The position numbers were made by a program, and so were the translations under genes. From Octopus vulgaris (lineage: Eukaryota), in assembly GCA_951406725.2 (NCBI GenBank), contig OX597822.1:77748001-77812000 (forward strand): 64,000 bases of DNA, in the 5' to 3' direction. The notes beneath the pieces are model-generated. The model worked only from the letters and a program-made list of their open reading frames with translations, was not told the origin of the DNA and did no database searches. Positions 1 to 64,000 of the stretch are shown one piece after another; the stretch's first letter is position 1; each line of letters begins with the position of its first letter.

Positions 1-599
1 GCCCCCACCTCTCGCTTTCCCTCCTTCCCTCCCCCTCTCTCCTACTTCTTCCTTCAATAATAGAATGAATTGGTTTTTGAAAGTTTTCACTTAATGGAGT
101 GGCTCAATTCCGTTTCATTAATGTCACATTATCGCCTTTACCACCACCACCACCACCACCACCACCACCATCACCACCACCACCATCACCATCACCACCA
201 CCACCATCACCACCAACATCACATAACAGTAATGATAATAATAATAATTATGATGATAATAATAATTGTAATAACGATAATAATTCTTACAACAACAAGC
301 GATAACAATTAACTAATATCAATATTAATAACAATTATAATTGTTTCTTACATTAAAAAAATATCGATTTCTCACATCATCATATTCAATATAATGATGA
401 TGATGATGATGATGATGATAACATCAACGACAGCAATAATGGTGTTAACATTGCTATAAGAAAAGTGAAAACAAAGATGATGATGATAGTTTTTTTTTTT
501 ATTAGCCACAAGGGCACAGAACTTTGGTGACAGTAGAACAGTAAAGAAAACAAATAGCAATACGGGTCCCAGATTTATGGATTCTTCATCTCTCTGTCT

Positions 600-1110
600 T
601 TCAGTTTCTACCTACAACTTTTCTACAGATCGAACAGGCCCATCTACTTGAATGGATTTGTGATTTCTCTGCCTTCCTACTTATTAAGACTTTGGTTTTT
701 GCTAGGTTAACTCTAAGGCCTTTTGATTCTAGACCTTGCTTCCACACCTAGAACTTCTCTAGTTAAGATAGTAATTCAGCTATAAGAACAAGGTCATCAG
801 CATAGAGGAGCTCCCAGGGGCAGCCTGTCTTGAATTCCTCTGTTATTGCCTAGAGGACTATGATGAAGAGGGGGCTGAGCACCGAACCTTGGTGAACCCC
901 TACTTGTACCCTGAATTCTTCGCTGTCCTCATTGCGAACCATCACCTTACAGGTAGCATCCCTGTACAAAGCTTGTACAGGTCTCATCAACTCATCTATC
1001 CCTAGTTTCAGTATCGACCACCAGATAAGGGATTGGGGGACCCTGTCAAAGATTTTCTCCAAGTCAGCAAAGGCCTAGTAAAGAGGTTTATCTTTGGCTA
1101 TGTATTTCTC
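600..1110 (-). mobile_element. RTE-clade LINE reverse-transcriptase fragment (decayed)
   Basis: DLEKIFDRVP...GVHQGSVLSPLFIIVL, then CPWELLYADDLVLIAE (reverse complement of ~775-830). These are RT domain motifs including YADD. Confidence 0.85.
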
Positions 1111-2214
1111 ATACACAGAAAAGAGAGAGGAAGAGAAAGAGAGATTAAACAATTGCATGAAAAAACAATGAAGGAACACAGATGATGTGGACGTGCTCAA
1201 CCCTCATCACTTATCCAGAAATCATCACAGTTTCGTGCCATTATCTCTAACAAAACAATTACAAAAAGAAATGAAATAGAAAACAGCTATAAAAGTCTGA
1301 GGGGCATTCAAAGATAATGTTATAAAGTTGATGCCCAAATAAGGGGAAGAAATTATAGAGTAAAAATATCACATTTCAAGCATAGTCTTTGTTTCGATAC
1401 TAGAGCAAAGTTCTGGGAAAGATGGGAAAGAGACGAAAGGAGATAACAAAGAAACAAAGAGAGACAAGGAGAAAAATGCATGTGGGTTACATTAATGTCA
1501 ACTTTTCTATACTTTTACATGGGTCAGACAGAATTCATTTTGGCAAATTTTATGTAGTTGGATGCCCTTCCTGTCACCAACATTTTACCTGTTTTCACTG
1601 AAGATTGGACAGGAACTACACCTCTTGTATGACAGTGATGCTCATTTACAATCATCGTGAGACATCACAACAAGGATACATACACACACACATACACGTG
1701 TGTGTCTTTGTCTTGCAAGCTACTAGGTATCCTACTGGTGCTGGTGCCACATAAAAAGCAGCCAATACACTCTGTAAAGTGGTTGGCATCAGAAAGGGCG
1801 TCAAACAAGAGAAACCGTGCCAAAACAGACAATTGGTACTTGGTGCAGCTTGCCAGCTCCTGTCAAACCATTCACCCTATGCCAGCTAGGAAGGCAGATG
1901 TTAAATGATGATGGTGGTGGTGATGATATGTATATATATATGTATGTATATATGTGTGTGTGTATGCATGTTTTTATGTGTGTGTGTGAGTTTATATGTG
2001 TTTGTATGTGTATATATGTGTGTATATGTGAGCTTATATATATGTGTATGTATATATATGTGTGTGTATGTATGTGTATTTAACAGCTTTTGAAGAGGTT
2101 GCATGATGCAATGAAAATTATAGAAAAAAATAAATAAATGAGTGGGAATTGAACCGGTGAGTGTGTTAAATAATAAGGCATTAGAGCAGAAGGACTCTCC
2201 CCAGAGACAATAAT

Positions 2215-3090
2215 ATATTTGAAAACATAAGGACACCGAACGCATAGCCAGCTAGAAATGATGTTTCTTGGGACCGAATAACAGTAACATTCCTCCCTTT
2301 CCTGGGACTACCACATTATGTTGGCAACACGCCATCATTTTATCATGCTGTTACTGTATACCTCCCTTTGAGAGATTTAGAAATGTAATATTTCTATTTT
2401 TGTAGATCAGTGAATGTTTTTCACTTTGAATTCTATTAGCTTACAACAGCGGACTAGCAAAGCCAAGCTCCTCCATGCTGATAAAGGGCAATAACCCTGA
2501 AACTAGTCCATGGATGCTGAGTTTTGCTGGGTGGAGATGCTAATCTCCCCTGTTCAAAGACATAAGTACACAGAATGTTTGTGTCGCATAGCCAGCTAGA
2601 AACAATGTTTCTTGGGGCTAAATAACAGTAACATTTCACCCTTTCCTGGGACTGCCTCATTATGTTGGCAAAGCCAAGCTACTCCATGCTAATAAAGAGC
2701 AATAACACTGAAACTCGTCTGTGGTTGCTGGGTGGAGGTGCAGAATGTGTTGCATAGCCAGCTAGAAGCAATGTTTCTTGGGGTTAAATAACAGTAACAT
2801 TCCACCCTTTCCTGGGACTGCCACATTATGTTGGCAAAGCCAAGCTACTCCATGCTAATAAAGGGCAATAACTCTGAAACTAGTCTGTGGTTGCTGGGTT
2901 TTGCTGGGTGGAGGTGCAGAATGTGTATTGCATAGCCAGCTAGAAGCAATGTTTCTTGGGAGTAAATAACAGTAATATTCCTCCTTTTCCTGGGACTGCC
3001 ACATTATGTTGGCAACCATCCATCACTTTATTGTGCTGTTACTGCATATCTCTCTTTGAGAGATTTAGAAATGTAATATTTCTATTTTTA
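2215..3090. repeat. Tandem array (4 units, ~170-350 bp spacing) of a dispersed repeat also present at ~36640-36780
   Basis: Recurrent gcatagccagctagaa...tgtttcttggg..taaataacagtaacatt...cctgggactgccacattatgttggcaa at ~2242, 2586, 2752 and 2930, with a homologue near 36690. Confidence 0.8.
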
Positions 3091-3185
3091 ATATGCATGT
3101 ATGTATATAGCTAGCTACTTTCTCATATACGAGCAAAGCCATTGCTAGAAAGAATCATTGAAATGGGTCATTGATGATAAAATGT

Positions 3186-3350
3186 AAGGCCCTTGTATGA
3201 TTCTTGAGCCTGGTCAAAGATTTGCACATTCTATTGCATAATGCACAGATGTGCTGTCTGGCAGATGGAACAGGTGCCACAGTATGAAGTCTTTTGACAT
3301 GCCTTTTTGATTCTCCAACTGAAAGGCACACCTTTCCATAAATTGCACAA
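3186..3350 (-). pseudogene. Decayed tandem C2H2 zinc-finger coding fragment (probably a LINE ORF2 C-terminus)
   Basis: Reverse frame not shown in the ORF track: SCAIYGKVCLSVGESKRHVKRLH...HICALCNRMCKSLTRLKNHTRALH, with an upstream in-frame stop. Confidence 0.5.
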
Positions 3351-3799
3351 GACCAAATTATACAACAGACCTGCTCTCTGCCTTGTTTTTAATGTTGTGC
3401 CAAGTCCTGCTGGATATTCATATTGCAATGTAAGTGACAATGTTCTTTCCCTCTCTCTTTGTTGTTTAGTTCCTCCCCCATCCCACTCCCCTCATCAAAT
3501 CAGTCTCAATCAAGCAAACCAGCTATCTTTTATCTTTTACTTGTTTCAGTCCTCAGAGTGAGGCCTTGCTATGGCACCACCCTGAAAGGTTTTAGTTGAA
3601 CAAGTCAACCCCAGTACTTGTTTTTGCTAATTAAAACCCGATACTTATTTTCTTGGTTGTTATAGGAATGCAAATAAACCAACAACAGTTGTCAAGTAGT
3701 TGAAGACCAAACACACACACTCATATATATATATAATTCAATTTAATTAGAGGTTAAAATAACCTCATTAAGGGATAAAAATTGCCATTGAATTTTAAT

Positions 3800-4170
3800 T
3801 AAAGCACCATTCGAGCATGGTCGATGCCAGTGCCACCTGATTGGTCCTGTGCCGGTGGCATGTAAAAAGTACCATTCAAGCATGGTCGATGCCAGTGCTG
3901 CCTGACTGGCTCCAGTGGCAGTGGCACGTAAAAAGCACCATTCAAACGTGGTTGATGCTAGTACCGCCTGACTGGCCCTTGTGCCGGTGGCACATAAAAA
4001 GCATCCGCTACACTCTCAGAGTTGTTGGCGTTAGGAAGGGTATCCATTTGTAGAAACTTTGCCAGATTGGATTGGAGCCTAGTGCAGCCTCCTGGCTTGC
4101 CAGCCCTCAGTGAAACCGTCCAACTCATGCCAGCATGGAAAGCGGATATTAAACGATAATGATGATGATG
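3800..4170 (+). repeat. SINE-like repeat with internal ~57-bp tandem units and a (GAT)n tail
   Basis: Units of gatgccagtgc..cctgactggc..gtggcacgtaaaaagcacc, followed by ggaagggcatcc...ccagcatggaaagcgga...gatgatgat. Same family at 16975-17460, 22630-22905, 35300-35535 and 40500-40745. Confidence 0.75.
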
Positions 4171-4419
4171 TGTGTGTACATACACTCACATACACTGTAT
4201 GTTTGTGTATGTGTGTCTGTGGTTGATGTAACTTAGTGTTTCAGCAAAAAGAAATCGATATAATGTGTCCCAGACACATTATATCAGGAAGTATTAGTGT
4301 TGATTCATTTGACTAAATCCTTCAAGGTACTGTCCCAGTATGGTCGCAGTCCAATGCCCGAAACAAGTAAAAGAACAAAAGTTGCATAATAATGTTTGAG
4401 TGTTTTGATTGTGTTACAC

Positions 4420-4900
4420 TATGCGTATAAAGTATGTATGTGTGTGTGTATGAAAGTGTGTATGTGTGTACATGTTTGTATGTCTTTGTGTGTGTATGAA
4501 AGTGTGTATGTGTGTATATCTCTGTGTGTGTAGGAAAGTGTGTATGTGTGTGTATCTGTGTGTATGAAAGTTTGTATGTGCGTATATCTGTGTGTGTGTG
4601 TATGAAAGTGTGTATATCTTTGTGTGTGTATGAAGCGTGTGTATGTGTGTATGAAAGTGTGTATGTGTGTATATATCTTAGTGTGTGTGAGTTTGTGTAT
4701 ATATATATATATGTGTGTGTGTATGAAAGTGTATATGTGTGTATATGTGTATATCTTTGTGTGTCTTTGTGTATGTATGAGCGTGTGTTTATGAAAGTGT
4801 GTATATGTGTGCATCTTTGTGTGTATATCTTTGTGTGTATGAAAGTGCATGTGTATATCTTTGTGTGTTTATGAAAGTGTGTGTGTGTGTGTGTGCAGCT
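4420..4900. repeat. Compound (TG/TA) minisatellite with a recurrent gtatgaaagtgtg motif
   Basis: Direct inspection. Confidence 0.85.
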
Positions 4901-5892
4901 CTTTGTGTGTTCTACTCTAATGTTCTTAATTTAATCATTCACACGCACACCAGTTTTTCTCTCTCCATTCTGGACAGTTTCTTCTCTGATTATTGCACTG
5001 GACTTAGTCATCGTAGTGGTGGCCGTTGACAGGTGTTGTGGTGGTAGTGACGGTGTGGTTGACAGTAATTGACGGATGATATGTGCAGTGGTGGTTTAGG
5101 AGGCAGTGTTAGTTGCACTTAATAGTAATACTGTAAATTTTGTGTTGCTTATTGATGTTTATCCCTAGGTCAGTTCTGACTGAGTAAACCTATGATCAAA
5201 GACATTCCAGGCATGACCACCCTGTCTTTTAATTGTGTGCAGCAAATCCAGGACCACATTATTCAATATGCACTTTTTAAAGATATTCAGATGTAATTTG
5301 AGGAGTATTTAGCTGCTAATTTTAGAAGTTTGTAAAACTATCCAGAGGCTCCTTTGCTGGCTTCTTGCATCTTTATTTCTTTACATGTTACAGTCATTAG
5401 ACTGTGGCCATACTGGAGCACCATCTTCAAGAATTTTTATCAGTTTCTTTTGCCAAACTGCTTGGTTACAGGAATGTTAAACATAGTCACAGACATGGTT
5501 GTGTGGTAAGAAGCTTGCTTGGTTCCAAGTAAGTGTCTTTTATTACAGCCTTGGGCCAACCAAAACCTTGTGAGTGGATTTCGTAGACGAGAACTGAAAG
5601 AAGCCCATTGTGTATATATATATATAAGTGTGTGTGTGTATGTTTGTGTGTCTATGTTTGTTCCCCCATCCCCCATTGTTGATGTATTTACGTCCCCGTA
5701 ACTTTGCAGTTCGGCAAAAGGGACTAATAGAATAAGTAATAGGCTTACAAAGAATAAGTCCTGGGGTCAATTTGTTCAACTAAAGGCGGTGTTCCAGCAT
5801 GGCCTGAAACAAGTAAAAGAAAAAATACACAGGTTGTCAAGCAGTGGCACGGAACAGACACATGCACAAACATATATATATATATATATATA

Positions 5893-6168
5893 TTTATAAC
5901 AATAAGCGTTTTGCAACAAGTTGCTTGACCACATACCGAAAATTTTAGAAATAGCAGCTAAAAGACTACTATTTCCATTTTCTACAAAAATATGTCTCCA
6001 CAGACAACAATATTTGTAACTCACACATGGCAAAAAAGAAGAAAAACAATGAAATCAAACAGACATATTTTTGTAGTAAAAGGAAATAGTAGTCTTTTAA
6101 CTGCTATTTCTAAAATTTTCGGTATGTGGTCAAGCAACTTGTTGCAAAACCCTTATTGTTATAATTAT
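5893..6168. mobile_element. Fold-back/MITE-like element with ~105-bp inverted arms and a ~63-bp spacer, in a (TA)n tract
   Basis: 5893-5997 (tataacaataag...ttgcaacaagttgcttgaccacataccgaaaattttagaaatagcag...aaaaatatgtct) is the near-exact reverse complement of 6061-6168. Confidence 0.8.
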
Positions 6169-6289
6169 ATATAAAAAAAATTTTTGTATAAGTTTTTACT
6201 GAATATGGTCCTTTTCCATACCGAAAAACTACTAGGTGAAATTTGTTGATTTTATTAAATTAATTATCTTTCACCCTATATCTGTAATG

Positions 6290-6349
<60 letters not shown>

Positions 6350-7012
6350 ATGGGCTTCTTTCAGTTTCCAGTTACTAAATCCACTCACAAGACTTCAGTT
6401 GGCCCATAGATATAGTGGAAGGCACTTGCCCAACATGCCATGCAGTGGAACTGAACTCAAAACCATGTGGTTGGGAAGCAAGCTTCTTTACCTCACACCC
6501 ACACCTGCACGTGTTTGTAATAATAATGTTTGTTGTTGTTGATGTTTTTAGTATTTGTAGTAGTAGTGGTAGTGGTGGTGAGTGTAATTATAGTTGTTGA
6601 AAGTAGTATAGGTGGTGAAACGATGTGATAGTGTTGCTTTCACTTAAAGGTGGTGGTGGTGGTGGTGGTTATGGGTGTATATTATGACTCTTCTTCTCTA
6701 GGCACAAGGCACAAAATTCTGGGGGAGAGGCCAGTCGATTAGATCGACCCCACTACGCAACTGGTACTTAATTTATTGACCCTGAAAGGATGAAAGGCAA
6801 AGTTGACCTTGGTGGAATTTGAACTCAGAACATAAAGACAGATGAAATACCACTAAGTATTTTGCCCAGCATGCTAACAAATCTGCCAGCTCACAGCCTT
6901 GTATATTATGACCATGGGCAACATGGTCATTGAAGGAGGAGCTTGTGGTGGTATTAGTGATAGCAAAATCCATACCTGGACTGAAATTACATCCATGCAT
7001 CCATTGCAAATA

Positions 7013-8471
7013 TTGGGTCATCCCATAAATAGTTTAGCTTTTTATATAATTCTGTTATTTTTCAAAATGAAGATAAACAAAGTTCTTTTTTAATCCAAAA
7101 TATACTCTCCTTCATTTTCTACAATGCTCTTCCATCTATCTGGTAGACTTGCAAAGCCCCAAGGCAGCGATCTGGCAGAATTGTTAGCATGCTGGGCGAA
7201 ATACTTAGCCGTGTTTCGTCTGCTGCTACATTCCAAGTTCCAAAGAACAACTTTGCCTTTCATCCTATTGAGGTCAATAAATTAAGTACCAGTAAAATAC
7301 TGGGGTTGATGTAATTGACTAGTCTCCTCTCCCAAATTTTAGGCTTTATGCCTATAGTATAAAAGATTTGCATGGCCCCTCTTCCAAAATTCACTTAACT
7401 GTGACAAAAAAATATTCCTCCAGTACTGTTCTGATCTCATTTTTTCCGTCCAAATGATTTTGAAGACTGTGGAATAAATGATAATCAGAAGGGGCAATGT
7501 CTGGCAAATTTGGTGGATGGGACATTGTTTCCCATTCAAACTGCTCGAGTTTTTGGAATGTCATCCTTGCTGTACATGGTTGAGCATTATCCTGATGGAA
7601 GAACACTTTTCGTCTTGAAACCAAAGATGGTCTAGTGTGAACTTAAGCTGCTCAAGCTGCTCGCAGTAGATCTCCTTTGTTATTGTTTGGTTTGGGTTTA
7701 AAAGTTCAAAGTGGACTAAACCTTTCATATCCCACCAAACAGATAAGAACATCTTATGTGGGTGAATACCTTCTTTAGCCTGGGGTGCTGTTGTTTCTTC
7801 TTTCCCTACCCACTGTCTTCAGTGCCTGACATTTTTATAGAGAACCCATTTCTCATCACTGGTCACTATTTGGTCCAAAAATAGTTCATTCATGAGACAT
7901 GACAGTGAAGAAGAGCACACATTTACTTTATGCATGTGATTAGACTCTGAAAGTTTGGGAGAAACCCATTGATCCAATTTGCTGACTTTTCTGATGGTAT
8001 GCAAATGTCAATGAATGTTTGAATGAACAAATCCAAGCTTCTCTGCTAGTTTCTCAACAGTTACAATGAGATTTCGTTCCACCAGGATTTGCACGACTTC
8101 CACATCGATCTCTACAAATCTTCTAGGACAAGACTCGTCTTCTAGGCTTGGAATTTCTGGAACCATCGTTGACAGTGGCTTACATTTATTGTCCGATCCC
8201 CATATACTGCATTAATATTCCTTGCACTTTCCATTGCGTTGTTGTTATTGAACTCACAAAGCAAAATATGCTTCTTTGTCACTTCCATTATAGCTTTGAA
8301 AAAATAACTGTTAAAATCAAATTGCACTCTTCAAAACTTGCACTAAGAATAAGGACAAGGTAAAATTACTGCCTGCTTTTATAGCAAGCTGATGCACGTA
8401 GTTTATCCCATGCCCCTCTGACTTTTAGTTCATGCAATTGAAAAATCCGCATTATTTATGGGATGACCCAA
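7013..8471 (-). mobile_element. Full-length decayed mariner (DD34D) transposon with a SINE inserted at ~7165-7360
   Basis: TIRs ttgggtcatcccataaata / tatttatgggatgacccaa, with TA on the left. Fragments MEVTKKHILLCEF...CQRWFQKF, IVTSDEKWVLYKN, LSVWWDMKGLVHFELL, HQDNAQP and HPPNLPDIAPSDYHLFHSLQNHL. Several frameshifts and stops. Confidence 0.92.
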
Positions 8472-8834
8472 CAGATACAGCTTCTTTGTTTGTTTTTCTT
8501 TTCTTTTTCCTTTCTTTCTATTATTCTCTTTAACTTTAAGACCTCTCTTTCAAACACTCATACATCGAAACCAATGGGAGTGACCATCATTAGTGGTACT
8601 GGTAACTATGAGGTGATATAGCTTTGGTGATACTTATCATTCTTCTATTATTCAGTTTCCATCTACCAAATCCACTCACAAGGTTTTGATAGGCCTGGTG
8701 TTATAAAAGAAAAATGCATGCCCAAGGTACCATACATTGGGACTGAAACCAAGATCACATGGTTGGGAAACAAGCTTCTCAACCACACAACCATACTTAA
8801 ATCTTTTTTTACTAACTTATTGGTTTTAATCATT

Positions 8835-9302
8835 GAACCATGGGTCAATGATAGTGCTGCCCGACTGGCTCCCTTGCTGGTGGCACGTAATAAGCACCAT
8901 TTGGGCATGGGTTGATGCTAGTGCCACCTGACTGGCACCTGTGCTGGTGGCATGTAATAAGCACCATCTGAGCTTGGGTTGATGCTAGTGCTGCCTGACT
9001 GGCTCCTGAGCTGGTGGCACATAATAAGTACCATTTGAGCATGGGTCGATGCTAGTGCCGCCTGACTTGCACCTGTGCTGGTGGTACATAATAAGCACCA
9101 TTTGAGTATGGGTTGATGCTAGTGCTGCCTGACTGGCTCCTGAGCTGGTGGCACATAATAAGTACCATTTGAGCATGGGTCGATGCTAGTGCCACCTGAC
9201 TTGCACCTGTGCTGGTGGTATATAATAAGCACTATTTGAGCGTGAGTTGATGCTAATGCTGCCTGACTGGCTTCCGTGCTGGTGGCACGTAATAAGCACC
9301 AT
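8835..9302. repeat. ~67-bp tandem array (about 7 units, alternating variants giving a 134-bp period)
   Basis: Alternating gctgcctgactggctcctgagctggtggcacataataagtacc and gccacctgacttgcacctgtgctggtgg units. ORF starts recur 134 bp apart (9042, 9176, 9310). Confidence 0.85.
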
Positions 9303-11379
9303 CCCAACAATCACACACTACACACCTGCCTTCCAAGCACCACTGAAAACAGCAGAAGTGAGCTAGAATATTAAAACTGAGTGCACGTGCACAACAGAGT
9401 TCAAGGTCAATTTGTGCCAAGGGGCTTCACTCTGCGTTCTTCAGCTTCATTACTATGGCAACAGTCTGGATACTTATTCATCACACCACACAGACACGCA
9501 CATATATGTATATATAGAACATCAAAAGTTTTCATCTACCAAATTCACTGGCTATGCATTGGTCGACCCAGGTCTATAGTAGAAGACACTTGCCCAACGT
9601 GCTATGCAGTGGGACTGAACCCGAAACCATGTGGTTGCAAAGTGAGCTTCTTACCACACATCCATGCCTGCATCTGTTTCATTCTTTCCTACACACTTAA
9701 ACTCATTCTCATTCATCCTCTCTTTCTCTTCCCACCCTTGTCATTTTCCTCCTCAAACACACACACACACGCACGCACACACACACACACACACACGCAC
9801 GCACACACACACACACACACACACTCACTCTGTGCTTTTGAGCTTTCTTTCATTCATACTTTTCTATTCTCTCTCTCTATCTTCATTTTGCTCAGTCACA
9901 TTCTTACATGTAAACATACTTACCATTCCCTCTCTTTCTCTCCCTATTTCACTGCTTCTTTCTCCCTTCACTCTTTACCACACCTGTTTCTTTCCTACTT
10001 TCACTTTCCCACTCCCTTCTCACTCTTACTAAACCCACCTCTTCTCTTTCTAGTTTTCCCTCTTACCCTCTTACTCGCACTTTCTCTATTTCTCAGTCAC
10101 TGTCACTCTTTCATTTCCTCATTCACTTTCTTGCTTTCACTCTCACCTCGTTTCTGTATACCACCATCATTGCCTCTCTCTCTCCCTCCCCCCTCTAAAT
10201 CACTCTTGTACTCCCCACCCACCCACTAACCCTAACCCTACCCATTGGAAACAAAATCTATGTCGTGATCCTTCTTTTTTTTTTACTTCTTCCCAATAAT
10301 CTAATCTGATCCGGATTATGTTGAAGTGGAAAAGAAGAGGAGCAGTGCTGGTGGGTAGTGGTGCAGTTGCAGAGATGCATATGTTGGTGATGTGGCTGCA
10401 GAAGTGCATGAGTACTGGTGTTGGCAGTGAGGTTGCAGAGGCGCAAGTGTCACTGATGGAGCTTGGGAGATGCAGGGTCCGGTGGTGGGGGATCTAAGCT
10501 TCCATGAGGAACAAGTATTTAATGGCATTGTTCATTGTTTTTTTTTGTTGTTGTTGTTGATCCCTGCGAGGCAGATGATGCAGCATGTTGCACAAATATT
10601 GCTTGCAGTATTTTGTTATGTCCTTTTATGTTCTGAGTTCAAATCCTTCCAAGGTCATCATTAATTTCCATTCTTCTTGGGTCAATAAAATAAAGCCCCA
10701 GTTAAATATCATGGTTGATTTAGTTGATGAGGCATAGGCTCAGCTATGTGGTAAGAAGCTTGCTTCCTAACTACATGGTTCAAGGTTCAGTCTCACTGCA
10801 CGGCACCTTGGGCAAGTGTCTTCTACTATAGCCTCATATATATGATGATATATATATATCTTCTTTTATTCTTTTACTTGTTTCAGTCATTTGGACTGCG
10901 GCTATGCTGGAGCACAATCTTTAGTCAAGCAAATCGACCCCATAACTTATTCTTTGTAAGCCAAGTACTTATTCTATTGGTCTCTTTTACTGAACTGCTA
11001 AGTTATGGGGACATAAACACATCAGCATCGGTTGTTAAACGATGTTGGTGGACACACACACACATATATATACGACAGGCTTCTTTCAGTTTCTGTCTAC
11101 CTAATCCACTCACAAGGCTTTGGTTGGCTGGCAGCAGTAGTAGAAGATGCTTGCCCAAGGTTCCATGCAGTGGGACTAGACCCAGAACCATGTGGCTGGT
11201 TAGCAAGCTACTTACTACACAGCCACTCCTGTGCCTCATGTTGTGGAATAAGAGCATAGGCTCAAAATGTCAAAGACTTTTCCATTCTTCCTGAGCATCA
11301 AACTAACACACCTGCTTGTTGTTCTCTTACCTGTCTTCATCTTTTATTTTCTGTAAATTTGAACTATACACACACACAA

Positions 11380-11414
<35 letters not shown>

Positions 11415-12616
11415 GAAAGAGAGAGAGACCCACAGAAGGGAAGAAAGAGGGAGGGTGGTGGGGAGGAAGGTAAATAGACAGGTAGACAAATAGAGGGAGA
11501 GGTAAGTGAATGAGAAAGAGAGGGAGAGAAAGAAAGAGGTGATATTTGAGTAAAGACAGCTGTTGCCATTTTGTCCACTTTTATCCTACCTTACCACTAC
11601 TAGCAACCCCCTCCCACCTCCACCACTACAACTACCTCTTAACCGTTAGTATTAACTGCACTGTCTCCACTATTAATTCCATGTATATATTATAACCATT
11701 ACAGCCACCAACACCATTACCACTGCCGCCACCATCACCACCACCACCACCATGACTATCATCACCTCCACCACCACCACATCACTACCCCCCCCTTAAG
11801 TATTACCATGGTAACTTTTAAAGGTATCAGGGAGATTTAGGGATTGCTATTGATGCAGATGTTTCTGCTGCTGCATCGCATACTGTTGTTGTTGTTGTTA
11901 CTGCAGCTTTCTTTAACTGCTGCTGCTGTTGTTGTTGTTGTTGTGTGGTTATAATCCCTGTAGTTGTAGTCATTGCAGTTGTAGTGGTTATTTGGCTGTA
12001 GCTGTTGTTGCAGTTCATGTTGTTGTTTAGCCACAGGTCAGTCCTGGTTGGGCAGTCTGATAATGACCAAAAGTATTTCAGCCATGACCATCTATCCTCT
12101 CTTTTCCTCATATCCTTTGTTCTTTCACTTGCTTCAGTCATTGCACTGCGATCATGCTGGAGCAGTCTTGATAAAGCAAGAATGGAGTTCAGTTGTATTG
12201 AAGAAGTTACCCACCAACAACCTATTCACATCTCCAATTCCCTCACTGCTCAACACAGATACTTTTGCCTGCTGTGTTTCTACCCTGGGTGAAATCAACC
12301 CCCACTCCTTAGACAGCTTGGTCCTTATGAGCTTTCCTGCTGGCATCATATTGATGTTGAGCCTTGTGCAGACCCATAAAAGTTCTGAAACTGCTATCAA
12401 ACCCAAGCTTCCCAGCAGCTAAAGTGCTGGAGCACAATCCAAATCTCAGTTTATGCGAGGAACCCATGACTAGTTTGTTTGAATTCAAATTTTGCTGAGG
12501 TCAACTTTGCTTTACATGCTTTGAAGGTCAATAAACTAAACACCAGTCAAGCACTGGGGTCAATATAATTGACAGGACCCCTCCCCTTCCAAACATTAAG
12601 GCTCGTGCTTGTAGTA

Positions 12617-13325
12617 TTGGGTTGTCTGGTCTGGAAAGTTCTGAGCATTTTAAAGCTAAATCTTTTAATGCCGCATTGAACACACCTGAAACATAACACA
12701 GTCAAAACTTTGGCGTTGCTTGAAGTGGAATTGCATCTCTTCTTTGTTCCTGACTAAAAATAGATTTATCTTTCATTCCGCTTACCTTTTATTGACATTT
12801 GAAATGGATAACCAATGTTTTTATATTCGTATTGTGCAGACCCCAAAAATTTCATGTTTCCATTGTGTTGACCCCTAATTGCCATAAAAGACTCACTATC
12901 GAGACTTTTGTTCTCAAACTGCTTTCAAATCAAGCTTCCCATCTGCTAAAGTGCAGGAGTACAACACAAGTCTCAGTTTCTGCGAGGAATCCATGATTAA
13001 TTTGTCTGAATTCAAATGTTGCTGACGTCAAAGACTTGCAAAACCATTTGTTGAGTTTACGGTGATGATGCTGTAGGTGAATCAACTGTTCGAAGGTGGA
13101 GTGCAAAATTTAAAGTTGGAGAGAGTTTAGCTTGGAATATGACAATCACAGTGGAAGACCTTCAAATTTGGTTGAAGATATTTTGAAGGCAAAAATAGAA
13201 GTAAACTCAAATATCTCACCTAGAGAACTTGCAGAGAGGTTGGAAATTTCAAGAAGTACAGATCATGAAATATATCCCTTTTTTTTGCAAGTTAAAAAGC
13301 ACTCAGATCTTTCCAGACAACCTAA
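12617..13325 (+). mobile_element. Internally deleted mariner with TA TSD, inserted in a SINE tail; carries filler copied from its flank
   Basis: TA|ttgggttgtctgg..aaagttctgagc at the left and cactcagatctttccagacaacctaa|TA at the right. N-terminal HTH remnants VYGDDAVGESTVRRW and HSGRPSNLVEDILKAKIE...RELAERLEIS. Confidence 0.85.
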
Positions 13326-14044
13326 TAGAAAGGATTACTAATATCATTATTTTCATTGTCATTCCTTAGCTGTTATGAGCTGTCCAAAATCATATCCTGA
13401 AAGCTCAAGAAACAGCATGTAGGACATTTTACTGTGTTATTTATGAGAGACAGTAATATATGATAATATATGCTCTTTACCCTCTTTTACTTGTTTCGGT
13501 AATTTTACTGCGGCCATGCTGGAGCACCGCCTTTAGTCAAGCAAATCAACCCCAAGACCTATTCTTTGTAAGCCTAGTACTTATTCTATCAATCTCTCTT
13601 GCCGGACCGCTAAGTTATGGGGACGTAAACACACCAGCATCTGTTGTCAAGCAATGTTGGGGGGGGGGGGGGCAAACACAGACACACAAACATACACACA
13701 AATACATATATATATACATATATACGATGGGCTTCTTTCAGTTTCTGTGTACCAAATCCACTCACAAGGCTTTGGTTGGCCCAAGGCTATAGTAGAAGAC
13801 ACTTGCTCAAGGTGCCATGCAGTAGGACTGAACCTGGAACCATGTGGTTGGTAAGCAAGCTACTTATCACACAGCCACTCCTACACCTATGATAAAAATT
13901 GCTGCCCATGTGCCAAAATTTGAAAGCAATAATATATTGAAGGAAAGGGAGACCAAATATTGAGAATTAAGATTCTATCAGAAGTTTATTGTAATATTTG
14001 TGATTTAAAAAAATTTTTCAAGATTCAGATATTCTCAAATTGAG

Positions 14045-14445
14045 CGTTTTTCTTTGAATGCAGGCTGTACCCACAAGAAGAATTTTTTGTTGTTCTTATA
14101 CTTTTAGGTTCCCTGATATTTGACCATTGTGTTTAAGAGTGGCATTTTGGTATCATGTGCAAAATTCTGATTATCACAAGAACAGTTGTCATTCTTAGAT
14201 GCCACATTTTTGTGGATTCTATTTCAAGGTTCTTGAAACTATTCAAATATTCTTCACAAAGCTATTGTAGTCTGCTGGGATTGATATATCTATGAGCAAA
14301 CATGTTTTTTTCAATGTGGTTTTTCACCACAATATCTGGTCTGTTAGCCTGTATAGCACGATAGGCTAGAATACTAAAGTTCCAAAGAATGGTGATTCCT
14401 TTATTTTCTACTACTTTGTTGACAAGCTTATATTATTGTGGACAC
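14045..14445 (-). mobile_element. R4/Dong-type non-LTR retrotransposon, restriction-like endonuclease fragment
   Basis: Reverse strand reads ENKGITILWNFSILAYRAIQANRPDIVVKNH..TCLLIDISIPAD...FKNLEIESTKMWHLRMTTV, the PD-(D/E)xK REL motif (NRPDIV...IDxxxP...LxxEIxxMW). Confidence 0.75.
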
Positions 14446-15559
14446 TTTCTCCATTAGATTATCTGCTGCTGCTGTTGATACGGCCATCACCATCGCCTTC
14501 ATTTCTATCAACAACAACAGCCCTTCTCTTCTTTCACTTCCAGTTGGCAACATTTCATTGGTTTGAAAGATTTAAATAATAATGACAATGATGATGATGA
14601 CAGCAATAATAATAATAATAATGATAATAATAATAATAATAGAAACAAATAAATCTGTAGACTCCTTTGTTTAAAGTTTGATGAAATCCATTGATAATTT
14701 TATATAGCTACAATTTTGCAACAAATCAATACCCTAATCTAACAAAAAAATCAATATCTTAATCTGGAAATCAATTTTTTTATAGCACAATTTATCACTG
14801 TTATAAAACAGCAAGTTGAGCCAGTGAGAGAGCTGAAATAATCAGGGAACCTCTAGGTGGTCAGTCAACCTGCTAGAAATATCAGTCAAATTACCATGCT
14901 GTACTAAAGGTGCAGGCATGGCTGTGCAGTTAAGAAACTTGCTTTGCAGCCACTGTGCAGTACCTTGGGTAAGTTTTCTTTTGCTATAGCTCCAGGTTGA
15001 CAAATGCTTTGTGAGTTGATTTGGTAGGAGGAAACTGAAAGATGCCCATCATTATCATCATTTGACATCCATTTTCCATGCTGGTGTGGGTTGGATGGTT
15101 TGACTAAAAACTGTTAAGCTGGGGAGCTGCACCAGGTTTCAGTCTGATTTGGCATAGTTTCTACAGCTGGATCCCCTCCCTAACGCCAGCTACTCCAAGA
15201 GTGTAGTGGGTGCTTTTTATGTGCCACCAGCATGGGAGCCAGATATGAAACACCGGCATCAGCCATGACTATGATCTCACTTGGCTTCACAGATCTTCTC
15301 AAGCACAGTGTATTGTCAATGGTTTCAGTCACTTATCACTACCTTTGTGAGGCCCAAAGTTTGAAGGGTACTTTTTATGTGCCACCAGTATGGGTACCAG
15401 ATATCCAACACTAGCAACAGCCGTAACCACGATTTCACTTGGCTTGACAGGTTTTCTCAAGCGCAGCATATCACTCAACATTCAAAGGGAGCTTTTTACA
15501 TGCCACATGCATGACTGGCTTGATGGGTCTTCTCAAGTGTGGTGTATTACCAAAGGTCT

Positions 15560-16290
15560 CGGTCATTTGTCATTACCTCCATGAGACCCAATGTTTTAAG
15601 ATCATGCTTCAACACCTCACCCCATGTATTCCTGGGTCTACCTCTTCCACAGGCTCCCTCCACTATTAGAGATCAGCAATTCTTCACATAGCTGTTCTCA
15701 TCCATATGCATCACATGACCATAGTCATCTCTTTTGCACACCACATCTCACATATCGTATGCACAACTTTTTTCTCAAGATGCTTACATTCAGTTGTGTA
15801 TGCACACTGACACTACACATCCAGTGAAACATACTAACTTCATTTATTTCAAGTGTTCATATGTCCTCTTCAGCCACAGTATACATTTCACTGCCATGTA
15901 GCAAGGCTGTCCACACACAGGCATCATACAGCCTGCCTTTCATTCTGAGGGAGAGGCCCCTTGTTACCAACAATAGTAGGAGCTCTCTGAACTTTGCCCA
16001 GCCTATTCTTACTCTAGCAGCTATGTTCTTGGATCATCCATCTTCACTACTGTCTTGGTGACCTAGATAATGGAAGCTATCAACTACTTCTAGTTTTCCG
16101 CCATGGCATTTAATGGAGTCTCTTTTCTGTACATTTTTATTGTTAATTGTATTTGTGCACCTTTCACACTCAAAAGCTATTTTCTCTGTTAACCTTCCTC
16201 TGATATTGTTTCACGTGTCTATAGCTTAGATCAGGTACATCTTATAGAGTTTCTACCTACACCTTTTCTACAGATTGAACAGGGCCGTGT
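15560..16290 (-). mobile_element. RTE-clade LINE 3' fragment (decayed)
   Basis: Reverse strand reads VDSFHYLG...RVRIGWAKFRELL...GLSLRMKGRLYDACVWTALLHGSE, then a GR-P-x-TW-type C-terminal stretch. Confidence 0.75.
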
Positions 16291-16409
16291 GTGTGTTTCT
16301 GTTTCCTTGTCTTGGCTTCATATGTGATAGTTGTCTGGCCATGGGAAATATTACTTTGCTTGGAAAGAAGTGAAGGTTGGAGACAGGAAGGGCATCCAGC
16401 TATAGAAAA

Positions 16410-16619
16410 TCTGCTTTGTTTCCGGACAAACTGCAACCACATCACCATGGTCAAAAATGCCAAGTTGATGTGGCCAATCGGCCATTGGCTCAGTGACTGC
16501 ATTGAAGAACACAAAATTGCACCCTGAGAATGAGGTAGTTGATAAGATGTAGCTTTGCACATCTCAGGTAGCCTTCCACCTGATGAATTAATGTCTCACT
16601 CACTGAACTGACCACAACC
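16410..16619 (-). pseudogene. Inverted degenerate partial duplicate of the C7orf25 exon 5' end (19232-19439)
   Basis: Manual alignment of the reverse complement gives 28 mismatches and 2 single-base gaps over 210 columns (~86%). ORF track shows YLRCAKLHLINYLI and FVFFNAVTEPMADWPHQLGI. Frameshifted. Confidence 0.93.
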
Positions 16620-16845
16620 ATACATATACATATATATATATATATATATACAGAGCAGAAGGTGACATATGGGATGGAAGAGTTGGTGAAGAGGTCACAG
16701 GTGTGTGATGGAAAACAATGGACATAAGATAAAATAAGAACAATAATAAACAAGGGAAGAACAAACATATAGTGTGTGTGTTTATATTTGGCAAGAAAGA
16801 AAAAAAAGACCATCCCGAAATATTACAATATCTCTCTCTCTCTCA

Positions 16846-16890
<45 letters not shown>

Positions 16891-18247
16891 GCTTGAGGAG
16901 ACCTATTGAGTTAAATCAAAATCACAGTCAGAATCAAATCAAAATCAAAATGGAAATTGTAGTTGTGGCTGCTGCCAGTACCACTTGACTGGCTCCCATG
17001 CTGGTAGAATGTAATAAGCACCGTTCATGCATGAGTCAATGCCATTGCTGCCTGACTGGCTTGCCGTGCTGGTGGCACATAAAAAGTACCAACCGAACGT
17101 GGTTGATGCTGGATCCCCCGCCCCGACTGGCTCCTGTGATGGTGGCACATAAAAAGCATCGTCTAAATGTGGCTGATGCCAGTGCTATCCGACTGGCTCT
17201 CGTGCTAGTGGCATGAAAAAAGTACCATATGATCGTCTAAGTGTGGCTGATGCCAGTGCTATCTGACTGGCTCTCGTGTTGGGCACGTAAAAAGCACCCA
17301 CTACACTCTTGGAGTGGTTGGCATTAGGAAGGGCATCCAGCTGTAGAAACCTTGCCAGATCAGATTGGAGCATGGTGCAGCCTCCCGGTTTGCCAGTCCT
17401 CTGTCAAACCGTCCAACCCATGCCAGCATGGAAAACGGACATTAAAGGATTATGATGATGATAGCATAAGCCATAGATACATGCTCAGAGTAAGCAGTAA
17501 ACATTGGTAAAGAAAATTATTGACAAAATGCCTTATTACTAAGAAACTACAAGGAAAAATATTTTAATGGCAAAAAACAAGTATGCCCCAAAACTCATCT
17601 GCCACCCAACATACGCACATGCTCGTTAAGTTCATGAGCAGGCAGTTCCATTGATTGGATCTACTTGGACACTCGTCGTTCTTTACTACTCTAGGCACAA
17701 GGCCCGAAATTTTTGGGAAGGGAGCCAGTTGATTAGATCGACTCCAGTACACAACTGGTACTTAATTTATCAGATCCAAAAGGACGAAAGGCAAAGTCCT
17801 CCTCAGTGGAATTTGAACTCAGAATTTAAAGACAGGTGAAATACTCCTAAGCATTTCACTTGGCATGCTAACGTTCCTGCCAGCTTGCTGCCTTAACGTC
17901 CATGAAATATTCTTTTCCACTCTAGGCACAAGGCCCAAAATTTTTGGGAAAGGGGCCAGTTTATTAGATCGACCCAGAATGCAACTGGTATCTAATTTAT
18001 CGACCTCGAACGGATGAAAGGCAGAGTTAACCTTTGTGATATTTGAACTCAGAACATAAAGACTGATGAAATATTGCTAAGCATTTTGCCCAGTGTGCTA
18101 ACGTTTCTGCCAGCTCACCTCCTTTGGAACATTCATCATTGTAACCAGTGTAATAATACCAGTTATTGTCATCACTGCTATTTCCATCATTATCATCAAC
18201 ACTATCATCATCATCAACATCACGTCATCATTGTTGTTCTCATTGAT

Positions 18248-18299
<52 letters not shown>

Positions 18300-18649
18300 C
18301 CCAGGCCTATTCCCCATTTTTTTTAGGAGTGGGTAGCCACAAGACACAGCAGGTATTCCATTCATTTTCCAGCTCAAATGTATGACTATTAACTGCATCC
18401 GTTAGTGGGACCCTGTGGCCCTTGTTTCAGGGTTTGAGGAGTGTGGAACCACCTCTTAACCACTATTGTCCCCAGGTCTACTCTGGCCCGGAGTGGTAAC
18501 CCAGCTATGGGTTAACTAGCAAAACCCCTGCGACTGAGGGTAGGATAGATCAGTAGAATGCAGTCACCGTATTCCCTGCATGGCATTAAAGGCAACTAAA
18601 AGGGGCAGGAGTGAGGGAACTGGGAATCCTCTCCTCCTCCTAGTAAATC

Positions 18650-19160
18650 TATATTCCTAAAAAGAGAAACATCCTCATTGATACATTATTTACATTTGAC
18701 GGATAATTGTCCTCATCTTGTTTGTTAACGCAACATTTTGGCTGATATACCCTCCAGCCTTCATCAGGTGTCTTGGGGAAATCTCGAACCTGGGTTTTAT
18801 CATTCCTAAAGTATTTTTTTATATTATTATTATTATTCAGGTTACTGCCTGGAATCGAACTCAAAATCTTGGGGTTAGTCGCCCGCGCTCTTAACCACAA
18901 TGTTATTATTATTATTTACAAGAGTGGTTAAGAGTGTGGGCTGCTAACCCCAAGATTTCGAGTTCAATTCCAAGCAGTGACCTAACAACATCTAAAAATA
19001 CCTTTGGAATGAGAACCCAGGTTCAAAATTTCCCCAAGACACCTGATGAAGGCTGGAGGGTATATCAGCTGAAATGTTGTGTTAACAACAAGATGAGGAC
19101 AAATATCCATCAAATGCAAATAATGTAAATAATTCCTCGTCTCTTAAATATAGAACTGTA
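18650..19160. mobile_element. Palindromic element: two divergent copies of [tRNA-like head + AAT tract + Penelope-type hammerhead motif]
   Basis: 18650-18898 is the reverse complement of ~18923-19160 (ORF track FPKTPDEGWRVYQ on both strands). Head agtggttaagag..ggct.ctaaccccaagatt.cgagttc.attcca. Second instance at 30572-31071. Confidence 0.75.
19038..19083 (+). ncRNA. Degenerate minimal type I hammerhead ribozyme motif
   Basis: GACAC-CTGATGA-A-GGCTG(gagggtatat)CAGCT-GAAATGTT-GTGTT. The consensus of four copies restores CAGCC-GAAACGTT: stem I GACAC/GTGTT, stem II GGCTG/CAGCC, palindromic stem III AACGTT. Confidence 0.55.
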
Positions 19161-19232
19161 TTCTCATTAATATTTATTTACATTGTTGTTTACCCTTCTT
19201 TTTGCTTCTTGTTTGTTTTTCCTTTCTTCCAG

Positions 19233-20420
19233 GTCGGGGTCAGTTCAGTGAGCGTGGCATCACTCGTCAGGTGAAAGACTACCTGAGATGTGCAAAGCAA
19301 CATCCTATCAACTACCTCATCCCCAGGGTACATTTTGTGTTCTTCAACGCAGTCACTCAGCCAATGGCTGATTGGCTTCAACAACTTGGCATCCGTGTCC
19401 ATGGCGATGTGGTTCCAGTTTGTTCGGAAACAAAGCAGAAGCTGATGTCTGTACCAGAGTACTTTGATGATGACGATGAAGATGATGATGATGATTATGA
19501 TAGTGATTCTCTCGGTGATGGTGAAGATGGTGTTGCTTGTGACTCTAGTGAATATAATATCAATGCTACTGTTCTCAGTGATGATGATGATGATGATGAC
19601 GATGATGATCATCATGATGATGAGGATCATGATCATGATGATGTGCACAACAGCAGTTCCAACATTCTGCTTGGTGCTAGCATGTCATCAAGTTCAAATC
19701 CCAACCAGAATATTCAGCAGCTAGAAATGTCTAGTTGTGCATCCGTCTGCAATGAAATTAGTGCAGACTGCAAGCACTTGCTGCACATTGAGAAAACAGT
19801 GCAAACCACCATCGACGAGTCCATGTTGCATTTACGGCAGCTTATCGAGGAAGTGGAAGAGGAAGAGGAAGGTGAGGATGAAGAGGCGGGGGCGGGGCTT
19901 CCTAACAACGGAGATTCTCGGCAGAATCTCAGTTTGTTGTTGTTGATTCAGAAGTGCATCATGACGCAGGCACAGTCAATGCATTCCCAGCAAAGCCCAG
20001 CCAATTCTGCAATCTGTGTTGATGCCGACAACAATGGTGGCAAGAACATTGACATGAGCTCCATCATGTTTACTACTGATGCTTCTCATCCTGGAAACCT
20101 ACAGTCAGGCATCAACAAGAAACCACCACCACAACAACAACTGACATTTGCATCATCATCATATCCCTCTTCATATGCTTCTTCATCATCATCATGTACA
20201 TCATCATCCTTATCAATGGCAACTATCGAAAGAGGAATCAATTTTATCGGATCCGACCACATCCGAATCGTCAATTTGGACATCACCACTCTGATCACTC
20301 TGGTCTCTGCTGTCACACATGGACACTGCAATTTCATTTTCCCTGAGAAAATCCTTACCTTACAAGCTAAAGAAGAACGAGAGAAACCAGTCCTACCTCA
20401 AATGTTGGATTTCCTAAAAG
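19233..20420 (+). CDS. C7orf25: C7orf25/UPF0415 (DUF1308) orthologue, large internal exon (1188 bp, phase 1-1)
   Basis: Acceptor cctttcttccAG at 19231-32 and donor GTacc at 20421. Translation GRGQFSERGITRQVKDYL...PRVHFVFFNAVTQPMADWLQQLGIRVHGDVV and [45 protein letters not shown] matches, from recall, human C7orf25 (GRGQYGDKSII...; [29 protein letters not shown]). Confidence 0.92.
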
Positions 20421-20595
20421 GTACCATTTGCTTTTATGTATTTCTGCTTCACATGGTAGTGCATGGACCATTTGTTTTTCTTTCACTTGTTTCGTTCAAC
20501 AGACCTCAACCGTTGTGGGCCACAGTCTTAACCCTTTAAAATTTAGATTATTTTGTCAAATGCAAAGAGTTATTTATTCAATTTGTCTTGAATTA

Positions 20596-21107
20596 CTAGG
20601 CTGGAGAAAAAGTTTGTGCGCCATGTTAAAATAACTTTTTTATGCAAGAATTTATTCAAAAACTACAACAACTATTCTTCAAAATAAAGACCATTATTTT
20701 CCACGACCTTCTGCCAATGATCTGCGTGTTTTCAGATTTGGTCAAAGTACCAATCCTTCGGCTTTGAATCGAAAAATTCTTGACAGGCTTCTTCAATTTC
20801 ATCGAATGACTCAAATTGGTGACCTTTCATAAAGTGATGCATTGATCAGAAGAGACCGTAGTCAGATGGAGCAACGTCTGGACTGTAGGCTGGATGTGGC
20901 AGAACTTCTACACTGTCCAATTCTTCAATCTTGTTGCTGGTCTTTCTGGCAGTATGCAGCTTTGCATTGTCTTGTTGAAACAAAACGCGTTTTTGATGAA
21001 CACAGTGAGTCACCACTGAATATGAGATAAGCTGAATGAACACCACAAAATTATATGAAAAAAACACATTATTTTAACACAGTGCACAAACTTTTTCCTC
21101 AGCCTAG
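20596..21107 (-). mobile_element. Internally deleted mariner (C-terminal transposase part) with TA TSD
   Basis: TA|ctaggctggagaaaaagtttgtgc...gcacaaactttttcctcagcctag|TA. Fragment FQQDNAKLHTARKT...LPHPAYSPDVAPSDYGLF. Confidence 0.9.
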
Positions 21108-22939
21108 TAATTATGTATTATTTCATAACTTTGAAATTTCAGTTATGAGAAATTAGACTGTAGCCATGCTAGGGCACCATCTTGGAGAATTTTTAACTGA
21201 ATATATCAACCCCAGTACTTATTTTTTGAATCTGGTGCTTATTCTATCAGTCTCATTTGCTGAACTGTTAAGTCATGGGAATGTAAACACACCAATATCA
21301 GTTGTCAAGTAGTATTTTAAGCATAAGAGACCCATAGGGTAAGTACCCAGCTTAAGAAAAAAATAAGTCCTGGGGTCGATTCATTTTGTTAAAGCCTTTT
21401 AATGGTGGTGCTCCAACATGGCCACTGTCCAAAGAATGAAACAAGTTAAAGATAAAAGATAAGCCATAATGCCTTGGTATACAAGTTAATTCCTTCCCGG
21501 AGAATGCTCGTAAAGTGAAAACTCTTTTTTACTCTTTTACTTGTTTCAGTCATTTGACTGCGGCCATGCTGTAGCACCACCTTTAGTTGAGCAAATCGAC
21601 TCCAGGACTTATTCTTTGTAAACCTAGTACATATTTTATCGATCTCTTTTGCCGAACCACTAAGTTACGGAGGTGTTAACACACCAGCATCTGTTGTCAA
21701 GCGATGTTGGGGGGGGACAAACACAGACACACAAACATATACACACACACATACACGACAGGCTTCTTTCATTTTCCATCTACCAAATCCACTCACAAGG
21801 CTTTGGTCAGCCCAAGGCTATAGTAGAAGACTCTTGCCCAAGGTTCCATACAGTGGGACTGAACCCGGAACCATGTGGTTGGTAAGCAAGCTACTTACCA
21901 CACAGCCACTCCTGCACCTATAAGCAGAAAATAAAAGTCACCAAAGTTCATAAACCCAGGGTCTTACAAAGCAGATCCTTGTAACGTGAGGAATTACTGT
22001 ATATGTATATATACATGTGTGTGTGTATGTATTTTTATTCTTTTACTTGTTTCAGTCATTTGACTGTGGTCATGCTGGAGCAGCACCTTTAGTTGAACAA
22101 ATCGACCCTAAGACTTATTCTTTGTAAGCCTAGTACTTATTCGATCGGTCTCTTTTGCAGAACCGTTAAATTACAGATGCGTAAACACACCAATTGGTTG
22201 TCAAGCGGTGGGGGGGGGGGGATAAACACACACACGCAAATACATATATGTGTGTGTGTGTGTGCGTGTGTGTGTTTAGATATATATATTTTTCTATTGT
22301 CTTGGCTTAACAGCAAAAAATCCCAAATTTTATTTAATTTGCTTTGCGGGAAGAACGGTTTCAACGAAGTCACATATTGTCCTTGCCTTCAAAACACGAA
22401 CAAGTGAAGAAGGGGAATATTCTTTATGTTGCATGTCTCATTTCTCTGTTTGTTCTTTTTCATTGTTCGAAAAAAAGTTCGTTTTTTTATGTTTTTCATT
22501 AAAAAAAAAAGTTGTTTTTATGTTTTCGTTTTTCATTGTGTTCAATGTTTTTTTGATGTCCTGTACCCATATATGCATATATATATATACAATGAAATAA
22601 ATATATATATGTAGGTATGTACATATATGTATGCATCAGCCTCGCCTGGCCCCCGTGCCGGTGGCACGTAAAAAGCACCATCCGTCCGTGGCCGTTTCCC
22701 AGCTCCGTCTGGCACCTGTGCGGGTGGCACGTAAAAAGCACCCACTACACTCACAGAGTGGTTGGCATTAGGAAGGGCATCCAGCCGTAGAAACACTGCC
22801 AGATCAGACTGGGCCTCATGCAGCCTTCTGGCTTCACAGACCCCAGTTGAACCGTCCAACCCATGCTAGCATGGAAAGCGGACGCTAAATGATGATGATG
22901 AGGATGATGAGATATATATATATATATATATATATACCA

Positions 22940-23230
22940 GCTGGAGTTGGAGGAATCAGTGGAACAGCTGGTAAGGGCGAATGGAGCATGGTGGTATGGG
23001 CATGTTGAGGAGGGATGAGGAGCATGTTCTGAAGAGGGTGCTTGAGTTTGAGGTAAATGGACCACGAAAGCGAGGTAGACGGAGGAGGGGACAGGTGGAG
23101 GAGGTGATTGTGAGGGTTGGCTTGAGAAAGGAAGACACCCAAAACCTGTTGAGATGGTGTGAGGGCAGTTGCTGTGGCATTGAGGTGGATCCGACCACCC
23201 CCGTTCACGAGGACAAAACCCAGATTTAAA
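22940..23230 (+). mobile_element. RTE LINE 3' end fragment
   Basis: WYGH.LRRDEEHVLKRVLEFEVNGPRKRGR motif. Confidence 0.75.
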
Positions 23231-23409
23231 ATGAGGGAAAAATACACACACACACACACACATAGCTGTGAAACTGTGATAGGCTTCTTTCAATTTACAT
23301 CTACCAAATCCGCTCACAAGGCTTTGGTCAGCCCAATGCTAGAGTAGAAGGTACTTGCCCAAGATATCAGGCAATGGGACTTCACCAGAAGTAACAAATT
23401 CCTGGACTC

Positions 23410-24275
23410 AATACAAATGTAAGAGTATTCTGTAATACATTATAACAGAAAGTCTTCAATTTCCAGTACCCAGAGTTGCTCCTTTCCAATCATAGCCGGT
23501 AAATCAAGCCTTGTTTTTTTTTTAATATTCACTATTTATTCATTTCAATTTTTCAGTCATTTGACTGTGGCCATGCTGGAGCACCGCCTTTAGTCGAGAA
23601 AATCGACCCCAGGACTTATTCTATCAGTATCTTTTGCCGAACCGCTAAGTTACGGGGACGTAAACACACTAGCATAGGTTGTCAAGCGATTTTGGAGGAG
23701 GGGGGCAAACACAACACACAAACATACACACATATATATATATATACACACATATATACAACGGGCTTCTTTCAGTTTCCGTCTACAAATCCACTCACAA
23801 GGCTTTGGTCGGCCCGAGGCTATAGCAGAAGACACTTGCCCAAGGTGCCACGCAGTGGGACTGAACCTGGAACCATGTGGTTCGTAAGCAAGCTACTTAC
23901 CACACAGCCACTCTATGCCTATATCAATGTTTTTAGAAATATGAAATGAAAGTTTGAAGGAAGCACTTTTCTTTATGTTCTTTCATTTCAAAACCTTTGT
24001 GAAACAACACATGCGAAAACAGCTACTTCAAGCTCATGCTTTTGATTTCATTTCTGCTTCTTGCGCATGTCATTCACAAAGGCTTTTAAACAAAAGGATG
24101 TCAGGATAAACATTTCCTTCAAACTTTCATTTTGTACTTCAAACACTATTCAGACGGTGGATATTCAAAAATAAACCAGGCTTACTTTACCACTGATGAT
24201 TGAAAATGAACAACACTGAGTACTGGAAATCAGAGCTTTCCAATCATAATGTCTTAAAAAATACTCCACATTTAT
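23410..24275. mobile_element. Old palindromic MITE-like element interrupted by a SINE (~23550-23920)
   Basis: atttccagtacccagagttgctcctttccaatcat (~23460) pairs with atgattgaaaatgaacaacactgagtactggaaat (~24197). aaatgaaagtttgaaggaa (~23945) pairs with ttccttcaaactttcattt (~24114). Confidence 0.6.
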
Positions 24276-25014
24276 ATATATCATCATCATCATCATTTAA
24301 CGTCTGCTTTTCATGCTGGCATGGGTTGGATACTTTGAAATGTAACTGACTAGTAGGGAGCTGTCCAGACGCCAGGTGTCTTTTGTGGCATGGTTTTTAG
24401 CGCTGGATGCCCTTCCTAATGCCAACCACTTAACAGTGTAACCTGGGGGCTTTTTATGTCCCGCCGGCACAGGTGCTTTTATGCAGCACCAGCACAGGTG
24501 CTTTTTAAGTGGAACCAGCACCTGAAAGAACAAAGCTTCCTTATTTAAGATGGTAGGGGTCATTGGTTGCAGCTTCTATCGAATTATATCTTCTGTCTTT
24601 CACTTGTCCCAGTCATTAGATTGCAGCCATGCTGGTGCACAACCCAGATGAACTTTTAGTTGAATGTATCATCCCCACCACCCAGTACTTATTTTTTTAA
24701 AAGCCTGATGCTTATTCTATCAGTCTGTTTTGCCAAATTGCTAAGTTACAGGGTCATAAACACACCAACACCGGTTGTCAAACTGTGGTGGTGGGGGACA
24801 AACACAGACACAAAGACACACACAGAGATATCTATACACATATATGTGATGGGCTTCTTTCAGTTTCCAAAATCCTCTCACAAAGCTTTGGTCAGCCCGA
24901 GGCTATAGAAGAAGGCATTTGCCCAAGGTGCTACACAGTGAGACTGAACCCAGAACCATGTGGTTGGTAAGCAAGCTACTTACCACACAGCCATTCCTGC
25001 GCCTAAATATATAT

Positions 25015-25094
<80 letters not shown>

Positions 25095-25871
25095 GAAATA
25101 AGGTACTCAGAAATCTGGATGGTTTTATATTTACAGATTTTTATTAATATGTCAACATGTTTTTATAAATCATATATATTAGCACTTGCATCCACTCTAG
25201 TGTATGTGTGTGTATATATATATACATACATATATATGCACATACATATATATATATGCACATGTAAATGTATATACATACATATATATATACACATACA
25301 TATATATATATATATATATATGCACATGTATATATATACACGCACACATATATATATATTCACATACCTATTTACATATATATCTCTTGCATTGTTTACT
25401 TGTTTCAGTCATTGGACAGCAGCCATGCCAGGGCACGACCTTTAAGTGTTTCTAATCAAATGAATCAACACCTGGGCTTATTTTTTTCTTAAGCCTGGCA
25501 CTTGTTCTATCGGTTTCTTTTTTGCTAAACTGCTAAGTTATAGGGGACATAAACAAACCAATGCAATCGCACACACACACATATATACACACAATGGATT
25601 TCATCCAGTTTCTGTCTACCAAAACTACTCACAGGACTTTGGTCATCCTGGGGCTATAGTAGAAGATACTGGCCCAAGGTGCCACACACTGGAACTTAAT
25701 CCAGAACCATATGGTTAGGAAGCAGGCTTCTTACCACACACTGCACTTATGTGTACATATATACATACATTCATATATACACATATTCATGTATATATAT
25801 GCATATATATATATATTGATACTTACAAGTATGTGTATGTATGTTATACCAACATATACCTGTATATAGAC

Positions 25872-25918
<47 letters not shown>

Positions 25919-26052
25919 TCATACATGTCTATACACACAAATATACATACTTGCATAAAAATATATGTGTGTGTGTGTGTATATATATATGCATATACAT
26001 AGATATATCCATATAATTATATGAATATATATATATATGCATATATATATAT

Positions 26053-26460
26053 AGGCGCAGGAGTGGCTGTGTGGTAAGTAGCTTGCTTACCAACCACATG
26101 GTTCTGGGTTCATTCCCACTGCGTGGCACCTTGGGCAAGTGTCTTTTACGATAGCCTCGGGCTGACCAAAGCCTTGTGAGTGGATTTGGTAGACAGAAAC
26201 TGGAAGAAGCCTGTTGTATATATGTATATATATGTATGTGTGTATATGTTTGTGTGTCTATGTTTGTCCCCCCACCATTGCTTGACAACTGATGCTGGTG
26301 TGTTTACATCCCCGTAACTTAGCGGTTCAGCAAAAGAGACTGATAGAATAAGTACTAGGCTTACAAAGAATAAGTTCTGGGGTCGATTTACTCAACTAGA
26401 AGGCGGTGCTCCAGCATGGCCACAGTCAAATGACTGAAACAAGTAAAAGAGAGTAAAGAA
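26053..26460 (+). mobile_element. Abundant tRNA-derived SINE (family A), representative copy
   Basis: Head ggcgcaggagtggctgtgtggtaagtagcttgc...ggttcattcccactgcgtggcaccttgggcaagtg (A/B-box-like), then a (TA/TG)n linker and tail ...gcggtgctccagcatggcc...gactgaaacaagtaaaaga. More than 15 copies in both orientations, e.g. 10870-11235(-), 13480-13890(-), 21530-21920(-), 48480-48850(-), 63323-63725(+). Confidence 0.85.
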
Positions 26461-27299
26461 AAGAGAATATATATATATTGACGTACATATATATTTGTAT
26501 GCAAGTATGTATATTTGTTTGTGTGTATAGATATGTATGATGTGTGTATATATATATGTAAGTATATAAATGCGCATGTATATATACATACATGCACACA
26601 CACATATGTAATACATATATACGTACGCAAACATTCATCTCTCCTCCTTTTATCCTCACAGTCACCTTCTCTAGTCTCCACATACATATGTGAGAAAGAT
26701 GTGTGAGATGGTTACCATGACAACTGTTGACGTAGGTAAAGATTTCTCTCCTGGAGCCAAGGTTCACTTCTTCTTTTGAAGAAACGACACTTCATCGTGG
26801 TGGTGATGGTGGTGGTGGTGGTGGTAGCAGTAGTAGTGGAGACAGTTGTATTGGGGTGGTTGATGTAATAACAATGACAGTAGTGGTTGTGATTGAATGC
26901 TGAGGGTGGCAGTAAGAGGTGGACGATGAGGCAGTAGTGTTGATGCTGGTGGGGTAGTGGTGGTGGTAGTTGTCATATTAGTGATGATGTTGTCAGGGTG
27001 GCGTTATGTAGTATTTGTGATTGAACGGTGGTGGGCAGGAGTGGCATGAAAAGTTGGTTTCCCGCTCTTCTGTATGAAGTAATTGTTGTTGATTTTGTTT
27101 GGTCCCAGGTGAGTCCGGATACCAGCTGACAGATCTAGGCTTGTTGACATTCCAGTAATGATCGCACATTCTTTTTCTTAGGCATTGTGTATCTAGGATT
27201 ACATTGTCCAGCATGTCCCCTCTGTACAGGATGGCATGGTGGGATTTGAGGGGAATTTGGTCGACCAATTTCCTCTCGTCATTTTTCTAACAATTATTA

Positions 27300-28735
27300 A
27301 GCTGCCTGAATCATTAGCACGTCAGACAAAATTGCTTAGCAACATTTCTTTTGGATCTTTAAGTTGTGAGTTCAAATGCTACTAAGATCAGCTTTGCCTT
27401 TCATCCTTTCAGGGTCAATAAATTAAGTACCAGTTGATCACTGTTGTCAATGGGATCAATGTACTCCTTTTCATCAAAATTGCTCCCTTTGTGCAAAAAT
27501 TAGAAAGGATTATTATTATTATCAGGCCTTATGCCAATAGTAAAAGGATTATTATTATTATTATTATTATTATTAAGGTGGTGAGCTGGCAGAATTGTTA
27601 GCACGACAGGCAAAATGCTGAGCTGTATTTCGTCTGTCACTATGTTCTGAGTTCAAATTCCACCGAGGTCGACTTTGCTTTTCATCCTTTCAGCATTGAT
27701 TAAATAGGTACCGGTTGCGCACTGGGATCGATGTAATCAACTTAATCCTTTCCCCAAAATTTTAGGCCTTGTACTTCCCATAGAAAGGATTATTATTATT
27801 ATCATTATTATTATTATTATTCAGGTGGCGAGCTGGTAGAAATGTTAGCATGCCAAGTGAACTGCTTACATGTTCCGAGTTCAAATGCTGCTGGGGGTAG
27901 CTTTGCTTTTCATTCTTTTGGGGGTCGATAAAATAAATACCAGTTGAGAACTGGAGTCAATGTAATCGACTATCCCCTTCCCCCAAATTTCTAGTCTTGT
28001 GCCTATCATAGAAAATATCATCATTATTATTATTATTATTATCATCATTATTATTATTATTCTGGTGAAATGCTGAGCAGCATTTTGTTTGTTTTCATTT
28101 TCTGAGTTCAAATTCCACCAAATTCTGGCATTTCATCTATTCTTTCGTTGAGTTCAAATTCTATCAAGGCTGACTCTGCCTTTCATTCCTCCAGGGTTGA
28201 TAAATCAAGTACCAGTTGCATACTGGGGTCGATCTAATAAACTGGGCCCCTTCCCTAAAAAAAATTTCGGGCCTTGTGCCTAGAGTAGAAAAGATAATTT
28301 TTATTATTATCATTAGCAGCATTTTGTCCGTCTTCACGTTCTAAGTTCAAATTCTGCCGGGGCCAATTTGCCTTTCATCTTTTCAGGATCAATAAATTAA
28401 GTACCAGTGAAAAACTGGGGTCGATGTAATCGATTAGTCACCTCCCTCAAAGTTTCAGGCCTTGTGCCTGTCGTAGGAACGATTGTTGTTGTTGTTGCTG
28501 TTATCATTTGGCAGAATTGTTAGCTGCCAAAATGTTTGGTGGTATTTCATCTATCCTTTCATTCTGAGTTCAAATTCTGTCAAGGCTGACTCTGCCTTTT
28601 ATCCCTCCAGGGTTGATAAAATAAGTACCAGTTGCACACTGAGGTCGATGTAATTGACTAAGCCCCTTTCACAAAATTTCAGGCTTTGTGCCTTTAGTAA
28701 AAAGGATTATTATTATTATTATTATTATTATTTTG
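27300..28735 (+). repeat. Head-to-tail cluster of SINE family B copies separated by (ATT)n
   Basis: Repeated gagttcaaattc..ccgaggtcgactttgcctttcatcctttc..ggtcgataaattaagtaccagtt core. Further clusters at 32740-33480 and 34810-35250. Confidence 0.8.
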
Positions 28736-29619
28736 CATTTATATCAAATCTTTACTGTATTTCTAAAGCCATCCAAACAATGAGGAGTTTGGGCATCTAG
28801 GAATGTTCTTCAGGGGACTAGAAAAAGTTGTTTTTTTTTTAGGCTGAACATATTGTTAGCACAATTTTCTGACAGGATTTGTGTTGAGGATGCAAGCTTT
28901 CCCTTTGCAGATTCTGTCATAAATTTTTCTGTGAATTGTGCTGGGTTGCTAGGCATGGCTGAATGGTTAAGAAGCTTACCTTACAACCATGTGGTTTCAG
29001 GTTCAGTCCCACCTTGGTAGCACCTTGGGTAAATGTCTTCTACTATAGCCCTGGGCCGATTAATATTTTGTAAGTGAATTTGGTAAATGGAGCTAGTGTG
29101 GAAGCCTTTTGAACATTTGATTGTGTGTTTATGTGTGCGTGTGTCTTTGTGTTTGTTTCACTTCTGCCTGGCAACTGGTATTGGTTTATGTTCCTGTAAC
29201 TTAGCCATTCATCAAAGGAGATTGATAGAATCAGTGCAGGGATTGATTTGTTCAACTAAACCTTTCAAGGTGGTGCTGTAGCATGGTCATAGTTCAAAGA
29301 CAAACTCGCGAAAGAAGAAAAGAACAAATATTTGAAAGATTAATTTTAAGCCGTCTTTTAAACACAAAAAAAGAAGAAAAGCTAAGTATTTCTAGCATTC
29401 TGTTATGAGAGAAGACCATATTGGATAATATCACCCCAGGCTCATTGTGCCAGGGAGTAAGGTGAGATGGTCAGTGCTGGAATGCTTTTGATCATAACAA
29501 ATCTGTTCAGTCAGTGCTGATTTGGGGCTATAAACAACAATCATCATCAACACTTTCAAAGCCATCACCATCATCTTCATCCCATCCACAACAGACCGTC
29601 TCTACTTCTAGAACCACTC

Positions 29620-29845
29620 TTAACTCTTTAGCATTTAAACTGGTGCTATCCTGTACAAATATTCTACTGGTTTTATTTTCGAAACAGCCAGATCCAGCCT
29701 CTCACACCTACCCTACAATGTCATTTTAAAAATAATCTCATCATTGAAATCTTAAAAGGTACAAGACAATGCATGATTAATTAGAAAACAATGTGAATAA
29801 ATAAGCATTGCATTTGGCAGAATACTCTGAATGCCAGAGGGTTAA
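29620..29845. mobile_element. TTAA-flanked piggyBac-like MITE
   Basis: TTAA-ctctttagcatt...gaatgccagaggg-TTAA. A related end at 20528 (ttaaccctttaaaatttagatt). Confidence 0.55.
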
Positions 29846-29858
29846 CCATTGTCTACTC

Positions 29859-30076
29859 CAGTGGTTCCCAAAGTGGGCAGTATTAACCCCCTGGAGGCAG
29901 TGGAAAGTTCCAAGGAGGTGTTGAAGTGGGGCAATAAGGGGTAGTGATTCATGTAAAAACAACAAAATAATGGGTTCATTAGATCTATGTTTGTGATGGT
30001 TAGTTTGGGTGGGGGCACTAGGAATGTGGTCTGGGTGTCAAGGGAGCGGCAGCCTGAAAATGTTTGGGAACCACTG
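29859..30076. mobile_element. hAT (Charlie-like) MITE
   Basis: TIR cagtggttcccaaa / tttgggaaccactg, with an imperfect 8-bp TSD (gtctactc / gcttactc). Confidence 0.8.
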
Positions 30077-30079
30077 GCT

Positions 30080-30136
<57 letters not shown>

Positions 30137-30179
30137 TCTGCTTTCAGCTCACTGCTTTGATATTTCTTGACCATTGTAG

Positions 30180-30364
30180 GGAAGAAGCTGTGCTGCTGTG
30201 AGACTGCACTGAGGGACTTTCGGACAATACTGGATACTCTGGGTGGAAAATCAGAACGACAACGAGCTGAAGAACTGATATCTAAGGTCAAGATTGTCCC
30301 TGACAGACCTTCTCAAAGGGCTTATTCTCTACCATTGACCAGCAAATTGAAAGAAAGGTCAAAG
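30180..30364 (+). CDS. C7orf25: C7orf25 orthologue internal exon (phase 1-0)
   Basis: Acceptor ccattgtAG at 30178-79 and donor GTttgt at 30365. GKKLCCCETALRDFRTILDTLGGKSERQRAEELISKVKIVPDRPSQRA resembles human [29 protein letters not shown]...VVPDQPSERA. Frame joins the previous exon correctly. Confidence 0.92.
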
Positions 30365-30571
30365 GTTTGTTATCTCTTACTCTTTTTGTTTTGTTTTTTT
30401 TTCAGAAAAAAAATCTAAGGAAATAAAACACAAAAGCAGACAGTATCATCATTTAACACAATGGTTCTCAACCATTTGTTTTACCTTTTTTTGCTATTTT
30501 ACTTGAGTGGACCCTCAGAGCCATTTGGTATATTTTAAAATCTTATATTTTTATAATTAATTATTAGGAAC

Positions 30572-30710
30572 TTTATTTACATTTGACGGATATTTGTCCT
30601 CATCCTGTTTGTTGTTAACACAATGTCTCGACTGATATACCCTCCAGCCTTCATAAGGTGTATTTGGGGAAATTTCGAACCTGGGTTCTCATTCCTAAGG
30701 TATTTTTTGA

Positions 30711-30751
<41 letters not shown>

Positions 30752-31071
30752 TCACTGCCTTGAATCAAACTCGAAATAACCACTATGCCATATGCCCATG
30801 CATATGGTGTAGTGGTTAAGAGCACTGACTACTAACTCCAAGATTCCGAGTTTGATTTCAGGCAGTGACCTGAATAATAATAATAACATCAAAAAACACC
30901 TTAGGAGTGAGAACCCAGGTTCAAAATTGCCCCAAGACACCTGATGAAGACTGGAAAGCATATCAGCCAAAACATTGTGTTAACAACAAACAAGATGAAG
31001 GCAAGTATCTGTCAACTGTAAATAAAGTAAATAATGTACATAATTCCCCATCTCTTAAATATAGAACTGTA
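30572..31071. mobile_element. Second palindromic tRNA-head/hammerhead element
   Basis: Centre aaccactatgccatatgc-ccat-gcatatggtgtagtggtt. Hammerhead-like cores at 30617-30662(-) and 30936-30981(+). Ends in ...tctcttaaatatagaactgta, as at 19160. Confidence 0.75.
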
Positions 31072-32434
31072 TTATTAGGAACTGTTTTTAAAAAAACTTG
31101 TTAGAATACTTTTTATAGGTGCAGACATGACTGTGGTAATAAGCTTGCTTCCCAACCACATGGTTGGTACCTTGGGCAAGTATTTTCTACAATAGCCTCA
31201 GGCCAACCAAAGCCTTGTTAGTGGATTTGGTTGGCGGAAACTGAAAGAAACCCATCGAATATGTGTGTGTGTGTCCATCATTGCTTGAGAACCAAATGTT
31301 GATGTGTTTACGCTCCTATAACTTAGAAGTTCAGCAAAAGAGATTGGTAGAATAAGTACTAGGCTTACAAAGAAAATGTCCTGGGGTCAATTCATTCAAC
31401 TAAAGCTGGTACTCCAGCATGGCTGCAGTCAAATGACTGAAACAAGTAAAAGAATAAAAGAATTGTAAAATTACAACCTGTTTATTGCTGATATATTTTA
31501 ACAACAAAATCTTATGTGGAGCCCCAAGGGTCTCCTTTTCCATCCTGGCATATACTGGATGGGTTGACAAGAGTTGATGAGCCAGGAGAATGTATCAAGC
31601 TCTTCTGTCTGCTTTAGCCTGGTTTCTATGGCCAGATGTCCTCCCTAATGCCAACCGCTTTACAGCGGGTGCTTTTTACATGGTACTGGCACCAGTAAAA
31701 TCACCAGATAACTCGCAAGGCTATGAGAACAGACCCCACCTCAACAGAGGAAAGAGTGATGGCTTTGTGTTGGGTGATGAGAGGCTAAAGTATGATAGAG
31801 AGGTCAAAGAAGGTATCTTGCTGTTGAGGGGACACATCGGTACCCCAGCTGGGAAAAGAGAGAGGAGAATAGAACTAGAGAGAGAGAAGCAAAGCAAACA
31901 AAAATATTTTTTCCTTTTATAAAATTCTTGTTCATTTTTAAGAAGCAGAGAATGGTTGATTGAATAAACCTTTGTCTTAGGTTACTGATATTTTATTGGT
32001 TCCAAACAATGAAAAGCAAATGTGGTAAGCTCCAGTGGGATTTGAGCTTGGAATGGCTTGGTCAGGAAAGCTGTATGGAATTTTTGTTTGTTTATTGCTC
32101 TCTCCCTCTCTCTCTCTTCTGGTTCTGTTGTCTTAATCAACATCACCATCATTGTCTTCATCATCAGCACTACCACCACCACGGCTACAACACATCCATC
32201 ACAATCACAAACACCTCGTTAACAACCACTACCATATATGTGTGTATGTATATATATATATGAGTCTGTGTGTATATGTATGTATATCTATATATATGTA
32301 TGCATGTTGATATATATATATATATATATGTATGTATGTGTGTGTGTGTGTATTGTATGTATGTATCAATTTCTCTATCCCTTCATTCAGCCAAGCATTC
32401 CACTCATATGTCAATCTTTATCTACTCTCAACAG

Positions 32435-32515
32435 ATTATATTCGGCACCGGAGACTCCTTGAAGGCCGTTACAATGACAGCAAACTCTGGTTATGTCCGA
32501 GCAGCTGAAAATCAA
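32435..32515 (+). CDS. C7orf25: C7orf25 orthologue internal exon (81 bp, phase 0-0)
   Basis: Acceptor tctcaacAG and donor GTaaa. [27 protein letters not shown] vs human [26 protein letters not shown]. Confidence 0.93.
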
Positions 32516-33670
32516 GTAAAAATTTATTTTCTTTGTTCATCTGGCTGTCTTCTACTTCTTCTCCTCCTCTCTATTCTTCCCTTCTCCTTTTCCTTTTTTT
32601 TTTTCTTTCAGAATGGATTTAGATTCTTTGTATTTTTGTTTTTCCTTCTCATTCAGAGTGGAAAGAGGAAGAATGCATGAAATTCATGTCTTTCCCAAAG
32701 ACATTAGTATCATATTCTTATTATTCCTCATGAGGCAGCAACTTGGCAGTGTCATTAAAATTCCAGACAAAATGCTCAGCAATATTTCGTCCATCTTTAC
32801 ATTCTGAGTTCAAATTCTACTGAGGTCAACTTTGCCATTCATCCTTTTGTGGTCAATGAAATAAGTACCAGTTAAACACTGGGGTTGATGTAATCAGCTT
32901 CCCCCACTCCCCTAAATTTGAGGGCCTTGTGCCTATGATACACTGGTTCATTATCATTATTAATGTATACTCTTAAGGCGGTGAGCTGGCAGAATTGTTA
33001 GCACACTGGGTGAAATGTGGTATTTCGTCTGCCGCTAGGTTCTGAGTTCAAATTCTGCTGGGGTTGATTTGCCTTTCATCTTTGCAGAGTTGATAAAATA
33101 GGTACCAGATGTGTTCTTGGGTCGATGTAATCAACTTGCCACTCCCTGGAAATTGCTGGCCTTGTGCCAAAATTTGAAACCATTGTATACTCTAAGATTA
33201 CGAGCTGGCAGAATTGTTAGCACACTGGGCGAAATGCTTTGTGGCATTTCATTCATCTCTATGTTCCCAGTTCTAATTCTGCTGAGGTCAACTGTGCCTT
33301 TCATCCTTTTACAGTCAGTTAAACAAAGTACCAGTTGAGCCTTGGGGTCAATGTAATCGACTTACCCACCACCTTACCCAAAATTTCAGGCCTTGTGCCT
33401 ACAATGGATTATTATTTTTTCTCATCCTTACAAGGTCAATAAAATAAAGTACCAGTCATGCACTGGGGTTGATATAAAGGTCGATATAAAGGCGCAGGAG
33501 GGGCTGTGTGATAAGTAGCTTCCTTACCAACCACATGGTTCCAGGTTCAGTCCTACTGAACTTGGGCAAATGTCTTCTATATAGCTTTGGGCCGACCAAA
33601 GCCTTGTGAGTGGATTTGGTAGACAGAAACTGAAAGAAGCCCGTCATATATATGTGTATATATATATATA

Positions 33671-34747
33671 CATAGGGCATTGTCCTGCATGAATATGGGT
33701 GGTCGCTTAGTTGAATTTCTCAGCACAGGCAAGACATGATCTTTTACAAGTTGTTTATAAACTCCTGCATTTACCTTTCCATGTAATCGCACCAAAGGGC
33801 CCACACCATCTCCAGATGTCATCCCCCAAACCATGACACTTCCTCCACCGAATTTAACATTAGTCTTAAGGCATTTAGGCAACAATTTTTCACCTATTTT
33901 TCTACGAACGTACCTTTTCCCATCTGAGCCAAATAGCATAAACTTAGATTCATCACTGAAATGCACCGTTTGCCATTTTTCTTCAGACCACAACACATGT
34001 TCGGTTGCAAAGGTAAGATGACACTTTTTATTCTTGGAGCTGATCAGTAGCTTCACTGTAGGTGCTCTTGCTTGTAGGTCATGTTCAACTAAACAATGAG
34101 ACACAGTTTTTCGAGATAAAGTTTTCTTCAATACAATGCTCATTTTCCGAGAAACAGCAGCAGTTTTAAATCTGTCCTTTTTAACCAACTTTACCATAGG
34201 CACAATCTTCTCTCTTGGTCGTTTTTCTTGGCCTACCTGTAAACTTTCTTGCTTCACACGAACCACAATCATTGTAGACCTTAAGAATACTGTGTACAAC
34301 ACTTTTTGACTTGTTAACAATTTTTGCAATAGATCCAATACTTAAATTATCCTTCCTTCGAAGCTTAATAATCTGCTGACGAATTGGTAATGGAGTAAGT
34401 GGCATTATATTAACAAAGTACACTGCAAATATTCTTACTAATGTTTAGTAAACGAAGCGTCACGTAAACAAATTCAAAACATTAGAGTTTGCCGGTTAAA
34501 TATACTAAAACACGGAGTAAAAGCAACCGTTCTGATCATTTTGGCCACCATGTGTTTTGCAGTAAATCACTAAATCATCCATAACTTTTGTATTATCCTC
34601 TCAAATTACACTAAAATCTCAGGCTATAACAAATAATATCGTATTTATTTTCTGTGAAAATTATAGAATATAAAACAACTTTGATAAAAAATTATATCTA
34701 CTTTTCTGACTAAAACAATGCCGTTCTGAACATTTTGGCCGCCACTG
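33671..34747 (-). mobile_element. Tc1-family (IR/DR type) transposon, 3'-truncated
   Basis: End TA|cagtggcggccaaaatgttcagaacgg, with inner direct repeat ggtggccaaaatgatcagaacgg at ~34526-34549. Transposase from ATG 34405: paired-like HTH, GRPRKTT, WQTVHFSDESKF, KFGGGSVMVWG, IFMQDNA. One frameshift; truncated at a SINE (TA)n tract. Confidence 0.93.
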
Positions 34748-35879
34748 TATTTGTAAGTCCTGGTGTTTCGATTATGTAGCTGTTTGTATATTCTATCATT
34801 GTTCCCAAAATGAAGGTGGCAAGCTGACAGAATTATTAGCATGCTGGGCGAAATGCCTAGCAGTATTTCATCTGCTGTTACATTCTGAGTTAAAATTCTG
34901 CCGATGTCGACTTTACTTTTCATCCATTCGGGGTCGATAAATTAAGTACCAGTTACGTACTGGGGTCGATGTAACCGACTTAATCTCTTTGTCTGTCCTT
35001 GTTTGTCCCCTCTATGTTTAGCCCCTTGTGGGCAATAAAGAAATAAGAATTGCTAGCATGCCGGGCGAAATGCTTAGTGGTATTTCGCCTGCTGCTACGT
35101 TCTGAGTTCAAATTCCACTGAGGTCGACTTTACCTTTCATCCTCTTGTTGATAAAATAGGTACCAGTTACACACTGGGGTTTGTCGATGTAATCAATTTA
35201 CCCCCACTGCTAAATTGCTGCCCTTGTGGAAAAATTTGAAACCCTTATTAATTCCTTTGGTATTATGTTGTGCTTCAGAAGAAGACCCATGAGGCCGAGC
35301 AAAATCATAGTCGTAGCAGATACCAGTGATACGCAAATGGCACCCATGCTGGTGGCACATAAAAGCACCCATTACACTCTCGGAGTGGTTGGCATTAGGA
35401 AGGGCATCCAGCCGTAGAAAACCATTCCAAATCGGACTGGAGCCTAGTGCAGCCTTCCAACGTGCCAGCCTAGTCAAACTGTCCAACCCATGCCAGCATG
35501 GACAACAGATATTAAATGATGATGATGATGATGAAGGTGCCTATTATTTTATAGGCTGTTTCTGTTTGCAGCTTCCATGCTTTAATTACCTCCATTGCTA
35601 GTTCTTTCACCATCACCACCACCACTATCATCATCATCATTTAATGTGTTTTCCATGCTGGCATGGGTTAGACACTTTGACAGGAGCTGTACCAGAAGAC
35701 CCTTGCCCAAGTTGCCATGCAGCAGGACTGAACCACGCATCCATGGATTTAACCACACATCCATGCCTGCACCTGTCAATATGTTTTTGAAATATTACCT
35801 TCTGTGTTCAATTCCTGGGCAGGATATTTTGAATCTTTACTGTTTTTGCTGTTGTAATGTCTTCTTTGTTTAATTCCAG

Positions 35880-35960
35880 GGTGTGACGTTTGCTGTTTTC
35901 ATTCATGCATCAAGAGCTCTGACAGAAGAAAAAGAGAAATTTGCGAAACCTATCCCAAAG
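35880..35960 (+). CDS. C7orf25: C7orf25 orthologue exon (81 bp if the GTTAGT donor is used; otherwise reads on to TAA at 36065)
   Basis: Acceptor taattccAG at 35878-79. GVTFAVFIHASRALTEEKEKFAKPIPK vs human [27 protein letters not shown]. Strong donor AAG|GTTAGT at 35961. Confidence 0.9.
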
Positions 35961-36577
35961 GTTAGTAATATCACTTCTAATTTAATTAATATTGTATTTG
36001 ATGGCTTAAAAGTCTCAAAAAAAAAATCACCCCAGGTACAATATGCGAATTTGGGTCATGCATAAGTAAATTTTGTACCTGACTAAAGGCTAATTTTAGT
36101 CTAGACAGTTTCTTCTACTTTACCTGACTCCATAACAATAACAATATTGTGTGGTACAAGTTTGCTTCCCAACCACTGGGTTCAGTCCCACAGCATGGCA
36201 CCTTGGACAAGTACCTTCTGCTATAGCCTCGGACTGACCAAAGCCTTGTGAATGGATTTAGTAGAGGGAAACTGAAAGAAGCCCATTATATGTGTATGTG
36301 TGTGAGTGTGTGTCTGTCTCCCACCCCTGCTTGACAACTTGTGTTGGTGTGTTTACATCCCATAACTTAGCAGTTCAGCAAAAGTGATTGATATAATAAC
36401 CACCAGGTTTAAAAGATATGTACTGAGGCTGATTCATTTGACTAAGAAAATATTTAGAAAATTACTATTTTTAAAAATAGTAATTTTCTAATTTATAAAT
36501 CAGTGACTAATTGTCACTTTGAAAACTATATATATCGAACGGGAATTTGGCAGCGCCACCTCTAACCGAACAATTAT

Positions 36578-36622
36578 TCTGTGCTGATGAAGGGAAATAG
36601 CCCAAAAATCGTGATACACAGA
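36578..36622 (+). ncRNA. Degenerate minimal hammerhead ribozyme motif (second family)
   Basis: TCTGTG-CTGATGA-A-GGG(aaatag)CCC-aAAAA-TCGTGA-TA-CACAGA. Perfect 6-bp stem I, 3-bp stem II, near-palindromic stem III. The core G of GAAA reads A. Confidence 0.5.
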
Positions 36623-38176
36623 TATTGTTTTGAGCTAAGTGGGCAGGTGCTAGATTCCCTTGTTTGAAAATATAAGGACACAGATCATGTTGTATAGCCA
36701 GCTGCAGATGATGTCTCCTGGGGCTAAATTACAGCAACATTCGTCCTAAACCAGGACTGCTGTGTTATGTTGGCAAACAATCTTTACTATAAAAAAAATA
36801 CTTCAGGCTGCTGCCCCAGCATGGCCGCAGTCTAATGACTGAAATGGATAAAAAGATAGAGAGTGATGTTTTCTGTTCCATCTAACGTCCTCTTGTAATG
36901 TTCTGCTTGATTGCATTAAATTTGACATGCTTGAATGCATTAAAACTTCTTTCTTCAAAATGCATTGCTAAAAATGGAATGCACCTAATATGTCTGCGTG
37001 TCTTTTACGCCATCAAATGCAGTAATTATTTCATTAATTAAATTTAGTTTAATTAGGGAGGCCAAAAGATCGCATCAGTGAGTGACAGATAAAATTACTT
37101 TGGAGTATTTAGATAGTTTTGTTTGTGTTAAGAGTTCAAATCTCACAAACGTTGACTTTGCATTTCATCTTTCTTGGGGCTGATAAAATAAGTTCCACTC
37201 AAATAGCGGAATGGCTGTGGTAAGGAGAGAGGTTCACTTAATTTGGCTGCCCCACCCCTGCCCTCCTCCCTTAAAATTCATCTCGTTTATAGTTTTTATT
37301 CTTTAATTTAATAAAATTAATTAATTAATTTTTAATCCAGTGGAATTATGTCAGCATCTAGTTTGTAGATGTATGGCAAAATGCTTTGACACTATCACTT
37401 TATGGTATGTAATGCTACAATGGATGTGAATATAATGGTGTGTGTGTGTGTGTGGTGGAGTGTCTGTATCTTTTGAATGGTTGTCATAGTTCTTCTAAGC
37501 AGTAATATCTCTCTCTCTGTATTTGTGGGAAAACACACACAAACACATGCACACACATATATGAGGTGCAGGCATGGCTGTGTGGTTAAGAAGCTTGCTT
37601 CCTAACTCTATGGTCTTGGGTTCAGTCCTACTATGCAACACCCTAGGCAAGTATCTGCATCATCACCACCACCATCATCATCACTACCACAATCATTATC
37701 AACCACCACAATCATCATTATAAACAACTTTGTCACCAGAATGATCATCATCCTCTTCATCATTCTAGAACTGCTTTCCATGTTAGCATTTATTGCATGT
37801 GTCCTTGAAGCCCTCCCAGAAGGGATCAGAAGATCATATTTTGGTTGACTGTTTCATTTCGGTTTGGGCTTTATTTAATACACCACACCATTAAGTTGTT
37901 ATTGATTTAAGCAGAAACAACATAAAGTTGAAAGGGCTCTTTAGTTTTGTCTTCTTAGGGCATGACATCCCATCTAGTGCCAGCAGAAGACATGGCCATC
38001 CATCCTAGATCCATCATCAGAAATATAGAATTGTATTATATTCCTTATCTAATGGTTTAGAGACTAACTTTCTCTAACCTTAAATAATAGGGTCTTCATA
38101 TCCTTGTGAGTCATTCTCTGCAAGTATGACAATTTGGTTCCTAAAATGCTAAGAACACTATAATACTATATATATA

Positions 38177-38468
38177 CAGTAGTACCTCGGCTTTCGAACA
38201 ACTCTGATTGTGAATAAATCGTGCTTTATAGATAGATAGATACCTGCATATACACATTCATACATACACGCACAGATAGATAGATAGTCTCTAAACCATT
38301 AGATAAGGAATATAATACAATTCTATATTTCTGAGGATGGATCTAGGATAGAGAGATAGATAGAGAGGGATATATATATTGAGAGAGAGAGAAATAGATA
38401 GATAGATGGATTGATTTCAAGCATGATTTATTTGTGATCAGAGGTGTTTGTAAACCAAAGTACTACTG
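38177..38468. mobile_element. Tc1/pogo(Tigger)-like MITE with TA TSD, containing an inverted copy of its flank
   Basis: TA|cagtagtacctcggctttcgaacaactctgat...atcagaggtgtttgtaaaccaaagtactactg|TA. Confidence 0.75.
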
Positions 38469-38804
38469 TATTAAATGAATATGAGAAAAATAGGAGATAA
38501 AGTACAATTTATTCATGATCAGATTTGCTCGAAAACCACGGTTCGTTCGTATGTATGTATGTATGTATGTATGAATGAATGAAGAAATGGAGTCAAACAC
38601 AGGTGTTATTCAAATCATGTATGTTTAGAAGAAAGCATTGAGATTATTCCAGAGGGAACAAAAATTATGTAAGACAATGCAATCATCAGAGAAAAAAAGG
38701 GAACAAAACTCATCAATAAGCCATTTTAACCGAATGTGATTACTGCAAATGTAAGAATATGATATAAGGAGAATGCTAGCAAGTTATTAAAAAAAATGCT
38801 AATA

Positions 38805-38839
<35 letters not shown>

Positions 38840-39050
38840 GTGTGTGTGTGTGTATATATATATATGTATTGTCAGTGGATCATCCGATAAAGAGGTATAT
38901 TCTAAAGAATAGAGCAGTAATATATTCATATGCAGTTAAGTGACCAATGGTTTCGCATCCGTAAAGCACTTAACTAAGTGCTGTTTGGATGTGAAACCAT
39001 TGGTTACTCTATGACTGGACATATATTTAACTGCATTATATATATATATA

Positions 39051-39760
39051 CTAGCATTAAAGAACCGTCGTTGCCGGGTCATAGTGCTAGTGCATGTATA
39101 TATGTGTACATATTACATGTACATCTATATATATACATCTACACATAAAATGCAAAATACAAAGTTATATCTTGATATCGCTAGTGATAACAATACTCAA
39201 AATATATAACAGACTGGAATTGTTAGCTCTTCTTTTTTCTCTACATTGTATACTTTATAGACAATAGTCTTTTCTTTAATTTAATTTTTTATTAACCATC
39301 TGGACCGTTCCATTTCTGCACACTAATTTTATTTTTAATTTATTCCCATTCATGTGAAACCACTTATTCAAGTTCAAATCATTGATGCAATTTTATACCA
39401 ATTGCTATTTTTACTTTTGTATGTTACGATTATATTATACTTTAGTTTGATTTTAATTATTACTTACTACATATAATTCAATTGTTATTATTATTTTTAT
39501 TGTTAAAGTGAAAGCATCTGACATAAAATAGAGAAATATTTTTGTTTCACTTTTAACACGTAATACTGAAATAGTGGAGAAGATATGATATTGCTATGGG
39601 CTCGCTCTAGGCAAGAAGTTGAACATTTTTTTTTGCCCATGAAACTACATGGACCCTAAGTAAGGCATGTGTAAAATTTGAATGAAATTGGTCGTGTAGT
39701 TCTCAAGTTTTAGGGAAACACACAGACAGACACACATTCTCAGTTTTATATATATAAAGA
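39051..39760 (-). mobile_element. Non-autonomous Helitron-like element
   Basis: Minus strand: A|TCtttatatatataaaactgagaatgtgtgtctgtctg... ending in a GC hairpin (ccggcaacgacgg) and CTAG|T. Confidence 0.75.
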
Positions 39761-41334
39761 TATCATCATTTAATGGCTGTTGTCCAAGCTGGCATGGGTT
39801 GGACACTTTGACTGGAGCTGTCATGCTGGAAGGCTACACCAGACTCCAGTTTTCTACAGCTGGATGCCCTTCCCATGGCCAACCACTCTGAGAGTGTAGT
39901 GGGTGTTTTTACATGCCACTGGCACGGGATTACATTTGTGTGTGGATGGTACCAGATTGGCTTTGTGCCTCAACTTATGTACCTAATTCAACTGAATCAT
40001 ATATATATAAGGCATCAGATGTGGTGTACAAGAGAGATGACTGCACTGGTATGGTCATTTGGTGCAAATGAACAAGGACAGCTGTGTAAAGAAGTGTCAA
40101 TCTCTAACTGTAAAAGGAAGACATGGGACGAGGTGGTGAAGCATGATCCTTGAACTCTGAGCCCCACAGTAGCAATGACTAGTGACTGAGACCTTTGGCA
40201 ATATGCTGTGCTTGAGAGGACCTGTCAAACCAAGTGAGCTCAAAGTCATGGCTGATGCTGGTGTCACATAATTGGCACCCATGCTGGAGGCATCTAATGA
40301 ACACTTTTCGAGTATTGGGACTCATGGAGGCAAAGTGGCTGAACACCTTTCGAGTGTTGGACCCCACAAAGGCAAAATGGCTGAGTTCCTTTTGAGCATT
40401 TGGTTTCATGGAGGCAAAGTAGCTGAGTTCCTCTCGAGTGTTGGGCCTCACGGAGGCAATGACCGAGAAGCATTATGTCGTGCTTGAGAAGAAGAGCCAC
40501 TAAGCAAAGCAAAATTGCAGTTGTGGCAGATACTGGTGTCACACAAATGGCACCTGTGCTGGTGGCACATAAAAGCACCAATTACACTCTTGGAGTGGTT
40601 GGTGCTAGGAATGGCATCCAGCCTTAGAAAACCAAGCCAAATCAAACTGGAGTCTGGTGCAGCCTTCCAGCATGCCAACCCCAGTTAAACCCTCCAACCC
40701 ATGCCAGCATGGACAATGGACTGTAAATGATGATGATGATGATTATTATTATATATCACGTTCAGATAAAAAGCACTATCCGAAAGTGATCGATACCAGT
40801 ACTCCCTGACTGGTCCCCATGTCGGTGGCACATAAAAAGCACTATCTGAACGTGATTGATGCCAGGCCCGCCTGACTGGCTCTTGTGCCTCCTGGCTTGC
40901 CAGGATATGAACTCAGAGCATAAAGAGCCAGATAAAATGCTATGAAGCATTTTCTCCGAATGTGCAAGCAATTCTACCAGTTAACCATCCTGAAAACTTT
41001 ATAGGTGCATGAGTGGCTGTGTGGTAAGTAGCTTGCTTCTGGGTTCAGTCTCACTGTGTGGCATCTTGGGCAAGTGTCTTCTACTATAGCCTCAGGCTGA
41101 CCAAAACCTTGTGAGTGGATTTGGTAGACAGAAACTGAAAGAACCCTGTCATATATATATATATATATCATCATCATCATCGGTTAACGTCCGCTTTCCA
41201 TGCTAGCATGGGTTGGACGGTTCAACTGGGGTCTGGCAAGCCCGAAGGCTGCACCAGGCCAGTCAGATCTGGCAGTGTTTCTACAGCTGGATGCCCTTCC
41301 TAACGCCAACCACTCCAAGAGTGTAGTGGGTGAT

Positions 41335-41590
41335 TTTATGTGCCACCGACACAGGTGCCAGGCGAGGCTGGCAGACGGCCACGCTCGGATGGTGTTTTTT
41401 ATGTGCCACCGACACAGGTGCCAGACGAGGCTGGCAGACGGCCACGCTCGGATGGTGTTTTTTATGTGCCACCGACACAGGTGCCAGACGAGGCTGGCAG
41501 ACGGCCACGCTTGGATGGTGTTTTCTTATGTGCTACCGACACAGGTGTCAGACGAGGCTGGCGAATGGCCACGCTCGGATGGTGTTTGTT
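41335..41590. repeat. Young CpG-rich 64-bp tandem repeat (~4 units) inside a SINE-like element
   Basis: ttttatgtgccaccgacacaggtgccagacgaggctggcagacggccacgctcggatggtgtt repeated. Confidence 0.9.
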
Positions 41591-44375
41591 ACGTGGCCAC
41601 AGCACGGAGGCCAGTCGATGCGGTACTGGCTACGGTCACGTTCGGATGGTTTTCTTATGTGCCACCGGCACTGGTACCACAAGGATACAAATTCCATTGA
41701 TGTTCATCTATTTTGATTTGGTTTGATTTGATTTGATATATATATATGTGTGTGTGTGTATGTTTGTGTGTCTGTGTTTGTCCCCCCAACATCACTTGAC
41801 AACCGATGCTGGTGTGTATATGTCCCCGTAACTTAGTGGTTCAGCAAAAGAGACCGATTGAATAAGTACTAGGCTTACAAAGAATAAGTCTTGGGGTCGA
41901 TTTGCTCGACTAAAGGCGGTGCTCCAGCATGGCCACAGTCAAATGACTGAAACGAGTAAAAGAGTAAAAAAAGAGAGAGAGAGAGAGAGAGAGTATTAAA
42001 CTTTGAATGTTCTGGTATGATCGTGTGATGTGTATGGACAAAGACAGCTGAGCCGATCTCCAACTGTAGAGGGAACCTGTGGTAGAGGTAGACCCAGGAA
42101 GACATGGGACAAACTGCTGAAGCACGATCTTCGAACTCTGAGCCTCACAGTAGCAATGACTAGTGACCGAGACTTTTGGCTATATGCTGTGCTTGAGAGG
42201 ACCTGTCAAGCCAAGTGAAATCAGCATCATGGCTGATGCTGGTGTCAACATAACTGGCACCCATGCTGGAGGCATCTAATGAAAACTTTTCGAGTATTGG
42301 GACTCATGGAGGCAAACTGGACGCCTTCAGCTTTGACCCTGCACACAGATGACCATGGGTGAAAAGAAGAAATTTCAGCTGTTTTCAGCTGAACCCTCAT
42401 TCATTGAAACAACAAGAGAGGCCACCATACAATCTACCCTTTGGTTATTCCATATTAATCCATGAGGAGCATAGGGCCAGTTTCCCAGATTCTGTTAAAG
42501 CACTCAAGAATTGCCTTAATGAATTTATTCTAACAGAAATAAATTGTAATAAGCTACTCAATTATATCATTTCCTCTTCCTCCAAGAAGAAGCGGGGGTG
42601 GGTGGGGGACAAATAAAAACGTTACGAAAACCATTGTGTCAGTATCTTGAAGAAAATGACAAAGGGAACTAACTCTTGAATATAAACTTGACTTTGAAGT
42701 TATTCCCCTTGTTTCTTGATTGTTCTTGTACTTCAAAATTATTAATGTACTAACATTCTATCTCTCACCCTCTGAACGCACGAGTATAGATTTGATGGAA
42801 AAGAAGGGAGGAAAAGAACAGAATTTACTATGTTGTTCATGTATACTAATATTACATGTCCAACAGTTCTTATCATACTTTATACACAAGCATTGTACAA
42901 TCCACTCTTTACTAAGAAAGTTTAGCTTTAAACTGCATCCGTTAGTGCGGTGTTGGTTTGAGAATTCCAGGGTTTCGTGGAGTATAGAATTACTCCTTAG
43001 CTACTGTCGCTCCCAGGTCAACTGTGACCTAGAGAGAATAGTAGCATCAGTATCAGGGCCCAGGTATGAGTTAAGTAGCATGGCGTGGAATTGCCTCCAG
43101 GAGATAACTCGTAAATACCACAATGGAAGAATAGCAGATGAAATCCTTTCAGTTATTTAGCTGCTCAGCTAAGAGAAGGTAACTCCATACATTTCCTTTA
43201 TCCCGAAAACGTCTTGGTTTGTAGCACCTGTTGCACCTGGCCAAAACAAGTTTGAAGGATGAGAGAGAGTGTTGCTCTTTTATAATAATATTTATTGTGC
43301 AGTTTGTTCAGCAGACATCAACACCAGCACCATCACACGTTCTTCATAAATTTAGTGGCTGTAGGGAAAGAGGTGATGAGGACAGCTAGAGGATACTACT
43401 GGACTTTTCAGCTTTGACCCTGCACACAGGTAACCATAGGGTGAAAAGTAATTTCAGCTGTTTTCAGCTGAACCCTCATTCATGGAAACAACAAGAGAAG
43501 CCATCATACAATCTACCCTTTTGTTAGTCCATATTACTCCATGAGGAGCATAGGGCCAGTTTCCCAGATTCTGTGCCATATATATTTCTCCCTGGATGGG
43601 ATGCCAGTCAATTGCAGGATTATTCATTTTATCAGGTAAGTGAACTGGAGCATTATGAAATGAAGTGCTTTGCTGACGAACACACCATATTACTTGATTC
43701 AGGAATCAAAATCTAACCATTAAGCCATGCACCTCCACATCATTCAACCCTTAGACATTATTATATCAAGTCCTAGGATTCATAGAGCTGGTTACTTGGT
43801 TTCTATGGCGAGATTACAACATTCTCCTTGAACAAAATACCAGGGTTACTTGTTGACAACTGGGCAGACTGGAGTAAAGTGCTTTGCTTAAGAGCACATC
43901 ATACTGACCTGTTTGGGAATCGAAACCACAGTCTTACAGTCATGAATCCAACACCCTAACCACTCTGCCATGCACCACCAATCTACCTTTTGCTTAGAGA
44001 GAAACCTTTTGAACCCTTAAACTTTAACTATGCTTTTGAGATACCCACTGCCACTCCTGTTTTTTAGGTCAGTGAAGTAACATCATCTGTCAACTACATT
44101 TAGGCAGCCTTCTGGACATTTGAAGGAACTTGGTTCCTTAAAGATGCATCAACAACATAAAAAGTCCTTCTCCATCAGGTTAAAATATTTTTCATGAAGC
44201 AATTTCAATTCACGCCTTTGTTTAATGCTTATGTTTAAATTAAAACAATTTTGTTCGGTCTATAGCAAGGTAAGGAACACATTGCTAATAATGATTTGTA
44301 TAACAGCCCAGCTTTCACTTTATTACTTTTCACACTCTTTCTCTCTTTTTAAATTTTTTTTTGTGTACCAAATAG

Positions 44376-44390
44376 GATTCCCAGCAATAA
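44376..44390 (+). CDS. C7orf25: Probable terminal coding exon of the C7orf25 orthologue (DSQQ-stop), followed by ~0.5 kb repeat-free putative 3' UTR
   Basis: Long polypyrimidine tract (about 44313-44365) then aatAG. In phase 0 it gives GAT TCC CAG CAA TAA, so the protein ends ...PIPKDSQQ* (human ...PLPKDYTTDSEH*). Repeat-free sequence continues to ~44925. Confidence 0.5.
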   Translation, partial: DSQQ

Positions 44391-44928
44391 AGATGTCTTC
44401 AAAATGAAAGCAGTACAGAAGAAACTTGTGGGTCATCATGTAACAAGGACATATACACACTACAAATGGTGTTTGCATTGGTAGCTGTTGCTGTGCATGA
44501 TTTCTGTGATATAATTCTTTGCATATCTCGGAATGTTGAATACCAGGATGTCCGTAGGAGATATTATTTCCAGCCGAATACCAGAGTAAATTTTGCCTGT
44601 CATAATGTATTTACATTAAGTTTAATACACAAATGACTGTGTGTGTGTGTTATTTTATAGTTAAAGTTGGTTTTATCCTGCTTCTCCCTGGGATTGGTAT
44701 ACCAGGTAGTATATCAATGAAGAAATATTTTCGATGGGAATATTAATGTTCAGTGCAATGAAGTGGTTGAACTTATTTTTCTATATCCAGTAAATCAATG
44801 GTGTTCTATTTCACAGCAATAATCTGCTCAGAATAACTTTATTTTCATGACTGCATTTTGACATTAACTATCTTTTTGTCACTAAGTATCTATTTGTATT
44901 GTATGGTATATCTGTGTAGTACATAAGT

Positions 44929-44971
<43 letters not shown>

Positions 44972-45460
44972 CTAGCAGTATAACCCGGCCTTGCCCGGGA
45001 TTAAGTTACGATTATTAAGCTAATCAAGTTCTTTATTTCAAACCAAACTAAGTAATATTGACGTCAAATTTGGGCAAAATCCGTTGAAATTGGTTATATT
45101 ATATATATATTGTATATATTATATATATATAATATATAATATAATATATGGGCAACAGACACGAACTCGCATGTACGTACACCTATTGCATGTTTTGTGC
45201 ATGCATACATGTTCATAAACAGAAATGAATGGGAAAATGTTATTAAATTTGAAGATTAACACTCGCACGATTTTCACTAAGAAAAATAATCGATTTTTTT
45301 GCGTGGAATCAACTACTCTGGCCTCCTAATATGCTACAAAAACCCTTTTTGTGGTCTGTGAAATGGAGTGGGTGTGGTGGAAGCCTTGGAAATTGTACCC
45401 ATTTATATTGTGCAATTCACTGACAAATTGCTACTCACCTCTTTGTTTCTTTGTTGTTAA
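44972..45460 (-). mobile_element. Helitron-like 3' end (5' boundary uncertain)
   Basis: a|ctag-cagtataa-cccggccttgcccggg hairpin, same architecture as at 39051. Confidence 0.55.
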
Positions 45461-46096
45461 ATAAATGGATTGTCAACAAAACACTTTTTTACTCGGCGTA
45501 AAATAAAAACAAAACTCTTTCGCACCCAAAGTAATGTGTGTGAGAGAGAGTGGGGAGAAAGATGAACGATTTAAAATAAATATATTGTAATTGTTGTGTG
45601 AGAAAGTATATATACTATGATTATAAAATATAGTGTCTTTCAAAACATCCTGAATTTGAACACTATATCTCGTGTTTAAGAAAAGACAAAACATTTTACA
45701 TTTTATATTTTATGAACGTCGTCACTTACTCTCTGTCCCTCTCTCATTTTGTCTTTCACATGAAACTCTCTGCCTCTCTTCTTCCACTTTTCTTTATCTT
45801 GTTTTTTTGTTAGACGCTGTCAAAAAGATATGGCTGAAAATAGATTTTTACCGCTATCCGCGGGTGCCTCAGGAAAAAATAAGTTGACAAAACCCAGAGA
45901 GGACTGGGTTGACAAATGTCCTCCTAAAATTTTGAGCGACATGCGTGCTAATTTGTGGATGTGCATAAACTACAATCACGTACACACACATCTTGCTGTA
46001 TATATATACAGATATATATATGTATTCCCAACCACATGGTTTTGTGTTCAGTACTATTGCGTGACACCTTGGGCCGACCAAAGACTTGTGAGTATA

Positions 46097-46385
46097 TCTG
46101 GGGAAAATTTTCAAATAATTTTTCGAAAGATTTTTTTTAAATTTTTGAAAAATTATTCGAAAATCTTCCCCAAAAATTTTTGAAAAATTATTTGAAAATT
46201 TTCCCCAAATAATTTTTCTAAAATTTTGGGGGAAAATTTTCAAATAATTTTTCTAAAATTTTGGCAGAAAATTTTCAAATAATTTTTCAAAAATTTTTGG
46301 GGAAAATTTCGAAAAATTTTTCAAAAAGTTTTGGGGAAAATTTATGAAAAATGTTTCGAAAATTTTTGAAAAATTTTTGAAAAAT
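46097..46385. repeat. A/T-tract minisatellite (ggggaaaattttcaaataatttttc) in both orientations
   Basis: Units of ~35 bp; 46150-46215 is inverted relative to the flanking units. Confidence 0.75.
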
Positions 46386-48859
46386 CATGGGTGGTTGATA
46401 ATACAAATCGACTTGGAACGAGCAAAGGAACGCACCAGTCACTGGATATATGAAGTGAACAGGTGAAGAAAGTAACTAATTTAGAAAGGTAGTGAAGAAT
46501 AATCTAGGATGCGAAATTTTCCGCTGCATGTACTCAGGAACGGTGCCATAGACGTTTTCGATTCTAGAAAGCAAGCAATATTGCTTGGCAATATTCCTAC
46601 GATTTCTCGAAGACCTGCCGTCTAGTGAGTATCTAGTCGTTTGTGTTGCATCCAGGACAGAAATAAGCCACACTATTTTCCAGCTAGCTTGGACTCGACA
46701 CTATCCCTCCATCTCTTTTCCAAACACCTAGCGTAGAGTTTACCAGGGAGGCACAACAAGGAGTTCCCTCTCTCTTGTTTCCTTTTTTGAAACTACTACG
46801 GACTATCATTGTTTTGGTGTCTTTCTAGAGGTCCAAACCACCTGACATTCACGAGTATGATGGTCACTTTTGATAGGACTCTATGGAAGAAGTGCCTGAG
46901 GAATCTACACCTACGACTCTCCCAAGAATAGTGGGCAGCAAAAATCGATGGTTGGATGGAAGAAAGAGTAAGGTAAAGTAAGAAAAGCTGTAAGAGAAAA
47001 AGATAAAAACATACAAATTGTATTAACCCTTAAACGTCAGGAGAGGGTTGCACTGAGGTGTGTATCAAACGGGTAAAATCTATTTTTCTTAGAGGTATTT
47101 TTATACTTACTTTCAATTTAATTAAGAACAAAAGTTATAACAAACTGGCACTCCGTCGGTTACGACGAGGGTTCCAGTTGATCCGATCAACGGAACAGCC
47201 TGCTCTTGAAATTAACGTGCAAGTGGCTGAGTACCCTTAACGTAGTTCTCAGGGAGATTCAGCGTGACACATTCAATGTAACAAGTCTGGACCATTGAGC
47301 AACAGATACAACTCAATTTTACCAGCTGAGTGCACTGGAGCAACGTGAAATAAAGTGTCTTGCTCAAGGACACGACACAACACCGGAAATCGAACTCATG
47401 ACCTTACGATCGGGAGCCAAGTATAGTAAACACTAAGCCAAGCACCTTCGCACAAAACCTACGATAATTGTTTTGTCTTAGACGCAGTAAAAGTTACAAT
47501 CTCATTATCGAAAAGTGCTGTAAAACATTCATTTTCCTTTGATGACGGCCGTATCCATGTAAAATTTATGAAACATCAATTGATGATGTTCGCCATTTAA
47601 GGGTTAAAGAAGCTAAGAAAGATAAATTGGAGTGAAAAAAGAATAAGAAGGAAAATGAAAGAAGAGAAGTAAAGAAAAGTTTGGAGAGGAAAACAGTTAA
47701 AATGAAAAAGGAATTGAAAAAAGTGATGAATACGTTTCGGAAAGGAAAACTGAAGAAGGTGGAAATCGAAAGCCGAAATGAAAGGGTTTGATAAAGAAAG
47801 GAGATAGAAATCAAATTGGTGAACGAAAGAATGAATGAGGAGTTGCAGAACAAATGGGAAAGAAACTATTGAAGGAATGGTGTAAAATGCAAATATGGGA
47901 AGAAACCAGTAGCGTAGCTGGAGCAGTCCAACCCGGGTGACGCTTTCATGAAAGTGGAACTGTTGGGTCTTGGAGAGCTGAAGTGGGTTCAGTAAATTGA
48001 AGGGCTGCTCCAGACGGTACAGTCAAGCTATGCCCCGAGAAGAAGTAGAAAATAGAGAGAGAGAAAAGGAAGGAAATTAATTATGATTGATGTTGGGATT
48101 TGTAGGAATGTTTTATCGTGAAGTTCTTTAAATGAAGATCGGGGGCAAAGAAAGTAAAAACAAAAAAAGAGAAAAGAAAAAATAATATAAAGTAAGATTA
48201 AATGCAGGAGAAACTTCGAGAACGAAAGTAAAAAAAAAAAAACTCTAGAAAATGGAGAGAGGTGGGGAATAGGGAGAAAGAGCGAGAGAAGAAAAATACA
48301 ACCTTGGTTAAAAGAGAGTAACATGAAGAATGAAAAAGTGGAAGATTTTTCAAGGGGAAAGTGAAGGAAAAATGGAAGAGGGAAAGACTGAATAAAAGTC
48401 AGTGTTGTTTGGAGACAAGGAAAGAATTAGTGAGGATTCGGTTGTGGTGGTCATCCTTATCAATCTTTTATCTTATGTCGTTTACTTGTTTCAGTCATTA
48501 GACTGCTGCCATGCTAGGGCACCGGCTTGAAGGATTTTTAATCGAATGAAACGACTTTTTTTTTTATATATATAAGCCTTCGGTCTTTTTTGCCGAACCG
48601 CTGTGTTACGGGGACAGAAATACACCAGCATCGGTTGCCAAGCAGTGTGTGAGGAAACCAAATACAGACACAAACACACACACACATATATACGTTTGTC
48701 GGGCTTCTTTTCAGTTTCCCTCTACCTAATCCACTCACAAGGCTTTGGTCGGCCCGAGACTAGTAGAAGACACTTGCCCAAGGTGCCACACTGTGGGACT
48801 GAACCCGGAATAACGTAATGTGGGAAACAAACTTCACCCCACACAGCCACTCTTATGGT

Positions 48860-49290
48860 CACGGACGTTGGGTAACGACCGAAAGATCATGAATGTTATT
48901 CGTGGCTGAAACAAGGTTCATCCGAACGATCTCAGGAATAACATTATTCGACAAGGCGCGTAACTTGGAGGTCAGAGTGTTTCTCCAAGTCAACCCGCTA
49001 CTTCTCCGCATCGAAAGATCTCAGCTCTAGTACTAAGGACACGTGATTAGAATGACGCTGGAAAGGATTGCAAGGCGGATTCTTGAAGCCGAACCGACTG
49101 ACAGGAGACCTAGGGGTTGATTAAAACGAGATAGCTGGATAATATCAATTGTCTCAATTGGTCATGCTTGGAAATCCAACCGTGAAGTGTAATGAAGGCT
49201 TCTGATAGGATCCTATGGCGTAGCTGCCCGAGGACTCTACCCACCTCCACGGCCTTCGCAAGAATAATGGACAGAGGAAATGGATGGACG
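48860..49290 (+). mobile_element. RTE-like LINE 3' fragment
   Basis: PLLLRIERSQL..GHVIRM...ILEAEPTDRRPRG, typical of the RTE C-terminus. Confidence 0.6.
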
Positions 49291-51274
49291 GAATAAAAGA
49301 TGTAGTGGCGACAGAAAAACAGCGCATTGTCAAGAATGAATGGTTAAGAACCTCGATGATAAACGATCTTTGTGCTTTTCGTCACTGTTTACAATTTTGT
49401 TCCAGTTGTTTCCAAGTTTGGTATATGGATTAAGTTTTGTATACTAATTATGAAAATGAAATTCATTTTCCCTATAAATCCATAATCAAAAAGTTATTAG
49501 CCTTTAAAATATGCAAAATTTGGGTGTTTTAGCCAATCAGAAGCGAATATTTTTTTGTATCACCGTTGCGAAAATTTCTGTTTCTATAGTCACCAAAGCA
49601 AAGAAACATCACGTGTTGTAACCAAAGATGCTGCGCATGCGCACAAGGAAGAGAAGGAGATAAGAGAAAAATAATTTATCTTATAAAATCCTAGTTTAAT
49701 GTTCCGACATGCCGATACCCACCTCCCTCCGATGATGGAAGAAGCAGCAAACGTGTTGTTTTCTGATTGGCTGTAAATTCTGGAAATTATCAAACTCTGA
49801 ATAACTAACAATTTTACAATTTTTTTCTGGAGTAAATGACTAACAAATTCGGATCTAGTGTTCAAAATTACATCTGTATGATACATTAAATTTTTTTTTA
49901 ACAGTGAGTAAAACCACAAAGATCCAAAGAATCAAATAGAGAAGAAAAGAGCAAAAGATGGAAAGGGTAAAGGAAAGAAGAACGAAAACAAATGAAATAC
50001 TAAGAAAGAAAAAGGTGTGATGAATGAAAACGAAAGTAGACAAAGTAAGAAACAACGTAGAGAAAGAATAAAAAAAAAAAAGCACAGAGTGTGCGAATAA
50101 GGAATGGAGAGTAAGAATGAAAACACGAAGTATAGAAGTTTGCTTCCCAACCTCAAGATTCAAGGTTCGGTCCCACTGCTTGGCACCTTGAACGATTGTC
50201 TTTTTACTGCAGCTTCGGGCCAACGAAAGCTTTGTGAGTGGATTAAGTACACGGAAACTGAAAGAAGCCCGTCGAGTATATACATTGTGTGTGTGTGAGT
50301 GTTTTGTGCCTATGTTTGTCCGGTGATGGTGCTTGATAACCGGTGATGGTTTGTTTACCTCCTCGTAACATGGCGGTTTGGTTAAAGAGCCCGGTAGAAT
50401 AAGTACCAAACTGTGAAGAAAAAAAAAAGGAAAGAAAAAGTCACAGGAGTTGAGCATGGCCGAAGTCAGAAAAACGCGTTAATGTAATAAAGTCAAAAGA
50501 AAGATTAAATATAAGTGAGAATGAAATTTGTAAAGGAAAGATGTAGGCGTAGGAGTAGCTGTGTGGTAAGTAACTTGCTTACCGAACACAAGGTTCCGGG
50601 TCCAGTCCCACTGTGTGGCACCTTGGGGAAGTGTTTTCTACTATAGACTCGGGCCGACCAAAGCCTTGTGAGGGGATGTGGGAGACGGAAACTGAAAGAA
50701 GTCCGTCTTATATATATGCCCTAATATTAGACTATTTTTTTTACAATCAATATACAGTGATTCTATTTACTAAAAGAAAGAAAAGCAGGGAGCCTATAAA
50801 TTCAAAATGGGTTGATTGATAGGAATCTTAAAGGACTGAATGTCATAGACGAGATGAAGTTCCAGAGAGGAGCGATTTGAGGATAGGAAGGACAACGGAG
50901 AAATAATGCGCCTGGGAAGAGAAACAGACGACACGTTTAAGTCCTGACAAAGAGTACTAGACTGAAAGTGTATCAGAGCAATAACCATAAATATGACATG
51001 ACTGTGTATATGTTTATGTTTGTCTCCCCAACATCGCTTGACAACTGATGCTGGTGTGTTTACGTCCCCGTAATTTAGCGGTTCGGCAAAAGAGATTCCG
51101 ATAGCATAAGTACACAGGCTTACAAAGAATAAGTCCTGGGGTCGATTTGCTCGACTGAAGGCGGTGCTCCAGCATGGCCACAGTCAAATGACTAAAACAA
51201 GTAAAAGAGTAAAAGAGGAAGAGGAAGAAAACTTAAGAGAATAAATAGAAAAAAAAAGATAAAAATGAAATATT

Positions 51275-52475
51275 CTTTTCTGCTCTAGGCACAAGGCCCG
51301 AAATCTTTGTGGGAAGTAAGGCCAGTCGATTAGATCGATCCAAGTACGCAACTAGTGCTTAATTTGCCTATTTCTTTATTGCCCACACAGGGCTAAACAC
51401 AGAGGGGACAATCAGAGACAGACAAAGGGATTAAGTCGATTACATCGATCCCAGTACGAAACTGGTACTTATTTAAACGACCCCGAAAGGGTGAAAGGCA
51501 AAGTCGACCTCGGCGGAATTTGAACTCAGAATACAGACGAAATACCGCCAAGCTCACCGCCTTTCCGAACGTATATATTCTTTTCTACTCTAGGCACAGG
51601 GCCCGATATTTTTTGGTGGAGTGGGGCCAGTCAATTAGATCGACCTCAGTACACAACTGGTATTTAATTTATCAGCCCTGAAAGGATGAAAGACACAGTC
51701 AACCTTAGCGGAATTTGAATTCAGAACGTAGTGGCAGACGAAATACCTATTTCTTTACTACCCACAAGGGGCTAAACACAGAGGGAACAAACAAGGACAG
51801 ACAAACAGATTAAGTCGATTATATCGACCCCAGTGCGCAACTGGTACTTATTTAATCGACCCCAAAAAGATGAAAGGCAAAGTCGACCTCGGCGGAATTT
51901 GAACTCAGAACGTAACGGAAGACCAAATACCTATTTCTTTACTATCCACAAGGAGCTAAACATAGAGAGGACAAACAAGGACAGACAAACGAATTAAGTC
52001 GATTACTGATACTTAATTTATCGACCCCGAAAGGATGAAAGGCAAAGTCGACCTCGGCGGAATTTGAACTCAGAACGTAACGGAAGACCAAATACCTATT
52101 TCTTTACTATCCACAAGGAGCTAAACATAGAGAGGACAAACAAGGACAGACAAACGAATTAAGTCGATTACTGATACTTAATTTATCGACCCCGAAAGGA
52201 TGAAAGGCAAAGTCGACCTCGGCGGAATTTGAACTCAGAACGTAACGGAAGACCAAATACCTATTTCTTTACTATCCACAAGGAGCTAAACATAGAGAGG
52301 ACAAACAAGGACAGACAAACGAATTAAGTCGATTACTGATACTTAATTTATCGACCCCGAAAGGATGAAAGGCAAAGTCGACCTCGGCGGAATTTGAACT
52401 CAGAACGTAGCGGTAGGTGAAAGACCGCTAAGCATTTCGCCCGGTGTGCTAACGTTTCTGCCAGCTCGCTGCCTT
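51275..52475 (-). repeat. Tandem array of SINE family B cores, including ~3 exact 165-bp units
   Basis: gattactgatacttaatttatcgaccccg recurs at 52001, 52166 and 52331. Similar arrays at 56520-57810, 59390-59750 and 61470-62290. Confidence 0.9.
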
Positions 52476-52604
52476 GAATAAACGAAAATATTTCTATAAC
52501 TATATCTATGGTGAAGGTGCGTAGTTTAGTGGTTAAGGTTTTCGGCTCACGATCGTGAGTTCGATTCCCGGCAGCGCGCTCTGTACTTGAGCAAGACACT
52601 TTAT

Positions 52605-53048
52605 TAATAGGTAACTTTAAAAGCGCCCTATTGGGTGGCTTTTAAGCTAGTATATAACTTTTAAAGCTACTGACCCTGAATGGCAAGATCTGCAAACAGA
52701 TCTCTGGCTTGTTTTCGAGAACTTGCTGCAATTAGTTCCTCCAGAGTCATATCCCAATGGTGATCATATTTGTCGCCAAATATCACATTAAAAAAAAAAA
52801 ATCACCGAAAATAATCGCTGGATTTTGCAGTTAATTTCAGTTATTCCCAAAATTTATTTCCGAGTTATAAAAATTGTTACCGTATAGAAAAATTCGTCAC
52901 GAAAAATCACGCGAAAAAAAAAATCGCCGAAAACAATCGCTGTAATGAAAACTTGGGAATCCAAAATTTCAGGATTTCGGGTCCGGATTCGGCCCAGAAT
53001 CGGCCTGATTCCACGTGACACACTGACATTCGCATTTATTAACTTAGA
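52605..53048. mobile_element. Helitron/Helentron-like non-autonomous element inserted into a tRNA-SINE (52513-52604 and 53050-53262)
   Basis: Ends ...cacactgacattcgcatttattaacttagat (reverse: TCTAAGTTAATAAATGCG). Contains an internal repeat (aaaatcaccgaaaataatcgctg x2) and splits a SINE head from its body. Confidence 0.5.
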
Positions 53049-53794
53049 TTATTCCAGTCCGTTCAGCTAGTAATAATGAGCAATATCTGTATTTCAAAGA
53101 GCCAGCCATGTCGCAAATTGTCATGCTGAATCTCTCTGAGAACTACATTAAGAGCACGCGTGTCTGTGGAGTGCTCAGCCACTTGCACGTTAATTTCACG
53201 AGCAGGCTATTCCGTTGATCGTATCAACTGGAACCCTCGTCGTCGTAACCGACGAAGTGCCAGTCATGTCATATTTATGGTTATTGCTCTGATACACTTT
53301 CAGTCTAGTACTCTTTGTCAGGACTTAAACGTGTCGTCTGTTTCTCTTCCCAGGCGCATCATTTCTCCGTTGTCCTTCCTTTCCTCAAATCGCTCCTCTC
53401 TGGAACTTCATCTCGTCTATGACATTCAGTCCTTTAAGATTCCTATCTATCAACCCATTTTGAATTTATAGGCTCCCTTCTTTTCTTTCTTTTAGTAAAG
53501 AGAATTATAAGCTATCACTGTATATTGATTGTAAAAATAATAGTCTAATATTAGGGCATATAAACACCGTAAAGAAAATACTAGGCTTAGTACGCGTGGG
53601 GACTTTCTTTGTAGCCTCTTACGTTACAATGACCTCAGGCCTTGTTTGGGAAAAAATCCTTTATTTTCTTTTTTAAAGAATGGATAAAAGAAGAGAAAGA
53701 AATAAAGTCGATAACGTTAAAATAAGCTCAAAAGAAAAAGATGCAGAACAGGAAGAAAAAAATAACGAAAGGAAAATTGAGACAAAACCGGAGA

Positions 53795-53886
53795 AAGAAA
53801 GACAGAAAGAAAGAACGAAAGAGAGAAAGAACGAGAGAGAAAGAACGAGAGAGAAAGAACGAGAGAAAGAACGAGAGAGAAAGAAC

Positions 53887-53932
<46 letters not shown>

Positions 53933-54330
53933 ACGAGAGAGAGAGAGAGAGAGAAAGAACGAGAGAGAGAGAGAGAGAAAGAACGAGAGAGAGAGAGAAA
54001 GAATGAGAGAGAGAGTGAGAAAGAACGAGAGAGAGAGAACGAACGAGAGAGAGAGAAAGAACGAGAGAGAGAGAGAGAAAGAACGAGAGAGAGGGAGAAC
54101 GAACGAGAGAGAGGGAGAGAAAGAATGAGAGAGAGAGAACGAACGAGAAAAAGAACGAGAGAGAGAGAGAGAGAGAAATAACGAGAGAGAGAGAGAAAGA
54201 ACGAGAGAGAAAAAGAACGAGAGAGAGAGAGAACGAGAGAGAGAAAGAAAGAACGAGAGAAAGAAGGAACGAGCGAGAGAAGGAACGAGAGAGAGAAGGA
54301 ACGAGAGAAAGAAGGAACGAGAGAAAAACA
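53795..54330. repeat. (GA)n / gaacgaga compound polypurine repeat
   Basis: Direct inspection; the ER-rich ORFs here are artefacts. Confidence 0.9.
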
Positions 54331-54997
54331 GTTTAAAGAATAATGGAGCAAAGAATGTGAGGAACAAATTAAAGAAGAGAGAGGGAGAGAGAGAGAGAGT
54401 AGATTGAAAATAACGGTATGAGAAAACGTAGCGAAAAAAAGAAGGAAGTGTGAAATTTGTTCTAAGGCGAAGGAAAGCGAAAAAGAGAAGAACGGAGATA
54501 AAAGAAAAAAGAACTTGAAGGAAAGAATGTGAAACCATAAGGCATGGATGTGAGATTCAACTAATATGCTTCAAGGCTGTGCTTCAGCGTGGCCGCAGTC
54601 CAGTGATTGAAACAAGAGAAGATTAGAGAAGAATGCAAAATGAAAGAGTGAAAAGAAAAAGCGAAGAACGAAGTGATGAATAAAATGAAGAAAGAAAAGT
54701 GGGGGGGGAGCTAAAAGGAAAAAGAAGATAAACTAGACAATGGAATTAGAGATAAATAAATGAATGACTGAATAAATAAATAAATATATAAATAAATAAA
54801 TGAAAGCAAAAATCAGTAAAAATGAACGAATTTAGAATAATGCGAAGAATGCAAAAATGGTAAATTTGCTTTTTATTCCTCCTTTTCTTGAAGGATGAAT
54901 GAATGAATGAGCAATTAAAGAAAAACAAAAATAATGTAAAAACAAAGGCGGGGAACTGAAAAACCGAAACAAAAAAAAATGAACTGATGCCAAGATA

Positions 54998-55034
<37 letters not shown>

Positions 55035-58000
55035 AAGGGATATGACGTCATTCCCGAGACACACCGATGCGTCCAATATTCAATTGACCAGGCAGCTTGG
55101 CATCGAATTCTAAGAAAGCCATCATGTTGTCTGTCTGCCGAACAAATTGTCTTTTAAAACTAATGCTTCTGGCGTCGTCATTTCACTTTTTTTTCTTGTC
55201 AAAGAACGATGATTTTATTGAAACAAAGAACGAACGAACCAAGTAAAACTAGTTTCTTCAGCGTCCATTTAGTTGCCAGTGCTTTCCACTTATTTGTTTA
55301 ACTCTTTGTCTGTATAGACTTTGATGTTGTTGCTTAGCCCCAGGTCAACACCGACCGAGCAAGCCTATAATCAAACGTTTTCCAACAGTAACCAACCATC
55401 TTTTTGTTCTTTTTTTAGATTATGCAATTCTGGGTATGAGACGTTCTGTCACAGCCTTTCTGGCGCCGCTGTTTCGACGCTGTTGACATCAGACGTTTTG
55501 ATGTTCCTCTTGTTTTAATGTTTTTCTCTCTCTCTCTCTCACTCACTCCCTCCATCCCTCTCGTTCGCTCTCCCTCCCGGCCCCTCTCTCTTATTCGCTC
55601 TATCCCTCCTCCCTCTCACTCAGTCCCTCCCTCCCCATCTCCCCCTCTCTGTTTATGTGTATGAGGAGAGCGAAAGTTTTCATGCCAATCGTGTTCAATT
55701 ATTGAATTTTATTTTCTTTCTCTTTCCCTCCCTTTTCCCCTCCCCCTCTCACTATTTGTATGTTTATATTTCTGTGCTCACGTGCGTGTGTGTGCGTATT
55801 CGCTTCCTGAGCCAAAAAGTACTATAGTCAAAAATTCTTTCAGAACCCAGTCAGCCTTGCCAAATCGCCATCGCCCGAAGAGCAGCGCCCAGTCGTCTCA
55901 ATCCGATTATATCTTCGCCCTTCATTGTTAGAGACCAATATAAGAAGGCAACCGTTACAAGTACCTTTACAGCTTATTAAAAAAAAAGAAAAAAGACCTG
56001 CTATGAGCAAATTGATTCGATAAAAAAAAATAGATGGGGGAAAAAGATCAGCAAACTGATTATCCTTACAGCAATAAAATCTTTACAAGAAATGGGTTTA
56101 GACTTCGAGCAGTTTACGTATGAATCCAAAGCAACCATAAACACGAGCATATTGATGGCACAAATATCTGAGGTGAACGACCATTAGGACAGCTTCAAGT
56201 GCCAATGTTTTTGTGAACAAGACTCCCCCAACTGTAAAAAAACCCTTGTGTCATGGATGCCCAAGCAACCTTCACTAGATATAGTTGAAATTTACAGAAA
56301 TACAGAAGACAGGTGTATAAACAACAAGCAGGTGTATTAGTTTGACGCTCGGGAAAGTTAGAAAGTCTTTTATGTTTCAAGCCTACGCTCTTCAACAGAA
56401 TGGAACTCGAGGAAATAAACAGAGAGAGAATAAAAAAAAAAAACAAGCGATCAATCATGGCGATTGGTTGGGAAAAGATATATTGGTTTCAAAATTTAAA
56501 ACATGGAAAGCAATTTCGGGGAAGTGGGTAAATCGATTAATTTGGTTTCAGTGATCAACTGGTACTAATTTCATCGACTCCTCGAAAGGGAGGGAAAGTA
56601 AAGTGGACTGCGGCGGCATTTGAACCCAGTACGTAAAGTCAAAAGAAATGCCTATTTCTTTACTACCCACAAGGGGCTAAACACAGAGGAGACAAACGGA
56701 TTAAATCGATTATATTGACCTCAGTGCGTAACTGGTACATATTTAATCGACCCCGAAAGGATGAAAGGCAAAGTCTACCTCGGCGGAATTTGAACTCAGA
56801 ACGTAGCGCAAGACGAAATACCTATTTCTTTATTACCCACAAGGGGCTAAACACAGAGCGGACAAACAAGGACAGACATAGGTATTAAGTCGATTACATC
56901 GACCCCAGTGCGTAACTGGCACTTAATTTATCGACCCCGAAAGGATGAAAGGCAAAGTCGACCTCGGCGGAATTTGAACTCAGAACGTAGCGGAAGACGA
57001 AATACCGCAAAGCATTTAACCCGGCGTGCTAACGTTCCTGCCAGCTCGTAGCCTTATAAAGTCAAAAGAAATACCGCCAAGCATTTTGTCCTCGGTGCGT
57101 TAACAATTCTGCCAGTTCGCTAATTTCCAATTACTAGAAATATCAATTTCAAATTTCGGTACAAGATTTCGGAGGAGGGGACCGGTCGATTAAATTGAAC
57201 CCAGAGTTCAACTGGTACTTATTTTATTGACCCAAAAAAGGTGAAAGGCAAAGTCAACCTCGGCGGAATTTGAACTCTGAACGGGAAGACGGGCGAAATG
57301 CCGCTAATCATTTTGCCCGTCATGCTAACGATTCAGCCAGTTCGCCACCTTCCAATTACTGGATATATTCTTTTCTACTCTAGGCACAAGGCCCGAAATT
57401 TGGGGAGAGAGGGCCAGTCGATTAAATCAACTCAGTACGTAACTGGTACTTAATTTATCAATCCCGAAAGGATGAAAAGCCAAGTCGACCTCGGCTGAAT
57501 TTGAACTCAGAACATAACGACGGGCGAAGCACCGCTAAGCATTCCGTCCAGCGTGCTAACGATTCTGCCAGCTCAGCGCCTTAAAGGAAGGAAATATTCT
57601 TTTCTACTCTAGGTACAAGGCCCGAAAGTTTTGGAGAGGAGGCAATCGATTAGATTGACCCTAGTGTGCAACTTAATTTATCGACCCCGAAAGGATGAAA
57701 GGTAAAGTCGACCTCAGTGGAATTTGAACTCAGAACGTAAATACAGACGAACTACTGCTAAGCATTTTGCCCGGCGCGCTAACGATTCAGTCAGTTCGCC
57801 ACCTTCCAGTTACTGGATATATTGAAAAGAATATTGGAAGACATTTTACAAGGCATGGCTATGTGGTTAAGAAGCTCTCTTTGCTACCACGTAGCTTCGA
57901 GTTCGATCCCACTGCGTGGCACCTTGACTAAGTGTCTTCTACTATAGCCCCTGCCAATCAATGCCTTGAGTAAATTCAGTAGACAGAAACTGTGTGGAAG

Positions 58001-59750
58001 CCCTTCATGTGTGTGTGTGTGTGTGTGTGTGTTTGTCCTAACCACCGCTTGATATATTGTTTATAGTTTTTCTTTTATTCAACTTAATGTTTTTAGCGCT
58101 GATGTCGTGTGTTTTCCATTGAGGAGCTATAAGTATTCATGCTTAAAGCTGTCTCTGTTTAATCATCTTGTTGGGCTGTTTTTGTTTTTTTTTTTAATTT
58201 TTTTCTTCTTGTTTGAAAATAATTGATAATATGTATGTTTACGTCAGCTACCATCAGCACAGAGAGTAATTCTCTTGCTACTTTTCAAGCGGCCATTTTG
58301 AAAAGCGAATAAATATTGCAGATTGCCGTTGGCAGAGATACATTCAGTGAAATAAAACAATGTCAAGACAAGTATTTTTCAGCCTCGGGGAATTTGTACT
58401 GGGTTCTGTTTTAATCCGAAAGCTTTTGTTAATATTCCAGAATTAGAATCAGGAAACAAAACTTTTTTTAATAAATAATCTTAAGATAATCCATTTCTTA
58501 GCCGGAACTTTTTAGTGACATCCGTTCGCTTGGACAATCATGTAATAATAATGATCATAATTACTCCTTTTGGACCAAGGCCAGCAGTTTTGAAGGAAGG
58601 GAAAATCAATGTAATCGTACTTAGTGCTTGAATGGTTCTTTATTTTATTTGTTACGAAATTATGAAAGGTAAAGCGGACCACGGCAGGATTTGAACTCAG
58701 AATAAAGAGTCGGAAGAAATGCTACGAAGCATTATGTACGGTGTGCTATCGATTCTGCCCACTTTGTCTTAATAATAATAATAATGTACCAGGCAGTGGC
58801 TCTCGTGGCTTCTGATCTTAACTGATTGGAGGTGTTATCATGTACATTGTTTTGTCCTAGTATAAAAGATGGGCTACAGTAAATATTCTGCTCAATACCA
58901 CAGATTTGCTTGTCAGTTGTTTGACCTTAACCAGTTGAGCATGTCCCTTAGTGGCTGACGATATGTGCATCTCTGATCATGAGCAGAAGTAGTGGGGAAG
59001 CATCATAGCCATGTGTTGAAAGGATTTCTTGGAGGTTTAGATAATTCACCTTTGGAAACATGGGTGGTTCGTTCAACACCCTTAAATAATCCTTATTCAG
59101 AGACCTTTTGAGCGGGATGGGCTACTCGACCAGAAGAAAATTCTAACTGGGCCCCACCTGCAAGGTCATGTGCTGTTTATCTTCATATGAGATCACCATG
59201 TCGCGTACATATGATTGTGATGCATGTGCCTGGGTAGTCATGACGGGTAGTCATGATGGGTATACTGGGCTTCGTATATTTTACCCTAGTGTCACTTTGA
59301 TGGCATGCACTGCTCTCTCACTCAATAATAATAATAATAATAATTATTATTATTATTATTTCTTCTAGAAGCATAAGGTCTCAACGTTAGGGGAAGGGAT
59401 TAAGTCGATTACATCGACCCCAGTGTGTAACTGGTACTTATTTAATCAACCCCGAAAGGATAAAAGACAAAGTCAACTTCGGCTAGATTTGAATTCAGAA
59501 CGTAGCGGCAGACGAAATACCGCTAAGCATTTCGCCTGGTGTGCTAACGATTCAGCCAGCCTTAGTAACAATAACAACAATAATAAGGATTTCAATTTTT
59601 TTCCATGAGGTTAGCTTGTGGACGGGGATTAAGTCGATTACATCGACCCCAGTGTTTCACTGGTACTTAATTTATCGACTCCGAAAAGATAAAAGGCAAA
59701 GTCGACCTCGGCGGAATTTGAACTCAGAACATATACACGGACGAAATGCC

Positions 59751-59786
<36 letters not shown>

Positions 59787-59811
59787 ATAATAACAACAAA
59801 ATAATAATAAT

Positions 59812-60160
59812 AGAGGACTGGACACTGCGGCTTGTGTGCAAACACGAAAGCTGCAAAAAATCGCATTCTCTTGTGAAGGGAGCTTGCAAATTCGCAAGGG
59901 ATCTTGGCATTAACTCTGAAATAGTTGAAGAGCCTGAAACCATGCCACAAAACAAGAAAAACGGATCAGATTGCAAAAATGAACGGGCAGAAACAAATTG
60001 AGGAGCGGTGGAGCCAGAAGCTTCTTGCATGGACGGTATATACTTCGAAGTCGAAATGCTAATGTAGACCAAACAACATCCCATCAGTGGCTGAGAAATT
60101 CAGGACTAAAAGTAGAGACTGAAGGTTTCATATTTACAACAAAAAAAATCTACCAGGCCA
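59812..60160 (+). mobile_element. R4/Dong-type LINE fragment next to a (TAA)n tract
   Basis: LHGRYILRSRNANVDQTTSHQWLRNSGLKVETEGFIF resembles the post-RT LHG..W L..LK.ETEGF motif of R4/Dong ORFs. It starts immediately after (TAA)n. Confidence 0.7.
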
Positions 60161-60972
60161 CTTCCTCTCCCCCAAGCTTTCGGTCAAACTGTAACATCTA
60201 CTATTCTTCATTCGCCCCAGGACGCTGGGTGTGTCTCGGCAAGTGATTCTAACAAACATGCAGATTATAAGTAAATAATAATCTACGACAAGCTTCTTAC
60301 AGTTTCCATCTACCAAATCCACTCACAAGGTGTCACGTAGTGGGACTGAACCCGGCACTATGTGGCTGAGAAGCAGACTTCTTACCACACAGCTACGCCC
60401 GCTCCCATAGATATTTTGTCTTTGGCGATCACCTGGATGGCTTTCTTTCGAATGCTTTCTAGAATATGGCTGAATGTAGCAACAACCCTGTCCCAAGTGT
60501 TGGAGCTAAACTCCATAGCGGGCCACTCACGAGGTTGCTGAATATAAATCGATGATGCTCCAGATGAGAAACATATATTTCACCCAATGGACTCGGCACA
60601 ATTCTTTCATTTTATGGGTTTTTCTTTTACAGAATAGATTAAAGGAATATTCCGCTTTATTTCATATCAGCCATTGTTCGATCAATACAGAAAACACTTC
60701 TTTGACCGTTTTATAAATGTCAGGTCATTGACTTATTGAGTTCAGAATGGATTTCAGGAGCGGAAACATCAGACAAGGTAAATAACAATAACAGCAACTA
60801 CGACAGCAGCAGCAGCAGTAATAAGTGGAAGCAACAAGTGGACGCAGTAGCAGCAGCAGTAACAGCAGCAGCAAAAATAACAAAAACAGGCAGTAACTGT
60901 AACAATCACGTGATATCACTAGCAACAATGGCAGACATAACAACAGAACAAGAACAGTAATTAGAAGAAAGT

Positions 60973-61285
60973 GGAGGCGCAATGGCCCAGTGGTTAGGGC
61001 AGCGGACTCGCGGTCGGAGGATCGCGGTTTCGATTACCAGACCAGACGTTGTGCGTGTTTATTGAGCGAAAACACTTAAAGCTTCACGAGGCTCCGGCAG
61101 GGGGAGGGCGACCTCTGTTGTACTCTTTCGCCCCAACTTTCTCTCACTCTTTCTTCCTGTTTCTTGAGTAACGCTGCGATGGACTGGCGTCCCGTCCAGA
61201 TCGGGGGGACACATACGCCATAGAAACTGGGAAACCGGGCCCATGAGCCTGGCTAGGTTTGAAAAGGGCGCATAAATAAAAAAAA
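60973..61285 (+). mobile_element. tRNA(Arg)-derived SINE, possibly the octopus OR type
   Basis: ggaggcgcaatggcccagtggttagggcagcggacTCGcggtc...ggtttcgattacc head with A/B boxes, then a non-tRNA body and an A-rich tail. Confidence 0.65.
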
Positions 61286-63285
61286 AATAGAATAAAAATA
61301 AGAAGATTCGAATTTGAAGAATTTGATATAAATGTGTCTTCCTTACAATATTTTTTCTTTAATTTTTCAAGCGGCAACTGTCGACGTCAGCAATATAATC
61401 CTGAATTGAGACATAACCCAGCTAAAGAAACTGGTTGCTAAATTCTTAACTCTTCTTTGACATACAGTTTCTTATTTCTTTATTGCCCACAAAGGGCTAA
61501 ACACAGAGGGGACAAACAAGGACAGACAAAGGGATTAAGTCGATTACATCGACCCTCAGTGCGTAACGTCTCCAGTACCTAATCAGAGGTGGTGGTTACA
61601 GTGTAACCTTCGGTACAGATAAACTCACAAAGTTCGTACATTACGAATCTTAAAAACTCAGTGTTTTTGTCTTTTGTCCACTATCTTCGTGGTGTTTTTT
61701 CATTTGTCATATAACGAAATTGGTAAAGGAGGAAAATGTGGACAAACAAGGACAGACAAAGGGATTAAGTCGATTACATCGACCCCAGTGCGTAACTGGT
61801 ACTTATTTAATCGACCCCGAAAGGATGAAAAGTAAAGTCGACCTCGGCTGAATTTGAACTCAGGACGTAACGGCAGACGAAATACCTATTTCTTTACTAC
61901 CCACAGAGGACAAACAAGGACAGGCAAACAGATTAAGTCGATTATATCGACCTCGGTGCGTAACTGGTATTTATTTAATCGACCCCGAAAGGATGAAAAG
62001 CAATGTCGACCTCGGCGGAATTTGAACTCAGAACGTAACGGCAGACGAAATACCTATTTCCTTACTACCCACAAGGGGCTAAAAACACAGAGGACAAACA
62101 AGGATAGACGAACGGATTAAGTCGATTACATCGACTCCAGTGCGTAACTGGTACTTAATTTATCGACCCCGAAAGGATGAAAGGCAAAGTTGACCTCGGC
62201 GGAATTTGAACTCAGAACGTAACGGCAGACAAAATGCCGCTAAGCATTTCGCCCGGCGTGCTAACGTTTCTGCCAGCTCGCCGCCTTGAACTAAACTCGT
62301 ACTGCGTGGTATCACTGTACTTCTAAACTTCTGAAGAGGTTGCGATTAAATTAAAATGCAAAAGAGCGTAATGTCAAGCTAAAACAATTTACGTGATCAT
62401 TCATTGAAATTTTGAGAAAATTTGACGTATTAATGGAAATTGATAAGAGAGATTAGTTAGTTAGTGAATGTCATAGAGATTAGAGTTAGTGAATGCTGCG
62501 ACATGTATAACGATAAACTGAAGCAATTTTGACTTGTTTGGTTTGGACGAGATGAATGTTGATAGTTCAGCGTCAATTCATGAAATGAGATGAAAATTTC
62601 AATTGATCTCAGCTCGTAGGTCGTTAGAATTTATTTTGGATAAAAACTGTGGCTTACCAAAAGTAACTTCTACCAAGCGTTTTAAGTCTTACAAATAACA
62701 GCGTTTGTTTATGTTAATACCTTAATATTAAGGGATCTGGAACTCCATATGCTGACGCCTTATCATGATTGGAAATTATTCGTAATGTTATCTGGCATGA
62801 ACATGAGGATAATAATGACGACGACGATAAGGAGGAGGAGAAGAAGAAGAAAACAATGGCGACGAGGACGATGGCGATAAGAACGACGACGACGACGATC
62901 ATGATAAGGATCACGAGAAGGAGGAGGAGGACAACAAGGATAAGAACGATGATCACGATGACGAAGACCGCGACGAAGATGGTGATGATGGTGGTATTTT
63001 CATCGAATTTGCAGAAGCTGATATTGTAAAACAAAAACAAAACGCTCGAGACTGCCAATCATAATATTACATCCGGTTATCTCGCAAAAGGATCTTGAAT
63101 AATTAGAGCAATTGTTCTTATTGTAGGGTTAAGAAGTTCGTTCTGCAACAACGTGGTTTAGCGTTCAGTTCCACTTCGCAGCTCATTGAGCGAACGACTT
63201 CTACTATGGCCCCAGATCGACCACAATGCCTTGCCAATTAATTTCGTAGACGGAAACTGTGTAGAAGCCCGTCGGAAACTCAGAC

Positions 63286-63325
<40 letters not shown>

Positions 63326-64000
63326 CGCAGGAGTAGCTATGTGGTAAGTAGCTTGCTTACCAACCACATGGTTCTGGGTTCAGTCCCACTGCGTGGCACC
63401 TTGGGCAAGTGTCTTCTACTATAGCCTGGGCCTGACCAAAGCCTTGTGAGTGGATTTGGTAGAGGGAAACTGAAAGAAGCCCGTCGTATATATCTATATG
63501 TATGTGTGTATGTGTTTGTATGTCTGTTTGTCCCCCCCCCAACATCGCTTGACAACCGATGCTGGTGTGTTTACGTCCCCGTAACTTAGCGGTTCGGCAA
63601 AAGAGACCGATAGAATAAGTACTAGTCTTACGAAGAATATGTCCTGGGGTCGATTAGCTCGACTAAAAGGCGGTGCTCCAGCATGGCCGCAGTCAAATGA
63701 CCGAGACAAGTAAAAGAGTAAAGAGTATAGGAACAAAAACGCAATAAAGGGCATTAAAACATTCGGACAGATGGACGACACAAAGACTGACAAGAGAAAC
63801 AATAATTTGCGTGTGTCTACGTGTCTACGTGTCTAGCCACCGTTTGACAACCGGTCTCGGTTTGTTTATGTCCTCGTAACTTGGCGGTTCGATAGAATAA
63901 GTACCAGATCTAAAAAATATGTGCACTGGTGTCGACTGAAAAAAAAAACTTTCAAGACAATGCCCTAGTATGGTCGCAATCCAATGACTTTAACAAGTAT

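Follow-up and report, generated by a model that had tools for sequence, protein, structure and literature searches.

An octopus repeat of about 260 bases, non-coding and present in high copy number, begins with a tRNA-like head that has decayed; an AAT tract and a minimal hammerhead motif follow, and some copies add a 34-base tail. It was recognised at two loci in a stretch of 64,000 nucleotides of Octopus vulgaris DNA (contig OX597822.1; hereafter "the window"). The marks left by its insertion are those of Penelope-like elements (PLEs), and mobilisation of the PLE type as such is highly probable; the uncertainty concerns the role of the head. We consider it moderately probable that the repeat is a tRNA-headed non-autonomous element, transcribed by RNA polymerase III (Pol III), which the reverse transcriptase (RT) and GIY-YIG endonuclease of a PLE copy into ATT sites.

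Four related arms occur in the window, paired head to head at locus A (~18684-19159) and locus B (~30573-31070). The arms are 215-273 bp long and 81-87% identical in pairwise comparison. Each has a tRNA-like head, an AAT tract, a spacer, the hammerhead motif and ~45 nt of A-rich sequence, in that order, and the right arms add a tail. The original prediction, made from the sequence alone, placed four hammerhead-like segments here and described the arms as head to head at both loci; all four segments were found where it had placed them, in the same orientation. Locus A opens with an inverted arm (18684-18898, minus strand) comprising a slightly 5'-truncated head, the AAT tract and the body, with no tail. 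Its centre (18899-18923) is ~25 nt of AT-rich filler separating two 5'-truncated heads. The head of its right arm (A-right; 18924-18983, plus strand) retains the 3' part of the A box and a decayed B box at 18962-18970, and is followed by a shortened AAT/AAC tract and the spacer (18984-19037, plus strand), which ends in an acceptor-like pyrimidine run and AG at the start of helix I. Locus B has an inverted arm (30573-30797, minus strand) with a 5'-complete head that carries a 25-nt internal deletion, a long AAT tract and the body, again tail-less, and a right arm (30800-31070, plus strand) with head, AAT tract, body and tail. A near-perfect palindrome at 30790-30805 lies where its two 5'-complete heads meet.

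Separate head and body profiles detected no further copy of either part in the 64-kb window; the next-best match of the head profile, at 52526 (E 2.5e-4), belongs to a different SINE-like repeat. Both loci are intronic and lie in one gene with DUF5614 and DUF1308 domains. Locus A ends 73 bp upstream of the acceptor of an internal exon of this gene (19232-20425, plus strand), and locus B starts ~208 bp past the donor of a later DUF1308 exon (30194-30364, plus strand). Upstream of locus A, the first ~210 bp of the DUF5614 exon (19232-19439) recur at 16410-16619 (minus strand) as an inverted copy with frameshifts, which is ~85% identical to the exon and could pair with it in the pre-mRNA.

Each palindrome is a single insertion within a 13-bp target site duplication (TSD), a mark that had been overlooked in the original prediction. 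At locus B the two TSD copies (30560-30572 and 31071-31083, plus strand) match exactly and start with ATT (P 0.00066). At locus A (18671-18683 and 19160-19172, plus strand) 11 of 13 positions match (P 0.019 for at least 11), and the right copy starts with ATT. Both probabilities come from a null of match counts among 19,829 random AT-rich position pairs. A 34-nt tail is present on both right arms (19126-19159 and 31037-31070, plus strand) and on neither left arm. The right arms do have a common end, as had been reported, and this end is ...GAACTGT (19159 and 31070); the final A previously included in it belongs to the TSD. The element end thus directly abuts the TSD, the AAT tract is internal, and neither locus has a 3' end of LINE type, in which poly-A or a simple repeat would adjoin the insertion point. 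Past the right TSD of locus A, the host sequence at 19173-19185 resembles the end of the inverted arm (18684-18698) for ~13 more bases, hinting at possible microhomology between the target and the tail-less end.

The same asymmetry is seen in reads from the family as a whole. In a raw RNA run (X22), read depth falls from 3,944 in the body to 2,364 and then 1,668 across the tail, and loose read ends lie near 19126-19133 and at 19158-19162, giving two 3' end classes family-wide. No copy contains an open reading frame (ORF) for RT plus GIY-YIG; since each arm lies, at its 215-273 bp, inside its TSD pair, the copies are non-autonomous. The insertions readable base by base are loci A and B (n=2), and no empty allele was seen.

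Published PLEs offer close parallels to these marks. The hallmarks given in PMC8557442 are an adjacent inverted, 5'-truncated copy and a tail of 30-40 bp at one end. The PLEs of PMC3846280 have TSDs of 8-10 bp, a head-to-head orientation and palindromes at the inverted junction, and their pseudo-LTRs (pLTRs) of ~190-220 bp are described as sufficient on their own for mobilisation in trans. For the Anolis PLE protein, ATT is the motif cut most often, both strands are cut and extended, RT starts at two internal sites that bound the tail, and insertion is unaffected by hammerhead mutants (PMC11167929). The original prediction had the repeat mobilised by Penelope; the 13-bp TSDs, the ATT at both right junctions, the one-sided 34-nt tail and the two classes of 3' end provide strong evidence for that part of it.

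The hammerhead motif is of the minimal type in every arm. In A-right (19038-19083, plus strand) the motif is of type I and keeps all of its core bases, with a predicted cut at 19078/19079. The type I motif in the left arm of locus A (A-left; 18727-18772, minus strand) has G12>A and C15.2>T, both attributable to CpG decay. In locus B, the left arm (B-left; 30617-30662, minus strand) has G5>T, A14>G and G16.2>A, and the right arm (B-right; 30936-30981, plus strand) has G12>A, G16.2>A and one broken pair in stem II. Pairing is retained across the four arms in 19 of 20 cells of stem I and 23 of 24 cells of stem II. In the motif, A9 is followed by an additional base, the pair G10.1-C11.1 is present, a self-complementary ACGU replaces stem III, and position 17 is a U; A-right shows G-U wobbles at 10.1-11.1 and in stem III. 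The minimal hammerheads (min-HHR) of PMC4209133 are described with a helix I of five bp, a helix II of six bp, an additional base following A9, G10.1-C11.1, a palindromic 15.2-16.2 and no loop 3. The octopus motif fits all of these traits as described there, in agreement with its earlier identification as a Penelope-type minimal hammerhead.

A strict hammerhead descriptor matched once in the window, at A-right, and in none of 200 first-order simulated windows. An Rfam model search of the 64 kb gave no match at gathering score and, at E up to 10, only hairpin or chance matches; no Rfam model reaches the loop-less hammerheads or the tRNA-like head of the octopus repeat. The claim that deviations are mostly CpG-type transitions was confirmed for seven of the eight changes in the C-GAAACG stretch. 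An intact consensus core was also recovered: independent reads restore the core that is mostly lost in the window copies, and the loose-end consensus in three runs is CAGCCGAAACGTTGTGTT. Position 19080 is T in three of the four arms and in the read consensus, and C is found at 19070 in 74% of X22 reads and at 19075 in 55%. The arms contain no two-sided stem change. In a related family (below), the codons suggest C-G where the octopus repeat has U-A, a difference that a double CpG transition would explain as well.

Whether the motif cleaves is a separate matter. The copies had been judged probably inactive, and the core changes in three of the four arms fit that judgement, but A-right retains every core base. 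RNA read ends in the one raw run analysed (X22) do not pile up at the predicted cut site. Of one minimal motif in PMC4209133, the monomer was uncleaved and the dimer weakly cleaved. The locus A transcript is predicted to fold as one long hairpin (-293.9 kcal/mol, z = -31.9), and the 3' region of B-right has no special fold (z = 0.70). Because such a transcript would contain one sense ribozyme within a single long hairpin, the inverted pair should be unable to supply a ribozyme dimer. The pyrimidine run and AG at 19029-19038, found at the same place in the other arms, abut helix I on its 5' side. In Drosophila virilis this edge is where the intron of Penelope ends (PMC4209133), and the octopus run may be a relic acceptor.

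The head is tRNA-like in motif and spacing. When the four-arm consensus is numbered from its first G, T8, A14, C32, T33, A37, G53-TTCGA and C61 fall at their standard tRNA numbers; these are invariant positions of tRNA. The A and B boxes lie at tRNA spacing at the 5' end of the consensus and are decayed in every single copy, and a strict-pattern search found no arm with both boxes intact. Rfam gave no tRNA match for the head. ARAGORN made no call at default, and none on the four-arm head consensus down to a threshold of 70%; in relaxed mode it called a pseudo-tRNA on A-right, at a setting that gives nine calls in the window. The tRNA-like character given to the head in the original prediction thus holds for motif and spacing only. 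Its description of the head as SINE-like is supported.

The 5' boundary of the family lies at the start of the tRNA. Loose ends from X22 and from two DNA runs (X2 and X6), representing two organisms, agree to a few bases before the first G and then diverge (agreement 0.56-0.70), and they share a short self-complementary extension of the head start. The centre of locus B has the same start, both of its arms ending at tRNA position 1, and a gene-model peptide, P0013, opens with its translation. These observations place the boundary at the tRNA start, as would be expected of a Pol III template. Head depth is ~22-29% of body depth, in line with 5' truncation, although part of the decrease may come from indels in the reference arm. 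In X22, 476 reads run from the body through the AAT tract back into the head. This run contains host-embedded copies only: its reads are strand-symmetric (with too few exon reads to judge the strandedness of the library), 92% of them continue into unlike sequence, and no place has many starts or ends, the head included, so that the run gives no direct sign of transcription by Pol III. The lack of a T4 run on the sense strand is uninformative, since 44-68% of shuffles lack one too.

The repeat is abundant and was found in several octopus species. The stretch 18910-19340 was matched by 26,226 and 20,018 contigs in two DNA runs and by 8,576 of the 12.9 million reads in the raw RNA run, and summed depth is ~10,000- to 100,000-fold higher over the element than over the exon. 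Depth and contig tallies are not copy numbers, so the figure of tens of thousands of copies that they suggest is a likely order of magnitude. The stretch was found in runs of seven organisms, with a small share (0.16) in one insect metagenome (X20) that was left out of the analysis, and an exact 25-base pattern was absent from metagenome, viral and prokaryote contigs. Translations of the repeat occur in Octopus bimaculoides (P0001, P0013) and Octopus sinensis (P0029), and all named database matches were octopus. P0013 and P0029 are Octopus gene models (a short 'dystrobrevin beta' isoform and LOC115224785 isoform X2) whose first coding exon is made of a copy of the repeat, and both leave the element near the same residue; these exons are either exonisation or an annotation artefact. 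T>C differences at 18999 and 19029 reach 15-24% in RNA-type data (X22, X17) and are below 1% in DNA (X2, X6), and X22 has 21 A>G and 19 T>C places, compared with 6 and 6 in X6. This excess in RNA data looks like A-to-I editing of family copies.

A search with the chance translation of the element returned 25 proteins, many of which belong to a second family, found in ENA contigs, with the same ribozyme-coded stretch. The second family, known from translations only, often has two to four head-to-tail units of ~43 codons each. The motif is present in 41 of 57 translations examined; by the last unit, 19 of these are tailed, 18 are tail-less and 4 end there. An alignment joins the two families in their tail peptides (P0001 with P0032, 40% over 42 residues, E 9e-8), and in P0032 the tail continues into ~85 residues that, we presume, resemble the start of a Penelope/Poseidon ORF. 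A pLTR plus tail is described as encoding the first residues of the ORF (PMC3846280), and P0032 would fit this arrangement. Pfam, two Atlas searches and three locus searches gave neither a name nor support for the stretch of P0032 after the tail. An autonomous Penelope sharing the 3' module, envisaged together with the original prediction, was not recovered: three protein searches and one representative search yielded no RT or GIY-YIG protein for either family, and peptide-based locus searches found nothing. Longer proteins that hold the element translation were considered as partners and rejected as gene models with exonised copies or chance frames.

These data bear on several explanations of how the repeat spreads. 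That the palindrome itself is mobile, as a MITE-like element with long terminal inverted repeats or as the fixed inverted dimer of the original prediction, is very unlikely. Both insertions in the window (2/2) are indeed palindromic, each in one TSD; both left arms have T at 18989, a minority variant with a frequency of ~6-13% among reads and contigs, and a variant at 19025 is common to both right arms. However, the centres differ, with two truncated heads and ~25 nt of filler at locus A and two full heads joined directly at locus B, and the ends are asymmetric by the 34 nt of the tail. The 175 ungapped columns of the four arms contain 34 private changes and six informative sites, of which three sort by locus, only two separate left from right and one is crosswise. 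Inversion joints vary elsewhere in the family: four opposite-strand joints among 15 of 77 rows fall at four different position pairs, each in one or two contigs, a count to be read with the likely under-sampling of hairpins by reads and contigs in mind. Moreover, 549 X22 RNA reads that pass the 5' end enter sequence found nowhere on the stretch. An adjacent inverted copy is an ordinary product of PLE insertion (PMC8557442, PMC3846280), and TSD, one-sided tail and minimal hammerhead together form the published signature of such insertion, so spread as an inverted dimer is unsupported.

An animal retrozyme, in which the hammerhead would cut tandem transcripts to give circular RNA for rolling-circle copying by a PLE, would share with the octopus repeat a type I hammerhead and a likely dependence on PLEs, as proposed for non-LTR retrozymes, and the related family does have two to four head-to-tail units in its translations. 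This explanation is extremely unlikely for the repeat itself: neither of the two loci in the window has head-to-tail repeats, the element ends are tRNA position 1 and the tail rather than the predicted cut, where read ends do not accumulate, and retrozymes are described as promoter-less. A more serious competitor, though on balance a doubtful one, is that the copies are 5'-truncated derivatives of an autonomous or plain non-autonomous PLE whose terminal repeat contains an old tRNA-derived SINE with its AAT tail as a passenger, making Pol III irrelevant. All of the insertion marks are of the PLE type, pLTRs of ~190-220 bp suffice in trans, the AAT tract after the head resembles a SINE tail, and the head is decayed and has no RNA start site. 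Against a passenger, the sequence common to the family stops, in three runs, within a few bases upstream of tRNA position 1, and both arms of locus B end there; the window contains no solo head, and the loose ends listed have no common sequence upstream of the head.

We therefore favour the tRNA-headed, non-autonomous element mobilised by a PLE, for which the following cycle is proposed. A master copy would be transcribed by Pol III from the A and B boxes, and the PLE protein would bind the 3' module, which would correspond to the PLE pLTR. The target would be nicked on both strands ~13 bp apart, with reverse transcription starting at either of two sites 34 nt apart to give tailed or tail-less ends. 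Extension of both nicks, or folding back and self-priming of the self-complementary 5' start, would produce a head-to-head pair anew at each insertion. The hammerhead would travel as part of the module recognised by the protein and would remain intact in the template, since cleavage there would leave promoter and priming end on separate molecules and since folding of the motif needs a partner of the same sense.

If this model is correct, it matters for SINE biology. In the classical pairing, a SINE and its LINE have the 3' end in common, and a tRNA-headed family inserted with the marks of PLEs would clearly exemplify a SINE that depends on the third class of retroelements. For Sm-alpha and the retrozymes, as described, the partner is unnamed or a PLE is only proposed. 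A template of 260 nt with thousands of natural insertions would also make questions about the PLE cycle testable by counting, among them whether tails and inverted arms arise from two-strand priming or from self-priming, and whether selection on the minimal hammerhead acts on cleavage or on protein binding alone. The heavy RNA editing of cephalopods is likely to act on palindromic copies in introns. For a joint reading of these observations, namely a true Pol III SINE with a PLE partner, transcribed free of tandems, present in tens of thousands of copies in several octopus species, and with a self-complementary start that leads to edited double-stranded RNA palindromes in host introns, we put the chances at about even. 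On that reading, a tRNA promoter placed before the PLE terminal module would free the element from the need of a PLE for an upstream tandem copy in order to be transcribed, and the self-complementary start would lead, through head-to-head insertions, to long A-to-I edited double-stranded RNA in host introns.

The window contains further repeats. Inverted repeats at 5885-6173, 25201-26633, 37999-38352 and 38914-39034 were examined as candidates and rejected, as none matched the hammerhead descriptor or the head and body profiles. The first is a 290-bp palindromic repeat beside a TA run, with an arm identity of 83%. The third is a 354-bp element with terminal inverted repeats of ~75 bp (95%) and is probably a MITE; its terminal repeat includes a short stretch similar to the tail of the octopus repeat. 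Decayed open frames at 33577-34444 and 7391-7818 (both minus strand) resemble, by eye, Tc1-type and mariner-type transposases, respectively. At 52520-52575 another tRNA-like SINE is represented by its head, which has a clear B box and is unrelated to the hammerhead body.

Octopus already has tRNA-derived SINEs, OK, OR1 and OR2, reportedly described by Ohshima and Okada in 1994. Two of these, OR1 and OR2, are listed as CORE-SINEs (PMC4758252, PMC4824008). Compared by description only, the present repeat is likewise tRNA-derived, abundant and from octopus, and the family may already be catalogued in Repbase or Dfam or among the 1994 octopus SINEs. It has the head of a tRNA SINE (SINE2) without the LINE-type 3' end, and unlike a MITE it lacks symmetric termini and a fixed centre. 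A full-text literature search, judged by titles and the starts of abstracts, listed no paper on a tRNA-headed PLE-mobilised element or on an octopus hammerhead repeat; further context is given in PMC2377424, PMC8969392, PMC6962438 and bioRxiv 10.1101/596502.

The closest precedents for joining a tRNA-like head to a hammerhead are Sm-alpha and Sj-alpha of Schistosoma, in which a type I hammerhead comes after a tRNA-derived Pol III promoter and which are present in more than 10,000 copies (PMC6765202, PMC2770079). The octopus repeat shares with them the tRNA-like head and the hammerhead behind it. Sm-alpha, however, is arranged in tandem, and cleavage by its ribozyme takes place in cis or in trans, whereas the octopus repeat is tandem at neither of its two loci and combines a loop-less motif of the PLE type with a PLE tail and with insertion as inverted pairs. 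Neither a PLE tail nor a PLE partner is named for Sm-alpha in the descriptions consulted (PMC6765202, PMC2770079). The original statement that the architecture was not recognised as a named family must accordingly be narrowed: the tRNA head with a hammerhead has this precedent, while the whole combination was without a match in the literature as sampled. Non-LTR retrozymes are short non-coding hammerhead repeats proposed to be non-autonomous PLE derivatives (PMC7229834, PMC7761336, bioRxiv 10.64898/2026.07.22.740005). They are described as promoter-less head-to-tail arrays that give circular RNAs, whereas the octopus copies are dispersed, inverted and head-bearing.

The strongest parallels are with the PLEs themselves. 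Like the metazoan PLE min-HHR of PMC4209133, the octopus motif has the same helix, extra-base and loop-less palindromic traits, but it sits 3' of a tRNA-like head and its activity is putative. Opposite-strand pairs of minimal hammerheads 100-700 bp apart are already known from Schistosoma (PMC4209133). With the insertion units of EN+ PLEs (PMC8557442, PMC3846280, PMC11167929) the repeat shares an inverted head-to-head copy, a one-sided tail and a short TSD, as well as an ATT or AT-rich target, a palindromic inverted junction and a minimal hammerhead upstream of the tail. Unlike EN+ PLEs as described, the octopus copies have no ORF and no partial tandem at the two loci. The TSD is 13 bp, compared with 8-10 bp for PLEs of Adineta vaga (PMC3846280), and a tRNA-like head of the Pol III kind makes up the 5' part, compared with the internal TATA-less promoter that Penelope is described as having in its pLTR. 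Each part of the repeat is thus already known: the minimal hammerhead, the tail, the inversion, and the tRNA head joined to a hammerhead. What is new is that each palindrome is one insertion in a 13-bp TSD, with a 34-nt tail on the right arm only and centres that differ.
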